A stretch of 63,473 bases of DNA, filler included, from Pelomyxa schiedti (taxonomy: Eukaryota; Protista; Evosea): NCBI GenBank assembly GCA_020536535.1. It is 13 parts of 13 records of this genome, joined end to end, with 100 filler letters (N's around TTAATTAATTAA, not from the genome) between each part and the next. Parts side by side here need not be neighbours in the genome. Positions count along the whole stretch, not along the records: positions 34,158 to 47,318 come from JAHLWZ010000161.1; 12 more parts are not named here. The stretch is one strand, 5' to 3'. The notes under the pieces were generated by a model that saw only the letters and a list, made by a program, of their open reading frames with translations, made no database searches and was not told the DNA's origin. How positions within the stretch are numbered: position 1 is the stretch's first letter; each line of letters starts with the position of its first letter. This document shows, piece after piece, positions 1-63,473 of this stretch. The position numbers and the translations under genes are program-made.

Positions 1-248
1 AATCACACGCGATCCTAGCAAAGTGAGGCATAGTACCAGGTGCTGATGCCTGTGGTGCATTGTCAACAATCAGCTGCAGTGCTGTGTCAAAGTCCCCATG
101 TCCCAACGCCTCTTTAATTTCGGTCTGTGTGTGTTTGTGGGAAGAGTGGCCCCATCAAGAACCAATCGAAATTCATTAAGTGGCAAAGTTGTTCTTTGGC
201 ACAAAGCATTGAAAAAAAAAGTACCTCCTGGAGCGTTAATCTCCGCAT
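1..248 (-). CDS. Partial (runs off window) ankyrin-region gene or domain, paralogous to the 5' part of the gene at 3075-5095
   Basis: Manual translation gives MRRLTLQE, an intron, then TEIKEALGHGDFDTALQLIV...MPHFARIAC, which resembles AEIQRAVERGDLETALGMIV...LPHLPRIGC at 3189-3360. May be the 3' part of the kinase gene upstream on this strand. Confidence 0.45.
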
Positions 249-826
249 AGAAAACTTTCTAACGTTTTGATCAACGAGGGATTCTGCTTGCTTGAAGGCA
301 GTACTTACTCAATGTCATGGAGTTGTTGTTTTCAATGAAGAGATGCTGGAGTGGGTTTTGGCAACAAGCAGTCGTTGAGACAGCTTCTTGTTCGTCGAGA
401 ATTTGTTTTTATGATAAAATGATGGGAATGATGGACCCATGAGAGGGATGGTTCGGCAACGAGGCAGCATGAGATAACCTGCCGTGCCCATAATGGCAAA
501 AGCGCACGCTGGTCCCCATGATGCAGTTGTTGTAGTCAGAGTGTCAGTGTCGACAACGAATTCGCCGCCGGCGATTGCGTGCGCAACTTGCGGAACCTCT
601 CGACCTCAATCCGGTTGTCTTGGCGTGGATCTTGTTGTTCCGGCAATTCCGCTGCTGGTAGTACCGACGAATATATTAGTGCCGGGAATTGTGGGAATGT
701 TACCGGGGGAGGTAGGACTGGTCGTTTCTGGGACTGATAGAACTTTCCGGGGTCCAGAATCGATTCCGTGTGGTAGCGGCCGCGACGAGGAGGTTGATTC
801 TAGAGCAACAAAGGAAAGAGGTGCAA

Positions 827-2250
827 TTACGTTGTGAACGAGAATTCCTTTTTTTTGTGTGCTATTAGAGATTGCCGGGTGTTTTTCGAGAGAAGAAGGA
901 CGAAAATACCGCTATTCCACACATCACCCTGAGTTGTTGGAAGAGTGTTTCCTTGATTAATTATGGCTTCCGGGGTCAGAGCCGAAGTATGCTTTTGTTG
1001 GTAATATGCCATTCCTCTGTGTGTTGTAATCGGCAGGAATCATCCTGCATGTGACCTTTTTGTTATTTTGATTGAAATACGCATGAGAAGGAAATACCTT
1101 TGCCAAGGGGCCGGATCCTGTGGCATCCAACGAAGTGATCAAAATATTTCCTGTGATGTATTTATGAATTGGAAAAGGTGCGCAATCCAAACCAGCATGA
1201 AGGTCACCGTGGGTGACAGGAGGACACTGCCTGTGGAGGTGGGCCAGGCCCATTGCAACATCTCGAAGAATCCTTTCCCGTAGGCACATTGGAAAAGCCT
1301 CATCAGGCACCGCACCTTCCTGCTGCTGACGTGGGTGAGGAGGAAGATATAAAACTGTCAACAGTGCTGCCAGCGAGAATTTGTTGATGTGTCCACAACG
1401 GGAAACAAGTGAGGAGGAAGACCCAGGGGGGAATGCATTCACTCAAAAATTGGAATACAGCACTGTGGAATGGTGTGTGTCTGGGGCATGCTGCGCTTCG
1501 TTCCTTCCTTCTGTAAACATATTTGTTGGTTCTGATTCGCCAGTGCGGTTCCTGCCGTTGAGGATGGAAGGAGGGTTGAAGAAGTCTCCTGGTGCAACTT
1601 CGGCAGGTGAAACATTGTGATGGTTTGAGCAAGTCATTTCCTCTTTTTTTAGCATTGCTTCTGTGATTTCTTCATGTGCGATGTAGCTGTGCGGTGGGTT
1701 GTTCCTGAGGCACTTTGGGCACGCAGATATTCACAGCAGAGTCACATAATTCTGTTGTTGATGATGGTTGGGAATTGTCATTGGGTTATTTGCCCAAATA
1801 ACTGGTTTTCCGTTTGTTTCCGTTTTCATCGTCACCTCAACTCTTGTGTCACGTGTGACTTTGTCCATAGAGTGGGTTATCACCAAGCGCATTTGCACTT
1901 GAGTATTAGGGAATGTCTTGTTGATTGCCATGCCTCCAAATGAAAAGTATATCAACTCCAGGAACATTGCACAGTGAGTACATCACTGTGCTGAAAGTTT
2001 CGACAGGAAGGAACCAAAATTTGAGGAGGCATCCATGTGCCAGTGTGTCCTCACTACAGCAAAGAATTGATGCTGGGAGGGAGTGTGGTGGTGTCAGGGA
2101 AAAAAACGAGGAGGCATGTGGCTTTCCATTGATATCCATGGTCATCCCCAACCGCGGAAGAAATCCCAAGGTGGCAGTCCACATAATTGCCCTTATGTGG
2201 TTCCTGGGAACTTCCCAGCTTGTTGGCATCCATCTAGATGATGAAGCCAT
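827..2250 (-). pseudogene. Degenerate COR-like region plus protein kinase C-lobe (Roco-like kinase fragment), intron-containing
   Basis: ORF pieces RILRDVAMGLAHLH...HGDLHAG/NILI (subdomain VI) and TPEAII...GDVWNSG (VIII-IX). Upstream LPVETFSTVMYSLC...FIWRHG and CPKC...CSNHH..VAPGD resemble a COR C-terminus. No glycine-rich loop, VAIK or DFG seen. Confidence 0.55.
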
Positions 2251-2466
2251 TACAAAGAATCAGTGTTTCAAACAGCAAGAAGAAGAATATAATAAATAAT
2301 CTAATAATAATTTATTGATAACCAGAAATGAATAATAATTTTTGGAAAAATAATAGTAATATTAATTAATTATATTAGCGATGAATTCTTCGCACACACA
2401 ATAAAAGCAGCACCAAGTGGTGACAACGAAGGCTGTTCATCACCCAATGTAAAAGGTGGTTCGTTC

Positions 2467-2924
2467 TCACTGAAGTTTAGCAGAATCACGCACCGCGGCC
2501 TGGGCCAGCGACGCTGTCATTGTGGGATGAGGAGGCATTATTGCCAGAACCACGGAGCCCTCGGCGTTTGCACAACCGGCTTTCATCGCCTCAAACTGTG
2601 AAACGCAACTAACGGCATCACCATTATGGGATGATGACGTTGTTGCTCCCGATGCGGTTGTTGGCGACGGGCGACGAGGGCCACCACAACAACCACCGGC
2701 GGGGAGGAATTGTGGGTCGGTGACTGTGATTGTTTTAAGCTTTCGGCCAACACGTGAGCCATCTTGGGGTTCCGAGGCCATCCGGGCGCCCATAAGTGCG
2801 TCGAACAGAGCGCCGCCGTTGTTGCTGTAGTATATCGCGAAACAATTGTTGTCCTCGAGGTATTCCCGTGAGACGAAGACGCTGCATCGTCGAAACGACT
2901 CGCTGTAGTTTCAGGTTTCATCAA
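2467..2924 (-). pseudogene. Frameshifted N-terminal fragment of the lineage-specific SQF-motif family
   Basis: Two overlapping ORFs with a low-complexity S/T N-terminus followed by VSQFEAMKAGCA, then stops. Confidence 0.3.
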
Positions 2925-3074
2925 AAAACATTTTTTTCACTCAATCTACCTCAGTCACTCCAGGGAGAGATGCCGTACAACGAATGGTGCAAAAAAAGGT
3001 GGGTTGTTAGATTGGTTCCTTCAGCATGGTGATGCTCAGGTTGTGTCGGTTCTTTGAAGGACGATTGATCAATC

Positions 3075-5095
3075 ATGATGGAGAGACTGACAACGGCAGA
3101 GATCCTGCGTGTGGCCACGCAAAAAAAAACGGTTTTTTCGACCTACGATACGATCAACAACTAACAATTAAATTTGTAATGAATTAGGCTGAAATTCAAA
3201 GAGCAGTTGAACGAGGGGACCTTGAGACTGCCCTTGGGATGATAGTCTCAGCCAGGACACCACAGCAGCAACAACAGCACAGTGGACTACTGCAGGATTA
3301 TGATTTCATTGGTGGGTTTCCTGGCCTTGCCTTGCCTCACCTTCCCAGAATCGGGTGCTGCTTGCTGAACTGTTGCCCTTTTGGAATAAACAAGAATAAT
3401 TTGGAACCAAAGAGCAGTGGTAAGAGCGAATGAACTCCCTCCTTCAATGTTAATTAATAATTAATAATTGGATTTTATGTTCTCTGTTTTATCGTGACAG
3501 AAACTACTTCACATTGTGAGACTTCGAGGTTATTGAGAGCCTTGCTGATAAACGGTCAAGAAATGAAACGGCCTGAACAATGTGCTGGCTTGGAGGCAAT
3601 GATACTGGAGTCAGTCAAGTATGGAGTGTGGTGTGACTCTTGTCTGCTTGCTCTTCTCACAGCAACGGAGGAGAACACATCTCTGCGCATCCCACCAGAG
3701 CTCTCTGACTCCTTGACTCTTGTTGCTGTTGACATGTGCTCAAGTGGAAAGACAGAGAGCTCAAAAAAGGTTGTCAGGTGGGTCATGGAGCATGACTACA
3801 GGAATGACAACCCTGACACAGTCGAAAGAAGGCTGCTGTGTCTCGGTATCCCCTGGAATTTCTTTGATTACAGGCATCCAACCTGTTTGGCTGATTCCTT
3901 GGCTCTCTCACTTACAAGGTTTGGTGTGAATGCAGCCAAAAGCATGCTGGAAGGCATTGGCGGCAATCAAGAACTCGGGCGGACTGACCCCTCAGGAAAG
4001 GCTTTTGAAGCTGCGTGCAGGTATCCAACTACAGAATGCCTGGAGTTCCTTCTCTCTTCCAACGTTCAAACCGATTCACCTGGTGCTTATTCTGGCTACT
4101 ATCAAATTTTTTGTGGATCTGGGTGCTACAACGAGCCGGCTGAGAAACTGGTGACTCTGCTTGTTAATCATGGCATTGTACTCACAAACAAGATATGTAT
4201 GTCACCAAACAGACATGAATTGGTGACGCCCTTTGCGGTTGCAATCACAGAAAACAATGACAAAATGGTGGAAATTCTGGTGCAGAGGGGCCACGTGAAC
4301 ATAACAACCGAAAGTCTCTCCTTTCTCATTCAGAAGCAACACTTGAGAGGGATAAAGCTTCTTTGCAAATCACTTCATCACATGCCCGCTGAGGTATTCT
4401 CCAATGCCCTTGTCTTTGGTGCCAATGACTCCATCGTTGACCACATCATCTCCTCTGGTAGAATTGACCTCAATTCCCGGATTCCCACACCATACAAAGA
4501 CCCAAGCTTCCCCCTGGAACTTGCACTCCACTACAAAAGAATCCACGTCTGCAATTCCCTCTTGAATGCCGGTGCAAAAATACCCCCGCCACCACCACCT
4601 TCGTCATCATCACCAACAACATCCAGTTGTTCAAGCGCTGTTGCAGTTCGTGACGATGACCGTGATGATGATGACTGGTTCCTGACTGCATTCGAGAAAT
4701 GGCTGAATTACTGGCCCACGGTCCCTGGTGCTGAGGCACTCGTCGACAGGATACTCAAGGCGAGGCCCGATGCAGTCAACAACAGCAAATACACTCGGTT
4801 CCCGGGGGGCCTGCTGATCAACAGCGTGAGGAACAAGCACGTCGGGATCATGTGGGTCCTCCTCAACAACGGGGCGCAGCCGAGGACAGACGCGCTCGAG
4901 TGCGCCATCGTCGAGTGCAGCCGGTCCTGCAATGCGTACAACAGCGAGTGCCCTCACGAGGCAATTGTGGGTGCTCTCGTCGGCGCCGGCGCGTTTCTGA
5001 GGATGTCGCACTTTGAGCACCTCAGGGATCTCAAGCAATCCATGAGGACAAAGCTCACCGTGTGTATTTCCACTCTCCAAGTCCATTCTCACTGA
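3075..5095 (+). CDS. Ankyrin-repeat protein (about 3 exons)
   Basis: 533-aa ORF with TPFAVAITENNDKMVEILVQRG, FPLELALHYKRIHVCNSLLNAGA, IVGALVGAGA. GT-AG intron about 3421-3500 and short upstream exons predicted. Confidence 0.8.
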
Positions 5096-5418
5096 TTAAC
5101 CAATGATGTCTTGGCAGAAACTTGTTGGATTCGAGTGTGGGCGGTGCTTTGCGTTGGTGGCACACACGAGGTGTGGAGTGTCGAGTGTGTGGCACACAAT
5201 CCCTGTCTTCCTCCTCACTGAGATCATCAACTTCCTTCTTGGAACAACCAGAACCTAGGGTAAAATATGTTGTTATCAAAAAAACATGATGGGTGTCGTT
5301 CTGGACGTAGTGTTGGTTGGGAGAAAAACGGGGGGTGTCGACATCCTTTCCACTAAAGGTAATACACGGACTGAATTTTGTTGTCACAAAATGCACAGGA
5401 GTCACTCCGTGGCATGCA

Positions 5419-6441
5419 CTAATAATGCTTCTTGCTCTTACTGCCTTGAAGTTTGGATTGCAGCCACAGATCATCAGATGATAACCTGACAGGTCGCCAC
5501 GCGAAAAGGCAGTCTCCCGTCTCACATGGTCATTCACAGCATCGAGGTCACTCAATTGAAGGTAGTTATCCAGCAGCCACTGAGCGCCCTTCACAAAACC
5601 ACTGGTGCAGCACGTCGCCAATGGCAAGTTGCAATTGAACCTCATGTCACCAGGTGTGAGGCTGAACAGTTTGGCCAATGACTTGGCACCCTCCAGGTCA
5701 CACTTCTCGCAGCACTGCAGCAGTATCTTCTGTACAAGGGCATTCCCTTCTGGTGTTGTGGCGTGTTCTGAGAGTTGGGAACATATGTTTGTAAAGTTCT
5801 GCAGAATCCAATCAAGAAGTTGCTTCAGTCCAGAAGAGGGATGATGAGAGGGTCACTGAGTCGCTCCACAACTGCCCAGCTGTCCACTTGGTAAACTCCA
5901 GGTCCCATGTTGAGGCTGCAGCAGCAAAAACACTGCACTTTTCACTTGGAGCCAGTTCCTGAAAAGAGGGGAAGGTTGAAAACCAGTGAACGAGTTCGAC
6001 GTGGTGCTTGGAGCATGCCCTCACAATCTCGGTGCTCAGCACTTCAAAGGGCTCTGGGATGTTGAAGGTCTTGAGAATCCATTTACAAGCTGCAACGTTA
6101 CCACTGTGGAGGCTGATAGCCTGTGGCATGGTTGAAGAAAGTTGGGAGTCAGGGATAGTCAGCCCAATTTCACCAACCAACAGAAATACAGGCGGTATCT
6201 CTCAGCCAGGATGAAACTGCCCATTGAGACAGGCCTCCATGAACATGTTTCCGCAATGGTTGTTGTCAGTAACAAGTGAAGGTAACTTCTGAAGCAGAAG
6301 TTGAGTGAGCTCAAGGCACCCGGTTCTGCAAGCAACAAAGCAATATTTCCGAAGAATATATGGTACTTCTGCCAAAAAATGAGTGAATGGGTGTGGCACG
6401 AGAGAAGTGAGAACCGTTAACAGGTTCCTTTTCCAGAGCAT
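5419..6441 (-). pseudogene. Internally deleted, 5'-truncated copy of the ankyrin-like gene at 8606-10973
   Basis: Near-identical DNA to 8606-10120 but with several deletions and frameshifts. Confidence 0.85.
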
Positions 6442-6534
6442 ATGACGGCGACCGCGACGACATCTTTGATGACGATGGCAGTGTGTTATTCTGAATATTT
6501 TTTGGTTTGTTCCTGGGATGTTATACCAGGCACG

Positions 6535-7866
6535 TCAAAAAAATAAAAACACATCAAGTTCAAGTGCAGAAACTTTGTTGCCAGGGGAGAGGAAATCAAC
6601 GCTGGCAACAGTCAACCCTGACGACGGTTCCACCACGTGGAGTGCCTGAGTGTCAGCGGTGACATGGAAGATGAACCCACCACCTGCAATGTGGGGAATC
6701 CCAACGTGCTCAATTGTGGTCTTGGGTGATGGTGGTGCTGCTGCTGTGTCCTCGTACATGTTATTGCGGCACTCCCACACCTCCACAGTTTTACACCTGC
6801 GGTTGTAGAGTGAGAATTCTTTCTCTGTAGCTTCCCACAGCACTCTCACCCCCTTAGAGCCTTCTACATCGGCATAGAGCTGCTTGACAACGCCGCTGTT
6901 GGCTTGCACAGAAAGCACCACTGATGGTTTTCGACAGCCATACCTCTCCACAATGAAGACATTTTGTCCAGTTTCGCATTTCACCACAATTACATGTTCC
7001 TCTTGGAGTTCCTCGCTGATGTTATCTGGTTGAAGGATGCATCTGGTTGTGCTCAAAACTTGCAGAGTCCCAGCTGCGTGGCTTTTGGGAACATCAACAA
7101 CGACCAGTTGGCTGTGTGTTCTGTCATTGCTGTTCAAAAGAAGCACTGCCTGTGATGGATTCACTTCACTCAGGTTGATGGATTCGACGATGTAATTGCG
7201 GAAATCCTGTTGCAACAGGGATACTTCAACAGAAACACGTCTCTCCTCTCCTCCAGCAGAACTTCTCCGTCCTGGAAGTTGTTGAATAACCAAGGAATGG
7301 TCATCGCCACCATCTTCGTTCTTGTTTGTCCAAGTCAGCTCCCAGTCCCGGCTCCCTGCACTGCACTCATCATTCCAAAGTGCCAGTCCGTTGGATGAGC
7401 TCGGGATGCGGGTGAACCCTTTTGGCGTCAATAAATGCTCAGAATAACAATGGATCCTGTTGTTCTCGCCAAACCAGCCAGCCTGTGGCTCGTTAGCATC
7501 CCTCACCCACAATTGAGTGATGCCCAGCAGGAGAACTGACACGCCAACCCTCACTTCACACAGAACCTGTTCGTCCCAGAATTCGCCCACCGTCGCATAA
7601 ATTACGAACACTCTTGAGCAACCGACGACCCAGTCGCACCAAAACTGTCGCACGAGGTGGCCACCCATAATCGAGGCTGGCGAGTGTGCCCCGCACCTTT
7701 GTGACGTCGCAGCCACAGCCAGCACCATCGCCTGGTCGCGTGCCCTGTTTCCTTGGTGCAACCTCACGTCTCCCAGCCACCACGGCCGAGGCTGTGTTGC
7801 TGTGGTCGTCATCGACGTCGCAGAATCAAAATCTCTCTCAAAGAAAAGTCCTTTACCAGAAATCAT
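6535..7866 (-). CDS. Lineage-specific family protein (ARDQAMVLA...RCGAHSPA...W motif followed by beta-rich domain)
   Basis: Intact 443-aa ORF; N-terminal motif shared with 14571, 19110 and 24651. Confidence 0.75.
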   Translation of the reverse strand: MISGKGLFFERDFDSATSMTTTATQPRPWWLGDVRLHQGNRARDQAMVLAVAATSQRCGAHSPASIMGGHLVRQFWCDWVVGCSRVFVIYATVGEFWDEQVLCEVRVGVSVLLLGITQLWVRDANEPQAGWFGENNRIHCYSEHLLTPKGFTRIPSSSNGLALWNDECSAGSRDWELTWTNKNEDGGDDHSLVIQQLPGRRSSAGGEERRVSVEVSLLQQDFRNYIVESINLSEVNPSQAVLLLNSNDRTHSQLVVVDVPKSHAAGTLQVLSTTRCILQPDNISEELQEEHVIVVKCETGQNVFIVERYGCRKPSVVLSVQANSGVVKQLYADVEGSKGVRVLWEATEKEFSLYNRRCKTVEVWECRNNMYEDTAAAPPSPKTTIEHVGIPHIAGGGFIFHVTADTQALHVVEPSSGLTVASVDFLSPGNKVSALELDVFLFF

Positions 7867-8605
7867 GATACAACAAACACAATGTTCTCGGTAAAGCTAA
7901 GCTTGACACCTTTGGCACCATTCCCCTGAATAGCATTTATAAGATCTCCGTTTCAACGAGATCACAATGGTCGTTAAATTGGTTGAGCAATTGAGTGTTG
8001 AATAAACTATTGTTGTGTTTGAGTTATTTGGTCTTGTGAAGGAAAAGCTAAGTCGCTATTACGAGCGTCGTGTAGCGTAACGAAATAGAAATAAATTAAT
8101 TTACCAAACAAATGCAAAAGCGAACTGTATGTACTCAGAGATAAAACAATTAAACAGGAGCAGATACAGATGGTACGAGGAGTGATGGAAAAGGGAACAC
8201 AAAACAAATGGGAGGGAAAGCAAGGGTACGGTTGTGCAGCGAGAGTCTCCGTAGCAGGTGTGTTTGAACGCCCTGCGGGTTGTTCCTCCACTTCACCACT
8301 CGTTGAGTGGCATGGTCTCCCCATGTTTTGATGGTTGTGGCGTTAATCAAAGATACAAGTCTCTGCACAAACGCCAAAACCCCAAACATGCCATTTATGT
8401 CAGTGCCGCGCAGCCGCGGTGGGACCCGATTCGACGAACACTCACGCCGCGTTATCGTCGCTCAGGATCGGCGGTCTGGTGTTTTTATTATTCCGCCATT
8501 TGACTTGCCCCCCGGTGTACAAGACGACGACACCCAGAAAGAAAGGTGGATCCCCCTAAACGTAATCAAAGGAAGGAAGTCTAGGGAGTCACTCCAAGGC
8601 ATACA

Positions 8606-10973
8606 CTAATAATGCTTCTTACTCTTACTGCCTTGAAGTTTGGATTGCAGCCACAGATGACCTGACACATCGCCTTGCGAAAAGGCAGTCTCCCGTCTCA
8701 CATGGTCATTCACAGCATCGAGGTCACTCAATTGAAGGTAGTCATCCAGCAGCCACTGAGCACCCTTCACAAAACCACTGGTGCAGCACGTCGCCAACGG
8801 CAAGTTGCCATTGAACCTCATGTCACCAGGTGTGAGGCTGAACAGTTTGGCCAATGACTTGGCACCCTCCAGGTCACACTTCTCGCAGCACTGCAGCAGT
8901 ATCTTCTGTACAAGGGCATTTCCTTCTGGTGTTGTGGGGTGCTGTTCTGAGAGTTGGGAACATAAGTTTGGAAAGTGCTGCAGAATCCAATCAAGAAGTT
9001 CTGGCTTTCCAGAGAATGCAGTGATGGTTGCTTCAGTCCAGAAGAGGGACGATGAGAGGGTCACTGAGTTGCTCCACAACTGCCCGGCTGTCCACTTGGT
9101 AAACTCCAGGTCCCATGTTGAGGCTGCAGCAGCAAAAACACTGCACCTTTCACTTGGAACCAGTTCCTGGAACGAGGGAAAGGTTGAAAACCAGTGAACG
9201 AGTTCAACGTGGTGCTTGGAGCATGCCCTCACAATCTCGGTGCTCAGCACTTCAAAGGGCTCTGGGATGTTGAAGGTCTTGAGAATCCATTTACAAGCTG
9301 CAACGTTACCACTGTGGAGGCACCGGTAAAGGCAGTTCAAGTGGTGCTCGGAGTCATGCTGTGGAAACTTGGAGTGGAACCATTCTGCAAGCTCAATGTT
9401 GCCCTTAGAACATATGCATCCAAAACTATTTGACGATAATACAGGTTCAGGTGGCCTCCAATTCTTTAGGCTTTTGAAAACATGCTGTGCCATTTCAACA
9501 GAGTTGCTTTCTGCCAGTGCGGAAAGGATACCTGTGACGTTGAGGGATGACTCACCAAGTGTGGGCATTTTTTTCAGCAACCAGTCAAAGGAATCGACAT
9601 CTGAAGTGTAACAACATTGTGCCAAATACTTTTCAGCCCAAGCAACATCAACAGAAGGGAAGGTGTCAATCAGCCATTTGACTAACTCAAGGTTCCATTC
9701 ACTGATAGCCTGTTGCATGGTTGAAGAAAGCTGATAGTCAGGGATAGTCAACCCAAGTTCACCAACCAGCCACTTCGCAGTCTTGACATGGCCTCCAGCA
9801 CATACCCTTGAGAGTATGGTGTTGTCCGGGTCACTTGAGTGGAGTGATGCAACAGAAATACAAGCGGTCTCTCTCAGCCAGGATGCAACTGCCATGTGCC
9901 CATTGAGGCAGGCCTCCATGAACATGTTTCCGCAATGGTTGTTGTCAGTAACAAGTGAAGGTAACTTCTGAAGCAGAAGTTGAGTGAGCTCAAGGCACCC
10001 GGTTCTGCAAGCAACAAAGCAATATTTCCGAAGAATAAATGGTACTTCTGCCAAAAAATGAGTGAATAGGTGTGGCAGAAGAGAAGTGAGAACCGTAAAC
10101 AGGTTCCTTTTCCAGAGCATATCTCACAAAGGGAATATTGCCCGCGTTTATAGCATCACCAATATGGCTCTGGAGATGTAACTCAGAGCATCCACATTTC
10201 TTTTTAAAAAAACCCCACTTAGGTCACAAAGCATTGAATGAAATATATGCTTATATTATAAAAGGGACTAAAAGAACCTTCTCCACTGCTTCAGCAAATG
10301 GAAGTGCATATGGGAGCTTTGCACAAACCTCAATAACCAAGTGTGGTTTCACTTCCCTGAGCACGATTCTGCGTATGTGGTACAGCAAGGGGAAAAATGT
10401 TGTTGCAACAGTAATCAGGTCCCTCAATGTTGTTGCAAGGTGGCCAAAAAATTTAAGAGGGTATAAATCAACATCCCCTGGAACCATGAGTAAAAACTCT
10501 CTTGGTATCACACACTGGATAATCACCTGAGACCACGACAGCACATGCTCAACATCGGGGCAGTTTCTCCTCGCCGTCGTCTCCATTCTCACGAGTACTG
10601 TTGAGGTGGTCGCTACCACGAGTGCTGATGCTGGCACTACTGATGCTGCTGCTGATGTCGACGTCGAGGTAGCTGTCTCGGGGGCTGCTGTTCTCGACGA
10701 TGATGGGGAGGGCGGAATCAACCCGATTCTTTGTAGGCGTTGCAGGACGCGGGAGGACGCCGGTCGGTCGAGGAACTCCCTGTCGTACACTCGAACGAGG
10801 GCGACTTGCTTTTCCTTTGTCGCGAGCACCGTTCGCTCGGTCACGACGAACAGAGGTCGCATGTCTTGGTGTTGTCCGACCCGACGACGTGTGCATGCAC
10901 CGGACATGTCAGGTCCCCAATGCTTGTTTTTCGATTTTGGGATAACCAAAACTTGGTTCCGGTTTGTCGACAA
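8606..10973 (-). CDS. Divergent ankyrin-like repeat protein (at least 2 exons)
   Basis: ORFs 10251-10973 and 8606-10120 with repeated ACxxGxLExxxWL motifs (ACLNGHMAVASWL, VCAGGHVKTAKWL, CSKGNIELAEWF). Confidence 0.8.
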
Positions 10974-12429
10974 AGTTGTTTAAATCCACTTGGGGACACA
11001 CGATTGTTCGAGGGGGACAACTTCCAGGAATTCCATGAGACCTGCCACTGTGCATTGCGTCCACAGAATACTCGGAATTCATGGAGGTGTCGGCCCTGAG
11101 CGACCCTCAGAAGTCGACTTCCATCCCACATGAGAGGCAACTCAAATCAGTGGCTGAGTTTCTGACAAAATTCCTTTTAAGGGAACTTTGGCACAAAATT
11201 ATGTTTTCTTCTTCACTTGGGACCTTAATAACTCGGAAAAATCGAGCAGACCCTCAGGAAAAAAATCCTGGAAGTCATTAAACACATAGGAAAGAGTCCA
11301 TCCCAAAGATAACATCTGTTGGGTGGAACACTCTGCCTAGACTCAGGGTCTATTTATCAAATTATCGGAAATTCCTTATTAAGGAAAATTTAAAATGTGG
11401 CAAAACGCGTAGGGATTGGATAGAAATCACCTTTAGAAAAGGTTTTAGACTTAAGTTAGCTTTGCCGGTAGCTCGGTCGAATTTTCTAGCAGTTCCGCAC
11501 AGTAGTTTTCACCTTGTTTTCACAAGGAGAGCAAAAAGCTAGAAACCTGAGCAGATCTGGTCCAGATGTGTCGTCCGATCTGCTGTCTGTCGGGTTGCTG
11601 TTGTTGTTCACAACTCTGGTGCAAACAAACGCCAGTTGTGTGTGTGGGGCCGTGGTTTATGCACGCTTTCAAGGTAAACAGGTTCAAAACCCTGACGATG
11701 AGAAAAAGAGACAGCTGAAGGGAAAAAAAAAAAGACCCGATGTGTTGTTTATTATGCTGTGCAACAATAAGAACGGCCAATGTCATACCACCAGGCTGAG
11801 TGGCAAGACACCAACGTTGGCAACAGTGCCACAATGGGTGTTTCTTGAAGGACGGTGTTGATTTGGTGCCAGACAGTCATTTCTGCAGTCGAAGTTCAGT
11901 GACATTGCTGGCAGCACCCAGTGGTGAATTTCTGGGAGGAGCTCGTTCTGCCTGCTAGAGGGAGGACGTGTCGACACCACCCAGTCCTGTTTTTTTCGAA
12001 AACTCAAGGTGCCTGGTCGCTGCCAAGTAACCTGTCAAGTGACAACAGGTGTGTGTTTGGGGGGTCTGGGTGACAGCTGTCACTCCACTGTGTGTTGTTG
12101 TTGTTGACAAGGCACAGTTTTGGTGGTTGCCCACATTTTGATTGTTTTCTCCCTTGCGTAAATGTAGCAGAGAAAACAATCAAAAAAAAATCAAATTTCC
12201 CTGATGCTGGTGAATTTCCAAGTCGGTAATTCCTCTAACCATGACTTGTTATTGGGCAAACGCATGCTCTCCCAAGAACAGCTTATGCCAAGTTTTGATG
12301 AACCGATCATGATCTTTCCATTCCCACTNNNNNNNNNNNNNNNNNNNNNNNNNNNNNNNNNNNNNNNNNNNNTTAATTAATTAANNNNNNNNNNNNNNNN
12401 NNNNNNNNNNNNNNNNNNNNNNNNNNNNA

Positions 12430-14302
12430 CTCTGCACAGCCTGGCTTGTTGCTTGAAATCAACTCCCCCAGCAAGTGGTTGTTGTTTGATTTCACTTGCT
12501 CTGCATTCAAATGGAAGTGTTGTATCAACCACTTCACAACTTTGCCTGACTGGACATAATTAAGGTGGGACAAGCCCTCCACAATGTCACACACTGAAAA
12601 CACAAAATGCAACAGGAATTTCTGGGCTTGTGAGATGTCACAGAAATAAACAATGCTGGAGACAGTCTGAGCCTTGTCAAAGCTTCTCCTGGAAACATCA
12701 AACTTCTCCCACAAAAGCAACGCAGTCTTGATGAATCCCCATCCTAAACTGGCAGAAAAACACTCGGTCACAACCTCTTCACTGATGTTGATCACTGTGC
12801 AACGTGAAAGGAACCATTGAACCCCAGCCACGCACTCAGTATCACCTAAACTGCAAATCTTCTTGAAGATTTGCTCCGTCACACTTGGACTCGTGTTGAC
12901 GTGGTCCATCACATGGAATTTCCTTTCAAGCCAGTCTGCAACTGCTGCGTTATTGTGGTAAAGAGATTCCACAAGGCAATCGGCAACCGGGGGTGGAGTG
13001 AGTGGTTGTGCCAGTTTCAGAAAGAGGAGTTCCACCAATGAGACAGAGTCACTCCTGTTTCCACATGCCCCATTGAATATATCAACGGTGACAGAACCAA
13101 CAGTATCAGTATGGTTTTCCAACAACCACTTAACAAGGTCCTCATCTCCAAGGGATCCACAAGCAAATTTCAGATCACATTCTGTTGGCTTGATTGAGAG
13201 ATTTTCAATGGCCCACTTGAAACCCTTCACATTTTCAACATAAGCAAAGAAATCGGTGTGGAGCTTCTTCAGTGAGGGTTTTCCCTGAATCCAGGTGCAT
13301 CCTCTTTCAATAGAGAGTCACTTCCACTGGCCAACGAAGAGTACTCCACAAAGCGGACCGTGGGCCTTGAATGTAAACTTCATTCCATAACCAAAGAAAA
13401 GATCAGTGCAGAACTTCATGACTTCCAAACTGGGACTGGCAATGAATTCCCCAAGGTCTGGGTACCTATCATCACCAAAAAACAGTCTGCAGGCAGCAAT
13501 TACTCCGGTGGTGGAAGCCAACCACTTCACCACATAAAGATGTCCCCACCTCACAGCCGCGTGGAATGGCATTGGCAGCTCCCAAGGCTCAGTGCCCACA
13601 CCACGGAACTTTGACATCACCCACTTGACAACATCCAGGTTCCCTCCCTTGCATGCAAGATACAACACACTGCCTGTGCTTGTACAATTAGGCACCTCCC
13701 TGATGTCATAAATCAAGCTGGGGTCATCCTTTGGCCACGTCAACAGTCTGCAGCCACTCCACGTCTCATAACCACCACCACCACCGTCAACAAGTTGCTT
13801 TGCCATCTCAATGTGTCCTCCTGGTAAGACAATAGACAAATCAACCTATTATTAAAATAGAAATGTATTCATACAAACAACAGATAGCCAACAGCAGAAA
13901 CTACATGTGTACACACGCACCAGCACACAATCCCCTGAGCACAGCGAGGCACTCCTTCCTGTTGTTTCTCCTCATCGCGGGCTTGTTCCTCAGAGTCCAC
14001 GTGATGCACCTCGTGCTCCCTGCCGCCCCCGCGCACGACAGCACAAAGTACCGCGACGTGTGGGTTACCTCACAGTCCTTGTCGTAGTGTATTTCGTACG
14101 CAGCTGTGTCCGCTACGAGCTTGCACGCGCGGGGCACCAGGGGGAACAGCGCCTCGGCGACGCCCAGCAACCAAATGCACTGGCCTGCCGTGACGCGATT
14201 GTGGGACGGCACCACCGCCAACTCGGGGCGACGATGTGGTCCCACACCACCCGCGACACCCTCAGCGTCCACGCAAGGTCCATCGCTGCAGGAATAACAC
14301 AA
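12430..14302 (-). CDS. Ankyrin-like repeat protein, paralog of 16345-18584; apparent frameshifts, 3' end runs into gap
   Basis: ACKGGNLDVVKWVM and AVRWGHLYVVKWLA motifs; frames change near 14200 and 13320. Confidence 0.65.
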
Positions 14303-14570
14303 TCAACAAACCGGATTCGCAGACTCCCTGGAGCGCAAGCTCGTGTACTTGCAAATGTGTGATTCTGAACACACAGGCAAACTGTGCGCAAGTCACACAA
14401 GACTCGAGACTGGAGTCATCACTTACCAAGTTCAAGCTGGTAGTTTTCCCAGAAATCCATCAGTGAGCTAGATTAGAACTAGATTAGAACTACACCGCGA
14501 AGTCACCTCGCCACACAAAGACAGGAAGAGCACCCTGACTCTTCGTTGTAACATCAATTCTGGCTGAACA

Positions 14571-15947
14571 ATGGGAGCGGCACAACCAACACGGACAGAA
14601 AACAAAAAACTGCAACCCCAACCACAGGCACCACCAACAACATCCATCACTGCACCAACAACAAACTCTTCACGGCCACAAGTCCCACCCGAATCGTCTT
14701 CACCACGAGTCACACTCCAAGTCGAAGTACCAGCCACAAGTCAGTTCGTTGCGTTCGCGTGTGGATCACTGGTGGCCAGGACTAGGGCGCGCTCACCAGC
14801 CAGACTCCTCGCTGCGTCCCCGTCGATAGTCGAGCAGTTTGGCAGGGAGTGGGTCGTGTGTGGGTGCAGGGACGTGGTCGAATCTCTGATTGTGGGTGAG
14901 GAGATCCACCAGATGGTTACACACTCGGAAAAGGTGTACCATCAGGCTCACTTGTGGATAAGACTGTCACCAACCCTTGGGGTTGTGAGGTCGGCGCAGT
15001 TTGCCACGACTGGTGGCTTCGGGGACCTCATTGGGCACGTTGGAACGGATGGTGTTCATAGGAAGGAGGATTCGTTTTCATGTGGTGACAGGCTTGTACT
15101 GGTGAACAACACAATAATGCGAGATTTCAACGTTGTGGATGGGAATGGGTGTGTGGTGGAGCAGGTGGCACCGACGGATAGTACAGTGGCAGCTCAGTGG
15201 AGTGATTCGGTCCACATTAATCGGAGGTGGCTTGTGATTGTCAGAGCCACACACATGAGTGTGTGGAGGATCGGGGGTGCAGGAGGAAGTAAGTTTTTCG
15301 CTGAGGATTGCTGTGTTGAGATTGGAACTTCTCATATTCGTGCAGCTCTGAACAACCACCACGTGAATGTTCTGTTTGTGCACAGGCAGACCATAAGTGA
15401 TCAGAACCAATTGGAGATGATTGATTTGGAGGAGAGTTTCAGCAAGGGAATGATGGTGATGGTAGCTGAGCCAATTGTACTGCCACCTGGAAACTGTGTG
15501 AACTTGCTTTGTGGTGATCCAATTTGTGCAGTTTACGAAGAAATCAGAGGGCAAAGTGTGTACAACACTGAGTCCAAGAAAATCCACACGTTCAAACCAA
15601 AAAGTTATGTGCAGTGCCTCAGCCCCACCATCATTGCAGTCAATACCTCTAAGGTGGTATACGTATACGAGCTGTACAACACTGCCAACCTCAACACACC
15701 CTGCCAGAGAATCACCAACTTGTGGTCGTCACGTATCATCATGCAAATGCAACAAGTGGGAGGAATTCTTGTGTGGGAGTCTGAGGGGGAGAATCATCAA
15801 TCAGCCTTTGGGCAGCTTCACCAGACCATCATAACAACCTTAGTGACAAGAAGGTATGTCATCACTGATGCTGTGACTGCCACTCGCTTGGCTGTTCTCA
15901 ATTATGGCCTGACGTTAGGTCAGGAAAAAGTGTTTTGCTTTCATTGA
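14571..15947 (+). CDS. Lineage-specific family protein (SQFVAFACG...SPARLL...EW motif plus beta-rich domain)
   Basis: Intact 458-aa ORF. Confidence 0.8.
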   Translation: MGAAQPTRTENKKLQPQPQAPPTTSITAPTTNSSRPQVPPESSSPRVTLQVEVPATSQFVAFACGSLVARTRARSPARLLAASPSIVEQFGREWVVCGCRDVVESLIVGEEIHQMVTHSEKVYHQAHLWIRLSPTLGVVRSAQFATTGGFGDLIGHVGTDGVHRKEDSFSCGDRLVLVNNTIMRDFNVVDGNGCVVEQVAPTDSTVAAQWSDSVHINRRWLVIVRATHMSVWRIGGAGGSKFFAEDCCVEIGTSHIRAALNNHHVNVLFVHRQTISDQNQLEMIDLEESFSKGMMVMVAEPIVLPPGNCVNLLCGDPICAVYEEIRGQSVYNTESKKIHTFKPKSYVQCLSPTIIAVNTSKVVYVYELYNTANLNTPCQRITNLWSSRIIMQMQQVGGILVWESEGENHQSAFGQLHQTIITTLVTRRYVITDAVTATRLAVLNYGLTLGQEKVFCFH

Positions 15948-16344
15948 TACCACGTGAACAAAAAGCAAATTGCTTCTTTGCACTCACCGATTTTTTACAA
16001 GACGCCGAAAACCCATCAAAAAAACTTCTGGAGGCTGGGTTTTGTTCTGAACGGGTTTTGTTGTTGGAGGGAGAAAAATGGGGGAGTGTGTGGCCTCGAT
16101 CACGGTGGTGCGACAGCCTTGTTTGGGTGTCAGGACAAGTCCACCACTGTTCTGGGGTGTGACGTCTATTAAAATCTCTGCAACACAGTGTTCAGATGTG
16201 TTTCTTGTTGTCACAGAGGAAACTGGTGTTTTTTGTATTTTACCCCAAGTCCCGTTTTCAATTATGACAACACAATTTGCCGACATTGTCAATTAGCCTT
16301 TCAAGATATTAATTAATTACGAAGGTGTAGGCCAATGTCAGGCT

Positions 16345-18584
16345 TTACTTCCTCCTACACTCCACTCTGCCACATTCCCAACTTACAGTCGCCACTGGGC
16401 ACCAAAAATCCATCTTGGAGGGCTTATTTCCTCGAGTGTGAGTCCCAACATCTTGATGGAAACCATCACGTGAAGGGGTGAGAAACACACAAAGGACTCG
16501 AAGTGTTGCATGGCAAATGGCCCTGTAATCTCGGGGAACACGCGCAGAAGCATCCTCCATGTGGCCACGTTAATGCACACACCTGTCTTGATCGTTTGTG
16601 GCACCATAGTCACCACCTTTGGTTGTGTGAGTGAAATGTATTGTTCGTGATGGATTTTACCTCGCTCAAAGTCACGTGGAATGTGTGAATCAACCACTCT
16701 GCACAGCCTGGCTTGTTGCTTGAAATCAACTCCCCCAGCAAGTGGTTGTTGTTTGATTTCACTTGCTCTGCATTCAAATGGAAGTGTTGTATCAACCACT
16801 TCACAACTTTGCCTGATTGGACGTAACCAAGCTTCGACAACCCCTCCACAACGTCGCGCACTGAGAACTGCACATCAGGCAACATGAACTTCTGGGCTTG
16901 TGAGACGTCACAGAAATAAACAATGCTGGAGACAGCCTGAGCCTTGTCAAAGCTTCTCCTGGAAACATCAAACTTCTCCCACAAAAGCAACGCAGTTTCC
17001 ATGAACCCATTCTCTATCTGGTGAGAAAAAGACTTGGTCACTGCTTCTTCACTGATGTTGATCACTGTGCACTGTGAAAGGAACCATTGAACCCCAGCCA
17101 CGCACTCGGATTCACCAACAGCGCAAAAGACTTTCTCTGTCACAGTCGGCCTTGTGTTGATGTGATCCATCACATGGAATTTCCTTTCAAGCCAGTCTGC
17201 AACTGCTGTGTTATTGTGGTAAAGTGATTCCACAAGGCAATCAACGACCAGGGGTGGAGTGAGTGGTTGTGCCAGTTTCAGAAAGAGGAGTTCCACCAAT
17301 GAGACAGAGTCACTCCTGTTTCCACATGCCCTTTTGAATAGAGCAACAGTGACAGAACCAACAGTGTTGGAATAGTTTTCCAACAACCACTTGACGAGGT
17401 ACTCATCTGCAAGGCTTGTGCACGCAAGGTACAGCTCATCTTTTGTTGGCTTGATTGTGAGATTTTCAATGGCCCACTTGAAACCCTTCACATTTTCAAC
17501 ATGAACAAGGGGATTGAGGTGGATCATCCTCTTCAATGAGAATTTTCCCAGAATCCAGGTGCATCCCTCTTTCAATAGAGAGTCACTTTCACTTGAAGAA
17601 GAAGAGTACTCCACAAAGCGGAAAAGCACGTTGCGTTGTGGCAACTGTGGGACCTTTTTTCCATCACAGAAGAAAAGATCAGTGCAATACTTCATGACTT
17701 CCAAACTGGGACTGGCAATGAATTCCCCAAGGTCGGGGTCATAACCAGTACCAACAAGCTTTGTGCAAGCATCAATGACTCCGGTGGTGGAAGCCAACCA
17801 CTTCACCACATCGAGATGTCCCCACCTCACAGCAGCGTGGAATGGCATTGGCAGCTCCCATGGCTCAGTGCCCACACCACGGAACTTTGACATCACCCAC
17901 TTTACAACATCCAGGTTCCCTCCCTTGCATGCATCATACAACACACTATGTGGGCTAGCACCACTATTAGGCACCTCCCTGATGTCATCAATCAAGCTGG
18001 GGTCACCCCTTGGCCACCTCAACAGGCTGCAGCCACTCCACGGCCCATCGTCACCACCATCACCATCACCACCACCGTCAACAAGTTGCTGTGCCATCTC
18101 AATGTGTCCTCCTGTCAAACAATTAATCCTTGAAATTTTCTTTCAATCATGATTGTATACTACATACTATACACGCACCAGCACACAATCCCCTGAGCAC
18201 AGCGAGGCACTCCTTCCTGTTGTTTCTTTTTGTTGTGGCCTTGTTCCTCAGCGTCCACGTGATGCACCTCGTGCTCCCTGCCGCCCCCGCGCACGACAGC
18301 ACAAAGTACCGCGACGTGTGCCTCTGCACCACCACCGTCCCACAATTCTCGTCCTTCTCATTCGAATTGTCGGGCGGCACGCCTTGCGCGGCCGCGTCGG
18401 CGAGGAGCCTGCACGCGCGGGGCACCAGGGGGAACAGCGCCTCGGCGACGCCCAGCAACCAACGGCATTGCGGGGTGGTGAAACGAACACGGCCGCGATT
18501 GTGGGACGGCAGGGCCAACGCGGGCACTATGACGTGGTCCCACACCACTTGCGACACCGTCATTGTCCACGCAATGTCCATCAC
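16345..18584 (-). CDS. Ankyrin-like repeat protein (multi-exon)
   Basis: ORFs 18147-18584, 16610-18118 and 3' exons; same motifs as the 12430-14302 paralog. Confidence 0.8.
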
Positions 18585-19109
18585 CTTGGGCTCACAATAA
18601 TTCGGTGATTGGACGGTAAACTATCAAGACAACGCTGAATGACGATTGTTGTATTTATTTGGTTGGTTGTAAACGAATATGTTTATTATTTTACTTGTTC
18701 TGAGGTGAGTGAAAGCGGCGTTGCTTATAAGCCCAGAGTCCCATGAATTCCGAGTATTCTGTGCGACGATGCACAGCGTCAGGTGCCATGGAATTCCTGG
18801 AAGTTGTCCGACTTATGAGGGTCGCTCAGGGCCGATACCGCGATTCCCTTTTTCGGGAAGTCATCACTTTCACACAATCCTTCTCGTGGTGGTGGATTTC
18901 GTACGCAGCTCCTCGCCTCGGCGACGCCCAGCAGCCAAATGCACTGGCACGCCGTGAAACCAACACCTCAGCGATTGTGGGACGGCACCACCAACTCGGG
19001 GACGACCACGTGGTCGCGACACCCTCATCAAGGTCCATCGCGAGGATAAAATCAACACGCCGGAAGACTCTTCGCTGAAAAATAAGTTCAACCACTGGGT
19101 TGAGTTGCA

Positions 19110-20089
19110 ATGGGCGCGTCACAGCCAACACAGTCGGAAAACAAAAAACTACAAACCCAACCCCAGGCACCAACAACAAACAACTCACAGCCACAAATCG
19201 CACTCGAAGTGGCGGCACCAACACCAGAGTCTTCACCACCACGAGTCACACTCCAAAGTCTTTCAAAGTCACACTTCAAAGTCGAAATACCAGCCACAGG
19301 CCAGTTCGTTGCGTTCGCGTGCGGATCACTGGTCCAGGACTAGCGTGCGGTCGCCAGCCAGGGTCCTCGCCGCATCCCCGTCGATAATCGAGCAGTTTGG
19401 CAGGGAGTGGGTCGTGTGTGGGTGCAGGGACGTGGTCGAATCTCTGGTTGTGGGTGAGGAGATCCACCAGATGGTTACACACTCGGAAAAGACGTGCCAT
19501 CAGGCGCATGTGTGGATGAGACTGTCACCAACACTTGGGGTTGTGAGGTCGGCACAGTTCGCCACGACTGGTGGCTTCAGGGACCTCATTGGGCACGTTG
19601 GAACGGATGGTGTTCCAGGAAGGAAGGAGGGGCTGGAGGATTCGTTTTCCTGTGGTGAAAGGCTTGTACTGGTGAACAACGACACAATAACGCGAGATTT
19701 CGACGTTGTGGATGGGAATGGGCGTGTGGTGGAGCAGGTGGCACCGACGGATAGTACAGTTACGGCTCGGTGGAGTGATTCGGTCCACATTAATCGGAGG
19801 TGGCTTGTGATTGTCAGAGCCACACACATGAGTGTGTGGAGGATCGGGGGTTCGGGAGGAAGTAAGTTTTTCGCTGAGGATTGCTGTGTTGAGATTGGAG
19901 CTTATCATATTCGTGCAGCTCTGAACAACCACCACGTGGATGTTCTGTTTGTGCACAGGAAGACCCTAAGTGATCAGAACCAATTGGAGATGATTGATTT
20001 GGAGATGAGTTTCAGCACGGGGATGATGGTGATGGTAGCCGAGCCAATTTTACTGCCACCTGGAAACTGTGTGAACTTGCTTTGTGGTG
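19110..20089 (+). pseudogene. Frameshifted paralog of 14571-15947, truncated by gap
   Basis: High identity to 14571-15514; frame changes at about 19340. Confidence 0.7.
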
Positions 20090-20335
20090 NNNNNNNNNNN
20101 NNNNNNNNNNNNNNNNNNNNNNNNNNNNNNNNNTTAATTAATTAANNNNNNNNNNNNNNNNNNNNNNNNNNNNNNNNNNNNNNNNNNNNACCACCGAATC
20201 ATCAAATCTAACCTCTCATAAAAAGTAAAAAAACATTTTCTCGTACAACCACGAACGTGATACTGTCCATGCCGCTCGGCAAACCACACCTAGAAACTAC
20301 CAAAAAAAGTGGTTCCTTCTATGAAGTTTACTTCT

Positions 20336-21316
20336 CTAGTACTGGGCAATTGCCAAACGCCAAACTTCGACCTCCTCAGTTGTCCACTTGTCATACGACC
20401 CTGCTAGCCACTCATTGTATGGTTGCTGTGGGGGCAGGTCATTGTCCCGGCCATCTCCCATGTCCGTTTTGCTGCCAGTTCTGAAGTTACTGTAATCTGT
20501 TATGAACAAGGCTGGTCCGCTACAGAAGGCTGGTCCACAGAGGTTAGTACAGGAGGAATGGTTCTGTGTGCAGATATTGTGGTTCTTGCATCTGAGCAGT
20601 GTGCCAGAGGGTGTGCCAGCCCTCAGCAGGCTGTACACAAAGGTCCGGCCGCCGCACCCTCTCCCTATATCATAGAAAACCCCGCCGGTGCTCTCCCAGG
20701 GAATTGGTGTAAACCCACCAAACACGTCTGGTGGTGTACAGTACAGTTCAATGAGTGTAAGAAATGAAAATTGCGTTAGTGTGGCCATATGCGAATAATA
20801 TTAATAGAGACATATATGAAAATATAATATTAAACAAATAGAAAGCGACTAAACTACTACATGGAAGATGTCAAACAATGAGTTTAGTTTTTTATTAATG
20901 AAAAAAAAAAACACAAAAAAAGAGTACAGACAGTTTTGAGGAGTCCTCACAATTGTTGCCGTCGAGCCCCAGCCGTTGCACCTGTGGTGGAAGCTCGAAG
21001 CAGAAAAGGCATTGGATGAGCCACGCCACATCAGCTCCCACTCACCACCCTGGCCCCGCACCATGAACGCGTGCCCCAGGCTGGCCTCATTGCCTGCCAC
21101 CATTTCATGCAGCTGGTTGTCAAGCTCCGCCGTGGTGAGAATTTTGCTGCCTGGGAAATGTGGTGGCCCCCTCCTGTTTGTGGTAAAGAGGGTGGCCACC
21201 AAAGACGTGGCGGTGATGAAAACCCTGCGGGAAAGCGCAATGGCAAAGTGGAAAACCTTACACAACGACGATACGACTGAATGTGGTAGCACTGAAACCA
21301 AAAAAATTGTTTTCAA
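20336..21316 (-). CDS. TLDc-domain protein (most complete copy)
   Basis: SKIL...WELMWRGSSNAFSASSFHHRCNGWGSTATIV, intron, YVFGGFTPIPW...GPAF...LAGS...EVEVW: canonical TLDc motifs. Confidence 0.85.
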
Positions 21317-22051
21317 AACAATCCGATGAAAAAAAATGTTGATTGGTCCTCAGGGGTGATTCTATGGCTAAGAAAGTCTTGGCCGGTTGTCGACATTGGT
21401 TTCTTTCCCTACGGGGAGTAGTACTGCAGGCTCAACGACACATACACCGAGGGGAAAAAAAACGCTTCTCATGGAACGTCGACGTTCAAAACTGGGCCCT
21501 CTTCTTCACCAACAGCAGAACTCACAACAGAGAGGGAGGAGAGGGAGAGCAGAACCAACAACATCAACCGATGCTTTTCTCCCTCTCGCCGGGCGAGTAG
21601 TGGCCTTGCGCGACGCCTCGGCACAGTTCCTCGCCCTTGCTCACCCACCCTCGCTGCGGTAGTTTCAGAAAGCACAACAACCACAGGCAACAACAACAAG
21701 TTGTGTGCGTTGCTCACGCTTAAGAGCCTGCACATGGAAGGTGTAATTCAGTGTGGAAGGTTCAAGTCACGCTTCTCCAGGTGCATGTATGTGCAAATCG
21801 GCTGAGGTGCAGTCGGTGGATGTCTGGCGAACTTCTCAATGTGGGAGGAGTACGGGTTAGCGGAGCGGGGGTTTGCAGAGCAAAACACAACCACAAAATC
21901 AGGGTCGACTCTCACAACCCCTTGTTCCGTCTATTACACCTCAAGGGTTCCCGTAAGCGATAAGTAAACAACAACCTTTCTGCATCGCTAAGCATGCGGC
22001 GTAGCGGTTCGTGGCTGATGCAACACTGGCGTGCAGCCCCCGTCGTCTTCG

Positions 22052-23600
22052 TTACCAATTAAAAAAATTTAATTGATGTTTTCCTTGAAGGACACTGATC
22101 ACGCACATCAACATGGGTGGAACATTCCTCGCAGCGGTCTTGGCATCCGCCGACTTGGTAGCCTTGAGCTCCACATCCCCTGAAAATTGGTCGATCATAA
22201 CTAAGATGTATCTCTTGCCCTTCTTCATGACCACTGGCAGTGGGCCGACGTAGTCGATGCTGACGCACACCCCTGGTCTTGTAGGGACTGGTAGTGGGTG
22301 CCCAACACTACTATCTGTGTGTGCAACCCCTTTTGCCAAGGTACACTCTTCACCAGTACAGGTCCTGGATGCGTACAAGGGTGTATTCAGCTGACATGTG
22401 GCCAGCGAATATGCTGTTGTGGTTGTCTCGGATTACTGCCTCCTGCCTCTCAAGTGGCACCACAAAGTGCTTGACAGAGCTTGATCTTCTTCTTGACAGC
22501 ATTTATGTGGAAGAGAACACCATCCCTGACCACAAACTCGTTCCTGTGCAAGCCTCTAAGTTTCATTGGCAGTAACTCGTTCCTAGTCAACCAGGCCTGG
22601 ATTGCACATCAATCCCCATCCCTCTCCTGCATAGCCTGTCATCCTTCCACCCCAGTCCCCAGTGTGCCAGACCATGCAGCCAATACTCCAAATCACTGGG
22701 TAGGTGCCTTCCAGTCAGTCAAGACCTTGATCCTTCCTTCGTCCATTTGGATGCCCTTCTCTGATACCGTATGTCCCAGGTAACTGACAGAGTGGTGGAA
22801 AAACTTGCACTTGCTGGACCTTGAGGTTTGCTCCACGCAATCTCATGAGAACCTCCCAAATATTCTGGATGTGCTCCTCAAAGGAATGCCCCATTATTAT
22901 CATCAATGTCTTCCAGACAGATCTTCCCAATTAAAGAAAGGTAGCAATACGGTAATAAAAACAAGGCAAGCAAAAGGGGTAACCAGCAAAAAACACTACC
23001 TTTGGTAGTGTTTTTTGCTGGAGACATTACAACTGAAGGGTGCTGCTCCCCTATTACTTACACTCACTCCACCATGCAGTTGGTTGGTCAAAGGGAAAAA
23101 AAAAACCCTGGGGCGAGAGGCGTGTTCTGGGAGTTGATCCCAGGACCATATAGCCTCCTGAACACAGTCCATCCATGAGAGATGTTGGCACATGAATCAA
23201 GTGCGATGGCCATTCTGACACCTGCAATCTCACCCCAGACAGATTAATGGTATTCGGGCGGTGCCCGTGAAGAAATGGGATTGGATTTTCGTCGGCCCAA
23301 CGGGAGCGCCAATGCAAACTTCCGTTGCGCCATCATTTACGGTAACTAGCGGAGAGTGTTCCGCCACTGCAGTGGCGCTGCGCGGTCATCTCACCTAGCC
23401 CGGTGCTCAAGGTCTGGCACGTCGTATGAGACGTGCTTTCCCTTGTGTGCGCCCCTCCCAAAGCGATGTGGCCATCGGTGCTTTTAATAAATGCCCCTCC
23501 CAAGGCTATGTTTTCATCCACCTCTTCCGTGGTGGGATATGCCCCTCCCAAGGCGAAGTCGGTATTCGCGTAGTCGACGACGGAGCAACCCAATGGCGTG
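22052..23600 (-). mobile_element. Decayed Ty3/Gypsy LTR-retrotransposon fragment (RT and integrase remnants)
   Basis: VSIDYVGPLP...RYILVMIDQFSG (integrase) and HSFEEHIQNIWEVLMRLRGANLK (RT). Confidence 0.85.
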
Positions 23601-23669
23601 CCTGCACATCGGCGATAGCGAACCTACACAAACGTGTGAAGAAACGTAGACTCTTTTATTATTTCGAAG

Positions 23670-24390
23670 TTAATTAATGTTTGGGTGGTGCGGTACCAGG
23701 CTCGGGCTGTGTATTGGCGTCGCACATGCGGCATGGTTTGGGGCACGCTGCCCAATAGTGGCCCAGCTCATCGCAATTTCGTTGCTGGTGCCGGTGGTGT
23801 TGGCGGTATTATAACCGCCGTCGGTGCTGTAGTTGTGAACAAGGCTGGTCCGCTACAGAAGGCCGGTCCCTCCCAGGGATCATAGAAAGCCCCACCGGTG
23901 CTCTCCCAGGGAATTGGTGTAAACCCACCAAACACGTCTGGTGGTGTACAGTACAGTTCAATGAGTGTAAGAAATGAAAATTGCGTTAGTGTGGCCTTTA
24001 AATATTATGCGAATAATATTAGTAGAGACATATATGAAAATATAATATTAAACAAATAGAAAGCGACTAAACTACTACATGGAAGATGTCAAACAATGAG
24101 TTTAGTTTTTTATTAATGAAAAAAAAACACAAAAAAAGAGTACAGACAGTTTTGAGGAGTCCTCACAATTGCTGCCGTTGAGCCCCAGCCGTTGCACCTG
24201 TGGTGGAAGCTCGAAGCAGAAAAGGCATTGGATGAGCCACGCCACATCAACTCCCACTCACCACCCTGGCCCCGCACCATGAACGCGTGCCACCATTTCA
24301 TGCAGCTGGTTGTCGAGCTCGGCCGTGATGAGAATTTTGCTGCCTGGGAAATGTGGTGGCAAAGTGGAAAACCTTACATGGCACCGTGAC
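23670..24390 (-). pseudogene. Deleted TLDc paralog
   Basis: Near-identical to 20680-21160 with deletions and a different 3' end. Confidence 0.7.
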
Positions 24391-24650
24391 AAACCGCCAC
24401 GACGACGATACGACTGAATGCGGTAGCATTGAAACCAAAAACAATTCGAGAACTGGGAGGAATTTTGATTGGTACGTGGAAAAAACTCAGGGGTTATCCT
24501 CTGGCTGAGGAAATTTTTGGCAGGTCTGGACTTTTGACAGAACCGTGGTTTTAAGCAGCATTGGGAGTACTGCAGGATCAACGACCCAAGTGTGGAAGCT
24601 TCTGAAGGACGATCAAAACTCGTGGGTAAAGAAAAAACAAAAGTTTTGTC

Positions 24651-25182
24651 ATGTCCCTCGTTAAACAGAGGCGCAGAAATATCAAGGCCAAAAACACTCA
24701 CAAACAACAACACAGTTCAACTCCAGCAACAACAGAATCGTCGGATAATTATTCACCAACTCCAGCGACCTCCTCCCTTACGACGACGACCTCTTCTTCT
24801 CCAACACCAGAACCAACAACAGCAACCGATGTTTTTCTCCCTCTCACCGGGAGAGTCGTGGTCTTGCGCGAAGCCTCGGCACAGTTCCTCGCCCTTTGCA
24901 TGCTCACCCACCATCGCTGCGGTGGTTTCGGAAAGCGCAACAACAACAGGCAACAACAACAACAACAACAACAACAACGAGAGGTCGCCAGTCACCAAAG
25001 TGGCACACCCACCACGGAAGTGGAAATAGCACCGTCGTCGCTCTGCGTGGGAATCAGGTTGGTGTGGGAGTGGGTGCTGAACGAGGGGCCTGTGAGGTGG
25101 TTCAATGTGTCGGTGGCGAGGCAGCACTTGGCCACGAGGAGGAACGTCGCCCAGGACGAGGATGAGGAGTGGGAGGCTCTGT
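24651..25182 (+). CDS. N-terminal part of a lineage-specific family protein (ASAQFLAL...HHRCGG...VWEWV), cut by gap
   Basis: ORF track motif; truncated relatives at about 21480-21900 and 25780-26130. Confidence 0.55.
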
Positions 25183-25282
25183 NNNNNNNNNNNNNNNNNN
25201 NNNNNNNNNNNNNNNNNNNNNNNNNNNNNNNNNNNNNNNNNNNNNNNNNNNNNNNNNNNNNNNNNNNNNNNNNNNNNNNNNN

Positions 25283-25613
25283 CCCAGCCGTTGCACCTGT
25301 GGTGGAAGCTCGAAGCAGAAAAGGCATTGGATGAGCCACGCCACATCAGCTCCCACTCACCACCCTGGCCCCGCACCATGAACGCGTGCCCCAGGCTGGC
25401 CTCGTTGCCTGCCACCATTTCATGCAGCTGGTTGTCAAGCTCGGCCGTGGTGAGAATTTTGCTGCCTGGGAAATGTGGTGGCCGCCTCCTGTTTGTGGTA
25501 AGGAGGGTGGCCACCAAAGACGTGGCGGTGATGAAAACCCTGCGGGAAAGCGCAATGGCAAGGTGGAAAACCTTACACAACGATACGACTGAATGTGGTA
25601 GCATTGAAACCAA
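25283..25613 (-). pseudogene. TLDc paralog fragment
   Basis: Near-identical to 20967-21316. Confidence 0.7.
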
Positions 25614-26132
25614 AAAAAATTGTTTTCAAAGCAATTCGATGAAAAAAAATGTTGATTGGTACTCAGGGGTGATTCTATGGCTAAGAAAGTCTTGGCCGGT
25701 TGTTGGTTTCTTTCTACGGGGAGTACTGCAGGATCAACGACACATACACCGAGGGGAAAAAAACGCTTCTCATGGAACGTCGACGATCAAAACTGGGCCC
25801 TCTTCTTCACCAACAGCAGAACCCACAACAGAGAGGGAGGAGAGGGAGAGCAGAACCAACAACATCAACCGATGCTTTTCTCCCTCTCGCCGGGCGAGTA
25901 GGGCCTTGCGCGGCGCCTCGGCACAGTTCCTCGCCCTTGTGTGTGCGTTGCTCACGCTCATGAGCCTGCACATGGAAGGTGTAATTCAGTGTGGAAGGTT
26001 CAAGTCACGCTTCTCCAGGTGCATGTATGTGCAAATCGGCTGAGGTGCAGTCGGTGGATGTCTGGCGAACTTCTCAATGTGGGAGGAGTACAGGTTAGCG
26101 GAGCGGGGGTTAGCAGAGCACAACCACAAAAT

Positions 26133-28089
26133 CAGGGTTTTTTGATTTTGGGTATGGATTTTTTTATGAGAAAAAAAGTTTAACAAGGGCTGGCTGGTGT
26201 GGTATGGGTTTACACACGTTGTACATTCCACACCAATAAAATAAAACCCAGAGCAACAAAATGGTTGACCAACAATGTGTATCGACAACCACAAAGAGTC
26301 ATCGAGAGGCAGACACATGTGCCACCATCCACCTCAGTCAAGAGTGCTTCAAGCATTTACATAAGTACTGTGAGGGCAACAACTGTCATTCTGTACATTC
26401 TTGTGTGGAGAACATGGTGAATTCACTCCTGTTACCAGAGCCTGAGGACAAACAAACCATGATTAATGCTCTGATTTGAGTGATATTCCTTGCCCCACTT
26501 CTGTTTCTGCAACTGTAAATGCACTGCATGCTGTTGAACACCATAACATTGCAGAGCTTGTGCCAAAAACCATGGGCTTCCATCTATTGTATGACACCTC
26601 TCCAAGACATGCTCCTGTAGCCATTTCCTTGTGTGTTGATGGTGTACCTACTATCAAACTCTTGTCTGCTGGAGTAACAGCGAATTTGTCTGCTGATTGT
26701 GAAGCAGCAGGAATTGTTGCTAGCTTGTCTTCAATTGGAATTCACTCAAAGGAGGCTAAGGAACATCTAGTTTCCTTTATTGGAGATAATTGTCCTGGTA
26801 CTTCCAAAAACCTTTTGTTGTCTGTAATAAAAGTTAGGCATGCAAGAGGACAGTGGAGGAACTATTGAGACAGTGAAAAAGTGGTTGGGATGTCTGGGTA
26901 CAGTTTGAACTGGTTGCTGGGATCATCTGCTGAACTTGGGGCTCAAGCATGCCATTGAAGAAATTTTTGGAGTTCCACATGTTGGAGCCATCACATCTGA
27001 TTCCCCAGTGAATCCATCAGTGTGCCTTTATTCTTTGTGGTGGCTGTCACATGGGGATGCAGCAATGAGTCCCTTAGAGTGGGAAGATGTTTCTAAAAGG
27101 TATTGTGCCACCATCAATCTCCATCCCCCAAAGGTGATACAGTTTCAACAACCAATTTTATCCTGGTATGTGAGCAATTTCTGTGTTGAATATTCACTGT
27201 TAACAGCTGGGATACTGTAATTACAGCAAATCAGATTGTTCTGGAGAATCTACCTTTCCTTCAAGGCTTGCTTGAGTTCATTCACACAACAGTAGACACT
27301 GCTCAGTCCTCAATTTATACAACTTGTGCTATACTACTCAGGTGGCTCTCTGATGATCTAATCCAAATCTTTCTTCATGTTTTGAAGGATTTCACAACTT
27401 ACTTTTTACCACATGTTATCTGGTCAGCAGAGGCAGACACATTGAATAATCTTCCTGCTGGGTTCAAGGCACACCTATGGCAGAAGAAGTGCATTCCTTG
27501 TTCAAGGATCTTCATTTTATGGTGGATACCCCTGATTTAGCCTTCAAAGAAACCATCAACTTTCTCTCTGGACTAAACAATCCCCTGAAACAGAATGCAG
27601 GGATCAATGTTTACCACACATTTGCCTCAGTGTTTGAGACAACAATAAAACCAAAAGCTGTGGAGTGGCAAACATAACCTCAGGTGAGCACAGCCCTGGG
27701 CAGTCCTGACTGGGTGACCTTTGGCCCTTGGGAAGAGCATGGATGATGCTGACCGTGCCAGCATCTATGCTGATGTGTGTAAAGATGAAGTCACACCTCA
27801 GATGATAAGCAGTTTTTTTGACTGTTGGCCAGAGGTTCTCCCTAGCATCCTCTCTTCTGTTCAGGGTCAAGTCATACAAAATGGGTCCCCCTTTGATAGA
27901 TTTCGAAAAGAAGTGTGCTGGACACAACCTCATTCAACAAAGCCAATAGAAAGCTTGTTCAATCTTGTTGATTTCATTTTGGAGAAAGCTCCACAGATGT
28001 CAATGCATTCCTTTGAAGCAAAACTGACTCAAAAAAAGAATTTTTACCCAGATTTTTTTGATGTTTTTGGTGTGAGTCCCAAAATTTAA
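26133..28089 (+). mobile_element. Decayed hAT-like DNA transposase remnant
   Basis: Begins CAGGGTTTT where this copy diverges from 21900. Broken ORFs carry FIGDNC, WLGCLG/xSLNWLL, QPILSW and TKPIESLFN, resembling hAT DDE, CxxH, RW and C-terminal motifs. Confidence 0.5.
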
Positions 28090-30500
28090 TTGATGTTTTC
28101 CTTGAAGGACACTGACCACGCACACCAACATGGGTGTAACATCCTCACAGCGGTCTTGGCATCTGCCAACTTGGTAGCCTTGAGCTCCACATCCCCTGAA
28201 AATTGATCATAACTAAGATGTATCTCTTGCCCTTCTTCATGACCACCAGCAGTGGGCTGACACAGTCGATGCTGACACACACCCCTGGTCTTGTAGGGAC
28301 TGGTAGTGGGTGCCCAACACTACTATCTGTGTGTGCAACCCCTTTTGCCAAGGTACACTCTTCACCAGTACAGGTCCTGGATGCGTACAAGGGTGTATTC
28401 AGCTGACATGTGGCCAGCGAATATGCTGTTGTGGTTGTCTCATGTTAGCTTCTGTGGGCTCAAGAATAAGTCCCACAGAGGAAGAAAACGAGTGAGAGTG
28501 AAGAGAATAAAGGGTTCTCTTGTTTGTTCTCGTCGTTATTGTAAAGGGGATAAAAAGGGAGTGTGTAAAATCTTGCAGAGCGGTTGTGCGATTGGGTTAA
28601 AAGGCTGTGATGTTCAAATGGGTTCTCAGACAAGTGTGCATGTAATCAAAACCACCTGCCGTTCCTGTGCAAGACTCTAAGTTTCATTGGCAGTAACTCG
28701 TTCCTAGTCAACCAGGCCTGGATTGCACATCAATCCCCATCCCTCTCCTGCATAGCCTGCCATCCTTCCAACCCCGTCCCCAGTGCCAGACCATGCAGCC
28801 AATACTCTAAATCCCCCTTCCACTGGGTAGGTGCCTTCCAGTCAGTCAAGACCTTGATCCTTCCTTCGTCCATTTGGATGCCCTTCTTTGATACTGTATG
28901 TGCCAGGTAACTGACAGAGTGGTGGAAAAACTTGCATTTGCTGGACCTTGAGGTTTGCTCCACGCAATCTCATGAGAACCTCCCAAATATTCTGGATGTG
29001 CTCCTCAAAGGAATGCCCCATGATTATGATATCATCAATGTATACCAGACAGATCTTCCCAATTAAAGAAAGGTAGCAATGCATGTAATAAAAACAAGGC
29101 AAGCAAAAGGGGTAACCAGCAAAAAACACTACCAAAGGTAGTGTTTTTTGCTGGAGACATTACAACTGAAGGGTGCTGCTCCCCTATTACACTCACTCCA
29201 CCATGCAGTTGGTTGGTCAAAGGGAAAAAAAAAAACCCTGGGGCGAGAGGTGTGTTCTGGGAGTTGATCCCAGGACCATATCGCAATCAGCTTCTGGAAA
29301 GTTTGGGATGTGTTTGCCATGCCAAACTGCATCACAGATGAACCCTGTCTTGTGGATGTACTCTTTAGCAATGGGCACCTGCCAGAAACCACTCATCATG
29401 TCTAGTGTGCTGAACCAGCTGTTACAGCTCAATGCCTGCAGAGTCTTGAAAACGTTGGGAAGTGGGTAATTGTCCTTCAGGATTTCCTTGTTGAGGGCCT
29501 GGTAGCTGGTACATAACCTCATTCTATCCTTCTTCTGAGAGATGGACAGTGGTGCAACCCACTCACTCTTCCCAGGTGCTATCACATCAATCCTGAGCAT
29601 CTCCTGTATCTCCTTCCCTATCACGACCTCTTCCTTTGGTGTGAACTTCTTCTCAGGCCTCACTGCGGTCTTGCATACTTTAGTGGGTATGTGGTGTTCC
29701 ATGAGGGTAGTCCTCCCCAGCTTTGTGTGGTCATTGGTAAGGATGTCAGCAAACTTGGTGCTTGCCCTCACTTCTATGCTCTTCCCAGTGTCTGCTGGAT
29801 TATCAGGAACACTAGAACTTCTAGTGATCTGTCCTGGGTACAGAGTAATATCGGACTGTTTTGTATTCTTCTGCTTCCTCTAGGAGTGCCTCAGTCGACT
29901 GCCCACAAGTGATTGTTCTGCTCCTGAAACTCACCCCAATTCTAGTCAACCAGTGCCTCCAACCCCAGTGATTGTGCCACACCATGGCTCCCTGTGAGCA
30001 CTTTTGTTCTTCCATTGAAGCCTCCTGAACACAGTCCATCCATGAGAGAGATGTTGGCACATGAATCAAGTGCGATGGCCATTCTGACACCTGCAATCTC
30101 ACCCCAGACAGATTAATGGTACTCGGTCGGTGCCCTTGAAGAAATGGGATTGGATTTTCGTTGGCCCAACGGGAGGGCCAATGCAAACTTCCGTGGCGCC
30201 ATCATTTACGGTGACTAGCGGAGAGTGTTCCGCCACTGCAGTGGCGCTGCGCGGTCATCTCAGCTAGCCCGGTGCTCAAGGTCTGGCACGTCGTATGAGA
30301 CGTGCTTTCCCTTGTGTGCGCCCCTCCCAAAGCGACTTGGCCGAGGCCCGCTCCTCCCAAAGCGATGTGGCCATCGGTGCTTTTAATAAATGCCCCTCCC
30401 AAGGCTATGTTTTCATCCACCTCTTCCGTGGTGGGATTTGCCCCTCCCAAGGCGAAGTCGGTATTCGCGTAGTCGACGACGGAGCAACCCAATGGCGTGC
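28086..30500 (-). mobile_element. Decayed Ty3/Gypsy retrotransposon, longer copy
   Basis: RT motifs RLCTSYQALN...DNYPLP, FSTLDMMSGFWQVPI...KTGF, VYIDDIII; integrase remnant at 28145-28390. Confidence 0.9.
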
Positions 30501-30568
30501 CTGCACATCGGCGATAGCGAACCTACACAAACGTGTGAAGAAACGTAGACTCTTTTATTATTTCGAAG

Positions 30569-31260
30569 TTAATTAATGTTTGGGTGGTGCGGTACCAGGC
30601 TCGGGCTGTGTATTGGCGTCGCACATGCGGCATGGTTTGGGGCACGCTGCCCAATAGTGGCCCAGCTCATCGCAATTTCGTTGCTGGTGCCGGTGGTGTT
30701 GGCGGTATTATAACCGCCGTCGGTGCTGTAGTTGTGAACAAGGCTGGTCCGCCATAGAAAGCCCCGCCGGTGCTCTCCCAGGGAATTGGTGTAAACCCAC
30801 AAAACACGTCTGGTGGTGTACAGTACAGTTCAATGAGTGTAAGAAATGAAAATTGCGTTAGTGTGGCCTTTAAATATTATGCGAATAATATTAGTAGAGA
30901 CATATATGAAAATATAATATTAAACAAATAGAAAGCGACTAAACTACTACATGGAAGATGTCAAAAAATGAGTTTATTTTTTTATTAATGAAAAAAAAAC
31001 ACAAAAAAAGAGTACAGACAGTTTTGAGGAGTCCTCACAATTGCTGCCGTTGAGCCCCAGCCGTTGCACCTGTGGTGGGAGCTCGAAGCAGAAAAGGCAT
31101 CAACTCCCACTCACCACCCTGGCCCCGCACCATGAACGCGTGCCCCAGGCTGGCCTCGTTGCCTGCCACCATTTCATGCAGCTGGTTGTCGAGCTCGGCC
31201 GTGGTGAGAATTTTGCTGCCTGGGAAATGTGGTGGCAAAGTGGAAAACCTTACATGGCAC
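30569..31260 (-). pseudogene. Deleted TLDc paralog
   Basis: Duplicate of 23670-24390 with other deletions. Confidence 0.7.
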
Positions 31261-31678
31261 CGTGACAAACCGCCACGACGACGATACGACTGAATCGGTA
31301 GCATTGAAAGAACTTGGGAATTTTGATTGGCACGTGGACAGGGGTTATCCTCTGGCTGAGGAAATTTTTGGCAGGTCTGGACTTTTGACAGAACCGTGGT
31401 TTTAAGCAGCATTGGGAGTACTGCAGGATCAACGACCCATGTGTGGAAGCTTCTGATGGACGATCAAAACTCGTGGGTAAAGAAAAAACAAAAGTTTTGT
31501 CATGTCCCTCGTTAAACAGAGGCGCAGAAATATCAAGGCCAAAAACACTCACAAACAACAACACAGTTCAACTCCAGCNNNNNNNNNNNNNNNNNNNNNN
31601 NNNNNNNNNNNNNNNNNNNNNNTTAATTAATTAANNNNNNNNNNNNNNNNNNNNNNNNNNNNNNNNNNNNNNNNNNNN

Positions 31679-32708
31679 CGCAGGGAAATACTGCCAGCGT
31701 TCAACAGTCGTTGCACCCATAAGTGCGTTCCCAAGTCAACAAGAAGTGTACTTCGCAAACATAACACTGGTAACACGGGCAGCCCTCTTGTTGCAGGTGG
31801 GCATATCTGGAGGGCAGGGGCGGTCATTTTACATAGGAAAAACGACAGGAAAATTGTAAAACTGGTTCAATAGGCACTCCCAGGAGTTCTTTCCACAGTT
31901 GAAGCAAAGTATCAGTCAACTCTTCAATGAACAACCATTTGTGAAGTTCAATACATCCAGCAGTGTGTGAAAGATGCTCTCCACTGAGGAGCAGTGAGTA
32001 TCATTGGACCTCCATTGCACTTGCACCTGCTGCCTGAGTTCAAGTGCAGTGTTGTTTCCTGCACTCCAAGGTTTTTGCCATGACATACTTCTTGTTGCTT
32101 TACCTTCAACAACTTCATTGGTGTGACATTGAGCTTTTCCCCAACAACAAGCACAAAGGCTCCACATGGTAGACAAACACCTTACTGAGTGACCCAAAGT
32201 GTTCACCCCTGGTGGTGAAGGTTTCATTGAGGGAAAAGTTTTGATGGTCTGATTTCCTTGGAAAAAAACTGAACAAATATGCTAAAACAAGGTGGACATG
32301 TCGAAAAGGCATCGGCAACAGTCCCACATCTCAGTGTCAACCATAGCCCACAGTTCGGTGGTCCTGGTGCTCGATCTGGAAAGAAGAAACAAAAAACCCT
32401 TCTTCACCTAACAGATCATTGGCCTCAGGGCCATTGCTATCACTACCAGTATCAGCGTCGTCCTCAGAGGAACTTCGGGATGACTCTGAGTCCTTGCTGT
32501 CTTCGCCTTTGCCGTGGTGACGTTTTCGTGAGCCGTGTGGTTTCTTGTGGTGTCCCAGAGTCATACTTGCTATTCCAGACTTGCACTCTTTCCTGCACCC
32601 GTGACTGCATTGACTACAACCCGCGTCCATGTCGATTTCCCACAGATCAGATCTTGGGACTGTTTCCAGTACCCAAAAATTAATTGTTCTTGTTAAGCCT
32701 GTGGGCAT
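31679..32708 (-). mobile_element. Possible piggyBac-like transposase remnant
   Basis: Acidic/Ser N-terminus, MPFRHVHLVLAYLF, SLNETF, and C-terminal FIEELTDTL...CYVC...RTYGCNDC resembling the piggyBac cysteine-rich domain; broken frames. Confidence 0.45.
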
Positions 32709-34249
32709 CCAGTTGAGCTAAAACCTAGCAACAACAAGGTGCATATCCATTCCACTTTACCAGAGTGCAAATGATTGGAGATCAGCGCAACGGCTGTCCT
32801 TTCACCCCCCTGAATTCAATTTTTGGTACCAGAAGGGAGTAAACCACAGCCGGTGGGAATGGTGGAAATTAATTAAATAAAAAATTAATTAATTGTAATG
32901 TGTATTACACCCCTTCCACCCTTCTCAATACCAAACCTATTCCTCCTTCCTAGTTAATAAACTACCACACTCCTTCTCTCCAATCTAATGGAATCAAATG
33001 CAGCAATTAGAAAGCCAAGCTATGGCTTTGGCACATTACATCTTACTTACACATTATGCAGACACCACCTCTGTGTCCACTCAGTTTGTGCCAACATCTG
33101 CATCTAGTGGGAATTCTGGTGTTGCCCCTTGTGCTACATGACTTCATATCCAAACTCTAATGTGAATTTTGGTGTTGCAACTTCCAATACCACAGCTTCT
33201 GGGGCTATGACTGCTGCTCTGTCCTCATCCACTGCAACCAGTGCAATCACTTCACATGGATCAGAACTGTGTAGAATTGATGAAAATCGGTCCAGAATAA
33301 GTGTATAAGTATTCAGGTACTTACTGTCAGCAAATGGTAGTTCAAGTGCCAAATGCAGGTTACAGTTGATTGGAATTTGTATGAGGGCCGAATTTACAGT
33401 GAATTGGTGTGACTTGCAGGTATGCAGGAATGTTGATGTTAATTAATTGAATGCAGGTATTGGAACTGATGCTTGAGTTAAAGGGCTGCACCATGATGTG
33501 GGTTTTGCTTTGATGAATGCACTAGATGATGCTTTGCAGGCTATGGAATTAACTGTGGGATGCAAAGAAGTACTCTTGCCTCCTTTGGTGTGTATTCCAG
33601 TCACGGATCTCTCAGTGTCTAATTGTTTGTTCAGAATGGACTTGTGGGCTTCTTTGGGCCTTCAGTGCAATCAGACCTTGAAGTGTGCAGTGTGTTATTG
33701 CCCACGTTGCCTAACATTGTTGCGAGAGATAAAGAATGCATGGGTGTCATGCAGGGCTGATATATTGCATTGGAGATCAGTCCTTGAACTACAACAGAGT
33801 TTGCTGTGCTTCAGATTTGCTTGCCAGAGTTCCTCCACCATTCCAGGTTTCCTTTCCTGGTTGATATCACCAGAATAACTTATTCCATTGCAGGAGCTTC
33901 GAAACAATGTGAAAATACCTTTGAGAATAGTGCTAATTCCTCCAGTGTCAGGTAAGAATAATTTCTTGATCTCCACCTAATAAATGAACAGAAATCCGCC
34001 AAAGAGAGAATACCTGAGTGCTGAAATGATTGGATGCCACCCCAATGGTGTGGATCTNNNNNNNNNNNNNNNNNNNNNNNNNNNNNNNNNNNNNNNNNNN
34101 NTTAATTAATTAANNNNNNNNNNNNNNNNNNNNNNNNNNNNNNNNNNNNNNNNNNNNATTCAGCATCACCCTTGTTTCTTGTTCCGGTACGCCAAAATCA
34201 ACAAACAATAGTTAGGTGAAAATGATCATCACTCTCTCATGGTGGTGGG

Positions 34250-37200
34250 TCAAGAGGAAGACGTGGCAGTTGTTGGTTCAGTGTGATTGCGGTGGTCAGG
34301 AAACGCTGCTGCGATGTTGGCGAGGCACCTGCTGATGTGTCCGGTAACGTCGTCGTCAGTCGTGGGAGTGTTGTTGTTGCTGTTGTTGGTCAGGTCAGGT
34401 CCGGAATTTGTGAACACGATCTCGGCGCACGTCATCAACACTTTGTCAATTGCCGAGAATGACGGCCGATCGATCTCTGTGTGTGCGCGCGCGCGTTTGT
34501 GTGGAGTCAGTGAGAGGTGGCGAGGAGGGAAAGAACGGGAAGGAAAAAAAAACAAACCGAGGAGCGAGAGGCAGGATTCGACAACGAGGCAGAACAGACC
34601 AACGCACGCACGGTGCACGTTGTTCATCTTGGGCTCAGACCGTAACGCGGAAGTTATTGCAAGCTTCCGGCTGAGGCACTCCACAACGGGATAGTCTCCG
34701 ACGTCATCACAAAGCCGGTCCACTTCTGTGTGTGTGTGTATGTGTGTGTGTTTGTGTTAGGTGAGGAAGGGTTGGCTTTTATTGTTTACCCGCGATTTCC
34801 GGGGCTGAGAGTGATGCCCGCTGGACCCTCATCAATTCTGTTACTTGGGCACCGGACTTTGGCATCTTGACTGATGGAACTTCGCCTTGAAGAAGTTCAC
34901 TCAGCAAAACTGCAANNNNNNNNNNNNNNNNNNNNNNNNNNNNNNNNNNNNNNNNNNNNNNNNNNNNNNNNNNNNNNNNNNNNNNNNNNNNNNNNNNNNN
35001 NNNNNNNNNNNNNNNTACAAAAAAACCTCAACACAAACACACCCAAATGTATCCGTCCATTCCAAGATGAATAAAATACTTTGTGCCTCTTTGTTCTCCT
35101 TTGGTGCAGTTTCCTTCCCACCCACTGAAGGAAACAGTGGGTGTGGGCTGGGGTTGAGAAAAAAAAGGAGGGAATGGAGTGGGCAGAAGTGCAAACGGCA
35201 TTGGAGATCACGAAATCTTTGTTGGTCAGATGCTCTCTCATCACAAAAACTTTTCAGGTTCTTGGCACTTTCTTCCTCCAATGTTTTTATGTATGCCTCC
35301 AGCTCCATGAGTTCTTGAAAAAGGGGAAAAAAAAACCCCCAGTGAGGAGGGAGCCAATGATGAGTTCAACTGGAGGAGGAAGAAGGTGTGTTAAAACCCT
35401 TGTTCTTGGCAGTCATGTCAGACACGGTCTTTTCTTGCAACCTTTGGAGCTCCATCTGTGTGTATGCATGTTGTTAAGAGATTATTATTGCAGTCATTGT
35501 CAACACCAAGGCAAACAACAACAACACCAACACACACCTCTGAATTATGTTCCCCTTGATGATGTGCATTCACATGAATGAGAAACGCAAAAAAGAAAGA
35601 AGATCTGAAAGGAGAAGGAAGGAGGAAAGGAAAAGAGAGCACAAACACATTGTTGTTGAAGCTCACGGAATCTTTGTTGGTTGTCTGTATCTCTCTCTTC
35701 ATAGATTCGTTTCATTTCTTTAATTTGCATTTCATGTTGTTTTCTTTCTTCATGGAGAAGATTCAGGTTCTTTGCATTTTCTTCCTCCAATTGTGTGACT
35801 CTTGCCTTCAGTTCCGTGATCTCATCTTTTGAACACACAAAGTGCGTCGTTGGCATTTTCATTTGAGGGGAAGGGGTTTTTCACTAAACTCTTCATCTGC
35901 CTTGCCTCGATTTCCCAGCAGTCTCTCTCTTGTTTCCTGATGTTGTTGTTGTTGATGGTGTCACCTCCTTCGTTGAGAGCTTTGGGGACCACTTCTTTGC
36001 TGCTCCCCATTGTTGTTGTGGTTGTTGGTCTTGCAGTTGCTGGTTGTGGCTGTGGTTTTGGTGGGGTGAATGATGGTGGTGATGCCTCGTCATGTCTCAG
36101 ACACATGTCTTGGAACACTTGATGCACTTGCTCATTTGTTGAGCTCTCAAGTGCTGTTTTTCCCTCCATGTTCTGTGCCAACAGGAAAATTACAACACAT
36201 GTCAATCAAATAGGGGGGAAAACAACCTTGATGTGACTGCCAATACCCACACAAGACAGAAGTTGTTTCACAATTGCAACGTCTCCTTTTCTGCAGGCAA
36301 GATGAAGGGCAGTCTGAAAGAGAGAGACGAAAATAAGCTTTGTGTCAAACATATAAATGAAAGAAAACAAAGACTACTGAAGGGGGTGGGTACGTACATC
36401 ACCCTTTAAATTTGAAAGGGAGACCCCCAAAAAAAAATAAATGAGCAACACAACAAGAATAAGAAAGTTGTACTTGCTGAAAAATAAGAAGGTGAGAACA
36501 GGAAAGATTCAAGGAGTGGAGATCATACAATCTGCCACAGTGCAAAAGAGCAGAAACATCACGGAAAGTTAGAACAAAAGCTGCCAGGGAGTGGAGACTT
36601 ACTCCCTTATGGCAACAACAGTAACAAAAAGAATATAAAGTGTTGCATAGAAAAATTGAAGCAAGTCAGAAAATTTGATGAATAAACGTAATAAAAAGGG
36701 TTGGGAGCAGTTACACACAGACTGAACATGCCACATAGTGAAGCAAAGAGAGATGAATTGAAGCAAGTCAGAAAATTGAAGAATAAACGCAATAAGGAGC
36801 AGTTACGCACATGCTGAACATGCCACAGAGTGAAGCAAAGAGAGATAAATTGAAGTAAGTCAGAAAATTGAATAATAACACAATAAAAAGGGTTGGGAGC
36901 AGTTACACACAAGCTGAACATGCCACAGAGTGAACCAAAGAGAGATGAATTGAAGTAGGTCAGAAAATTGAATAATAACACAATAAAAAGGGTTGGGAGC
37001 AGTTACGCACAAACTGAACATGCCACAGAGTGAAGCAAAGAGAGATAAATTGAAGCAAGTCAGAAAATTGAAGAATAAACGCAATAAAAAGGGTTGGGAG
37101 CAGTTACGCACAAACTGAACATGCCACAGAGTGAAGTAAAGAGAGATAAGTTGAAACAGGTCAGAAAATTGAAGAGAAAACACAATAAAAAGGGTTGGGA

Positions 37201-38063
37201 GCAGTTACACACAGGCTGAACATGCCACAGAGTGAAGCAAAGAGAGATGAATTGAAGCAAGTCAGAAAATTGAAGAATAAACGCAATAAGGAGCAGTTAC
37301 ACACAAGCTGAACATTCCACAGAGTGAAGAAAAGAGAGATGGATTGAAGCAGGTCAGAAAATTGAAGAGAAAACACAATAAAAAGGGTTGGAAGCAGTTA
37401 CGCACAAACTGAACATGCCACAGAGTGAACCAAAGAGATGAATTGAAGCAAGTCAGAAAATTGAAGAGTAAACACAATAAAAAGGGTTGGGAGCAGTTAC
37501 GCACAGGCTGAACATGCCACAGAGTGAACCAAAGAGAGATGAATTGAAACAAGTCAGAAAATTGAAGAGTAAACGCAATAAAAGGATTGAGAGTTATGGC
37601 AGTACGTACAAGCTCCCCCTGGAATTACGTTTTTAGAGGAAAGGGAAGGAAAACATAATCAGGATAGTGTTACACACAATCTGTGAAGTGAGAGATACAA
37701 GTTTGTGAGTGAGTGAGCACCTCAAAAATAAGGGCCCTTATACCTGAGAATTGACATCGACATTCATTGACAACAGGAACTCAACGCACTGTGCTTTCCC
37801 TGACCCCGTGGCTGCATGCAACGCTGTCTGTGTGTGTGCGTGTGCCCGCCAAAGGAATTGTTGTCGTGTGTGAAAAAAAAAAAGGGTTGTCACGCAATTC
37901 ACACCACTTGTTCTCGTTGGCTGGAGACAGAGTTTAGAAGGTGGCGGTCGGCGGCCAGCAGACGCCGCAGTGCGTCACTGTCGCCATCACGCGCGGCCTG
38001 GAACCACCTGTAGGGTCCCACGCGTGGCCCGTTGCGTGACTTTGACGAAGTTGTTGTCATCAT
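34250..38063 (-). CDS. Ankyrin / coiled-coil / kinase gene, copy 1, with microexon-encoded ankyrin loop (kinase core hidden in gap 34916-35015)
   Basis: Predicted exons: 38063-37908 (…WFQAARDGDSDALRRLL…), 37827-37744 (TALHAATGSGKAQCVEFLLSMNVDVNSQ), 15 microexons, 36313-36227 (TALHLACRKGDVAIVKQLL…HIK), 36172 onward (NMEGKTALE…), coiled-coil exons, kinase C-terminus (RPSFSAI). All introns GT-AG. Confidence 0.85.
36650..37600 (-). repeat. Tandem array of about 9.5 units of 92-101 bp; each unit is an intron plus a 3-nt exon
   Basis: Unit on minus strand: GTGYGTAACTGCT...TTTTCTGAC...pyrimidine tract...TGTTCAG then NNT. Codons at 37505, 37406, 37305, 37213, 37112, 37011, 36911, 36811, 36719. Confidence 0.95.
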
Positions 38064-38319
38064 TTGAAGAAGTTGTTACTGCGTAGAATGATGCCAACTA
38101 GAGGCATCATCTGCAGTCACAGAAAAGAAACCCCGACGCCAAACCCGGTTCTGACGGACCTGAATCATGGTCTGGTGACAGCTGACGAATCTGAGTGAGT
38201 ATCTGAAGAAATCGCGGACTCGTCCAGGATCTCATATCTTTAGCTGGACCTCTATTGTTGATACTGAGGCACACGGAGATACCAGCATAGTGGCGAGAGA
38301 GAATCCGGCATGGTGGAAT

Positions 38320-38845
38320 TGTGATTGCACTACAAGAGTGATAATGCGGAATCGCGTTCTCAATCGGCATTTTCAAGGATGCCACCGGCACTGAAGTGGA
38401 CATTTCATTTCCGGCATTGGCAGCATGCATCCTGCAACAGGGTTAGCACGGAAATGATGGGAATCATGCACACAACACCCAGCAAGTGTTCTGGCAAACG
38501 CGGGAATGCTAAGTATGCAGAATCGTGTATTTATTATTGGTTTATTGGCTAATATTTGCGTTATATTAAGCAAATATATCTCATGACAAATACATACTGC
38601 TTAAGCAGTTAATGTTACTGGGAGAGCGAATTTCACTCTAAATGATATATTTAAAAATAATCATGGTAAACATTATTTTGAACTGAGGCATACATACCTA
38701 ATAATGTTATGGTTGCACTCTGTCTGTGCACACTGATCAACAAGCTACAAAGCTATGTATCAATTTCAGTTTGTCATAAAATCGGTTCATCAACCCTAAA
38801 TGATTTGTCAGTCCAGTCAATTCGAATTTAATTTATTACCTGAAC
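38320..38845 (+). repeat. Left arm of a long imperfect inverted repeat
   Basis: Reverse-complement similarity to 40445-41015, e.g. TTTGTCATAAAATYGGTTCATCAACCCTAA and TGATAATGCGGAATYGCGTTCTCAA. Confidence 0.8.
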
Positions 38846-38919
38846 CTATGTTTCACATTTCTGCACAGGGATTGCAGAACCCTCTGGATTATGTGACCCC
38901 ACAAACTAGACTGTCTGCA

Positions 38920-40204
38920 TCATCTCATGATGGATGTACAGCCTGAAAGATCTGGACACCAAGCCAGAATATATGATCCAGTATTCATATCATCTGGAGG
39001 CACCAGAATCTTCTGCATGAAGTTAATTTGGCATCTTTTTGAAAAGAATGGCATTACCTTGCTCAAATTGGAGGCAGTGCAAGATGATTCCACCATGGCG
39101 TTGGTGTTGTGGCCATCAACAGCCCGCTGCAAAAGTGAAATGCCTTTGGGGTAGTTTTGGAGCGAGCCAAAGCCATGGATCCTCCTACCCAAGTAACAGT
39201 GGGCAAGGTCACACATTGCATTGGTGTGTTTCGGTGATACCATCAATCGGTGACTCCCAATCTCAGCAGCTTTGTGGCATCTGAGATCTACACATTAGTC
39301 TCCCGGATGTGGGCTGTTTGCCTCGCACGAAAGTGGGGCTATGAAGTCCGAGGGGGAATTCACCAGAATCAACTTTCCTAATGAGATCCATGATGCAACT
39401 CGTAAGTACTTCCACGTTCCACGGCCAGGTGCAACAGAGACATCCCTTTGCGACTATCCTGTGGTAAACCATACTCTGGCCCCAGATAAGCATCAGCGAG
39501 TTTCACCATAGCTTGGGTGTTGTGGCCAGAAACAGCCTGAAGCAGCAACAGCGAAACACCTTTGTTGTGGTTTTGAGTCAACCCATACTTCGGCTCCAGG
39601 TAACCCTCGGCAAGAATCAGCATTGCCTCGGTGTTGTTTCTGGCAATGGCCCGCTCCAGCAGCAGCAACACACCTTCAGCGGGTCCTTTGCGGGGTACAG
39701 TATCAGGCAGGTATGTTGTCCCCAGGTAAAGACTTCACCATGGCTTTGGTGTTGTTTCCAGCAATGGCCTGCTGCAGAAGTGACATAGCCTTGGTGTAGT
39801 CTAAGAAAAAGACTCAGCCCGATGGCCTGTAACAGTCAGCTAGTTCACACATTGCGTCGGTATCACCTGCACCAACCTTAATGAAGAGATCCCTGAAATA
39901 CCTTGCGTCGTCACTTCCACGTGCCACAGCCTGTTGCAGCAGTGACATGCCTTTGCTGATGTCCTGTGTCAACCCGTACCTTGGTGCCAGGTAAGCCTCG
40001 GCGAGCTTAAACATCGCTTCGGCGTTGTTGCCGTTGACGGCTTGCTGCAGAAGCGACAGGCCCTTGGTGTAGCTCCCGGGGTCTTTCACGTCAAACTCGG
40101 TTGGGAGGTAGGACCGAGCGAGGTCGTACATTGCATTGCTGTCACCTTCACCAACTTTCTCCATGAGCTCCTCCATGTACATGGACTCGTTTGTGGTCGT
40201 CATC
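38920..40204 (-). pseudogene. Sel1-like repeat protein, disrupted
   Basis: Repeats AMYDLARSY, AMFKLAEAYL...GLTQD.SKGMSLLQQAV; in-frame TGA at 39814 and frameshifts downstream. Confidence 0.8.
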
Positions 40205-40444
40205 TTCGTCGCTCGAGCGAAGTGATGTTCCTTTGATGTGATGCTGAGTCTGATCAGCGGGAAACAAGAAAGCAATGGAAGGGAAAGACCACACGCTCCT
40301 CCTTCTTGAGATCAGAGATCCGTTCTGTTTCCCGTGCCTAGTGCCTCGTGCGTCATATCAGTTCATGTCCGTGTTGCATGGAGAATGTCGATGCGCGTTG
40401 TATGTTGTGTCGTTGTGTACTCCTTTCTATTTCTAAGCAATCCT

Positions 40445-41015
40445 TAAGGTAATCACTACTTGTAAATTAGAATTAACTAACAAATCAGTTAGGGTTGATG
40501 AACCAATTTTATGACAAACCTGGGGGTGAATTTGATACGTGGCTTTGTAGCTTGTTGATTGGTGTGCACGGACAGGATGCAACCAAAAAATTAGGTACAT
40601 ATTCCTAATAATAATAACAATAATCCCCATGTTTACTATGCCTATTTCATAGAAAATCTCTATATCGTAGAGTGGAATTCGCTTTCCAAGTACTTGACAG
40701 TTAATATTACACAAATACAAGCCAATCAACCAATAAATACAACTGAAAATGAATAAATAGAGCAGTAACAATGCTACACAGCTTTGGATGATTTGATTTC
40801 CAAGCTTCAAATTCACATATCTAGCATTCTTACAAACGCGCGAATTCCCCCATTCACTTGCCGGGTATTGTATGCATGATTCCCATCATTTCCGGACTAA
40901 TTGTGTTGCAGGATGCGTGCTGCCAGTGCCGGAAATGTCCGCTTCAGTGCCGGTAATCTCCAAAATGCCGGTTGAGAACGCAATTCCGCATTATCATATG
41001 CTACCACTATCACAG
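40445..41015 (-). repeat. Right arm of the long imperfect inverted repeat
   Basis: Matches 38320-38845 in reverse complement. Confidence 0.8.
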
Positions 41016-41236
41016 TGTTTCACGATCGTAACAATTTGCATGAAACTTGCTGAGCTCAGGAGGAAGAGCTCTCACAACACCGGCACACCAAATTCACACT
41101 CATGAATCCACACAGCATTCTGTAGGGATGAAGGGGTGTAGTGTACCACGAACCGATCGTACGAAAGGATAAGGGATTCTCTTAATTCTCGTTATCGTCT
41201 GTGTTGTGAGTGATTCGTCAATTTCTGTTCCCGTCG

Positions 41237-43674
41237 ATGTACTCCACTCCAGCACCCGACCGACAACAGCAATGTCGCCCGGGGGAGGCCGCCGCGGCCG
41301 GCCGGGATCGAGTGTTGTCCCTCTCGCGGGTGGTTTGGGACATGGTCGTCGTCCCCGGCTGGCTCGACACCGCCTACGTCCACCCCGACAGCGACGACGA
41401 CGGCAGCGATTGGTGCCGAGGCCACGTCGACGTGTTCCGGGCGGCCGAGGCGATGTTCCCCCTCGCGGCCCTCGCCTCCCGCCGCGTCCTCGCCCGCCCG
41501 CACGGCCACGCACCCGGCAGCCGAGGGTCCACCTGCGCCGCCATCGCCCTCGCCGCGAGGGCGCCGGCCCCCTCGTGCATCGCCTGGATATCGAACCACA
41601 GGGGCGAAACAACGGAAACAACAACGGAAACAACAGCAACAACTGCTGCTGATCAGGCTCAGCGGGAGGGGAAAGGCCTGCTGCAGCGGCAGCAGCAGCA
41701 GCACACACTCGGGATTGCTGTGAAGGAAGTGGCCGCGGTGGTGGCTGGGCTGTGCTGGGGGGGTCACTTGCGGGCAGCCCGTGGGCTGCTTGGCGACGGC
41801 GATAGAGATAGAGATAGAGGTGGTGGCGTGATTCCCTCCTCCTCTGACAATGAGTGCTGTTGTTGTGGTGGTGGTGGTTATGGCACTTTGCCGATGCTGT
41901 GGGATGGTCGGTGCGTGGCCACGTGGAAGGCCGCTGATGATGTTGTTGCCGGCAACAATGATAGTGGGGATGATGATGTGGGTGCTGGCGGGGGAGGGGT
42001 TCTCAGGAGGAGGGTGATCGAGTACCTGAGGGCATCGTGTGGCTCGATTCCTGTGGTTTATTTCGTGTATAGGTCCGACGACGTGGACGTGGCCCAGTGG
42101 CTGCTCTCTGTTCTTGGAATTGGGAAGAATGATGCACCGTGGATCCTGTACGAATTCCTGTCTCTGCTGGGTGAGAAAAGCCAAGTTTTCAGGTGGCTAT
42201 TTGATGAGTTTCACTTGGAAAGTAGCATCGGTATCCCCGAGCTTCAGGATCTCTTTATGTCGTGCGTGAGAGGCAACTGCCCAGCGAACTCGAGGTGGTT
42301 CATTGAGAGGAAATTTCCTGTGCCTTGCAGCAGAGTGGATACAGTGCTTTGGCTCATCAGGAACGCACATGCATCTGTGGAAGATTGCCAGTTTTTTGAA
42401 GCTGATATTCGCAGCCTCAGCAGTGTCGATGACAACCTCTTGAGAGGTATGCAGAACCCAGACGTTGCCAAGTGGGTTCTGACAACTTTGTCAACCCTCA
42501 ATCCCAGTCAGGAGACTTTGAGTTGTCTCTGCGGAAATCTTGGCAACGTGGAGTTTGCTCGGTGGTTGGTGAAGGTGAAGCAATTTTCACCGACTCCAGA
42601 ATCGTTTTTATTGGCTTGTTCCACGTTCAGCAGCGTTTCTTCTTCATGCTCCTCCTCCTCATCATCATCTCTTCCCAGGTGGCTTTCAAAGAGGGTGACA
42701 CTTGCTCCAAGTGACATCACCAAAGGCTTGATCAATGCACTGCAGCACAGCAACATTGAAGTTGCAGATTGGTTGGATGGCACCTTCCATGTGATGGATG
42801 ACATAAATTCCAAACCAGAGATGTGTATTGAAAGCACGCTGGCCGAGTTGTGCTCTGGTTCTAATTCTAGTTGGTCTCTGTGGCAGGGTTTGAAGTGGTT
42901 CATACAGCACGTCCCACCACCTTTGAAAGAGAGCTGCACCAGCGATGTCATTTCACATTTGATCAGTAACCACCGCTCAGAAGCTCTTGCATTTCTTCTG
43001 GAAACATTCCCCCCAACTTGTGCACCTATTCCAGGTAATCCCAGTCAAATGAAGCTCATCCTGGTTGGATTGATGGGTGACCTGAGAACACTGCAGCACC
43101 TCCTCCAGTTTTTTGTTGGTGAGGATTTGTACTCGTCTGTTCTGACTCCAGAGTTCATGGGAGAGTGCCTGATAGACCCACAAGCATCACCATCAAGCAA
43201 AACCGTAAAGTGGGTGATTCACAAGTTCAACCTCCAGTATTCCCACATCAAAGGTGGTGATAATAGCAATACCCTCTTGTTCTGGCTTCTCTCCAGGGGA
43301 AAGCACGGCTGTGCACAGTGGCTTCTTGAGACCTTTGACATCCCCCTCGATGATGTATGTATTGTATGGACCGTAATGTTCATAATTTGACTAAAAATCA
43401 AAAAAAAAAATAACAGGTTGTTGACAGGCTCACTGCTGTGCAGCAATGCCCATACATAAATCTTGCAGGGTGGCAGATGATTCTGAGGCACTATGGTAGC
43501 GCCATCAACGCCACACTCGTTCGATCCTTCCTGCCTGGGATTGTTTCAGCATCACCTCACGTAACACTGTTCATGATGCACAGGTTTGGAATCACCATTG
43601 ATGAGGTATGTGAGCTCCTTGCTTATTCACCAGATGGAACAAAGATCTGGTTGCACCTGCATGGAAAACCATAG
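41237..43674 (+). CDS. Ankyrin-like repeat protein (SRVVWD family), 2 exons
   Basis: Long ORF with LSRVVWDMVVVPGW, LCWGGHLRAA, SSKTVKWVIHKFNL, GCAQWLLETFDI; intron from about 43355 (GTATGT) to about 43417 (CAG). Confidence 0.85.
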
Positions 43675-43817
43675 CTCCATACACAAAAAAAACCGTTCAC
43701 CTCATCCCCTAGGGGATGATGGATTCAGCATCACCCTTGTTCCGGTACGCCGAAATCAACAAACAAAATAAAGGACAAACAGTTAGGTGAAAATGATCAT
43801 CACTCTCTCTTGGTGGG

Positions 43818-46800
43818 TCAAGAGGAAGACGTGGCAGTTGTTGGTTCTGCGTGATTGCGGTGGTCAGGGAACCCTGCTGCGACGATGTTGGCGAGGCGCC
43901 TGCTGATGTGTCCGGTAACGTCGTCGTCAGTCGTGGGAGTGTTGTTGTTGCTGTTGTTGGTTAGGTCAGGTCCGGAATTTGTGAACACGATCTCGGCGCA
44001 CGTCATCAACACTTTGTCAATTGCCGAGAATGACGGCCGATCGATCTCTGTGTGTGCGCGCGCGCGCGTTTGTGTGGAGTCAGTGAGAGGTGGCGAGGAG
44101 GGAAAGAACGGGAAGGAAAAAAAACGAACCGAGGAGCGAGAGGCAGGATTCGACAACGAGGCAGAACAGACCCACGCACGCACCGTGCACGTTGTTCATC
44201 TTGGGCTCAGACCGTAACGCGGAAGTTATTGCAAGCTTCCGGCTGAGGCACTCCACAACGGGATAATCTCCCACGTCATCACAAAGCCGGTCCACTTCTG
44301 TGTGTGTGTGTGTGTGTATGTGTGTGTTTGTGTTAGGTGAGGAAGGGTTGGCTTTTATTGTTTACCCGCAATTTCCGGGGCTGAGAGTGATGCCCGCTGG
44401 ACCCTCATCAATTCTGTTACTTGGGCACCGGACTTTGGCATCTTGACTGATGGAACTTCGCCTTGAAGAAGTTCACTCAGCAAAACTGCAAACTCCCACA
44501 TGTCTCCTTTTGAATGCGTTCGTTTATGTGTAGTGGTGGTGCGGAATTAATGTTGAGTGAACTATCAACAGGATGAACACAACAACATCCAAATACCTTG
44601 AATTCCGTAATGCCCAGTGTGCATCTGTGGTGGCAAGTAAATCGGTGTTCCGGCCCCATTCGTAAAACTCCCAAGCAGAGCTGGTTTACTCCCGCGGCTG
44701 ATTTGGTGCTGCTGGAGGGCTCTTGATACTCCTTCATTTTCAGTTGGTTGAGTTGAGCGTGTTGAGGCGCGTGTGTGTGTGTCAATTGCAGAAGTACCAA
44801 AGTCAGTTATTTTTGGAGTTCCGAAAGAATCAAGGAGAACATTGTTGCTGCTCAGGTCCCGGTGCATGTAGTTCCTCCTGTGTTTTTTATTATTTTTATT
44901 CTTGCAATATTTTTTTTATGTATTTTTTAGGCCAATATTATTATTATTATTAATTCAACGTAAATGATATTATTTTTAAAAAAAGAGTGCAAGAAGAACT
45001 GAAATTGAATGAAACCTGTGAAGTGCAGTCATTCCTTTGGCAATTCCGGAAGAAACTGCCACAACTTCCATGAATGTCAACTTTTTCTAATAATTATTAT
45101 TAATCTATGTATGCATTTCGTGATTCATATNNNNNNNNNNNNNNNNNNNNNNNNNNNNNNNNNNNNNNNNNNNNNNNNNNNNNNNNNNNNNNNNNNNNNN
45201 NNNNNNNNNNNNNNNNNNNNNNNNNNNNNNTGAAACCTGTGAAGTGCAGTCATTCCTTTGGCAATTCCGGAAGAAACTGCCACAACTTCCATGAATGTCA
45301 ACTTTTTCTAATAATTATTATTAATCTATGTATGCATTTCGTGATTCATATTTACAATTTGAGTGAGAGTCTAACAAGTCAAACAAAGTGGGAGGAAGAG
45401 GGGTGCAAAAAAAAAAAACAAACATGTTGAAGGAGCTGCCTGAGACTCATTTCCATGAGTTCAGACACGATCCAGAGCGACCCTGTGCTCGTGATGCAAG
45501 TTCCAAGGCATCTCACAATGTTTGGGTGCCTCAAGCTTGACGAAACCTGGTTGGAGTTGATGGATCGTGAATTTTTAGAATGCAAGATGATCATTCTCTC
45601 ACTCACCAGAGCTTCCTGCTGAAACTTGGTGATGTTGAACTCAGACTTGATGGCTTCGTGAAGTGCTTTAATTGCCACAAACGTTGGTGTTCTTCTTTCT
45701 GATGAGGATGATGAAGAAGAGGAGGAGGATGAGGAAGTGGTCATTGCGTTGTGATCACAATGGAAGGTGCACTTGAAAACAGTTCCATACGATCCGACTC
45801 CAAGTGTGGAAACAACTTTCAGGTCTTTCTCTTGGATTGACATGGTTGATTTGATTCGAACCTTGATTTGAACAACAACTCCGTTTCTGCTGCCGCTGCC
45901 GCCGCCGCTGTCTTGTTGTTGCTGTCGCTGTTGAATATCACCCAAGGTAATGGATGAATCGGTCGGCAACAGTTCCTCAGAGTTGTTGTTTTCTGAACCG
46001 ACAGTGAAAATCACTTGTTGTGTTGGTTCAACTCCAAACTTCCTTGAAACAATAAGCTTCACAATCTTTTTTGGCAAAAAAAACCAGTCAGAAAGAAAAA
46101 ACCGGGGGAGCTTCACAAGAGAGGAAAGCACCATTTGAAGGGGACAGGATCCACACACAATTTCATCAAAAGAGGGAAGATCCTCAAACGAGATCCTGAG
46201 TTGTGATTGCTTGCATCTGTTGGTCTTATTGTTTTCAGGAAGGAGAATGTTGCGCCACATGCCTTCTCCTTGTTCAACATGTGATATCACATGATTTGCG
46301 TCTGTTTGGCAGAATTAGAATTGTTGGTGTGGTGCTGTGTTATTATATGCTGCATGTATGTTGTGGGGGTGTGGGCTGGGGTTGAGAAAAAAAAAGGAGG
46401 GGATGGAGTGTGTGATTGGGCAGAAAGCACAAACAGCATTGGAGATCACGAAATCTTTGTTGGTCAGATGCTCTCTCGTCACAAAAACTTTTCAGGTTCT
46501 TCGCACTTTCTTCCTCCAATGTTGTTATGTATGCCTCCAGCTCCATGAGTTCTGCTTTTGGAAAAAGGGGAAAAAAAANNNNNNNNNNNNNNNNNNNNNN
46601 NNNNNNNNNNNNNNNNNNNNNNNNNNNNNNNNNNNNNNNNNNNNNNNNNNNNNNNNNNNNNNNNNNNNNNNNNNNNNNTGTTGGTCAGATGCTCTCTCGT
46701 CACAAAAACTTTTCAGGTTCTTCGCACTTTCTTCCTCCAATGTTGTTATGTATGCCTCCAGCTCCATGAGTTCTGCTTTTGGAAAAAGGGGAAAAAAAAC

Positions 46801-48800
46801 CCCCAGTGAGGAGGGAGCCAATGATGAGTTCAACTGGAGGAGCAAGAAGGTGTGTTAAAACCCTTGTTCTTGGCAGTCATGTCGGACACGGTCTTTTCTT
46901 GCAACCTTTGGAGATCCATCTGTGTGTATGCATGTTGTTAAGAGATTATTATTGCAGTCATTGTCAACACCAAGGCAAACAACAACAACAACAACACACA
47001 CCTCTGAATTATGTTCCCCTTGATGATGTGCATTCACATGAATGAGAAACGCAAAAAAGAAAGAAGATATGAAAGGAGAAGGAAGGAGGAAAGGGGAGAG
47101 CACAAACACATTGTTGTTGAAGCTCACGGAATCTTTGTTGGTTGTCTGTTTCTCTTTCTTCATAGACTCGCTTCATTTCTTTAATTCTTTGTTGAGTGGT
47201 CGCATGTTGTTTTCTTTCTTCATGGAGAAGATTCAGGTTCTTTGCGTTTTCTTCCTCCAATTGTGTGATTCTTGCCTTCAGTTCCGTGATCTCATCTTTT
47301 GAACACGCAAAGTGCGTCNNNNNNNNNNNNNNNNNNNNNNNNNNNNNNNNNNNNNNNNNNNNTTAATTAATTAANNNNNNNNNNNNNNNNNNNNNNNNNN
47401 NNNNNNNNNNNNNNNNNNCTTTGTGTTTTCTTCCTCCAATTGTGTGATTCTTGCCTTCAGTTCCGTGATCTCATCTTTTGAACACAAAGTGCGTTTGCAT
47501 TTTCATTTGAGGGGAAGGGGTTTTTCACTAAACTCTTCAGCTGCCTTGCCTTGAATTCCCAGCAGTCTCTCTCTTGTTTCCTGATGTTGTTGTTGATGGT
47601 GTCACCACCTTCATCAAGAGCTCTGGGTAGCACTTTGCTGGTCCCCATTGTTGTGATACGTCTTGCAGTTGTTGGTGGTGGATGTGGTTTTGGTGGGGTG
47701 GGTGATGATGGTGATGTCTTATTTGGAGCAGAGGGTGGGCTCAGATGTGATTGCCGTTGTTGTTGGGCTGTTTCGGGAGAGGTGACTGCCTGCGTTGTTG
47801 ATGATGTTGTGGCTGGACACACAGCTTGGAACACTTGACGCACTTTATCATTTTCTGAGCTCTCAAGTGCTGTTTTTCCCTTCTTGTTCTGTGCCAACAG
47901 GAATTACAACACATGTCAATCAAAAAGGGGGGAAACCAACCTTGATGTGACTGCCAATACCCACACAAGACAGAAGTTGTTCCACAATTGTAACGTTTCC
48001 TTGTCTGCAGGCAAGATGAAGTGCCGTCTGAGAGAGAGAGACGAAAATTAAGTTTCGGGTCAGGCATCAAATAAAGTAAAGGAAACAAAGGATATTTGGG
48101 GGGGGGGGGGGGGGGGGGGCACATACATCACCCTTTCAATTTGAAAGGGAGACCCCCAAAATATATGAGTAATACAGCAAGAACAAGAAAAAAAGTAGTA
48201 CTTCCTGAAAAATAAGAAGGTGAGCACAGGCAATATTCAAGGAGTGGAGTTCATACAATCTGCAGCAGTGCAAAATATCAGAAAAATCGTGGAAAGTTAG
48301 AACAAAAGCTGCCAAGGAGTGTATACTTACTCCCTTGTGGCAATAAAAGGATCAAAGTATCCAACAAACGAGGGAAATTGAAGCAAGTCAGAAAATTGAT
48401 GAATAAACGCATTAAAAAGGGTTGGGGGCAGTTACACACAAACTGAACATGCCACAGAGCAAAGTGAAGAGAGAGAAATTGAAGCAAGTCAGAAAATTGA
48501 TGAATAAACACGATAAAAGGGGTTGGGAGCAGTTACACACAAGCTGAACATGCCACAGAGCAAAGAAAAGAGAGAGAAATTGAAGCAAGTCAGAAAATTG
48601 ATGAATAAACACGATAAAAGGGGTTGGGAGCAGTTACACACTCCCTGAGTTTATCACAGAGAGAAGCAAAGAGAGAAAAATTGAAGCAAGTCAGAAAATT
48701 GATGAATAAACACGATAAAAGGGGTTGGGAGCAGTTACACACAAGCTGAACATGCCACAGAGCAAAGTGAAGAGAGAGAAATTGAAGCAAGTCAGAAAAC
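43818..48800 (-). CDS. Ankyrin / coiled-coil / possible ubiquitin-like / TKL-type kinase gene, copy 2 (5' end in gap; spans several gaps)
   Basis: LGVGSYGTV, VAIK, LRHPNIV, MHRDLSSNNVLL, KITDFG, GTPIYLPPQ; ankyrin exon 48027-47941 TALHLACRQGNVTIVEQLL preceded by microexons. Confidence 0.85.
48375..48800 (-). repeat. Second intron-plus-codon tandem array (at least 4 units of 101 bp, cut by gap)
   Basis: Same unit; codons at 48743, 48642, 48541, 48440. Confidence 0.9.
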
Positions 48801-48900
48801 NNNNNNNNNNNNNNNNNNNNNNNNNNNNNNNNNNNNNNNNNNNNTTAATTAATTAANNNNNNNNNNNNNNNNNNNNNNNNNNNNNNNNNNNNNNNNNNNN

Positions 48901-49264
48901 ACCCTGGAGGACTCACAATGTGACTGTTGCAGTGAGCACTGTGGACGAGTCCCACCTCGCACTGACAGCATCAGACCATGGCACCACCACTGTGTATGAC
49001 CCACTTTCAACAACGAACCCCCTGGTTCCGTGCTATGTCCATCACCATCCCCCTGCTACAATGCGTGTTGCTGTTGGCTGTGGGCTTGTTGTTTCTGATT
49101 CTTCGGTTCACAGGACAACTGCAGCGGATGCTGTCAACAGGCACCAGACACAGCACTCGATCCATGATGCTGTGAGTGGTGTGAGGATACTCACCATGTG
49201 GCATGATGGTGTGGTGCCAATCTGCAATGTGAGGGCAGTTCCTTTCACCACAACGAATTTTTGA
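48901..49264 (+). CDS. 3' end of a beta-rich lineage-specific family protein
   Basis: VAVGCGLVV...SIHDAVSGVRILTM resembles the C-termini of 14571 (ITDAVTATRL) and 6535. Confidence 0.5.
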
Positions 49265-49312
49265 AAAGTAAACAATCCACGATCATTCTTCTGGTAACAG
49301 CAAAAAAATTCG

Positions 49313-52300
49313 ATGAAGCGCCGCAACAACACTCGGCGCGGCACCCACAACCAGGCAGCCCCGTCATTGTCAGTTGCTTCCACGTCATCCTCCTCCTCCT
49401 CCAAGCCGGCCCCCAGCTGTCGCCCACAGCCCACCGGTGGGTCTCGCCGCGTCACCACTGCCGTCAGCAGCAGCAACTGCGCCACCACCACCACGGCATC
49501 TTCGTCGTCGTCGGGATCTGCCGCTTCGGCCGACGACGAATCGGTGCGCGTGGCTAGGTGGTTCTCACGACTCAGTGCGCGGGATCGTGTCGACGCCCTG
49601 ACGACGGCAGACCCAATGGCCTGCCAGGCCGTCGTAAGGATGCGTGACATCGAGACCAAGGCTCTCCACCAGCCTCTCGTGCTCCCCCCGCCCTCGTCGC
49701 TCTTTGCTCCCCCTCCTAAACCCCCGTCGTCATCCAGTGCTTCTCCGAATGCAACTGCGGCGAGGGGCGCGGCGCCGGCTATTGCGTGTCTGTCGTTGGC
49801 TGAGTTCAGGCAGAATGTGCTACAGGGGAAGGTGGTGCCAGTGGAGAATTGTGGGAGGAGCGCTTTTCATAGCAGGTGTGTTGTGAGGCAGTGGTACAAC
49901 CCAGTTTTCTTTTTTGGAGTCACTTTCGATTCTAATGTATACCACTATCCCTTATGGATTGTATGCTATTTTAAGTTTTCTGTATATATGTATATACAAA
50001 CTCGGACTTATGTGTGAAATTGTCCGGTAGCACCCAACGAGATATTGAATCCCAGTCACTGACCTCACTCTCCCCTTTGAACCACTCACCAAAAGGGAGT
50101 AGATTTCTGTACTACTTTCTGTCCTTCTATGCGGAGCCACCCCTTGTCGTGGTCCTCTTCTGCAGTTGATGATGAGCAACTTTTATCTGGTGTTTGTCTG
50201 GGTAAACATGGCCCTATGGAAAACATTACCGTGAGACAATCGATAGTAGAAAGTCCAGAACACTTCATTACAATGATGGTACTGCCCCAGTTACGACTAT
50301 TCTTAACTCGAGCACAGAGACATATTTCTCGTGGTGGCTTCCTCTCCAATCCATGTCGGATGCAACTCAACTCTGATCGGCAATGGGTTTGCCAGGACCC
50401 TGGGTGGGTGAGTGGAAATTCAACACAATTATGACAATAAACGAGCTCCTTTAATTTGCAGTGGACTGCGGGACAGTATCACACATTGCCACAGTTCCTT
50501 GCTTTTTTACTTGAGAAGTCCCTGTGGAGTTACTACTGGTTTCATTCAGGGGAAGTACACATTGATTCAGCAGCAAAAAGGTTTCTTTCATCTTGGAGAA
50601 ATGTATGCTTAATGGCACAAGATCACCCATCCCAAATCCAACAGTCAATCCCCCTCTACCAAGCTCAGAAATTTACCAATTTTGGCAAAATATATCAGAT
50701 AGACAGAGGTATGGTCACAGACATAAAGTCAAAAAACTGGCAAACATTATGCTCAAGGTCATGCACTATCGCCAAAATCGCTCCGTTTTTGCAGCACTTG
50801 GTTGCTAGTGTTCCCCAAAAGTACTTGGAATACCATGGTGAGTGACTCTTTTTAGGTTTCCTGTAATTATTAAATAACCTGCATTTGTGCATGTGAAGAT
50901 CTGTTGGAACTCCTTCAAGATTTACCATCATTTTCTCATTTTCTCTTGCACAGTGACGAGAGAGTTTTCATTGACAACCTTTTTTTCTCCCCATTGTACA
51001 GGCAAGAACATTCCTAAACTTTTTCCTCCATTCTAAAGCAACTGCAGGGCCGGGTCACCCTCTGATAAGCTCATTCTGCAAATAGGAAATATAATTCAAC
51101 AAAGTAAGTGTGAACACAGAGGTGCTACAAAGAGCCTGCACCCTGCAGAAATGCAACAAGATGATGTCGTTGAGGCACTTAAACTACAAGTTCGATCTCT
51201 GGAGAAATCTGTGGCCGATTTGACATTCCAAAACAGAGAGGTCAGAAAAAAAAGCCTGCCAATGTGTACTCACAAATTTACATAATTGTTTTAGCTCCAG
51301 AACAGAACAGCACAACTTGAGAATCTATGCAATCAGTCTGTTGACAATCTGAACAAATCTCTGAAGGAGGAAGTTGACAGGTCCACATCATTTCAGGTTT
51401 TTTCTTTCCCTACGACCTGGTTGGTGACTCCCATAACTGACAAACACCCACCCACCACAGAACACAATCAACACCATGGTATCACTGATTTCAGCAACTG
51501 CATCACACTTCAGGGTTGAGAAACTCCTTGGAACTGGATCAAATGGAGCTGCATTCCACGTTAAATACTTCACTGCATTTGACAACAACAGCAGTTCAGA
51601 GGCCATGTCAGGTGCTCTTGCAACCTCATCAAAAACAGCCAAAGAAACAACGGCAACAACGAAGAGGGGGAGAGACTTGGTGATGAAGGTTCTTTTCAAC
51701 TTCGAAAACATTTCACAGCAGACCATGTTGAGGCAGAAATACATGGCTGAGTGCGCCACACTTGCGTTGGTACCAAGTCATCCAAATGTGATCCACCCTC
51801 TTGGTGCAATCGTCACTCCTTGGTATTTTTATTCTCAGTATATCTGAGACTCATGTGCCATCCAATACAGCCTCCCAGATGAGTTTGTTGAAAAAATACC
51901 ACCAAGTCAACTGTACTTCAGGGAGATGTGCAGACTCAAATCACTTGCCATTCTCATGCCACATGCTGGAATCACTTTGTCAGTGTTCCTCTCTTCCTTG
52001 TTGCAACCAACATACCCCTCCAAAACCAATGAGAAGATGGTCAAAGCTGTGCACAGCCTGTTTGTTCAAGGCTGCAAAGCAATCCAGCACATTGAATCAC
52101 ATTCCATTGCTCACAGGTACTGCATCCCTACTCCCATTGGCATCATACTTATGATGAATAATAACAACAACACATAGGGACATCAAACAGGACAACATTC
52201 TTGTTGACCCAGAGAGTGGTAAACTGACACTGATTGACTTTGGTGAGGCACAACAGTGCTGCCCACCAAACATGGAGATGACGATCACTGCAACAACACA

Positions 52301-52685
52301 GCCGTGGGGCAACACAGGCACAATGCCTCCTGAGCTCAGCATGTTCCTGAAGAGGATGAGGATGACAGGGGCCACAAGGGGATCGTTCTCATTCTCAAAG
52401 TGTGACTCGTTTGCACTGGCCCTCACTTTCTGGGATGCTCTTCTGCCACAGTCCCACAGGTTCTTTGGTAGCCAAATGAACCAGGACATGAGTACATTCC
52501 TCACCCAGTCACTCCTCAGTCACTTCCCTGTCCCATTATTTTCTTTTGTTGCACAACCACTGCCCTCAGTTGATGGAACATCCCAGAACCCACATGTGCT
52601 TGAGTCAGTGATGATTGATATGATGATCACTGACAAAGAAGCTAGGCTCTGTGCTGCTGATGCCATCCACAGACTCACGTCTTGA
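49313..52685 (+). CDS. Multi-exon protein kinase (kinase domain about 51476-52685); whether upstream exons join it is uncertain
   Basis: LGTGSNGAAF, LVMKVLFN, SHPNVI, AHR-intron-DIKQDNIL, LIDFGEA, GNTGTMPPE, KCDSFAL. Confidence 0.75.
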
Positions 52686-52762
52686 GGCTTCACCACTACC
52701 TTACAAAAATTCAACAGTGAAGCTTTCGGGGAAGTCATCACTTTCACCAATTGCGACCATCG

Positions 52763-54240
52763 ATGGATGAGAAGGACATACAGCAAACGCGGCAACGCCC
52801 AGGAGATTATGGGCGTGGTGCTGTGCTGACGGCGGTAGAAACAACAACAACGACAACGAGGGCTTCCTCCAGTTGTCCAGAAGCAGCGTCGTCGAGTGTT
52901 GCGGAGGCGGCGTCGGCGGCGAACTCCAACGACCGCGACGTGGCGTTAACTGGAATGGTGAAGGCTGCTGTGCTCAGAGAGTAAGTACGCCTTTTATATG
53001 TTATAACAATATATGCTGTTGACTTGTTGTAGAACCACCCATTGAAGAAGTCATTGCCGCTGGTTTGTTGCCGCGTCTTGGTCAGTTTTTATCTCTGGTG
53101 TGTTTGCATTTTTTTAACTTTTTGGGCATTAATTTTTCTTGTCTGACAGTCAGATAACCCAAATTTTCAAGTTGAAGCGCTTTGGGCATTGACAAACAGT
53201 TTGAACTTTTAACCCTATTTAACCTATGGTGTGTTACATTGTGTCAAGTTTGCAGTGGCAGCTCAAAACAAACAGAGGAAGTGCTCAAATGTGGAATTGT
53301 ACCACAGTTTATTGCCCTGATCTCCTCAAGTCCAGATGTGGATGTCTGTCAACAGGTACCTTCCCTCAGACTAACTCGACAGCGCACTCACACACTCACA
53401 GGCAACATGGGCACTGAGCAATATCCTTGGGGATTGTGCTGCACACAGGGATTATGTGCTCAAACTGGGTTTTTTCCCAGTATTGCTCAAGGCAATGGTC
53501 AGATTCCCAAATAAAGTGTTATTCCTGAGGAACGCAGTATGGAACCACACCCCCATCCAGCTTGCTTCTTTTGACTTCCTCCCTTCATTCCAGACTGAGG
53601 CTATTTCAAATGGTTGCCAAGGAGTGCCACCACCAGATATTTCATATTTCCAGCCATCAAGTGCGCTCTCTTTCCATCAATTGATAGATAATTTCTTGAA
53701 ATTGTTTCACAGATGATGCCAGGGAATCAGTTTCTCCTCTGCCTGCGCTCCAATGTACTGATGCAGATGTTTTAACTCACACTTGCTGGTACAAAAAAAA
53801 AAACATACATCTATGGAAACTTTAACCATCACAAATACCACATTTTCGTGCACCAACTTCTGCCAGGGCCTTATCTTATATGGCTGCATCTCCACCCTGT
53901 ATCAAACTGCTCATATCCACTGGCACAATTATTCCTTCACTAACCCGGCTTCTTTCAGTAACCATCAATTGATCACTTTCTAAGCTCATACACGTTCACA
54001 ACCAGGTAAGTGATACCAACATCCAAGTTCCAGCTCTGAGAGCATTGGGCACTGTGGCAAATGGAAGGTTTACACTTTCCTTTCAATTCACACTCATGAT
54101 AAATGAGTCCAACGTTACACTCCACCCAGTACTGAAGAAGCTCAGGTAAATACAAGGTAAACAAAACAGACTTGTATTTAACTACTACATACTCACAGAG
54201 CCTGATTGATGTTGGTATTTTTCAGGCTGTGATGCCATTG
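52763..54240 (+). CDS. Importin-alpha-like ARM-repeat protein, partial or degenerate
   Basis: Spliced translation PPIEEVIAAGLLPRL, FQVEALWALTN, SGSSKQTEEV, ATWALSNILGDCAAHRDYVL, PPPD. Confidence 0.8.
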
Positions 54241-54285
54241 TATGTGTGATGAACATTCCATCCAATCATGTGCATTATTTTGTCT

Positions 54286-54500
54286 TCACATGCCACACAT
54301 TAGCTGCTTCAACCCAGTAAGTGTTGCCAGAAGGTGCTTTGGGTGGTGGGTATCATCACAATAAACAAGGATTAGCCATGGCAAATTCTTCAGATCAAAA
54401 ATGAACAAAGGGGGTAAATGGCCTCCTGCAGCATAAATTGTCATTACACAGGTGATATGCCTGTCAATAGGGGCTGCTGACACAAGAGGTCAATGATCAC
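54286..54500 (-). mobile_element. pogo/Tigger-type (DDE_1) transposase fragment
   Basis: HITCVMTIYAAGGHLPPLFIF. Confidence 0.6.
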
Positions 54501-54921
54501 CATAGGAAATTTACTTGGGCTTTGCTAACACCAGCAGAGACAAATGTCTCATCCACAGTGAAAGTCATTTCAGGGAGAAAATGGTGTTTATTGTACAAAA
54601 TCTCCCAGTTTTCAATACAACCTCTCAAAAAACCACCTTTAGTTTTCCAAAAAAGGTGGCACGAATACACCCTAACTCCAAAAATTACCCAATTTAAGCT
54701 TCAAATCGGAACCAAAGTGAGCCTCCAAATTGCTTAACTAGTGCACACTTTGGACAAAGTGGAGGGATTTCAAAGTGGCACCGCTTTGAGCATTCTCAAA
54801 TCGGGCACAAATTGGGGATTTNNNNNNNNNNNNNNNNNNNNNNNNNNNNNNNNNNNNNNNNNNNNTTAATTAATTAANNNNNNNNNNNNNNNNNNNNNNN
54901 NNNNNNNNNNNNNNNNNNNNN

Positions 54922-55320
54922 ATGCAATAAAGCTTCCAGCTGCCGATATTGCAGAAGCAATCTCTGGTGTTTGTTGTCTGTGCTGGGGCATATTATCTAA
55001 TACCACAACACTGTTAGCGCCTAAGGAAAAGTGAGTAGACATCATGGAGGATGTTGAAGTTACCAGGATGTGGGGACAGATGACACGGTAACACATGGGT
55101 ATAAAACTGGACTTTCTCTTCCTTGTCCAGCCGGCTTTTTGAAAGAAAAAAGCTATGGCTCCAATATCTCCCACGCTTCCGTCTAGCATAGGCCCAGGCT
55201 GCACAACTCCTATGGCTGCAATGACTTCGATCTAAATCGGTATGAATACAAGAAGATAATTGGCAGTACCTGGCCAACAGGGAGGTGCACAAGCTGGGCT
55301 GTTGTGGGAAGTCACTCATT
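54922..55320 (-). mobile_element. Tc1/IS630-like (DDE_3) transposase fragment
   Basis: NSVVVLDNMPQH...AISAAG. Confidence 0.55.
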
Positions 55321-55695
55321 TATTGGAGAGTAGCAGAGTGAAAAAAATGGCAGTTAGAGTTACTTACTTGGGTTTAAAGTGCTGTGAGAAGGACCTGTGT
55401 AATTTTTCGGCAGCAAAACCCTTTCTACTCTTCCTTGTCTGAAGTGTTTTGTTTTTTGAGCCTTTAATGCTGCGAAAATGCTGATGGCTGTCAAAATCAA
55501 GTCCACATGTGGTGATCGTCACAGCCAGCAGGCAATTCCGGTTTGATCCTTTGAACTTGTTGCAAGAAGGTGCTGGCCACAAAGAGCGGGAGGAGCGGTG
55601 TGATTTGTCCCACAGTTATGCATGCCCTTTCTCTGTGGAAGTTATACCACAACGAAGGAAAAGACGCTGCTGCCGGAAAAAAGTTGAGTGGGGAG

Positions 55696-55702
55696 AAAAA
55701 AA
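55696..55702 (-). terminator. Pol III oligo(T) terminator of tRNA-Ser
   Basis: T7 run beginning just after the tRNA 3' end. Confidence 0.75.
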
Positions 55703-55703
55703 T

Positions 55704-55786
55704 CGACACCAGCAGGGTTTGAACCTGCGCCTCCAAAGGAGAGTAGATTTCAAGTCTACCGCGTTAGACCACTCCGCCATGGTGAG
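55704..55786 (-). tRNA. tRNA-Ser (anticodon TGA); first two 5' bases do not pair
   Basis: Cloverleaf: D arm GCG-GAGTGGTCTAA-CGC, anticodon arm GTAGA-CTTGAAA-TCTAC, long variable arm, T arm GCAGG-TTCAAAC-CCTGC, discriminator G. Confidence 0.93.
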
Positions 55787-56637
55787 GGGTTAAGCCCACA
55801 CGTCGGGGCATTTATTACGAACTTTTTATACTGGGAACGACAGAGGGGGTTGAGGGGGATTGGTGGTGTTGGTGTCTGCTACGGTGTTGCGTTGGGTTAT
55901 TTTTGGTTTGCGCGATGCTTTGTTTGTTTTGTTGTTGTGTGTTTGGTTTGACGGAGGTTTGACGGCTACTGGTTATACTGGTTTAAATTGAAGGTGGGTC
56001 TGCGGTTATACTTTTGTTCAAGGTGGGTCATATTGCTGGTATCTCGGGTGGACGATGGCTGCTTTTTGGATAACGGCCTGGGTTGACAACCCCAGAGCCG
56101 AGCGGACCTCCACTCGCGCAAGCTCTTGCGGGAGTGTCGAGGTGTGGAAATTGTAGAGTCCGACGAGGGTTTTTGCTGCTGTCTTAGCAGAGTCCGGCGA
56201 GTTGGGGATTACGTTCAGGATCTTGTGAGGGTTCGCGTTTAGCTCGCGCCGGAGGTCGGAGTTATGTCCGCATCTGTTTAGGATGTGCTTCATCGTTTCC
56301 GGAGAGTCACATCCATAGCGGCAAGTTGGGGCCACATCGCAGAGATGGGCCATGCGGTTGTTGAGTGGTTTCATATTGGTGGCTACTTGGACGGCTTGAT
56401 TGCGGATCGATGGTGGGATCCCGGGGGTGTTGAAAAAGGAACCTCCTTTTAACGGGAGGGTATTCACTCTGGGTCCTTATTTCGCCACCTATCCCAGCTT
56501 TAGGCCCCTGGCCAAAACCCCCAGGGAGGGAATGGAATGACGACATTTGTAGATAAGATAGAGTAGAGGGTTGAGGATAGAATAGAATTGTTGTTTGTCA
56601 AGTTTTTAATGCTTGGTAAACTGGTTGTTGGTTTGTC
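55787..56637 (-). mobile_element. 3' end of a non-LTR retrotransposon (RT C-terminal CCHC zinc finger and 3' UTR)
   Basis: CRYGCDSPETMKHILNRC in ORF 56018-56467; A/C-rich UTR with AATAAA. Confidence 0.65.
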
Positions 56638-57934
56638 NNNNNNNNNNNNNNNNNNNNNNNNNNNNNNNNNNNNNNNNNNNNTTAATTAATTAANNNNNNN
56701 NNNNNNNNNNNNNNNNNNNNNNNNNNNNNNNNNNNNNACATAATAAAGTACCACTCCCACCAAGTAACAGCGGGATGTGCTTTGCTTGATTTTGCCTTTT
56801 CAAAAACTTCTGGTGCTTGGTTCATTGTCCTGAAGAAGGTGGTAAGGTAAATGTTGGTGTCTGAGTATTACTGTTGTAGTTGTATTAATTCACACTTGGG
56901 TTACAGTCCCAGGACTTTTTACTACATGAAGAGTGAAGGCTATTTTCCAAGAAAATAGAACATTCTCAAAGGAAGAATACCTTGCAGTCTCAAACTTAGA
57001 TAGTGTGCATAAAGCACTGACCAGAGATTTCAGAGAGTATCAGAAAGCTCTGGTTTCTTATCCTTGCTCCCCTCTTGTTATACCAGATGTTTCCTCACTG
57101 GTTTTCTTCCAATGTTAAGCACCTCTCTTTTTCTGATATTCCAGGTTTTTGACCACATTTTGAAACTCACTGCTTATGTGGATACTGTTGCAGGATTCAG
57201 AAGAAAGGGTTGGCATTGGAAGAAACCCAGTGATCAAAAGAGAAAACAAATGGTAAAACAAAAGGAGCAAAGAAGAATGGTTGAGTTTGTTATATCCCTC
57301 AAGAGCTGAGAGGGATCCTGGGGAGGATATCTACCAAGCCACAGTAGATGTTACATCACCATCACACAAGCTCAGGAACCAAGGAATAAAGTAAAGTTTG
57401 GAGAATAACAAAACCCCTTAAGTCCACTATCATACATTCTTTAACAAGTTCACACATGGTGGAGGTAAGTGCTCAGTCCCAAACCTTTTTCTAGAAATGG
57501 TCCATTGGGTGGAAGAACAAGGTTGACTTGCACAAAGTGAAAAAGGGAAAAAAACAAGCAGTTGGATGAGACTGTGAAGAACTCCATTGGAGAATACTGC
57601 TGCATCAAGAGTCAACCTGAGTTTCTGAGTGGAACTCGGTCGTGGTCTGCCGCGATCGTTCTATAGTTCAACTTGCCTGGACAACAACTAAGGATCTTTT
57701 GGATTCGATCGAAGGTCTTGGCCCCATCTGATCAGTGTTCGCTGAATCCGAAACACTTTTTCGGTTTCGTTTTCAGCGCTAGGGGAGACAGCAACGTTCT
57801 GGCGCTGTTGCAGAAGTACGCGTTGAATGAGCCGNNNNNNNNNNNNNNNNNNNNNNNNNNNNNNNNNNNNNNNNNNNNTTAATTAATTAANNNNNNNNNN
57901 NNNNNNNNNNNNNNNNNNNNNNNNNNNNNNNNNN

Positions 57935-59036
57935 TTTTCGCGTGCGGTGGTGCTGTGTTTCGCGGTGAACGACGTTCGGTGATGCCGTGGTGGATTTCGC
58001 CGCGTTCTCGGCCGATCCTTGATGTCGGTGTTGAGGTGGTCAACTTGTGGATTCCACAAGTTCCGGCGCATTAGCTCGCGGCCATCATGTTGATCATCTA
58101 AAGTTCTATTTCTATCCGTACCGCTAACATCCCCCCCTCTTGTCGTGCGACTATCCTCACGTCGCACTCCTTTTCCTCTTTAGGTGCCAAATAATACTTG
58201 GCCCAATAGGAGTGGATCTCATCTTGTCCATGTCGTGAGGAATATAGTGCGTTGCTGTGTATCCAGTCTCCCTCGTTGGTATATCCTTTCCACTTCACAA
58301 GGTATAACATCCCTCCAGGTACTTCCTTGTGCTCGAGTATCTCTTCAATAACCTTGCCATGGATTACTGCTTCAGGTCCAATGGCCTTTGGTATCAGTGG
58401 AGCCTTGTCTGAATCATGCCATGCTCCCAGACTGTCTTCATGTTCAACTCGTGGCTCTCTGGAGTCTCTGTCTTCTGCAGTGGTAAGCCATGTGTGCTCT
58501 CCTATCTTCTTCTGTCCCCTTCATGAAACATGTAGGGCTTCTGGTTTCGTTTCTCATGCTTCACTCGACTCTACTGATTGTCTGTGGGTGATATGGCGCT
58601 GACACATTGTGCACTGTATTCATTATCTTGTGCAGTCTATCAAGGAGTTCGCTGGTGTTCTGTTGATTGTGCCATCAGTTATTACGACTTGAGGAATGCC
58701 ATATCTGGTGTACACTTCACTCCATAGGGTTTCCGCTGTTGTTGCACTTGAATCATCTCCCACTGGGATGCAGAGCCAATAGTTTGTATGTATGTCGACA
58801 ATATTCAGTACTAACTTATTTCCACTAGCTGTTGCTTTCTTTCCAAACGGACCGGCATGATCCCACTGCACTGTATGGAATGGGTATGGCGCGTAAATGT
58901 GGCCAGATGCAGTGCGGAGCTTGGGCTGGTTCAATGGGTTCATAACCTGACAGTATGGGCAACATCGGATCTGCTTGTGGATATCTCCTACGATTCCGTC
59001 CCACCAGAAGGTTTGTAGTATTCTAGCTAGAGTCCT
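57935..59036 (-). mobile_element. Chromovirus-type Ty3/Gypsy 3' part: integrase, chromodomain, PPT and start of the 3' LTR
   Basis: PFHTVQWDHAGPF; EEILEHK...YLVKWKGY...DW; PPT AAGAGGGGGGGA (58141-58130) directly followed by TG (58129). Confidence 0.85.
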
Positions 59037-59188
59037 NNNNNNNNNNNNNNNNNNNNNNNNNNNNNNNNNNNNNNNNNNNNTTAATTAATTAANNNNNNNN
59101 NNNNNNNNNNNNNNNNNNNNNNNNNNNNNNNNNNNNGAGCCACCCTGATTTGTAACCTGCTCATTATGAGGGCAATACAGGAAACTGT

Positions 59189-60208
59189 TTACTCTTGAGA
59201 AACATCATCTGCCCGCATCACGCAACTACGACACCGTCCTTCACCCACAGTGAGGAGGAGATTCTTCTGGTGATAAGCGTTCTCTTCTGGAAATGGTCCC
59301 CACAAGTCAATAATAGCTACATACTCATTTGGTTCAGTAGCTAATAATATACTTTTTGGTTGATAGCTTGGCATGTGTTTTCGAAATTTCTGACATTCAG
59401 TACAGGTTTTGACCCATTCTTTGAGGTCTTGAAACACATAGTTGGCCACCAATATTTTTCGGACAGAACAATGTATACATCTTGGCACCACTTCAATGAC
59501 CACCACCTTTTAAGTCATCATGGTGATTTTTACATCAATCGGAGCTTGATGTTTCCTCTAGGTATGCATAATCGCCATCTTGGAGTTCGTTTTTACTAAC
59601 TTTAGCTGGTTTAGGTACTTTCCAAAGAGTATCGTGTTCAAGGACAAAAAGATCTCTTTCTGAACCATGTATTTGGAAGCGTTCATCTTCAGGCATGTCT
59701 TTCAACACAGAATAATTACCTTTCTTTGACTACATCAGAAAGTATCTTCAGTTCTGGATCCTTCTTTTGCTCAGCAGCAATTTCTTGATTTGATATTTCC
59801 ACTACGCAGACTTGTTCTTGCAATTTCTCTTGGTTCTTTGGTTTCAGCTCTCGTAAATCTGAAGTATTAAGATGTCCAGGTCTATGTATCACTTCGTGGT
59901 CATATTCTTGAAGTAACAATGACCATCTAGCCAATCGTGAATTTCCTTGTACTTGATTCAGCTTAGCCAGAGATTTGGCATCTGTTATGACTGTAAAATG
60001 TTTCCCCCCCAAATATATGGCTGAAAATGTTGCACAGCATATACAAAACAGCTAATGCTTCTTCTAACTGTGTAATATGATATCTGACCTTTTGCTCTGC
60101 TTCTTCCCAATGCCATTCACTATATCCTTTTTTCTTTAATTCTTCCAATGGACTAGCTATTTTGGCAAAGCCTTTGATGAATCGTTGGTAATATCCTACA
60201 ATTCCTAA
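59189..60208 (-). mobile_element. Ty3/Gypsy pol fragment (RNase H and integrase), decayed
   Basis: FTVITDAKSL...RLARWSLLLQEYDHEVIHRPG; VKTCTECQK; IDLWGPFP. Confidence 0.85.
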
Positions 60209-60309
60209 NNNNNNNNNNNNNNNNNNNNNNNNNNNNNNNNNNNNNNNNNNNNTTAATTAATTAANNNNNNNNNNNNNNNNNNNNNNNNNNNNNNNNNNNN
60301 NNNNNNNNA

Positions 60310-61679
60310 TTGTGGATGTGGAAGGTGTTGTCACAAGAGAACACGCCGCGGTGCTGCATGAAGCTGTTTCACGCAGTGGGAGTATCAAGGCTATGGAGTG
60401 GTTCATTGACAGGTTCCATCCAAATGATGTGAAAATCCCCTCTATGGTGCACGAATTCCTTCGCAGCAAAATATCAGCTGAGGAGAAAATTGAGGGGTGC
60501 AAGTGGCTTTCTCAAAAGTTTCCCTTCCTGGAGTGGAAGTTCGGCGTTTATGACGGAATCACACTCACATGGTTGATGCAACATGGCTTATCAAAGCCAT
60601 CACAGCATTCGCTGCTCAGTGCCTATTATTATATATGTGATGTCAATCTTGTGAAGTGGATATTGGATGAGTTTCACATCCCAGTACCAGGCTGGGAGCT
60701 CTTTTTTACTGTGTTTGGGAACTGGGAAGACAGTGTTGCTGTTGCGAAGTTAATGGTGCAAAGGGCCACAAAACTCCCACCAAAGGTTATTACTACGTCA
60801 ATTGAGAATGCACTATCCGTTGGAAACACCGCGGTTGCTGGCTGGCTGGAACAAACATTCCACATCATAGAAGGAACGCCTAAAGATAAGCTTGCTGTAG
60901 CATTAACTCAAGCATCCAGAAAATCCTTCCAGTGGCTCCTTCAGCATATCCAAACTGAGTCACTTGAGGAAGAGGTTAATTTGGCCCTGGAATCCCATAC
61001 TCTTCCCAATGAGGTTGATTGCACACTGAACCTGCTTCAGTCATTTCCGCTTACACGCCAGAGAGATGCAACAGAAACTAGGTGGAATAAATTTCTCCAC
61101 GCTCTGGCACTGGCAGACCTCCCTTCGGCACAACGCATTTGCTCACTTGCAGAGTTCACGCAGTCTGATGTGGTGCGATGCTTTGCACCAGATGTTCAGG
61201 TGCAGTCAAGCAAGGTGATAAAGTGGTTGATTGAGAAGTACAACCTTACAGCAGACCACATCAAGGGAAACAACATTGCGGTGTTGTGCCGGCTCCTTAG
61301 TCTCTCCAAGACAGGTTGTGCTGAGTGGCTGATAAAGAAATTCCACATCACGTGGGATGAGGTAAGTTCTTTTAACTGCAGTCAACAACCTAACCAAAAA
61401 AAAAAAAAGGTGGCAACTGTATATTGGGACCCACGGTTTATCAAGCTATCAACCTGGAGGATGCTGATGAGGATTTTTCCTGAGCTCACAACTGACTACA
61501 TCAGGGAACACTACATGTCAGCGTTTACAGCCACACCACTTAACATTAGCTACGCCATTCAAGTTCTGGGAATCACTGAGGCTGAGATTGTGGACTACTG
61601 CCGTCGGCGAAAAGCAGAAAGAGGTTGGCTTCTAGAGGGAACAGAATTATGGCTTGGCGCCCACAATCTACATCTCTGA
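60310..61679 (+). CDS. 3' part of an ankyrin-like repeat protein (same family as 16345 and 41237)
   Basis: VQSSKVIKWLIEKYNL, GCAEWLIKKFHIT, TWRMLMRIFPELT; probable in-frame intron near 61362-61409. Confidence 0.8.
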
Positions 61680-62098
61680 GGTCTGTGCGTCTCGTTGTGC
61701 ATCTTTTCTTTCAAAGAAAATACCATGAATGATGAAACGAACAACGGTGAAAACGGCGTTGTCGAGCTAGAACCCATAATTACGACTCCCGACAACAGGC
61801 ACCATCACCGTCACCACCGCAAGGCCAAAGATGCTGATGCTGATGCCGATGCCGTAGACGACGATCAGGACGATATCGGAGCGGTCGCTCCCATAAGTAA
61901 CGCCTGCGCGATGGCTATAGCAACAACAGACGGCGACAAAGACAAGGCTGACGAGGACGCCGCCGATGACGAGGGCGGGGACGAGGAAGGGACCAAAANN
62001 NNNNNNNNNNNNNNNNNNNNNNNNNNNNNNNNNNNNNNNNNNTTAATTAATTAANNNNNNNNNNNNNNNNNNNNNNNNNNNNNNNNNNNNNNNNNNNN

Positions 62099-62510
62099 CG
62101 CCGGGGTATGTGCACGCGCCCCTTCCCTCCATCACACCGTCCCTCCACTCCCCGTCATACACGAGACCGCCCTCGGTTGTGTAAACCCCCCTCCCGTTTC
62201 TCTTGTAGTCCCTCACTTCGCCTTCGTAGACGGCTCCGTTGGCGTACCTGAATGTGCCCCGCCCTTCCATGTTGCCATTGACCCACGTCCCTTCGAAGAC
62301 GTTGCCGTTGGGCCACTGGTACACGCCATGGCCGTGCTGCTTGTCGTCGACCCAGTCGCCGTCGTAGACTCCTCCGCGTCCGAATATGTATCTTCCCCTG
62401 CCGTCCTTGAGGCCGTTCCTTGATTCCCCGTCATACACGTCACCGTCGCCGCCCTCGTACGTGTTCACTACCCACGTTCTTTTTCCTCCTCCTGCCCACG
62501 ACGCCCCCAT
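62099..62510 (-). CDS. MORN-repeat protein, partial
   Basis: Repeated YxGxWxxGxxxGxGxY motifs. Confidence 0.9.
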
Positions 62511-62522
62511 CCACCGTTAGTA

Positions 62523-62974
62523 GAGTAGCCCCTTAAAACCCAAGTCGGAAAAATAAATGCAAGTCGGAATTTTAAACTCGAGACGGAAAACTACAACCCA
62601 AGTCGGAGATAAGAGGTGTCTCCTGAGCGTTCTCGTACCCTCTCACTGTTTCTTTTTTCTTTTTCGTTTGAACCGAGGCATTTTCAATATTTAAAACAAC
62701 CGACTGCCTACGAAGACAGTGGAGCAAAGGCTTTTTCGTTTATTGATCAGAAACAAATGCCATAATGAAATAAACACCAGACCGTCGCGTTTGTTGACGG
62801 AACGTTTAATTAATTAGGTTGAGAACATAACAACAAAGAAAAAATAATTCTGTTCTGGTGATGCTGCCAAATTTTGATGGAGATTACCGGAAACCGAGGG
62901 TTAAAAATTCCGACTCGGTTTTTTTTTTCCGACTCGGGTTTTAGTTTTGTGTCTCGGTTTTTAAGGGGCTACTC
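62523..62974. mobile_element. MITE / non-autonomous TIR element (452 bp)
   Basis: TIRs GAGTAGCCCCTTAAAA...TTTTAAGGGGCTACTC, subterminal AGTCGGA repeats, TAGTA on both flanks. Confidence 0.85.
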
Positions 62975-63473
62975 TAGTAGTAATTGCACGCCGGATGCTG
63001 CTTGTTTCGCGAAGTCCCAACTTGGGGAGAATTCTCTTCCTTTTTTGGACCTGTTGATCTCAATGAGCGATGAACCAACACGACTCGGCAGCGATTGTGG
63101 CAACGCACAGGACTCTAACGCCACCACAACTCCCGACGACACGCTGCTCGTGATGCTGGACCACCGCCAGCTGTCGTTGCCTGCCGTAGTCGGTTCTGTG
63201 GGCGTAGTACTGGATCACACAACCGCGGCCACGACCACCAACAGCGGAACAAACGAGGACCGAACAGCAACCGCAACCACCACAACAGAAGCCAACACGG
63301 CGGACGGTATCAGTCACAGTCACAGTCACAGTCGGGGGAGCATAGATCCCTGCAGGGTGGCCTCTATTATGGTTTCGGTGATGCCGCCGCCATCGGCATC
63401 GCGGTCGCGGCCTAGCCGACACCCGCCGCCATCTGCCTCGGCCTCCTCGGCCTCAGCGTCGCGTTCATTACGT

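Follow-up and report, generated by a model that had tools for sequence, protein, structure and literature searches.

Arrays of putative single-codon exons in the beta-hairpin of an ankyrin gene family of Pelomyxa schiedti

An ankyrin gene of the anaerobic amoeba Pelomyxa schiedti carries between two of its ankyrin exons an array of 15 cassettes of 3, 6 or 9 nt. Every cassette is framed by an AG and a GT, and the introns separating the cassettes measure 52-113 nt. The gene lies on the minus strand of the window, the whole analysed stretch of 63,473 nucleotides (13 parts of assembly GCA_020536535.1), in the part taken from JAHLWZ010000161.1. At least 17 arrays occupy the same ankyrin beta-hairpin: that of the window gene and 16 of paralogues, 13 from fetched paralogous loci and three on ankyrin-SAM(-U-box) genes. 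The explanation favoured here takes the cassettes as genuine spliceosomal microexons and the hairpin loop as diversified in the DNA, as evident from the comparison of arrays, and presumably also in the RNA by skipping; we estimate its probability at about 0.6. The segments had been proposed as coding microexons of the hairpin from the window sequence, a proposal supported by the frame and splice sites kept in 17 arrays, the pattern of selection and a CDR3-like composition.

The arrays and their genes

The window gene comprises the following parts:

37907..38063, minus: exon 1, N-terminal capping ankyrin repeat (open reading frame; start codon putative, splice boundary approximate)
37744..37827, minus: exon 2, an ankyrin repeat that stops directly in front of the beta-hairpin (Pfam Ank, E 8e-6)
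37678..37680, minus: head cassette 1, one codon, Ile (AG/GT borders; Ile in 9 of 13 arrays)
37610..37618, minus: head cassette 2, 9 nt, Gly-Glu-Leu (first codon almost constant, second one variable)
36719..37507, minus: nine hypervariable single-codon cassettes, at 37505, 37406, 37305, 37213, 37112, 37011, 36911, 36811 and 36719
36603..36605, minus: tail cassette 1, Gly (the same in all 11 paralogues of the alignment)
36529..36531, minus: tail cassette 2, Ile (likewise the same in all 11)
36474..36476, minus: tail cassette 3, Gln in the window gene, Glu in most paralogues
36398..36403, minus: tail cassette 4, 6 nt, Gly-Asp (opens the ankyrin GxTxLH motif; paralogue variants synonymous only)
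36227..36313, minus: exon 3, next ankyrin repeat (Pfam Ank, E 7e-6; NCBI model P0001 begins here)
35201..36172, minus: downstream exons with the last ankyrin element, a Pro/Thr-rich linker and a predicted coiled coil (tblastn to P0001 and P0007)
34253..34913, minus: end of a protein-kinase domain, with the C-terminal region (tblastn match to residues 571-741 of P0007)

All 15 segments named in the sequence-only reading were present at their positions with AG and GT borders, and all are multiples of three and free of stop codons. The canonical length of the hairpin gap (x-x-x-G-D, five residues), also claimed there, was borne out by Pfam Ank PF00023: the flanking exons match profile positions 4-30 (exon 2) and 4-23 (exon 3), which leaves a canonical gap of five residues ending in Gly-Asp. 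The coding strand of the 1430-nt interval is strongly pyrimidine-rich and contains 26 AG dinucleotides. Thirteen of the 17 isolated AGs (76 %) have a GT exactly 3 nt later, compared with a mean of 6 % and a maximum of 21 % in 200 dinucleotide shuffles. The nine middle cassettes, from 37505 to 36719, are copies of a tandem unit of about 98 nt (period 101, 88 % match), and each stands at the end of a repeated intron that has a branch-point motif, a pyrimidine tract and an AG. As unit copies they are not independent events, and the window alone therefore leaves room for an inert minisatellite. An internal AG in the 9-nt cassette could yield a 3-nt form.

The arrays share a constant plan. They open with a single head codon, in most cases Ile, and a 9-nt cassette whose first codon is Gly; between 4 and 24 middle codons come next, and Gly, Ile, Glu and Gly-Asp close the series. 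In 14 arrays 223 of 223 cassettes were in frame with their splice sites and stop-free (194 of 3 nt, 16 of 6 nt, 13 of 9 nt); ordinary introns of the family genes were in phase 0 in 31 of 80 cases only. Across the arrays, 190 of 256 isolated AGs had a GT at distance 3, compared with about 5 % in shuffles, and the 3-nt spacing and the splice sites were kept even where unit introns differ by 22-30 %. Avoidance of stop codons in the cassettes reached P 0.0015 under positional independence, but only P 0.16 when conditioned on the third base. The minimal array, L007a, consists of Asp, His, Phe and Gly-Asp, exactly the canonical hairpin length with the canonical Asp first. Dead cassettes that had lost the AG were seen in L001, L008, L009a and a truncated copy in L007. 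Exon 2 is frameshifted in L001 as well; its frame is intact in 12 of the 13 arrays having this exon. When all loci were scanned blindly on both strands, the detector found the arrays again, with a background of two small clusters only. Four matches from a pattern scan of metagenome contigs were rejected as chance occurrences in GC-rich bacterial genes. Protein searches revealed no relative outside P. schiedti, and DNA runs presented the family as multi-copy.

The annotated protein of the window gene, KAH3766294.1 (Pelo_1839), was matched by exon search; its model begins at exon 3 and omits the array and the two upstream ankyrin exons. Every gene model fetched starts inside or after the array. 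Exon 1, absent from NCBI model P0001, has homologous exons in L003, L004, L005 and L010. The rest of the kinase domain is missing across an N gap (34916-35015), thus its link to the window gene is putative. The full design in paralogues is ankyrin repeats, Pro/Thr linker, coiled coil and protein kinase (Pfam kinase domain at residues 361-609 of P0007), with ankyrin repeats and kinase combined in one gene in L003 and L005-L010. In the Pfam search of the family, Ank was combined either with a kinase or with SAM/U-box, and no NACHT domain was detected. Three array ankyrin genes ending in SAM and/or U-box lie in L016 (4541-8543, 13105-15224 and 15394-18061); each is annotated as two models, and they are clustered with intronless ankyrin-kinases.

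The surroundings of the window gene hold further features. A second family paralogue on the minus strand (43818-47318) has a coiled coil, an intact kinase and the C-terminus; the contig ends before its ankyrin part and any array are reached. Long imperfect inverted repeats, six arm pairs of 76-96 % complementarity at about 38339-38844 and 40444-40996, surround a Sel1-repeat gene whose coding sequence is split over several frames (38339-40996). This structure lies immediately upstream of the array gene and resembles a foldback or TIR element with a captured gene. An intronless ORF of 726 aa on the plus strand (41210-43390) has a weak ankyrin-like match at its end only, and similar open frames seem to adjoin paralogues, e.g., at L007 5100-7385.

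Selection and turnover of the cassettes

Head and tail cassettes differ from the middle ones in their evolution. Tail codons of 11 paralogues had pairwise differences of 3.6, 3.6 and 7.3 % at positions 1-3 versus 28 % in the aligned introns, in a set whose splice dinucleotides are invariant by construction. In middle codons, positions 1 and 2 took 6.4 and 5.0 times the parsimony steps of flanking intron columns and position 3 took 1.9 times (leave-one-out trees, eight arrays); in every one of the eight, positions 1 and 2 ranked highest or nearly so. Nearest unit pairs showed 74 amino-acid-changing and 0 synonymous codon differences, although units of an array share descent and such counts overstate independence. 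Tyrosine makes up 16 % of the middle codons versus 1 % in family proteins, and Gly, Leu, Phe and Asp are also enriched. A composition rich in Tyr, Gly and the like recalls antibody CDR-H3. In a paralogous DNA contig, four of seven differences fall in head cassette 2, which covers 9 of 157 nt (P 2e-4). These patterns support purifying selection on head and tail cassettes and diversifying selection on the middle ones. In exon 2 of the paralogues (window 37744-37827), the residues after TALH vary as well, at helix positions that are randomised in DARPins.

Of 134 units, 89 have their closest counterpart in sequence within their own array. The arrays L007b and L009b have flanks of 95-98 % identity, yet cassette number and sequence differ; array lengths were taken from an assembly of amplified single-cell DNA, and both amplification and short-read assembly may alter tandem repeats. 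At the level of the assembled sequence, these comparisons demonstrate a diversification in the DNA by gain, loss and homogenisation of units, a level beyond the skipping proposed in the sequence-only reading. Conservation of frame and splice sites, the selection pattern and the minimal array with its canonical loop argue together that the cassettes are almost surely translated.

In the proposed mechanism, the protein is a cytoplasmic sensor whose ankyrin repeats are followed by a coiled coil and then a kinase or a SAM/U-box module, and the cassettes encode the beta-hairpin that links two of the repeats. The conserved head and tail cassettes would build the stem of a long loop and the single-codon middle cassettes its hypervariable tip, where selection favours amino-acid change. 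The repeated introns of about 100 nt may act as homology arms for unequal crossing-over or gene conversion, by which single codons would be added, dropped or swapped without frameshift; because such an intron pads each codon, turnover would proceed one codon at a time.

Splice signals and the competing readings

Introns are frequent in P. schiedti, with 7.4 per gene and 98 % GT-AG borders (PMC8887013). The cassettes, all shorter than 30 nt, are surrounded by GT-AG introns with branch motif and pyrimidine tract. Their donors are nearer to the U1 consensus (185 of 223) than ordinary donors (13 of 80), and each repeat intron has a branch motif about 50 nt from the donor. The last base of the cassettes is T or A in 211 of 223 cases; among ordinary exons, 51 of 80 have a terminal G. 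A GTRYGT-like donor motif compensates for the T/A ends, which may be due to a constraint on the splicing of exons of 3 nt. Recursive or nested (stwintron-like) splicing was rejected as an explanation of the array, since it would place no selection on the three bases in between.

The single-cell RNA run X4 (Logan contigs) contained downstream exons and two unspliced array fragments; contigs were absent over 36146-36991 and 37274-38100, i.e., the ankyrin exons had no coverage. RNA contigs of close paralogues had two downstream introns spliced (joints 35825-35890 and 35455-35538), thus the family is transcribed. One contig kept the intron 35555-35648 while its next intron was spliced, so the library holds partly spliced transcripts. 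A DNA joint 36697-37629, considered as a paralogue without middle units, was dropped, as only 26 letters lay on one side of the repeat.

For the RNA level, partial skipping is proposed to give each gene a set of in-frame loops, because the junctions are in phase 0 and stop-free, with near-identical splice sites. Each intron should be removable singly, as it combines a strong donor with a separate branch motif some 50 nt away, and competition among near-identical sites makes partial skipping likely. The computed maximum by skipping is 312 distinct peptides for the window gene and reaches millions for the longest array.

A serious rival, which we regard as less likely, is the constitutive inclusion of all cassettes: each gene would then encode a single long loop, with 13-33 residues joining the flanking exons as in a natural LoopDARPin, and only DNA turnover and selection across the family would create diversity. 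Strong donors with own branch motifs fit an efficient full inclusion, head and tail are both conserved, and DNA turnover alone explains the introns between single codons. Long loops are evidently tolerated, as an intronless relative has a 10-residue insertion at the same hairpin. However, up to 30 consecutive 3-nt exons among near-identical sites would be demanding for the spliceosome, and the one known parallel, the nank genes of Tuber, is described as alternatively spliced in papers citing the original work.

An improbable reading is a Dscam-like mutual exclusion of the middle cassettes, in which one of n is chosen and the loop has a fixed length and one variable residue. Equal-length tandem cassettes between a fixed head and tail would suit such a choice, and adjacent identical residues were slightly rarer than in permutations (10 versus 14.2, P 0.13). 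A steric block is not expected from a donor-to-branch distance of about 50 nt, and no local RNA structure was found around the cassettes (z -0.6 to 0.5); moreover, the same codon is repeated in many arrays (L010: 5 distinct of 16), which would be wasteful for one-of-n. Hardly credible is an inert minisatellite, in which the middle part derives from one intron-plus-microexon unit and the tail cassettes alone are used to give the canonical loop: tandem duplication would copy splice signals automatically, the tail alone has the canonical length and the RNA run held unspliced array fragments, but splice sites and 3-nt spacing persist despite 22-30 % intron divergence, codon positions 1-2 outpace the surrounding intron, against neutrality, and the head cassettes are also conserved.

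Parallels and biological meaning

The sequence-only reading had regarded the arrangement as undescribed, which does not apply to its kind: the NACHT-ANK (nank) genes of Tuber melanosporum have alternatively spliced codon-sized microexons, according to accounts of the 2012 report (PMID 22289772) in later papers (PMC4986451, PMC3689799, PMC10197012). The truffle family of these accounts and that of Pelomyxa are both expanded ankyrin families of putative non-self sensors, with tens of 3-bp exons in the truffle and codon-sized exons in 17 arrays in Pelomyxa. They differ in that the truffle is a fungus with NACHT proteins, whereas Pelomyxa belongs to the Amoebozoa and has ankyrin-kinase and ankyrin-SAM(-U-box) proteins. 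Alternative splicing is reported there, while the Pelomyxa array is known from genomic sequence. The Pelomyxa arrays fill one beta-hairpin, with positive selection and repeat homogenisation. The Ectocarpus receptors resemble the family as candidate pathogen receptors with gene birth and death, diversifying selection and DNA-level exon shuffling in the binding domain; there, one exon is one whole repeat, in Pelomyxa one exon is one residue inside a loop. The micro-exon genes of Schistosoma encode secreted proteins and consist almost wholly of exons of 6-36 nt. Like the arrays, they contain series of symmetric 3n microexons, which can be skipped without loss of frame, but they have no ankyrin scaffold and no single-codon array in one loop. 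The exon clusters of Dscam1 are long and mutually exclusive, with docking-selector RNA pairing. Tandemly duplicated cassettes diversify a recognition surface in both; those of Pelomyxa are single-codon, showed no local RNA structure and have a permissive donor-branch spacing. LoopDARPins, with an engineered CDR-H3-like loop in an ankyrin scaffold and wider binding (PMC9257619), would have their natural counterpart in the Pelomyxa array. A literature search found no paper on Pelomyxa together with microexons. From the truffle precedent, the lack of relatives outside P. schiedti in our searches and this literature result, the arrays appear as a new variation on a very rare arrangement, new in the Amoebozoa and probably convergent with the truffle case.

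A sensing role is likely in view of family expansion, selection, composition and effector swapping. The proteins may serve the non-self recognition of symbionts, prey or parasites and signal via the kinase or ubiquitin-ligase part. That a single-celled amoeba makes an antibody-like repertoire, with at least 17 ankyrin sensors, hundreds to millions of loops each via skipping and a rapid reshuffling of the DNA, evolved independently of the truffle, has in our judgement an even chance. P. schiedti hosts several prokaryotic endosymbionts (PMC10579272), and the arrays suggest that such a protist has a generator of diversity which varies a binding loop at the resolution of single codons. Microexon-array ankyrins are a gene class that annotation splits or truncates. 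They offer a natural test of the spliceosome on up to 30 consecutive 3-nt exons, and with codon-sized exon arrays in the ankyrin sensors of a second, distant lineage, the truffle case would become a convergent solution rather than a curiosity.
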